Virus record (IMG/VR): IMGVR_UViG_2534681833_000008
DNA length: 28,381 bases
Strand: one strand, 5' to 3'
Source: a virus
Lineage: Duplodnaviria > Heunggongvirae > Uroviricota > Caudoviricetes
Shown here: piece by piece, positions 1 through 28,381 of the stretch
Layout: each line of letters starts with the position of its first letter
Position numbering within the stretch: position 1 is the stretch's first letter
Program-made: the position numbers and the translations under genes
The notes under the pieces: generated by a model
What the model was told of the DNA's origin: nothing
Seen by the model: the letters and a program-made list of their open reading frames with translations, nothing else
Databases searched by the model: none

Positions 1-52
1 CGAAGTTATTAGGTCTGAAGAGGAGTTTACGTCCAGCTGCGCATAAAAATCA

Positions 53-69
53 AGAATTATTAGAGCAAT
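53..69 (-). promoter_or_regulatory. C1 repressor operator-like site (Op99-type), reverse orientation
   Basis: Reverse complement is ATTGCTCTAATAATTCT, 15/17 match to the P1 C1 operator consensus ATTGCTCTAATAAATTT as remembered; lies upstream of coi-c1. Confidence 0.6.
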
Positions 70-135
70 AAATTTTGAGAGAAAAATCCCACTCCACCAG
101 CCAAAAACTGGATTGTTTTTCATAGTTGTTTGACA

Positions 136-152
136 ATTGCTCTAATAAATTA
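136..152 (+). promoter_or_regulatory. C1 repressor operator (Op99-type) overlapping a promoter
   Basis: ATTGCTCTAATAAATTA, 16/17 match to consensus; TTGACA hexamer immediately upstream at 130-135; reads toward coi-c1. Confidence 0.7.
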
Positions 153-390
153 TAGTTTTGCCGCCGTTTCGTAATACGACTTTGGATTCACTATTTAATG
201 TGTCTTCAGCGTTGTAGAGCGGCTCAGAAGGAAATGAGCAAACAGGGAAACCTTATACAACGGCATTACAGCTATGCATTGCTCATCTTACACACAGCGC
301 AATGTTGTTAGATTACCCCAGCATGGATCATGGGTGAAACAGTAGGTCAGAGCTTCAGGCTCTGTGTTGTCAATACAGTGAGGCATAATT

Positions 391-600
391 ATGGCTTTCA
401 TTCCACCAACCATCGACGACGTTAGACATTGCTCTAACGCTTTATCTGTAGACCCCGCCGAAACCGACGCTGCCCGCGCCATTGCTGAACACTACTCAAA
501 GATATCCAATCAGGAGTACCGCATCACCCAAGACGACCTGGATGATCTCACTGACACAATCGAATATCTCATGGCCACTAACCAGCCAGACTCACAATAA
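391..600 (+). CDS. coi: Coi, C1 inactivator (69 aa)
   Basis: ATG at 391 with GTGAGG Shine-Dalgarno; 69-aa acidic ORF directly upstream of c1 and downstream of C1 operators, the arrangement of P1 immC. Confidence 0.65.
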   Translation: MAFIPPTIDDVRHCSNALSVDPAETDAARAIAEHYSKISNQEYRITQDDLDDLTDTIEYLMATNQPDSQ

Positions 601-710
601 ATGCACTAATAAATCTATTATTTTCGTTGGATCCTTCTATAATGGTGGCCAACAACTCCCAGTGTAATCCGCTGTGAGTTGTTGGCCATGTCAATTCTGG
701 AGGAGGATCA

Positions 711-1535
711 ATGATAAATTATGTCTACGGCGAACAACTGTACCAGGAGTTCGTCAGCTTCAGGGATCTCTTTCTAAAAAAAGCTGTTGCACGCGCCCAA
801 CACGTTGATGCCGCCAGCGACGGTCGTCCTGTACGCCCGGTTGTCGTTCTGCCGTTCAAAGAAACTGACAGCATTCAGGCTGAAATTGATAAATGGACTT
901 TAATGGCGCGGGAACTGGAACAGTACCCAGACCTCAATATCCCAAAGACTATTTTATATCCAGTGCCTAACATCCTTCGCGGTGTGCGTAAGGTTACAAC
1001 TTATCAGACAGAAGCTGTGAACAGCGTCAACATGACCGCTGGCCGCATTATTCATCTGATTGATAAGGACATTCGCATCCAGAAAAGCGCGGGGATCAAT
1101 GAGCACAGTGCGAAATACATAGAGAACCTGGAAGCAACAAAAGAGCTAATGAAGCAGTACCCGGAGGATGAAAAATTCCGTATGCGTGTACACGGCTTTA
1201 GCGAAACAATGCTGCGCGTCCATTACATTTCCAGTAGCCCTAACTACAATGATGGTAAATCAGTTAGTTACCATGTGCCGCTGTGTGGTGTGTTTATCTG
1301 CGATGAAACTCTCCGTGATGGAATCATCATCAACGGTGAATTCGAGAAAGCAAAATTTAGCCTTTATGACTCTATAGAACCGATCATCTGCGACCGCTGG
1401 CCGCAGGCAAAAATATATCGCCTGGCAGATATTGAAAATGTAAAAAACAAATTGCCATCACTCGCGAAGAGAAAAAGGTCAAATCAGCCGCATCAGTTAC
1501 GCGCAGCCGTAAAACTAAGAAGGGGCAGCCAGTAA
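711..1535 (+). CDS. c1: C1 repressor of lysogeny, C-terminus altered by apparent -1 frameshift in an A6 tract
   Basis: ATG at 711 with GGAGGAGG SD. N-terminus MINYVYGEQLYQEF matches the P1 C1 repressor as remembered. ORF is 274 aa; one extra A in the run at 1442-1447 would give 283 aa ending at TAG 1559-1561, the length I recall for P1 C1. Confidence 0.85.
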   Translation: MINYVYGEQLYQEFVSFRDLFLKKAVARAQHVDAASDGRPVRPVVVLPFKETDSIQAEIDKWTLMARELEQYPDLNIPKTILYPVPNILRGVRKVTTYQTEAVNSVNMTAGRIIHLIDKDIRIQKSAGINEHSAKYIENLEATKELMKQYPEDEKFRMRVHGFSETMLRVHYISSSPNYNDGKSVSYHVPLCGVFICDETLRDGIIINGEFEKAKFSLYDSIEPIICDRWPQAKIYRLADIENVKNKLPSLAKRKRSNQPHQLRAAVKLRRGSQ

Positions 1536-1585
1536 ACGACAACCCCGAAAGCGCGCAATAGTTTCTATCCGGCATGGTCAATGAG

Positions 1586-3070
1586 TTATTCATTAAGCCA
1601 TGCCAGAGCTTCATCAACCTGCGCTTCGTCTTCGACGCTAAGCACTTCATCCTGGGGAACATAATCCGCCAGCATAGCGAAACAATATGTATCCCAATGG
1701 TCTGGTGAGTGCAGGTTGAGTTTTTTCTTCATATCCTCCTTACTCATCACCTTCCATTGACCTGCGGAGTTAATCCCTACAGGGATTTTCGACGCTTCCT
1801 CAATAGTTTCATTACCCTTATCCAGTCTCATACGACCTGATTTTACGGCCTCTGCGGCTTGAACGTTGGCATAAGCACGCTTATCAAAGTACAGGCTCTT
1901 ATCTTCACGGCTATGCATCTTTTTACCCCAGCGTATACGCTGTACGGTAATACCATAATACTCGTACATCAGATCCGCCGTTGCTTTACCCAGGCCATCG
2001 CCGTCTATCGCTATGGTGATATTTGGGAATCGCTCAGGATTACATTCTGCGAAAATTTTGGCGGCAAGCTGCGTTTCTGTAACGTCTGTGTATTCCAGCA
2101 TTCGATAGTTGATTACACGGCGTTTATTTCGCTGGCCGGACACCATCATGATATTGATAACTGACTTATCCCGTCCCGTACCACCAGCAACGTCCACACA
2201 TGCAAGCCAGCCCCATCCTTTGGCAATCTTAACTTTCCGCCGCGTTGCACGTTCAACCTCATCACGTCCAAGAAGGAAGCCGTCCTGTGATTTAGGGAAT
2301 AGGCCACGCACCTTAATCATGTACATAGGGTTATCACGCCCGCCGTACTCCGCCAGCTTCATTTTGATAAATTCTGGCGTTACCAGCGGTGATTCCTCAC
2401 TGTTAAGCGTGATCGCCGTATAAACGCCATCTGGGTTACCAGGACGCTTGGCCAGTTTATGGTGAGTATCGTAGAAATAGCCGCTTGGGCGTGTAGGCTG
2501 TGACAGTAATAAGATGCGGTTATCCTGTCCGGTAAGAGCACCGGTGATGATACCGAAAGCTCTATCACTGACACCGGAGGCTTCATCGATAATATACAGA
2601 AGATGATCTGCGTGTTCACCGGCGAGAGCTTCTTCACTTCCCAGACGAAAGCCCTTCGGTACTACAGTCCATACACCTTTACCAGTAACCTCATAGAAAG
2701 CGGTTTCTGTCAGAACAAAATAATCAGCAAGCCATGGAAAACGGCTGGTGGCAGTAGCCCAGTTTATCTTGATGTACTTGAATATACCGGTCATTACCTG
2801 CTGAATTTTGTTCGCAACGATAATGGCGCGGGCACCGGGATACATGATTATGAACAACATGATCATGATAGAAGTCATGTCTGATTTCCCGGTACCGTGA
2901 CCAGACGAAACAGATGTCTTGCTACCCTGTTCCTGCACAGACTCAATAATCAGATCCTGCTGCCAGGTAGGTGTTTTGCCGAACAAAACATCAGCGGCAG
3001 CAATCCAGTCATAACGATATAGCGCCACCAGCTCGCGCCAACGTGGATCCGTTACGCAACTTCTGGCCAT
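1586..3070 (-). CDS. pacB: Terminase large subunit PacB (494 aa)
   Basis: Walker A-like SGHGTGKS near the N-terminus; start ATG overlaps the pacA stop (TAATG); size as remembered for P1 PacB. Confidence 0.9.
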
Positions 3071-4263
3071 TAATCATCATCCCCGTATAGCTTGCGGGTA
3101 ACTTCTTCGTCTTCCTCCTCGTCTTCGTCCAGGTCTTGTTCCAGCCATGGGTCGTTTGATACACCTTCAGTATCAACATCTCCATAACCGCCTGTATCAA
3201 CGATATCGGCGATTTCTTCCCTACGCTGCTCAATCCACAATGCGGCATCGGCGCGGCGGTTGGCGGCCCGTTCTCGCGCAACTTTGTCCAGATCTTCAAG
3301 AGAAGGGCCACCGACGGCTGTTTGCCTTTCCTCATCATCGGTATTGGTCTTAGGAGCACGCAGATCGGCTTTGATTTGCTCCAGCATCAGGGGCGGCACT
3401 TTCCCGCCATGCGCCTCGATGAATTCAGCTGCTTCCAGCACTGACCAGTTATTTTCACGCTTTCGTTCGTATGCCAGCTTAACAATGCCAGCTTGCCCCA
3501 TAGATAAAGCGTGCTTTTCCGCCTCCCGGCTTTCTTTTCGATAGTTATTCCGGATGCTGTAAATGGTGTTGATCAGACTGCTTATCTGCGCGGAACAGCT
3601 GTTTAGCATGCTCGCGATACGGTATTCAGGCGGAGTTCCTTCATCATCGTCTTTTTGCTGATCGCGAATTTCCTGCACCAGGCGAATACACGTATCCCTG
3701 GCGTTCTCCAGCATAAGGAGATGAGAGAGAGACTTTTCCAGAAGAGTGGTTTCCAGAACATCAGCCCCGGACCGACGCAACATAGCGCGCGCGGCCTTCC
3801 GCGCTTCAACGTTATCTATCAGGTAATCGCCAGCTTCGAATTCAAAGCGTTCACCATCATCATCCAGGGTGTCGCGTTCCAGGCGATCACGTAAGGTCCG
3901 GCGGGCGCGGGTGATCACGTCATGATCATCTGAACGATCATTTATGCGCTTATTTTGGCGCTTCGCATTCTCGACTGCGGCACTGACAACGGCATTAACT
4001 CTCTGTTTTTCCGCTATTTCAGCCGCAATATGATCACCTGCATGTTGATCATTAGAGTGATCAATGATCATGCTTTTTAGTGGCTTCCTGACTGGCTTAT
4101 TTGGCTTGCGGCTGTCCGCAGTCCTGGTGTCTTCTTTGAAGGCACGGAGATAACGACGTGCGGTATTAGGGTTAAGATTAAACTCGGCGGCATACTGTGC
4201 GATGGTGTAACCACCATCTCGCGCCAGGCGAGCAAAATTCTTTTTGTGATCGTCCCAGGTCAC
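3070..4263 (-). CDS. pacA: Terminase small/pac-recognition subunit PacA (397 aa)
   Basis: GTG start at 4263 preceded by AAGGAAG SD and an in-frame TAA; N-terminal HTH-like segment; acidic C-terminal tail; contains the pac hexamer clusters; size as remembered for P1 PacA. Confidence 0.85.
3912..4070. other. pac packaging site: seven TGATCA/CGATCA hexamers in two clusters (3 + 4) inside pacA
   Basis: Hexamers at 3912-3917, 3923-3928, 3935-3940 and 4031-4036, 4046-4051, 4058-4063, 4065-4070, each containing a Dam GATC; about 160 bp span, matching the known P1 pac architecture (two hexamer clusters, Dam-regulated). Confidence 0.8.
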
Positions 4264-4348
4264 TTATGCTTCCTTTCGTAAAAACTCTTTTTGACGCGAG
4301 GGTAACGAAAGTCACATGTCAAAAGGCCCGGAACGGGCAAGCAATCAA

Positions 4349-4801
4349 TCAGATACGTGCGGATGTGGCATTACCGTAATGACGGTGCTGACGGGCCACC
4401 TTATTGAAAAGTTGACGCGCCATTACCCAAGGCTGGTGCTCCCGGCGTTCCTTTTCGTCCTGCGTCATATAGAGTTCGTTCTGGAGTTTTTCATCAAACC
4501 GGCGCGGAGCGCGGCTACGGCGAAAGAATTCAGGATTCAGAGAGTGGATCTGAAATCTACGTGGGCGTGTACTGTCATCAATCAAAACAGACGAATACTT
4601 AGACACAGCGATAGCCTTTAAGCGCAGATAAACATCGCGCTTATCGACATCCAGATGCGGGTATTCCTTTTCAAGAATTGCTGCGAGTTCTTTCGCTGAT
4701 AGAAGAGATTTAGTGCGGATCATGTAATCCGCAATCTCGTACGATGTTATTCGTGAGTGATTTATTTCCATGAAGTGGCGTCCCTGCCAGTTAAGTAACA
4801 T
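4349..4801 (-). CDS. lpa: Late promoter activator Lpa (gene 10)-like protein, 150 aa
   Basis: Sits immediately upstream of pacA as in P1; ATG at 4801 with AGGTGA SD; a C1 operator-like site lies just upstream. Identity rests on position and size, not recognised sequence. Confidence 0.5.
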   Translation of the reverse strand: MLLNWQGRHFMEINHSRITSYEIADYMIRTKSLLSAKELAAILEKEYPHLDVDKRDVYLRLKAIAVSKYSSVLIDDSTRPRRFQIHSLNPEFFRRSRAPRRFDEKLQNELYMTQDEKERREHQPWVMARQLFNKVARQHRHYGNATSARI

Positions 4802-4871
4802 CCTGTCACCTACTGATTAGCCCATGTCAACTAATCAACGTGGAATATAATACCCTCGATTAAATAAATAG

Positions 4872-4888
4872 CAATACATTAGAGCAAT
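4872..4888 (-). promoter_or_regulatory. C1 operator-like site upstream of lpa
   Basis: Reverse complement ATTGCTCTAATGTATTG, 14/17 match; overlaps a TTGCTA...TATTAT promoter-like region on the minus strand. Confidence 0.5.
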
Positions 4889-4889
4889 T

Positions 4890-5933
4890 TTATCTAACGC
4901 TCGACGAGTGACTTGTGATAGCGCCGACTCCAAGCGCGTAATCAAAGAACAATCGTTGATGCATCGCCAGCCTACCGTGTGTTTTCTCCCAATTATCGCG
5001 GTCACGCTCAATATCACGCTGGCATGACTGGCACAGAGGAATAGCATAAATGTCATGCGCGCATAATCGACTATGACGAACGATATAAGGCGTAATGTGA
5101 GCGCCAGCTCCCGCAGCTCCACAGCCACAGCATGGACGGGAAGCAACAAAGTCCATGTACTCAGGTAATTTTAGCGATTGAAGTTTTGGTATTTTGAAAT
5201 GCGCCATACCTGGGTCGGAGTCAACATCCACAGGACATACTTTTGCACGCATCGGCGCGGCGCGTTCTTCCATCATCTGAACATATGCTATAGCGCGATC
5301 GTCATACGGGCGAATATCCGCCTCTTTCAGAGGTCCGCTATCCTGCGGAGTAGCCTTCATCTTATTTATTGATATGCGGCAGACTTCTTCCGGCATCAGG
5401 TGCATCATGTTGCGCATGAAAGCCCACCAGCACAGTTCCTGAATACTTAAATCATGGCCATCTGAAAGCCCCATTTCCTGACGGGCGACATCCAGTATCC
5501 AGTTAACGCGATTATTATGCAGCGTTTCTTTCAGCTCATTAAAACCACGCATCCGGTAATGGTTATCGTGATGCCAGCACAACAACACCGCGCTATTGTC
5601 TCGTTCAGCGTGGACAATATGGTTGTCACACCAACTACGATCTGCGGCCTGGCATTGCCCCTCTTTCCTGCGCAACCACGCCACCAGCGAGTCAATTCCA
5701 CCAATACGGCGAAACAGTTCATCGCTGTTAAAAAACGGCTGCAACGCCTCATTTGTTGCCATAGTTTGCTCGGAAACAACGAGGCCGTCGTCCATGTGCT
5801 CGATTAACTCACGCGGCACCGGCTCCATAATAAATTTACGGCCAGCCTCCACCAGCTTTCTGACCTCCTGGTCCACTTTGAACGTGGCGAGGCCAAGCTC
5901 TTTCTGTACAAATGGAGTAATTACGGCTTTCAC
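4890..5933 (-). CDS. Hypothetical protein, 347 aa, Cys-rich C-terminus (pdc-region, post-doc)
   Basis: GTG start at 5933 with AAGG SD; long ORF between doc and lpa; C-terminal CCGCG...C..C motif suggests metal binding. May correspond to P1 pdcA/pdcB, but I cannot confirm. Confidence 0.5.
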
Positions 5934-5960
5934 ATCACACCTTTAATCACTGATTGGGCT

Positions 5961-6140
5961 TTATCTGCTGCCCGGCATTCTCTGTTTAAGCACAACCATT
6001 TCCTGACGGCATAACACAGCAATAGCGGTCCTGGCACCAATTTGCTTACCAACCAGGTATTGCTTTACCTCGCGGCGACTCACGCCATCAAGAAGCATCT
6101 TTAACGCTTCACGGGACAATTTGTTGTATTTACGTGCCAT
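5961..6140 (-). CDS. Small basic HTH-like protein, 59 aa (pdc-region)
   Basis: ATG at 6140 with GGAG SD 8 nt upstream, 5 nt after the doc stop. The ORF track's upstream ATG at 6161 overlaps doc and lacks an SD. Confidence 0.4.
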   Translation of the reverse strand: MARKYNKLSREALKMLLDGVSRREVKQYLVGKQIGARTAIAVLCRQEMVVLKQRMPGSR

Positions 6141-6144
6141 TAAT

Positions 6145-6525
6145 CTACTCCGCGGAACCATACAATCTACGTAACGTGTCGGCGACAGAAGATACAGATA
6201 TCTCTCCGGTCGCAGCCCCTACGGTAAGGTCTGCCAGTTCAGGTGAATCAAATACCTGCACCCCGTTACGGCGTAGAAATAACAGCGCACTGTTTAGCGC
6301 GGTACGCTTATTGGCATCATTGAATATATGCCCTCTCGCTGTAGCCACCAGGTAGGTGGCGGAGACTTCGAAAAGGTCGGTGATCTCTTCGTAGGCAACT
6401 CTGGCCTGAACTCTCCCGATAATGGCCTCTGCCCTACCCGGATCTGACATTCCCGGCAAGCCGCCGTAGCGGTTTATATTCGCATCATGAAGCGCAATAA
6501 GTTCTTCCGGTGATATATGCCTCAT
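6145..6525 (-). CDS. doc: Doc toxin (death on curing; Fic-fold kinase)
   Basis: 126-aa product [17 protein letters not shown]...RRLYGSAE is near-identical to P1 Doc as remembered; start overlaps the phd stop. Confidence 0.95.
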
Positions 6526-6746
6526 TATCGGTTAACCAGTTCCTTGTTGGTGGAGTCCAGGGTGTCAAACAGGGATGCAAATTCAGCATCCAGCGCCGCT
6601 TTTTTGTAGGCTTCAAAAGTAGCCTTGCTGACAATTACTGCTGGCTCACGGCCTCTGCGGGTGATTTCAACCTCTTCCCCGGCTTCAACATTGTTGAGCA
6701 CTTCAGAAAGGTTGCCGCGCGCGGTACGGAAGTTAATGGATTGCAT
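6525..6746 (-). CDS. phd: Phd antitoxin (prevent host death), 73 aa
   Basis: [17 protein letters not shown]...TNKELVNR matches P1 Phd; ATG at 6746 with GAGG SD. The track's GTG at 6752 adds two residues and is less likely. Confidence 0.95.
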
Positions 6747-6751
6747 AAACA

Positions 6752-6790
6752 CCTCGTGTACTCGTTATGTGTACACAATTATAAACTTCA
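6752..6790 (-). promoter_or_regulatory. phd-doc promoter/operator region with palindromic Phd-binding-type sites
   Basis: Perfect palindrome TGTGTACACA at 6770-6779 and a related GTGTAC half-site at 6758-6763, immediately upstream of phd beside a TATAAT-like hexamer. Phd/Doc autoregulation through palindromic operators is established for P1. Confidence 0.5.
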
Positions 6791-6818
6791 CAGGCATAAA
6801 GCACCAGCACTTTGCAGC

Positions 6819-7208
6819 TTAAATAACCGGACAATCATCAAATTCCCCACTTCGGGCATCATTGATGACATGAGTGATCACACCAAAAACAGCATTACTG
6901 CCCGTGTAACCATCGTCATCTACTGGTAACGCCTCTTTCTTCCCGGTGCTTAAATCCTCCAGGTGCTGGCGCGGATACTTTCGGTATCTCTTTATGCGAT
7001 ATTCACCCTCCATAGCGCACACAAGCAGCGAACCATCAACTGGAGTAAGCGAAGAATCAACCACCAGCAAAGCACCCTGCAATATTCCCTCGCGGTGATG
7101 GCTGTCTGCCGCCCGCATGAAGTAGGTCGCTGATGGATGCCTGATTAGTTGCTGATCAAGAGAAATTCTGCTTTCAACATAATCCGCCGCAGGAGAAGGG
7201 AAGCCCAT
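6819..7208 (-). CDS. humD: HumD, UmuD'-like S24 peptidase-fold protein (129 aa)
   Basis: Aligns with the E. coli UmuD C-terminal domain (LLVVDSSLTPVDGSLLVCAMEGEYRIKRY ... VFGVITHVI) and lacks the N-terminal cleaved arm, as in P1 HumD; SOS box upstream. Confidence 0.85.
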   Translation of the reverse strand: MGFPSPAADYVESRISLDQQLIRHPSATYFMRAADSHHREGILQGALLVVDSSLTPVDGSLLVCAMEGEYRIKRYRKYPRQHLEDLSTGKKEALPVDDDGYTGSNAVFGVITHVINDARSGEFDDCPVI

Positions 7209-7229
7209 AGCGTTTTCACCTCAATAATA

Positions 7230-7245
7230 CTGTTCATTTATACAG
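7230..7245. promoter_or_regulatory. LexA (SOS) box, CTGT-N8-ACAG
   Basis: taCTGTtcatttatACAGca, canonical spacing with AT-rich centre; 22 bp upstream of the humD start, within the divergent intergenic region. Confidence 0.7.
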
Positions 7246-7382
7246 CATACATTAAAGAGACACCTTTGGTGCAAACGCGTTATGTACATCAACCACCGCA
7301 GATGATTTTGTGCGCTTTGCTACTATTCATCACCAACGGATCAGCGTAACCTCGTTGCCAATCAGTTAATAAGGAATTAGCT

Positions 7383-7967
7383 ATGCCTGCCCGCATTCCT
7401 CTCGATCCTGTATTGCCCAAAAATTTTGACTGCACTCCTAACGAGAAACGCTCTAAAGCTCAGTTGGACGCCTGGTGGGACCATCCATATGGGGTTACAC
7501 AACCTGACGGGAAAATTGTAGTTTATTGTCTGAATGGTGGGGCGTGGGACCGTCCATCCGTGCTTGGTTTGGCAAATAACTATGATGAAGCCTGTGAACT
7601 TGCCGAAAGACAGCAGGCAAGCTGGGTAAAAACACGTTATGAACCGACATTCATGTTTTCAAAAGAACCGCCATTTATACTGGCGAGGATGCCGCAGCGA
7701 CCGGATCATCAACAAGAAATTGTTGCTGAATTTTCCTCTAGGGATGAGATGAATCTCTTCTCATTAAAGCAGGAAGAAAGGGATCGCGTCGAAGTGTCTC
7801 CAACTCTCGACCACAACCGGATGAACCTGGCCCAACTCGCCTGGTACAGCAAAGAATTAGAGATGTCTATTGCCCGACTTGAAAACGAAAAAGCCGCTAT
7901 CCAAGCCCAGCATGAAGTAGTTCTGAACCGGATTAGAGAAATGCAAAACGATAACAGGGGATTTTGA
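7383..7967 (+). CDS. Hypothetical protein, 194 aa, coiled-coil C-terminus (possible lxr-equivalent)
   Basis: ATG with AAGGA SD; divergent from humD across the LexA box; no motif recognised. Confidence 0.55.
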   Translation: MPARIPLDPVLPKNFDCTPNEKRSKAQLDAWWDHPYGVTQPDGKIVVYCLNGGAWDRPSVLGLANNYDEACELAERQQASWVKTRYEPTFMFSKEPPFILARMPQRPDHQQEIVAEFSSRDEMNLFSLKQEERDRVEVSPTLDHNRMNLAQLAWYSKELEMSIARLENEKAAIQAQHEVVLNRIREMQNDNRGF

Positions 7968-8330
7968 ATGGCTAAAATCGAGTACCATCGCGATCGCGGT
8001 AATTACCTGGAAATATACGATCATGAATCTCTTAACGATATCAACGATGCGTTATATGAATACTGTGAAAAAATGAGCATCACAGATGCACCTGACGCAT
8101 TTGTCGAGCTACCGGTATATCTCCGCGACATCTATGCAATACGGACGCCGCCCGTATCGGTAATTCACATTGGCTATGTCCGCCTGTCCATCGAAGAAGA
8201 TGAAGATCGTTATATCGTACGCCACTATACATTGGACAGAAAAGAGCTTCCCAATGAATGGAACATGAGTAATTTCTACAACGGTGAATATGGCTTAAAA
8301 CCCGCTATGAATGGCGCGGGCATTGCGTAA
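7968..8330 (+). CDS. Hypothetical protein, 120 aa
   Basis: ATG abuts the upstream stop (TGAATG) with GGGGA SD, implying translational coupling in a two-gene operon. Confidence 0.55.
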   Translation: MAKIEYHRDRGNYLEIYDHESLNDINDALYEYCEKMSITDAPDAFVELPVYLRDIYAIRTPPVSVIHIGYVRLSIEEDEDRYIVRHYTLDRKELPNEWNMSNFYNGEYGLKPAMNGAGIA

Positions 8331-8341
8331 TAGCCTAACAA

Positions 8342-8593
8342 CTATTCTGTTTTCTGATATGCCGGATCGTTCCCTTTTGGCAACTGGAGGCTTAACTGCC
8401 GGTAGTGCCGTAGACGTTCCATGAAATAGGTGCGCAGATTCTCTGGTTGCTCGCGGGCTACCTGTTCAGCTATGACAGGTATGTTCAATCGCTCTTTGTA
8501 GGCAACCCCCCTGGCAGCCAGGTCAACGTTAACTTTATTCCTTTCTTCCTGGCTTTTGGCTGCTATGTTCCATTCGTTCATATTAAATCCCAT
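8342..8593 (-). CDS. hot: Hot, homolog of DNA polymerase III theta subunit (HolE-like)
   Basis: [42 protein letters not shown] aligns closely with E. coli HolE. The start may be the second ATG (MNEW...), 12 nt downstream. Confidence 0.8.
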
Positions 8594-9049
8594 CCAGAAT
8601 AATTGAATAACGGCTATTATTTAGTCGCCGCAATATCTTCAAAGTTTTTTTCTCACCCCATTGCTTTTTGCGCACAGCTTATCTGGCTTGCGGTGCGCCG
8701 AAATGTAAATTCGCCTTCAGAGTTATCCACAAAGTTATGCACTTGCAACGAGGCCATTTTCCTCATACTGTGTTTGCACACACAGGAAATGGATATTTTA
8801 TTAATTGAATTTTATTAAATAATAATGATAAGGAGAAAATTTGAGATGTAATCATGACATTAATAGATAGGGCCTGCATTACAGGCCCCAACTACATCAA
8901 GGAATTCACAGTTCCCTGATTTTTATACCGAAAACATGTGCCGTAAGTTCACGTTAACGACTTTCTTTCACCGAATCCAACTATATAGAGGTTGGGTTTC
9001 TACGTCAACGTGAGAGCACACAGCTTTACATTTGACGAGGATTACCCTG

Positions 9050-9187
9050 ATGATTGTATTTTTTCAGTTTCTAAGTGCATTTTTAAATGCGCCTGTTCTT
9101 AGCCAAGTGCTGGCGATTGTCTTCATCGTGGTTCTGATATGGTTTTTCAAGTCAGTGATAAACAGAGGCGTGCGCTGGCTTATTTAA
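9050..9187 (+). CDS. Candidate small hydrophobic protein, 45 aa
   Basis: ATG at 9050 preceded by GAGGA SD at 8-nt spacing; predicted single TM helix (MIVFFQFLSAFLNAPVLSQVLAIVFIVVLIWFF...). Not in the ORF track because it is under 60 aa. Confidence 0.3.
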   Translation: MIVFFQFLSAFLNAPVLSQVLAIVFIVVLIWFFKSVINRGVRWLI

Positions 9188-9370
9188 TGTCGCGCTGAGA
9201 TATTAATTCCCTTGCTGTTTAACCATTTTTTGTGTGTGCTGGTGAGCGTGTGAAGGCTCAATTTGTTGCCCACCAGTATTTACTATTTCTAAGCTCCACA
9301 GTGTCACTTCCGCACAAACAACTTAGCGCGGAATCAGTATTCGGCCCAAGATGTAAAAAGCCAACCTGCG

Positions 9371-9595
9371 TTATGGTTCGCATTTCCAAATAGTGTTCTG
9401 AACGCCCGTGCCGGGCGCGAGATGTGGATTAGCGTTCGCGCTATGCTGATATACGGCTTTAGACTTTCCATATTGCTGACAGGCTTTATCTGCGGTTTTT
9501 TGCAGGCTATCCAGCCCATACCAGCCATCAGACTGGATGCTTACCTTTTCACCGTCATTGTATTGCACCATCGCGAACCCAAACATAGCTATCAT
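9371..9595 (-). CDS. Hypothetical small protein, 74 aa, hydrophobic N-terminus
   Basis: E. coli-like codon usage, in contrast to the overlapping plus-strand ORF 9422-9634, which uses rare AGA/ATA codons; weak SD. Confidence 0.3.
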   Translation of the reverse strand: MIAMFGFAMVQYNDGEKVSIQSDGWYGLDSLQKTADKACQQYGKSKAVYQHSANANPHLAPGTGVQNTIWKCEP

Positions 9596-9725
9596 CGCAC
9601 CGACAATACCGCTTTTCCAAAAAGCTCTAATTAGGTCATTCGTTGCCTAATGTCCGAACTGCTAAAGCATCAAAGTTGCTGTAGAATCACCGCCAATTAC
9701 TTAAGCCTGAAATAAGTGGAAGAAA

Positions 9726-28381: not shown

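What the first reader, a model, noticed from the sequence alone, without database searches (positions are those of the whole stretch)
1437..1561. c1 repressor gene is frameshifted in an A6 homopolymer, replacing the last 33 residues
The c1 ORF is 274 aa. Adding one A to the run at 1442-1447 restores a frame that ends at TAG 1559-1561 and gives 283 aa, the length I recall for P1 C1. Either this is a homopolymer sequencing error or the prophage encodes a C-terminally altered master repressor, which would affect lysogeny maintenance.
Basis: partly seen in the sequence, partly recalled or inferred. Interest (0 to 1): 0.5.

Follow-up and report, generated by a model that had tools for sequence, protein, structure and literature searches.

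The report
Probable sequencing-error frameshift in c1
The P1-type master repressor gene c1 really is written one A short (A6, not A7) in this contig. The pattern across public sequences points to a base-calling error in an old draft assembly, not an altered repressor, so the finding is most likely ordinary.

Summary
c1 (711-1535) reads as 274 aa. One extra A in the run at 1442-1447 gives the canonical 283-aa P1/P7 C1, ending at TAG 1559-1561. The count in the title is wrong: 38 wild-type residues (246-283) are replaced by 29, not 33.

The window is the whole NCBI draft contig AIGE01000043.1. Two near-identical complete plasmids carry A7 and an intact c1. Against them the window has only 3-4 substitutions in 28 kb, but three further single-A insertions. 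Those insertions split two tail genes and occur in no other public contig.

A6 is absent from almost all P1-like records:
- 1 of 702 plasmids and 1 of 701 complete E. coli replicons (the same record)
- 0 against 57 metagenome contigs
- 0 against 4 species-representative genomes
- 2 against at least 120 IMG/VR contigs

Every A6 case falls in one of two groups. One group is long-read-style records with several other 1-nt indels in or next to c1. The other is four draft assemblies with related accession prefixes (AIFV, AIGE, AIGF, AKNH), on three different c1 haplotypes.

The wild-type tail is conserved in length and key residues in homologues down to 54% identity.

Verdict: about 80% a site-specific homopolymer error, about 20% a real mutation. 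Raw reads or Sanger sequencing would settle it. Interest is low.

The parts
711..1535 (+). c1 ORF as written: 274 aa. Residues 1-245 are identical to P7-type C1; residues 246-274 are an out-of-frame tail.
   Evidence: Pfam PF27008 Phage_P7_repressor_C1 on this product. Same 90% cluster as RPC1_BPP7.
1442..1447 (+). A6 homopolymer, A7 in references. This is the site of the 1-nt deficit. In the c1 frame it reads A_AAA_AAC (1442-1448).
1448..1561 (+). Displaced wild-type reading frame. It encodes the canonical C1 tail QIAITREEKKVKSAASVTRSRKTKKGQPVNDNPESAQ, with stop TAG at 1559-1561.
   Evidence: Alignment to homologues.
391..600 (+). coi (C1 inactivator, 69 aa), upstream of c1.
   Evidence: Annotated coi at the equivalent position of P1 NC_005856 and phiW39.
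600..643 (+). Equivalent of the P1 operator Oc1ab and promoter Pc1 in front of c1.
   Evidence: P1 annotation at L001 300-343, where locus 301 corresponds to window 601. No indel in this stretch.
1586..3070 (-). pacB (terminase large subunit, 494 aa), convergent with c1 and intact.
23859..23874 (+). Two private +A insertions (AA at 23859-23860 where relatives have one A; an extra A at 23874). They split a 242-aa tail gene into the 23485-23865 stub and an out-of-frame remainder.
   Evidence: The stub product occurs only on this contig. phrog_1906 tail protein.
25473..25478 (+). A6 where NZ_CP122822.1 has A5. It splits a 338-aa tail gene into 24989-25555 and 25464-26006.
   Evidence: The stub product occurs only on this contig. 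phrog_1390 tail protein.

Best explanation
The A6 tract is most likely a site-specific homopolymer under-call fixed into the consensus of an old draft assembly. The window is the entire contig AIGE01000043.1 of GCA_000249775.2. On this reading the plasmid prophage in the cell carries A7 and makes the normal 283-aa P1/P7-type C1 repressor, which maintains lysogeny in the usual way. Shown: the base is missing in the record, and the allele distribution tracks data source and not phylogeny. Inferred: the cause is base-calling. I recall this project as 454-based, but I could not verify that.
For: (1) Two complete plasmids, NZ_CP122822.1 and pSvP1_F NZ_MN510446.1, match the window at about 99.98% and both carry A7 and an intact 283-aa c1.
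(2) Against those relatives the window has only 3-4 substitutions in 28 kb, but five single-A indels. Three of them (23859, 23874, 25473) break two conserved tail genes. Their truncated products occur on no other contig in an index of 153 billion gene positions. That indel-to-substitution ratio is a sequencing-error signature.
(3) A 48-nt probe that can only seed on A6 finds 2 phage records, 1 of 702 plasmid records and 1 of 701 complete E. coli replicons, the last two being the same record. All three carry further 1-nt indels in or next to c1: one more in ON470617.2, three more inside c1 plus one just downstream in NZ_CP123964.1, and six more in ON470615.2.
(4) Exact-pattern scans, A6 against A7: IMG/VR 2 against at least 120, metagenomes 0 against 57, species-representative genomes 0 against 4.
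(5) The repaired protein is on at least 1000 contigs. The 274-aa form is on 6, and a one-lineage variant of it on 2.
(6) All remaining A6 records are AIFV01000003.1, AIGE01000043.1, AIGF01000032.1 and AKNH01000072.1, plus re-assemblies of three early SRA runs. They carry three different c1 nucleotide haplotypes, with substitutions within 40-100 nt on either side of the run. The allele therefore arose independently at least three times within one batch of assemblies and essentially nowhere else.
(7) One of those re-assemblies (SRR063725) has an extra T4-to-T3 deletion in pacA that is absent from the deposited assemblies of the same lineage.
(8) 454 error rates are position-specific and can exceed 50% at some positions, with homopolymers a main factor (PMC3116506).
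(9) The wild-type tail keeps its length and residues S259, R265, K268, P279 and S281 in homologues down to 54% identity, so the normal frame is under selection.
Against: The error would have to be remarkably site-specific. The seven other homopolymers of 7 nt or more in the window, including A7 at 776-782 inside c1, agree with at least one of the two complete plasmids. AKNH01000072.1 (11.5 kb compared) and AIFV01000003.1 (8.3 kb compared) show no other indel. Independent re-assemblies of SRR094143 and SRR497695 reproduce A6, so A6 is what most reads in those runs say. I could not verify the sequencing platform or see reads, because the project paper is not held. An A7 tract is also a real mutational hot spot; PMC4066793 notes a high indel rate at such runs.
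Confidence: 0.8

Rival explanations
1. Real mutation. Replication slippage removed one A from the A7 tract in these strains, either in nature or during long culture-collection storage. The lysogen then makes a 274-aa C1 with a different, still basic, 29-residue tail. That protein must remain at least partly functional, because the plasmid prophage is stably carried.
For: A7 runs are slippage hot spots (PMC4066793). A6 is reproduced by deposited assemblies and by independent re-assemblies of three runs. Two assemblies with A6 show no other indel over 8-11 kb. Other runs of 7 nt or more in the window are correct. Both tails are net basic, +6 against +9. The last ~20 residues are predicted disordered, in a low-confidence model.
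Against: This needs at least three independent identical mutations, confined to one batch of assemblies. Meanwhile about 1400 complete records, 57 metagenome contigs and at least 1000 other contigs carry A7. The wild-type tail is conserved across the family. The frameshift falls inside a predicted helix at 238-262 and introduces a proline.
Confidence: 0.13
2. Decaying prophage. All the indels in the contig are real, and the P1-like element is a defective plasmid that is accumulating frameshifts in c1 and in tail genes.
For: Four genes are interrupted or shortened in 28 kb. Loss of tail genes would make loss of tight repression less costly.
Against: Only 3-4 substitutions accompany five indels, all of them of A. 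Real decay gives many more substitutions than indels. lpa, pacA, pacB and the other genes compared are intact and match the relatives. AKNH01000072.1 is identical over the 11.5 kb compared and shares A6, but the tail-gene stubs are unique to this contig.
Confidence: 0.04
3. Real and leaky. A6 creates the in-frame heptamer A_AAA_AAC (1442-1448), the IS1-type -1 slippery site. A -1 ribosomal slip there would restore the wild-type tail. The cell would then make mostly the 274-aa form plus a little near-wild-type 283-aa C1, giving a hypomorphic or switchable immunity.
For: The heptamer is in the correct frame: GTA AAA AAC, with codons starting at 1440, 1443 and 1446. A_AAA_AAC is a proven -1 frameshift motif in an IS cluster without an established stimulator (PMC4066793). 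A -1 slip is exactly what compensates a 1-nt deletion; this is inference from the sequence.
Against: There is no downstream structure: the RNA fold z-score is 0.06. I see no Shine-Dalgarno-like stimulator upstream. The motif is absent from all trustworthy relatives, so it is not conserved. The reading also depends on A6 being real in the first place.
Confidence: 0.03

Closest known systems
C1 master repressor of phages P1 and P7 (RPC1_BPP7 / RPC1_BPP1; Pfam PF27008 Phage_P7_repressor_C1)
   Same: Residues 1-245 are identical to the P7-type protein. After adding one A the whole 283-aa sequence is the one named RPC1_BPP7. The neighbourhood is the same: loxP, imcA/B, coi, operator and promoter, c1, then convergent pacB.
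   Different: As written, the last 38 residues are replaced by 29 out-of-frame residues.
Homopolymer indel artefacts of pyrosequencing and nanopore assemblies
   Same: A single-base length change in a run of 6 nt or more. Other 1-nt indels break conserved genes in the same contig. The allele is confined to particular data sets. Nanopore-style P1-like records (ON470617.2, ON470615.2, NZ_CP123964.1) show the same A7-to-A6 change.
   Different: It is unusually reproducible at this one run, while other 7-mers are called correctly. The platform is unverified.
IS1 insAB' A6C (A_AAA_AAC) and dnaX A_AAA_AAG -1 programmed frameshift sites
   Same: An identical slippery heptamer, in the correct register.
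   Different: There is no stimulatory element and no conservation. The motif exists only in the suspect records.

Membership tests
P1/P7 C1 repressor (PF27008) | Sequence match to the family over the core | tested here: met
   PF27008 on the product. Same 90% cluster as RPC1_BPP7. Residues 1-245 identical.
P1/P7 C1 repressor (PF27008) | Full length of about 283 aa with the conserved C-terminal tail (S259, R265, K268, P279, S281) | tested here: not met
   As written the product is 274 aa with an unrelated tail. The feature is met if one A is added.
P1/P7 C1 repressor (PF27008) | ImmC context: loxP, imcA/B, coi, Oc1 operators and Pc1, c1, convergent pacB | tested here: met
   Collinear with annotated P1 NC_005856 and phiW39. 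loxP at the contig start.
P1/P7 C1 repressor (PF27008) | Binds 17-bp asymmetric operators and represses lytic genes | not testable with these tools
   Needs a DNA-binding or immunity assay.
Homopolymer sequencing or assembly artefact | Indel lies in a mononucleotide run of 6 nt or more | tested here: met
   A6 against A7 at 1442-1447.
Homopolymer sequencing or assembly artefact | Near-identical independent assemblies carry the intact allele | tested here: met
   NZ_CP122822.1 and NZ_MN510446.1 carry A7 at about 99.98% identity.
Homopolymer sequencing or assembly artefact | Same contig has other 1-nt indels that break conserved genes, in excess over substitutions | tested here: met
   Private +A at 23859, 23874 and 25473, against 3-4 substitutions.
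Homopolymer sequencing or assembly artefact | Allele distribution follows data source, not phylogeny | tested here: met
   A6 is found only in AIFV, AIGE, AIGF and AKNH drafts (three haplotypes) and in multi-indel long-read-style records.
Homopolymer sequencing or assembly artefact | Other long homopolymers in the same data are also miscalled | tested here: not met
   The seven other runs of 7 nt or more in the window agree with at least one of the two complete plasmids.
Homopolymer sequencing or assembly artefact | Raw reads show length heterogeneity or strand bias at the run | not testable with these tools
   No read access. The platform is unverified.
Programmed -1 ribosomal frameshift site | X_XXY_YYZ heptamer in the zero frame | tested here: met
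   A_AAA_AAC at 1442-1448. The motif is proven in an IS cluster.
Programmed -1 ribosomal frameshift site | Stimulatory downstream structure or upstream SD-like element | tested here: not met
   Fold of 1449-1530 gives z = 0.06. No GGAGG-like element upstream by reading.
Programmed -1 ribosomal frameshift site | Motif and two-frame layout conserved among relatives | tested here: not met
   Relatives carry A7 and a single 283-aa frame.

The most novel reading that the evidence does not exclude
A6 is real. The A7 tract in c1 would then be a recurrent slippage hot spot producing a repressor with a swapped basic tail. That defect would be partly rescued by -1 ribosomal frameshifting on the newly created IS1-type A_AAA_AAC heptamer. 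P1-like plasmid prophages could then toggle between full and hypomorphic immunity.
Probability: 0.03. Interest if true: 0.45.

Novelty: not a real feature. Interest (0 to 1): 0.08.

Why it matters
If it is an artefact, which is the likely case, it matters only for data quality. This draft contig and its sister assemblies carry a false c1 'variant' protein (EHV63647.1, EHV94271.1, EHV96381.1, EIQ58086.1). This contig also carries two falsely split tail genes. None of these should be read as biology. If it were real, it would be a natural C-terminal variant of the P1 master repressor. It would show whether the conserved tail is needed for repression or for inactivation by Coi or the antirepressor. 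That would be of moderate interest to P1 specialists only.

Tried and rejected
- I tried to read the project paper for the sequencing platform, by DOI (10.1128/JB.00426-12) and by PMC id (PMC3370608). I also tried the P1 genome paper (PMC523184) for what is known about the C1 C-terminus. None is held.
- Text searches for the accession, strain or assembly, and for EPECa12, gave nothing useful.
- The literature search on the C1 C-terminus gave only reference lists.
- The PDB sequence search for C1 found no solved relative.
- The AlphaFold2 model from 11 homologues is poor: mean pLDDT 57, pTM 0.36. I use it only as a weak hint of a helix at 238-262 followed by a disordered end. I ran no fold search on it.
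- With 86/87-nt probes, identity bands alone could not separate 'A6 plus a SNP' from 'A7'. I replaced them with a 48-nt probe that can only seed across A6, validated on the phage collection.
- I looked for near-identical complete references for the AIFV and AIGF lineages, to count their private indels. The best matches were only 99.2% and 97.9% identical, so that test was not possible.
- I first counted the A8 run at 17739-17746 as another error. I rejected that because the resulting 401-aa ORF is on 17 independent contigs.
- A downstream frameshift-stimulating RNA structure was not found.

Full report
**What is in the sequence**

The window opens 9 nt before the end of a loxP site. In NZ_CP122822.1 loxP is at L007 3976-4009, and the window aligns from 4001. 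It then runs through the P1 immC region: coi (391-600), the Oc1ab operator and Pc1 promoter equivalent (about 600-643), c1 (from 711) and the convergent pacB (1586-3070).

The A run is exactly 1442-1447 (A6). The ORF 711-1535 is 274 aa. The frame from 1448 encodes QIAITREEKKVKSAASVTRSRKTKKGQPVNDNPESAQ and stops at TAG 1559-1561.

Comparison with an intact C1 shows that divergence starts at residue 246. The 38 wild-type residues are replaced by 29, so the '33' in the title is a miscount. The repaired 283-aa protein is the sequence named RPC1_BPP7.

**Where the window comes from**

An exact-protein look-up identifies the window as the entire NCBI draft contig AIGE01000043.1 of GCA_000249775.2, which is 28,381 nt. 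I recall the AIxx prefixes as the DECA diarrheagenic E. coli collection drafts (Hazen et al. 2012), and I recall those as pyrosequencing-based. Neither point could be verified here.

**Comparison with nearest relatives**

Two complete plasmids match the window at about 99.98%. They are NZ_CP122822.1 (ETEC1731, pig, Belgium) and pSvP1_F NZ_MN510446.1, apart from IS insertions in those plasmids. Both have A7 and an annotated 283-aa 'phage repressor protein C1'.

Over 28 kb the window differs from them by 3-4 substitutions and five single-A indels:
- The c1 A7-to-A6 change.
- +A at 23859/23860 and +A at 23874. Together these split a 242-aa tail gene (phrog_1906).
- A5-to-A6 at 25473-25478. This splits a 338-aa tail gene (phrog_1390).
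- A8 against A7 at 17739-17746.

The two tail-gene stubs occur on no other contig in the gene index, so those indels are private to this assembly.

The 17739 difference is a real polymorphism. The 401-aa ORF is on 17 contigs from unrelated sources.

More frameshifting indels than substitutions, all of the same base, is what consensus errors look like. It is not what divergence looks like.

**How common A6 is**

| Collection | A6 | A7 or other |
|---|---|---|
| Plasmids, 86-nt A6 query (exact match) | 0 of 702 | 336 exact to the A7 version |
| Complete E. coli replicons, 86-nt A6 query (exact match) | 0 of 701 | not scored |
| Phages, 48-nt A6-only probe | 2 (ON470617.2, ON470615.2) | – |
| Plasmids and complete E. 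coli, 48-nt probe | 1 (NZ_CP123964.1, same record in both) | – |
| IMG/VR, exact pattern | 2 | at least 120 |
| Metagenome contigs, exact pattern | 0 | 57 |
| Species-representative genomes, exact pattern | 0 | 4 |

The 48-nt probe can only seed across A6, and I validated it on the phage collection.

The three records it finds are visibly indel-ridden. ON470617.2 has one more single-base deletion, in the A7 run at 776. NZ_CP123964.1 has three more inside c1 and one just downstream, and PGAP marks its c1 'frameshifted'. ON470615.2 has six more in and around c1.

At the protein level, the intact sequence is on at least 1000 contigs and the 274-aa form on six.

**Who carries A6**

Apart from the long-read-style records, the carriers are:
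- AIGE01000043.1 (the window).
- AKNH01000072.1 (E. coli EPECa12). It is 100% identical to the window over the 11.5 kb compared.
- AIFV01000003.1.
- AIGF01000032.1.
- Re-assemblies of three early SRA runs: SRR063725, SRR094143 and SRR497695.

The two IMG/VR hits are the AIFV and AIGF contigs.

These represent three different c1 nucleotide haplotypes. AIFV differs at 833, 848, 866, 911 and 1346. AIGF differs at 866, 1481, 1484, 1500 and 1517. Those substitutions lie within 40-100 nt on either side of the run, so shared descent or a recombined patch is unlikely.

The same 1-nt loss therefore appears independently at least three times within one batch of drafts with related accession prefixes, and essentially never in more than a thousand other records. 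A natural polymorphism would not sort by data source.

The SRR063725 re-assembly also has a T4-to-T3 deletion in pacA that the deposited assemblies of the same lineage lack. That points to homopolymer-noisy reads.

Published work on 454 Titanium data shows that the error rate is position-specific, exceeds 50% at some positions, and has homopolymers as a main factor (PMC3116506).

**What does not fit**

The error would have to be very site-specific.
- The other seven runs of 7 nt or more in the window agree with at least one of the two complete plasmids. This includes the A7 at 776-782 inside c1.
- AKNH and AIFV show no other indel over 11.5 and 8.3 kb.
- Independent re-assemblies reproduce A6, so it is the majority call in those runs.

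This keeps a real mutation alive at roughly one chance in five.

**If it were real**

The wild-type tail keeps its length (282-283 aa in most homologues). K245, S259, R265, P279 and S281 are invariant, and K268 nearly so, in homologues down to 54% identity. The normal frame is therefore under selection.

A low-confidence AlphaFold2 model (mean pLDDT 57) puts a helix at 238-262. The shift would rewrite that helix and insert a proline.

No solved structure exists for a relative, and I found no accessible literature on the C-terminus.

A null c1 should be lethal to a lysogen whose lpa, pacA and pacB are intact (inference from established P1 biology), so a real A6 allele would have to be tolerated.

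One curiosity: A6 creates A_AAA_AAC in the c1 frame. This is the IS1-type -1 slippery heptamer, a proven frameshifter without a known stimulator (PMC4066793). A -1 slip is exactly what would restore the wild-type tail. However, there is no downstream structure (z = 0.06), no conservation, and no evidence that the allele exists in cells.

**Verdict**

The best-supported reading is an assembly or base-calling artefact in a 2012-era draft contig (about 0.8). The rivals are a real slippage mutation (about 0.13), a truly decaying prophage (about 0.04) and a leaky frameshift allele (about 0.03). The question is decidable in an afternoon from the raw reads or one Sanger reaction. Interest is low.

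Noticed in passing
window 23859-23874: Two private single-A insertions 15 nt apart. Both sit just 5' of a CTGAAA motif (GCA[A]CCTGAAA and GCAT[A]CTGAAA). They split a 242-aa tail gene (phrog_1906) that is intact in both near-identical plasmids. The 126-aa stub is unique to this contig.
   Followed up: yes
window 25473-25478: A6 where NZ_CP122822.1 has A5. It splits a 338-aa tail gene (phrog_1390) into the 24989-25555 and 25464-26006 ORFs. The 188-aa stub is unique to this contig.
   Followed up: yes
window 17739-17746: A8 here and in NZ_CP122822.1, against A7 in pSvP1_F. This gives a 401-aa rather than a 420-aa PmgS-like head-morphogenesis ORF. The 401-aa form is on 17 contigs from unrelated sources, so this length difference is a real polymorphism near the 5' end of the gene.
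   Followed up: partly
window 1-9: The contig starts inside loxP (the last 9 nt of the right arm). The AKNH01000072.1 and AIFV01000003.1 contigs and the pSvP1_F record also begin or end inside loxP, within 10 nt of the same point. Possible causes are Cre-mediated heterogeneity at loxP in the sequenced populations, or a hybrid-plasmid junction.
   Followed up: no
window 9726-15773: A complete type I restriction-modification cassette (hsdM 9726-11282, hsdS 11279-12535, hsdR 12597-15773) sits inside the P1-like backbone. It is shared with the porcine ETEC plasmids. One relative has IS1203 in hsdR, and the other has IS91 copies inserted at about 8.6 kb.
   Followed up: partly
window 1286-1288: C1 residue 193 is Pro (CCG). 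The P1 reference genome NC_005856, which carries the temperature-sensitive c1.100 allele, has Leu (CTG) here. The window carries the Pro seen in phiW39 and in every homologue aligned.
   Followed up: partly
L003 (OP279344.1) and L002 (ON470617.2), c1: Other deposited P1-family phage genomes carry single-base deletions elsewhere in c1: at window-equivalent 736, and in the A7 run at 776. In those records c1 is annotated as split or as 'hypothetical'. False c1 frameshifts are therefore a recurring database problem.
   Followed up: partly

What the first reader, a model, noticed from the sequence alone, without database searches (positions are those of the whole stretch)
7209..8330. SOS box shared by humD and a divergent two-gene operon of unknown function
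A canonical LexA box (CTGT-N8-ACAG, 7230-7245) lies in the 175-bp region between humD and two translationally coupled genes (194 aa and 120 aa) with no recognisable domains. The position corresponds to where P1 has its LexA-regulated lxr locus, but the content here is a two-gene module. An SOS-induced module of unknown function in a prophage is a good candidate for a DNA-damage-triggered defence or anti-defence function.
Basis: partly seen in the sequence, partly recalled or inferred. Interest (0 to 1): 0.55.

Follow-up and report, generated by a model that had tools for sequence, protein, structure and literature searches.

The report
Known P1/P7 humD–lxr SOS locus
This is the already-annotated humD–lxr region of P1/P7-type phage-plasmids: a real LexA (DNA-damage) operator that travels with the repair gene humD, next to two real genes of still unknown function whose SOS control is plausible but unproven.

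Summary
CTGT-N8-ACAG lies at 7230-7245 in the 174-bp gap between humD (6819-7208, minus) and two abutting plus-strand genes (7383-7967, 194 aa; 7968-8330, 120 aa).

- **Gene identities.** The 194-aa gene is lxr itself: 94% identical to P1 Lxr and 97% to P7 Upf94.2. The 120-aa gene is P7 Upf93.6, which P1 lacks. The P1 and P7 GenBank records already annotate this LexA site.
- **Whose operator it is.** The box was present in 55 of 55 lxr loci with humD adjacent. It is kept in lxr-less phages (D6, RCS47, 813R1). It was present in only 1 of 19 lxr loci without humD, and in 0 of 51 chromosomal or plasmid homologues. SOS control of lxr–upf93.6 is therefore an inference from adjacency.
- **Function.** Neither protein matches Pfam, NCBIfam or PADLOC, and the structure models have no significant PDB neighbour. 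Both are acidic.
  - The Lxr N-domain is a widespread family on mobile elements (926 plasmids; Alpha-, Beta- and Gammaproteobacteria).
  - Upf93.6 relatives sit beside ssb in the leading region of IncN-type plasmids.

This is a known locus with unknown protein functions. An anti-defence role is possible but unsupported.

The parts
6819..7208 (-). humD, the UmuD'-like S24 peptidase-family gene whose 5' end carries the LexA operator
   Evidence: Pfam Peptidase_S24 at 5.7e-09. It is 99-100% identical to P1 and P7 HumD.
7228..7247 (.). LexA (SOS) box TACTGTTCATTTATACAGCA. The core CTGT-N8-ACAG is at 7230-7245, 21 nt upstream of the humD start codon and 137 nt upstream of the lxr ATG.
   Evidence: 16 of 20 matches to consensus. 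Annotated as a LexA site in P1 and P7. Arms invariant in 55 of 55 humD-linked loci.
7244..7274 (-). Weak candidate humD promoter: -35 TTGCAC at 7274-7269, 19-nt spacer, -10 TATGCT at 7249-7244. The -10 overlaps the right arm of the LexA box. This is inferred only.
   Evidence: Script scan, 7 of 12 matches. The equivalent hexamers are better in P7 (TATACT) and RCS47 (TTCACA-18-TATACT), read from alignment A6. The stricter scan found no promoter here.
7209..7287 (.). Regulatory segment linked to humD. It is retained, with the box, in P1-like phages that lack lxr.
   Evidence: Alignment with RCS47, 813R1 and D6; similarity ends near window position 7287.
7288..7382 (+). Leader found only in lxr-carrying elements. 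It is 98% conserved among them. No convincing sigma-70 promoter and no Rfam match.
7383..7967 (+). lxr orthologue (P1 Lxr, P7 Upf94.2), 194 aa. It has a conserved N-domain (about residues 1-130) and a C-terminal long helix (149-191).
   Evidence: 94% and 97% identity. AlphaFold2 mean pLDDT 88. 104 homologues. Found on 926 plasmids.
7955..7960 (+). Shine-Dalgarno AGGGGA for the second gene, inside the 3' end of lxr. Stop and start codons abut (TGAATG at 7965-7970).
7968..8330 (+). upf93.6 orthologue (P7 Upf93.6), 120 aa, an acidic small alpha+beta protein. Absent from P1.
   Evidence: 97% identical to P7. PHROG 5797, unknown function. AlphaFold2 mean pLDDT 75.6. Homologues.
8342..8593 (-). hot, the DNA polymerase III theta-like gene. 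It is convergent with the lxr operon, with an 11-bp gap, and forms the right border of the variable slot.
   Evidence: Pfam DNA_pol3_theta at 2.6e-32. P1 annotation.

Best explanation
**What the locus is.** This is the humD–lxr region of a P1/P7-type phage-plasmid. It is 99.9% identical to a plasmid of E. coli ETEC1731. It is in the P7/SJ46-like form, which carries lxr (Upf94.2) plus upf93.6.

**Regulation.** The palindrome at 7230-7245 is the LexA operator of humD. It abuts the probable weak humD promoter, 21 nt upstream of the humD start codon. In an undamaged lysogen, host LexA would hold humD off. RecA-stimulated LexA self-cleavage would release it. The UmuD'-like HumD could then join host UmuC for translesion synthesis.

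**The two plus-strand genes.** lxr–upf93.6 is a facultative cargo cassette in the variable slot between humD and hot. It is one co-transcribed, translationally coupled unit. It is probably, but not demonstrably, also derepressed in the SOS response, because no other promoter is evident between the box and lxr.

**Likely action of the proteins.**
- Lxr is a member of a widespread, acidic protein family of mobile elements, with an added coiled-coil tail that probably dimerises it.
- Upf93.6 is a small acidic protein whose relatives lie beside ssb in conjugative-plasmid leading regions.
- My best guess is that both bind a conserved host protein or nucleoprotein complex of DNA replication, repair or restriction, rather than act as sequence-specific DNA binders.

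**Shown versus inferred.**
- Shown: gene identities, box conservation and its linkage to humD, family distributions, acidity, lack of known folds.
- Inferred: promoter positions, LexA control of lxr, and every statement about what the two proteins do.
For: **Identity and synteny.**

**The box is linked to humD.**
- Present in 55 of 55 humD-adjacent lxr loci.
- Kept in the lxr-less phages D6, RCS47 and 813R1.
- Arms invariant while the spacer varies in about 8 forms.

**The slot is variable.** Of 641 plasmids with humD, about 19% have humD+lxr+upf93.6 and roughly 40% have humD+hot with no lxr. These shares are estimated from an evenly spaced sample of rows.

**Coupling.** TGAATG junction with an AGGGGA Shine-Dalgarno.

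**The pair is kept together in diverged elements.** L033, L034, L140, L141 and L143 carry the pair at 64-69% (Lxr) and 53-58% (Upf93.6) identity.

**Some support for SOS control of the pair.**
- A perfect LexA box lies upstream of the pair in L033, which has no humD.
- No alternative promoter of 8 or more of 12 matches exists in 7195-7400.

**Protein properties.**
- Acidic: median pI 5.0 for the Lxr family and 4.8 for the Upf93.6 family.
- High sequence conservation of the Lxr N-domain across Alpha-, Beta- and Gammaproteobacteria, 47-68% identity.
- Neighbours are repeatedly DNA-metabolism genes: humD and hot here; umuC in sphingomonads; traG and a nuclease in alphaproteobacterial elements; a resolvase operon in 47-kb Pseudomonas plasmids; RecA, a gp32-like protein, a 5'-3' exonuclease and Pol III alpha in Klebsiella phage-plasmids.
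- An Upf93.6 homologue lies about 7 kb from the predicted oriT, beside ssb, in an IncN/MOBF plasmid.

**Dispensability.** lxr is dispensable for P1 lytic growth by CRISPRi (PMC10695390).
Against: - No transcription start, LexA binding or expression data for lxr–upf93.6 were available. The P1 genome paper and the HumD paper could not be read.
- The box is 137 nt from the lxr ATG. Only 1 of 19 humD-less lxr loci has a box, so SOS control is not a conserved property of the genes.
- No promoter on either strand scores above 7 of 12.
- The P1 record instead predicts a humD promoter inside lxr.
- The functional guess rests only on neighbourhood, charge and conservation.
- Neighbours are heterogeneous, and umuC adjacency occurs in only one lineage.
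- NCBI's annotation pipeline (PGAP) labels the Lxr family 'DNA-binding protein'. I could not trace the basis for that name, and it would contradict a protein-binding role.
Confidence: 0.6

Rival explanations
1. The LexA box controls humD only. lxr–upf93.6 is transcribed from its own promoter in the lxr-specific leader (7288-7382), or by read-through in the lytic cycle, and is not an SOS function. The name 'LexA-regulated' would then be a historical guess.
For: - The box tracks humD (55 of 55 loci) and stays when lxr is absent.
- 18 of 19 humD-less lxr loci and 0 of 51 distant homologues have a box.
- The 66-69% identity lxr clade has its own conserved leader containing a TAGAAT -10-like element and no LexA box.
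- Similarity between elements with and without lxr ends at about 7287, so the cassette brings 95 bp of its own upstream sequence.
- The P7 record annotates the site only as 'regulation of humD expression'.
Against: - No recognisable promoter lies in 7288-7382.
- L033 has a perfect LexA box upstream of the pair without humD.
- The P1 annotators assigned the site to both genes.
- Divergent promoters commonly share one LexA operator (established knowledge, not tested here).
Confidence: 0.3
2. lxr–upf93.6 would be a DNA-damage-triggered anti-defence module (or defence module). For example, the acidic proteins would neutralise a host restriction or abortive-infection system, or another element's defence, when the prophage is induced.
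For: - Both proteins are small and acidic.
- Upf93.6 relatives lie in the leading region of IncN/MOBF plasmids next to DUF932, ssb and a korA-like gene. Leading regions are enriched in anti-defence genes (PMC11541004).
- A Yersinia homologue sits among Mrr-like, PLD and HEPN genes.
- The slot is a variable cargo site, and in this window it is followed by a complete type I restriction-modification system.
- The 3' half of lxr is far more diverged than its flanks.
Against: - No PADLOC hit.
- No similarity to any solved structure.
- No literature on these proteins.
- lxr knock-down has no plating phenotype on a laboratory host.
- The Lxr N-domain's 47-68% identity across three proteobacterial classes is unusual for arms-race proteins.
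- SOS control itself is unproven.
Confidence: 0.15
3. The two coupled genes form a toxin-antitoxin or abortive-infection pair, with a DNA-binding antitoxin first and a toxin second.
For: Two short, abutting genes on a plasmid next to phd-doc. The first is labelled 'DNA-binding protein' by PGAP.
Against: - Each gene very often occurs without the other. lxr is alone in P1 and in the most widespread P1-like type (P0012) and in hundreds of large plasmids.
- Upf93.6 relatives are alone in IncN plasmids, Salmonella plasmids and a Yersinia island.
- No toxin or antitoxin Pfam or PADLOC domains.
- Both proteins are acidic.
Confidence: 0.03

Closest known systems
Bacteriophage P1 humD–lxr region (AF234172: LexA site, lxr 'LexA regulated function', humD, hot)
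   Same: The order humD – LexA box – lxr – hot is the same. The box has the same 16-mer. Lxr is 94% identical. The 174-bp intergenic region is about 98% identical.
   Different: P1 has no second gene; its lxr is followed directly by hot. The window's Lxr has a different C-terminal end (…MQNDNRGF versus …VQNG). Beyond hot, the window carries a type I restriction-modification system instead of P1's upfM–pmgV genes.
Phage P7 / Salmonella phage SJ46 upf94.2–upf93.6 (AF503408, KU760857)
   Same: The same two-gene cassette (97% and 97% identity) beside humD and the annotated LexA site.
   Different: In P7 an IS903 follows upf93.6 and hot is missing. The window keeps hot 11 bp downstream.
Classical divergent SOS operators of E. 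coli and of plasmid umuDC-like operons
   Same: A CTGT-N8-ACAG palindrome with an AT-rich spacer, next to a UmuD-family gene and close to its start.
   Different: humD encodes an already-truncated UmuD'-like protein without a umuC partner (P1 annotation; McLenigan 1999, recalled from memory). Promoter hexamers are poor. LexA binding was not tested here.
Leading-region establishment and anti-defence genes of conjugative plasmids (ssb, psiB, ardA and similar; PMC11541004)
   Same: Upf93.6 relatives (37% identity) occupy that region of IncN/MOBF plasmids next to ssb. They are small and acidic, like many such proteins.
   Different: There is no sequence or structural similarity to any characterised member. 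In this window the gene is in a prophage-plasmid, not in a transferred leading strand.

Membership tests
E. coli-type LexA operator (SOS box) | Palindrome CTGT-N8-ACAG with good match to TACTGTATATATATACAGTA | tested here: met
   Exact arms at 7230-7245. 16 of 20 matches to the consensus.
E. coli-type LexA operator (SOS box) | Arms conserved in orthologous loci while the spacer is free to vary | tested here: met
   55 of 55 humD-linked loci keep both arms. About 8 spacer variants exist.
E. coli-type LexA operator (SOS box) | Overlaps or abuts the promoter of the regulated gene | tested here: inconclusive
   Only weak candidates, 7 of 12 matches. For humD, the -10 TATGCT at 7249-7244 abuts the box. 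For lxr, ATAATA-18-TACATT spans it. The stricter scan finds none.
E. coli-type LexA operator (SOS box) | Bound by LexA, with damage-inducible expression of the flanking genes | not testable with these tools
   Needs EMSA or footprinting and reporter or RNA data. The primary papers (PMC523184, PMC94175) are not held in the library.
P1 Lxr orthologue | Full-length high identity to AAQ14072 and the same position between humD and hot | tested here: met
   94% identity over the full length. Synteny shown.
P7 Upf93.6 orthologue | High identity to AAQ07573, immediately downstream of upf94.2/lxr | tested here: met
   97% by tblastn to the P7 locus. Same junction.
SOS regulon membership of lxr–upf93.6 | LexA box associated with the genes themselves across lineages | tested here: not met
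   1 of 19 humD-less loci has a box. 0 of 51 genome loci do, for either gamma-type or alpha-type boxes.
Known anti-phage defence systems (PADLOC) | Match to a defence-system protein model | tested here: not met
   0 families at E ≤ 1 for either protein.
Type II toxin-antitoxin pair | Obligate co-occurrence of the two genes, with recognisable toxin or antitoxin domains | tested here: not met
   Each gene frequently occurs alone. No such domains.
AP2/integrase-type or other known DNA-binding fold (the PGAP label 'DNA-binding protein') | Significant structural or profile similarity to a DNA-binding domain, with a basic character | tested here: not met
- Foldseek finds nothing with E below 0.1; the best AP2-type hit (1gcc) has probability 0.41.
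- No Pfam match in 55 members.
- Family median pI is 5.0.
Conjugative-plasmid leading-region gene (for Upf93.6 relatives) | Located within a few kb of oriT on the leading side, among ssb-type establishment genes | tested here: met
   In IncN/MOBF plasmid NZ_CP103467 the homologue is at 14352-14693. The mobF and stbABC operons diverge around 7356-7832, which is the predicted oriT. The gene sits in the array DUF932–ssb–trfB-like–homologue. This holds for the 37%-identical relatives, not for the window gene.

The most novel reading that the evidence does not exclude
The Lxr N-domain would define a large, structurally unassigned family of acidic proteins on mobile elements: at least 926 plasmids, plus integrative elements and phage-plasmids of Alpha-, Beta- and Gammaproteobacteria. 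These proteins would target a highly conserved host DNA-replication, repair or restriction factor. In P1-like phage-plasmids the family would have gained a coiled-coil tail, a partner (Upf93.6) borrowed from conjugative-plasmid leading regions, and a LexA operator. Together these would form an SOS-triggered host-takeover or anti-defence module.
Probability: 0.15. Interest if true: 0.6.

Novelty: already known. Interest (0 to 1): 0.28.

Why it matters
The finding adds nothing to what the P1 (2004) and P7 GenBank records already annotate: a LexA site between humD and lxr/upf94.2–upf93.6.

What is worth keeping is narrower.
- Comparative data show that the operator belongs to humD. The twenty-year-old label 'LexA-regulated function' for lxr is an untested guess.
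- The humD–hot gap is a cargo slot: empty, lxr alone, or lxr+upf93.6.
- The Lxr N-domain is a common and strongly conserved protein of proteobacterial plasmids and integrative elements. It has a confident predicted fold with no solved relative and no known function.

A simple set of reporter and pull-down experiments could settle both the regulation and the target. P1-like phage-plasmids are widespread carriers of resistance genes in Enterobacteriaceae.

Tried and rejected
- **Domain and profile searches for both proteins.** Pfam, NCBIfam, PADLOC and PHROGs gave nothing informative.
- **PDB sequence-profile searches with both family alignments.** Nothing below E = 0.04.
- **Exhaustive HMM search with the Upf93.6 profile.** It returned long proteins of 650-4100 aa with multiple hits. 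The two scanned members with interpretable Pfam matches are BspA-type leucine-rich-repeat proteins (the third showed no LRR domains), so I rejected these hits as summed repeat artefacts.
- **Link to translesion synthesis.** An Lxr-N gene abuts umuC in sphingomonads, but only in one lineage (four identical loci) plus one plasmid where umuC is 4 kb away. This is not a general association.
- **Obligate operon partner for the Lxr N-domain.** None found. Neighbours differ by lineage: resolvase, traG plus a nuclease, HEPN-Toprim, an H-NS-like gene.
- **Sigma-70 promoter prediction in the intergenic region.** No site of 8 or more of 12 matches.
- **Rfam scan of 6700-9800.** No match.
- **Literature.** No paper characterises Lxr, Upf94.2 or Upf93.6. 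Searches for 'lxr' are swamped by the liver X receptor. The P1 genome paper and the HumD paper are not in the library.
- **Toxin-antitoxin reading.** Rejected because each gene commonly occurs alone.
Full report
**1. Observation**

The window sequence shows humD on the minus strand (6819-7208), a 174-bp gap, and then two plus-strand ORFs of 194 aa (7383-7967) and 120 aa (7968-8330). The stop of the first ORF directly abuts the start of the second (TGAATG). An AGGGGA Shine-Dalgarno lies 7 nt upstream of that start.

CTGTTCATTTATACAG at 7230-7245 is the only CTGT-N8-ACAG in the window. By itself it is not significant: 0.30 are expected, and 24 of 100 shuffles have at least one. The 20-mer matches the LexA consensus at 16 of 20 positions.

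**2. What the genes are**

Megablast against phage genomes hits P1, P7, SJ46 and relatives at 95-97%.
- The P7 record annotates humD, a LexA protein_bind site, upf94.2 and upf93.6, in exactly this arrangement.
- The P1 record annotates humD, a 'LexA binding site in the regulatory region of lxr and humD', lxr ('LexA regulated function') and then hot.
- The 194-aa protein is 94% identical to P1 Lxr and 97% to P7 Upf94.2.
- The 120-aa protein is 97% identical to P7 Upf93.6.
- The minus-strand ORF at 8342-8593 is hot, the theta-like gene (Pfam 2.6e-32).

The second gene is a known P7/SJ46 ORF that P1 lacks. A plasmid of E. coli ETEC1731 (NZ_CP122822.1) is 99.9% identical over the whole locus.

**3. 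Whose operator is it?**

Three comparisons bear on this.

(a) P1-like phages D6, RCS47 and 813R1 have no lxr. In them hot lies directly upstream of humD, and they keep the box at the same distance from humD. Alignment shows that similarity between elements with and without lxr runs from humD to about window position 7287 and then stops.

(b) I scored 74 lxr-family loci that have at least 250 bp of upstream sequence. These came from IMG/VR plus loci fetched earlier.
- The box was present in 55 of 55 loci where humD is adjacent.
- It was present in 1 of 19 loci where humD is not adjacent.
- In 51 further homologues from Alpha-, Beta- and Gammaproteobacterial genomes there was no gamma-type box, bar one single-mismatch near-match 268 nt upstream in L086, and no alpha-type (GTTC-N7-GTTC) box within 300 bp.

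(c) Across the humD-linked loci the CTGT and ACAG arms never change, while the spacer occurs in about eight variants. That is the signature of selection on LexA contacts.

The box is thus a real operator that belongs to humD.

The one exception is instructive. In L033, a diverged P1-like contig with lxr–upf93.6 but no humD, a perfect TACTGTATACATATACAGTA lies between the pair and a divergent 84-aa gene of unknown family. Again it is about 21 nt from the divergent gene's start. The other four humD-less pairs (L034, L140, L141, L143) have no box. The 66-69% identity lxr clade (L034, L139-L142) has its own conserved leader with a TAGAAT element.

**4. Promoters**

The tool's scan found no sigma-70-like site in the gap. 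My looser scan found only candidates with 7 of 12 matches.
- For humD: TTGCAC-19-TATGCT, whose -10 (7249-7244) abuts the box. The equivalent hexamers read better in P7 (TATACT) and RCS47 (TTCACA-18-TATACT).
- For lxr: ATAATA-18-TACATT, spanning the box.

The P1 record instead predicts the humD promoter inside lxr. That cannot apply to lxr-less phages that keep humD and the box.

The gap is 98% conserved among lxr-bearing elements, even where Lxr itself is only 79% identical. Identity between the window and that element is 97-100% through humD, the gap and the first ~100 bp of lxr. It falls to about 60-70% in the 3' half of lxr. It returns to 98-100% in hot. No Rfam family matches.

LexA control of humD is well supported. 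LexA control of lxr–upf93.6 is plausible, because there is no other evident promoter and divergent promoters commonly share an operator. It remains unproven.

**5. Lxr**

There are 104 sequence homologues. NCBI names most of them 'DNA-binding protein', and one submitter used 'lxr domain protein'. I could not find the basis for that name.
- No Pfam, NCBIfam or PADLOC model matches, in the window protein or in 55 family members.
- The alignment shows a very conserved N-domain of about 125 residues. Invariant residues include W31, W32, D33, P35, C49, L50, G52, G53, D56 and R57. A C-terminal extension is present only in P1-like and large enterobacterial plasmid versions.
- AlphaFold2 gives mean pLDDT 88. 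It predicts three strands and a long helix (36-85), two more strands and a helix, then one long helix at 149-191.
- The family is acidic: median pI 5.0, range 4.5-5.7. This does not fit a typical sequence-specific DNA binder.

The family is common: 926 of 72,556 plasmids, mostly large conjugative Klebsiella plasmids. It also occurs in Bradyrhizobium, Sphingobium, Burkholderia and others at 47-68% identity.

Neighbours differ by lineage.
- A 67-aa gene – Lxr-N – resolvase operon in 47-kb Pseudomonas plasmids.
- traG – SNase-like nuclease – Lxr-N in alphaproteobacterial elements, in 17 loci.
- A RecA / gp32-like / 5'-3' exonuclease / Pol III alpha cluster and a HEPN-Toprim gene in Klebsiella phage-plasmids.
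- An H-NS-like gene in a contig that also carries StiP/PELOTA-type genes (possibly a large IncHI-type plasmid).
- umuC in one sphingomonad element.

There is no constant partner and there are no domain fusions. CRISPRi knock-down of P1 lxr does not affect lytic growth (PMC10695390).

**6. Upf93.6-like protein**

It occurs on 188 plasmids.
- About 135 are P1-like, at 95% identity or more.
- About 50 are 34-kb conjugative IncN/MOBF plasmids, at 37% identity.

In the IncN plasmids it lies in the array DUF932–ssb–trfB/korA-like–homologue, about 7 kb from the mobF/stbABC divergence that marks oriT. That is the leading region. Other relatives follow ccdAB and two unknown genes in Salmonella plasmids, or lie among Mrr-like, PLD and HEPN genes in Yersinia.

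**7. Are the two genes a unit?**

They are adjacent, with gaps of 0-15 nt, in the window clade and in diverged P1-like elements at 64-69% (Lxr) and 53-58% (Upf93.6) identity. Some functional link is therefore likely.

Each gene is also very often found alone. That argues against an obligate two-component system such as a toxin-antitoxin pair.

Among 641 plasmids carrying humD, 121 (about 19%) carry most of the humD–lxr–upf93.6(–hot) segment. From an evenly spaced sample of rows, roughly 40% have humD next to hot with no lxr. The rest are P1-type or other arrangements. The humD–hot gap is a cargo slot.

**8. Mechanism and rivals**

*Best explanation (confidence 0.6).* This is the known humD operator plus the P7-type lxr–upf93.6 cargo cassette. 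LexA represses humD. The cassette is probably derepressed together with it. The two acidic proteins most likely act by binding a conserved host factor of DNA metabolism or restriction. That last part is a guess based on neighbourhood, charge and conservation.

*Rivals.*
- The box controls humD only (0.3).
This overlaps with the best explanation's functional guess.
- A toxin-antitoxin pair (0.03).

**9. Verdict**

The locus is already known and annotated, so novelty is low. The residual interest lies in the uncharacterised, widespread Lxr N-domain family, and in the fact that 'LexA-regulated' has never been tested for lxr.

My statements about HumD function (a UmuD' homologue that complements SOS mutagenesis and is poorly expressed) come from the P1 annotation and from my memory of McLenigan et al. 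1999. That paper could not be opened.

Noticed in passing
window 9726-15773: A complete type I restriction-modification system lies beyond hot, where P1 has upfM–pmgV: hsdM 9726-11282, hsdS 11279-12535, and an intact 1058-aa hsdR-sized ORF at 12597-15773. The P1 record notes that the flanks of this region resemble sequences around plasmid EcoDXXI and R124 hsd loci. In the 99.9%-identical plasmid NZ_CP122822 an IS1203 lies after hsdS and no hsdR is listed.
   Followed up: partly
window 8594-9725: A stretch of about 1.1 kb between hot and hsdM has no ORF longer than 74 aa. There is no Rfam match. Its content was not examined further.
   Followed up: no
L033 3286-3321: A near-perfect palindrome of about 36 bp (CAAACACATACTGTATACATATACAGTATGTGTTTG) contains a consensus LexA box. 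It lies 21 nt from a divergent 84-aa gene with no Pfam match, in a P1-like contig that has lxr–upf93.6 but no humD. This may be an unrecognised SOS gene.
   Followed up: partly
window 7383-8330 versus L023: There is a sharp mosaic pattern. humD, the gap and the first ~100 bp of lxr are 97-100% identical to the commonest P1-like type. Identity decays to 60-70% in the coiled-coil half of lxr, which is followed by the upf93.6 insertion/deletion. hot is again 98-100% identical. This suggests recombination or diversification focused on the 3' half of lxr.
   Followed up: partly
L057, L058, L059, L062 (Sphingopyxis, Novosphingobium and two sphingomonad metagenome assemblies), about 2501-4171: An Lxr N-domain gene lies 30 bp from a convergent umuC-like Y-family polymerase gene (Pfam IMS, IMS_C, DUF4113). 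This echoes the humD adjacency in P1, but it occurs in only this one lineage.
   Followed up: yes
L003-L006 (47-kb Pseudomonas, Enterobacterales and Burkholderia plasmids), 5790-7040: A three-gene operon with overlapping stops and starts: a 66-67-aa unknown gene, the Lxr N-domain gene (135 aa) and a serine resolvase. It lies next to the Fic/VbhA-type and RepA_C genes. This may link the family to multimer resolution.
   Followed up: no
L007-L010 (Klebsiella phage-plasmids), 6001-7763: The Lxr N-domain gene sits between a gp32-like / 5'-3' exonuclease / RecA cluster and a HEPN_Toprim_N + HEPN_RiboL-PSP gene that is likely a defence gene.
   Followed up: no
L002 3387-3413 (P1 record), equivalent to window about 7686-7712: The P1 GenBank record predicts the humD promoter inside the lxr coding sequence, about 480 nt upstream of humD. 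This cannot hold for lxr-less phages that keep humD and the LexA box, so it is probably a mis-prediction.
   Followed up: partly
one search hits P0143-P0191: The Upf93.6 profile gives E-values down to 5e-11 against very long proteins through 3-19 summed weak repeat matches. Two of the three scanned (P0147, P0149) are BspA-type leucine-rich-repeat proteins; the third (P0143) showed no LRR domains. This is a repeat artefact to beware of in exhaustive HMM searches.
   Followed up: yes
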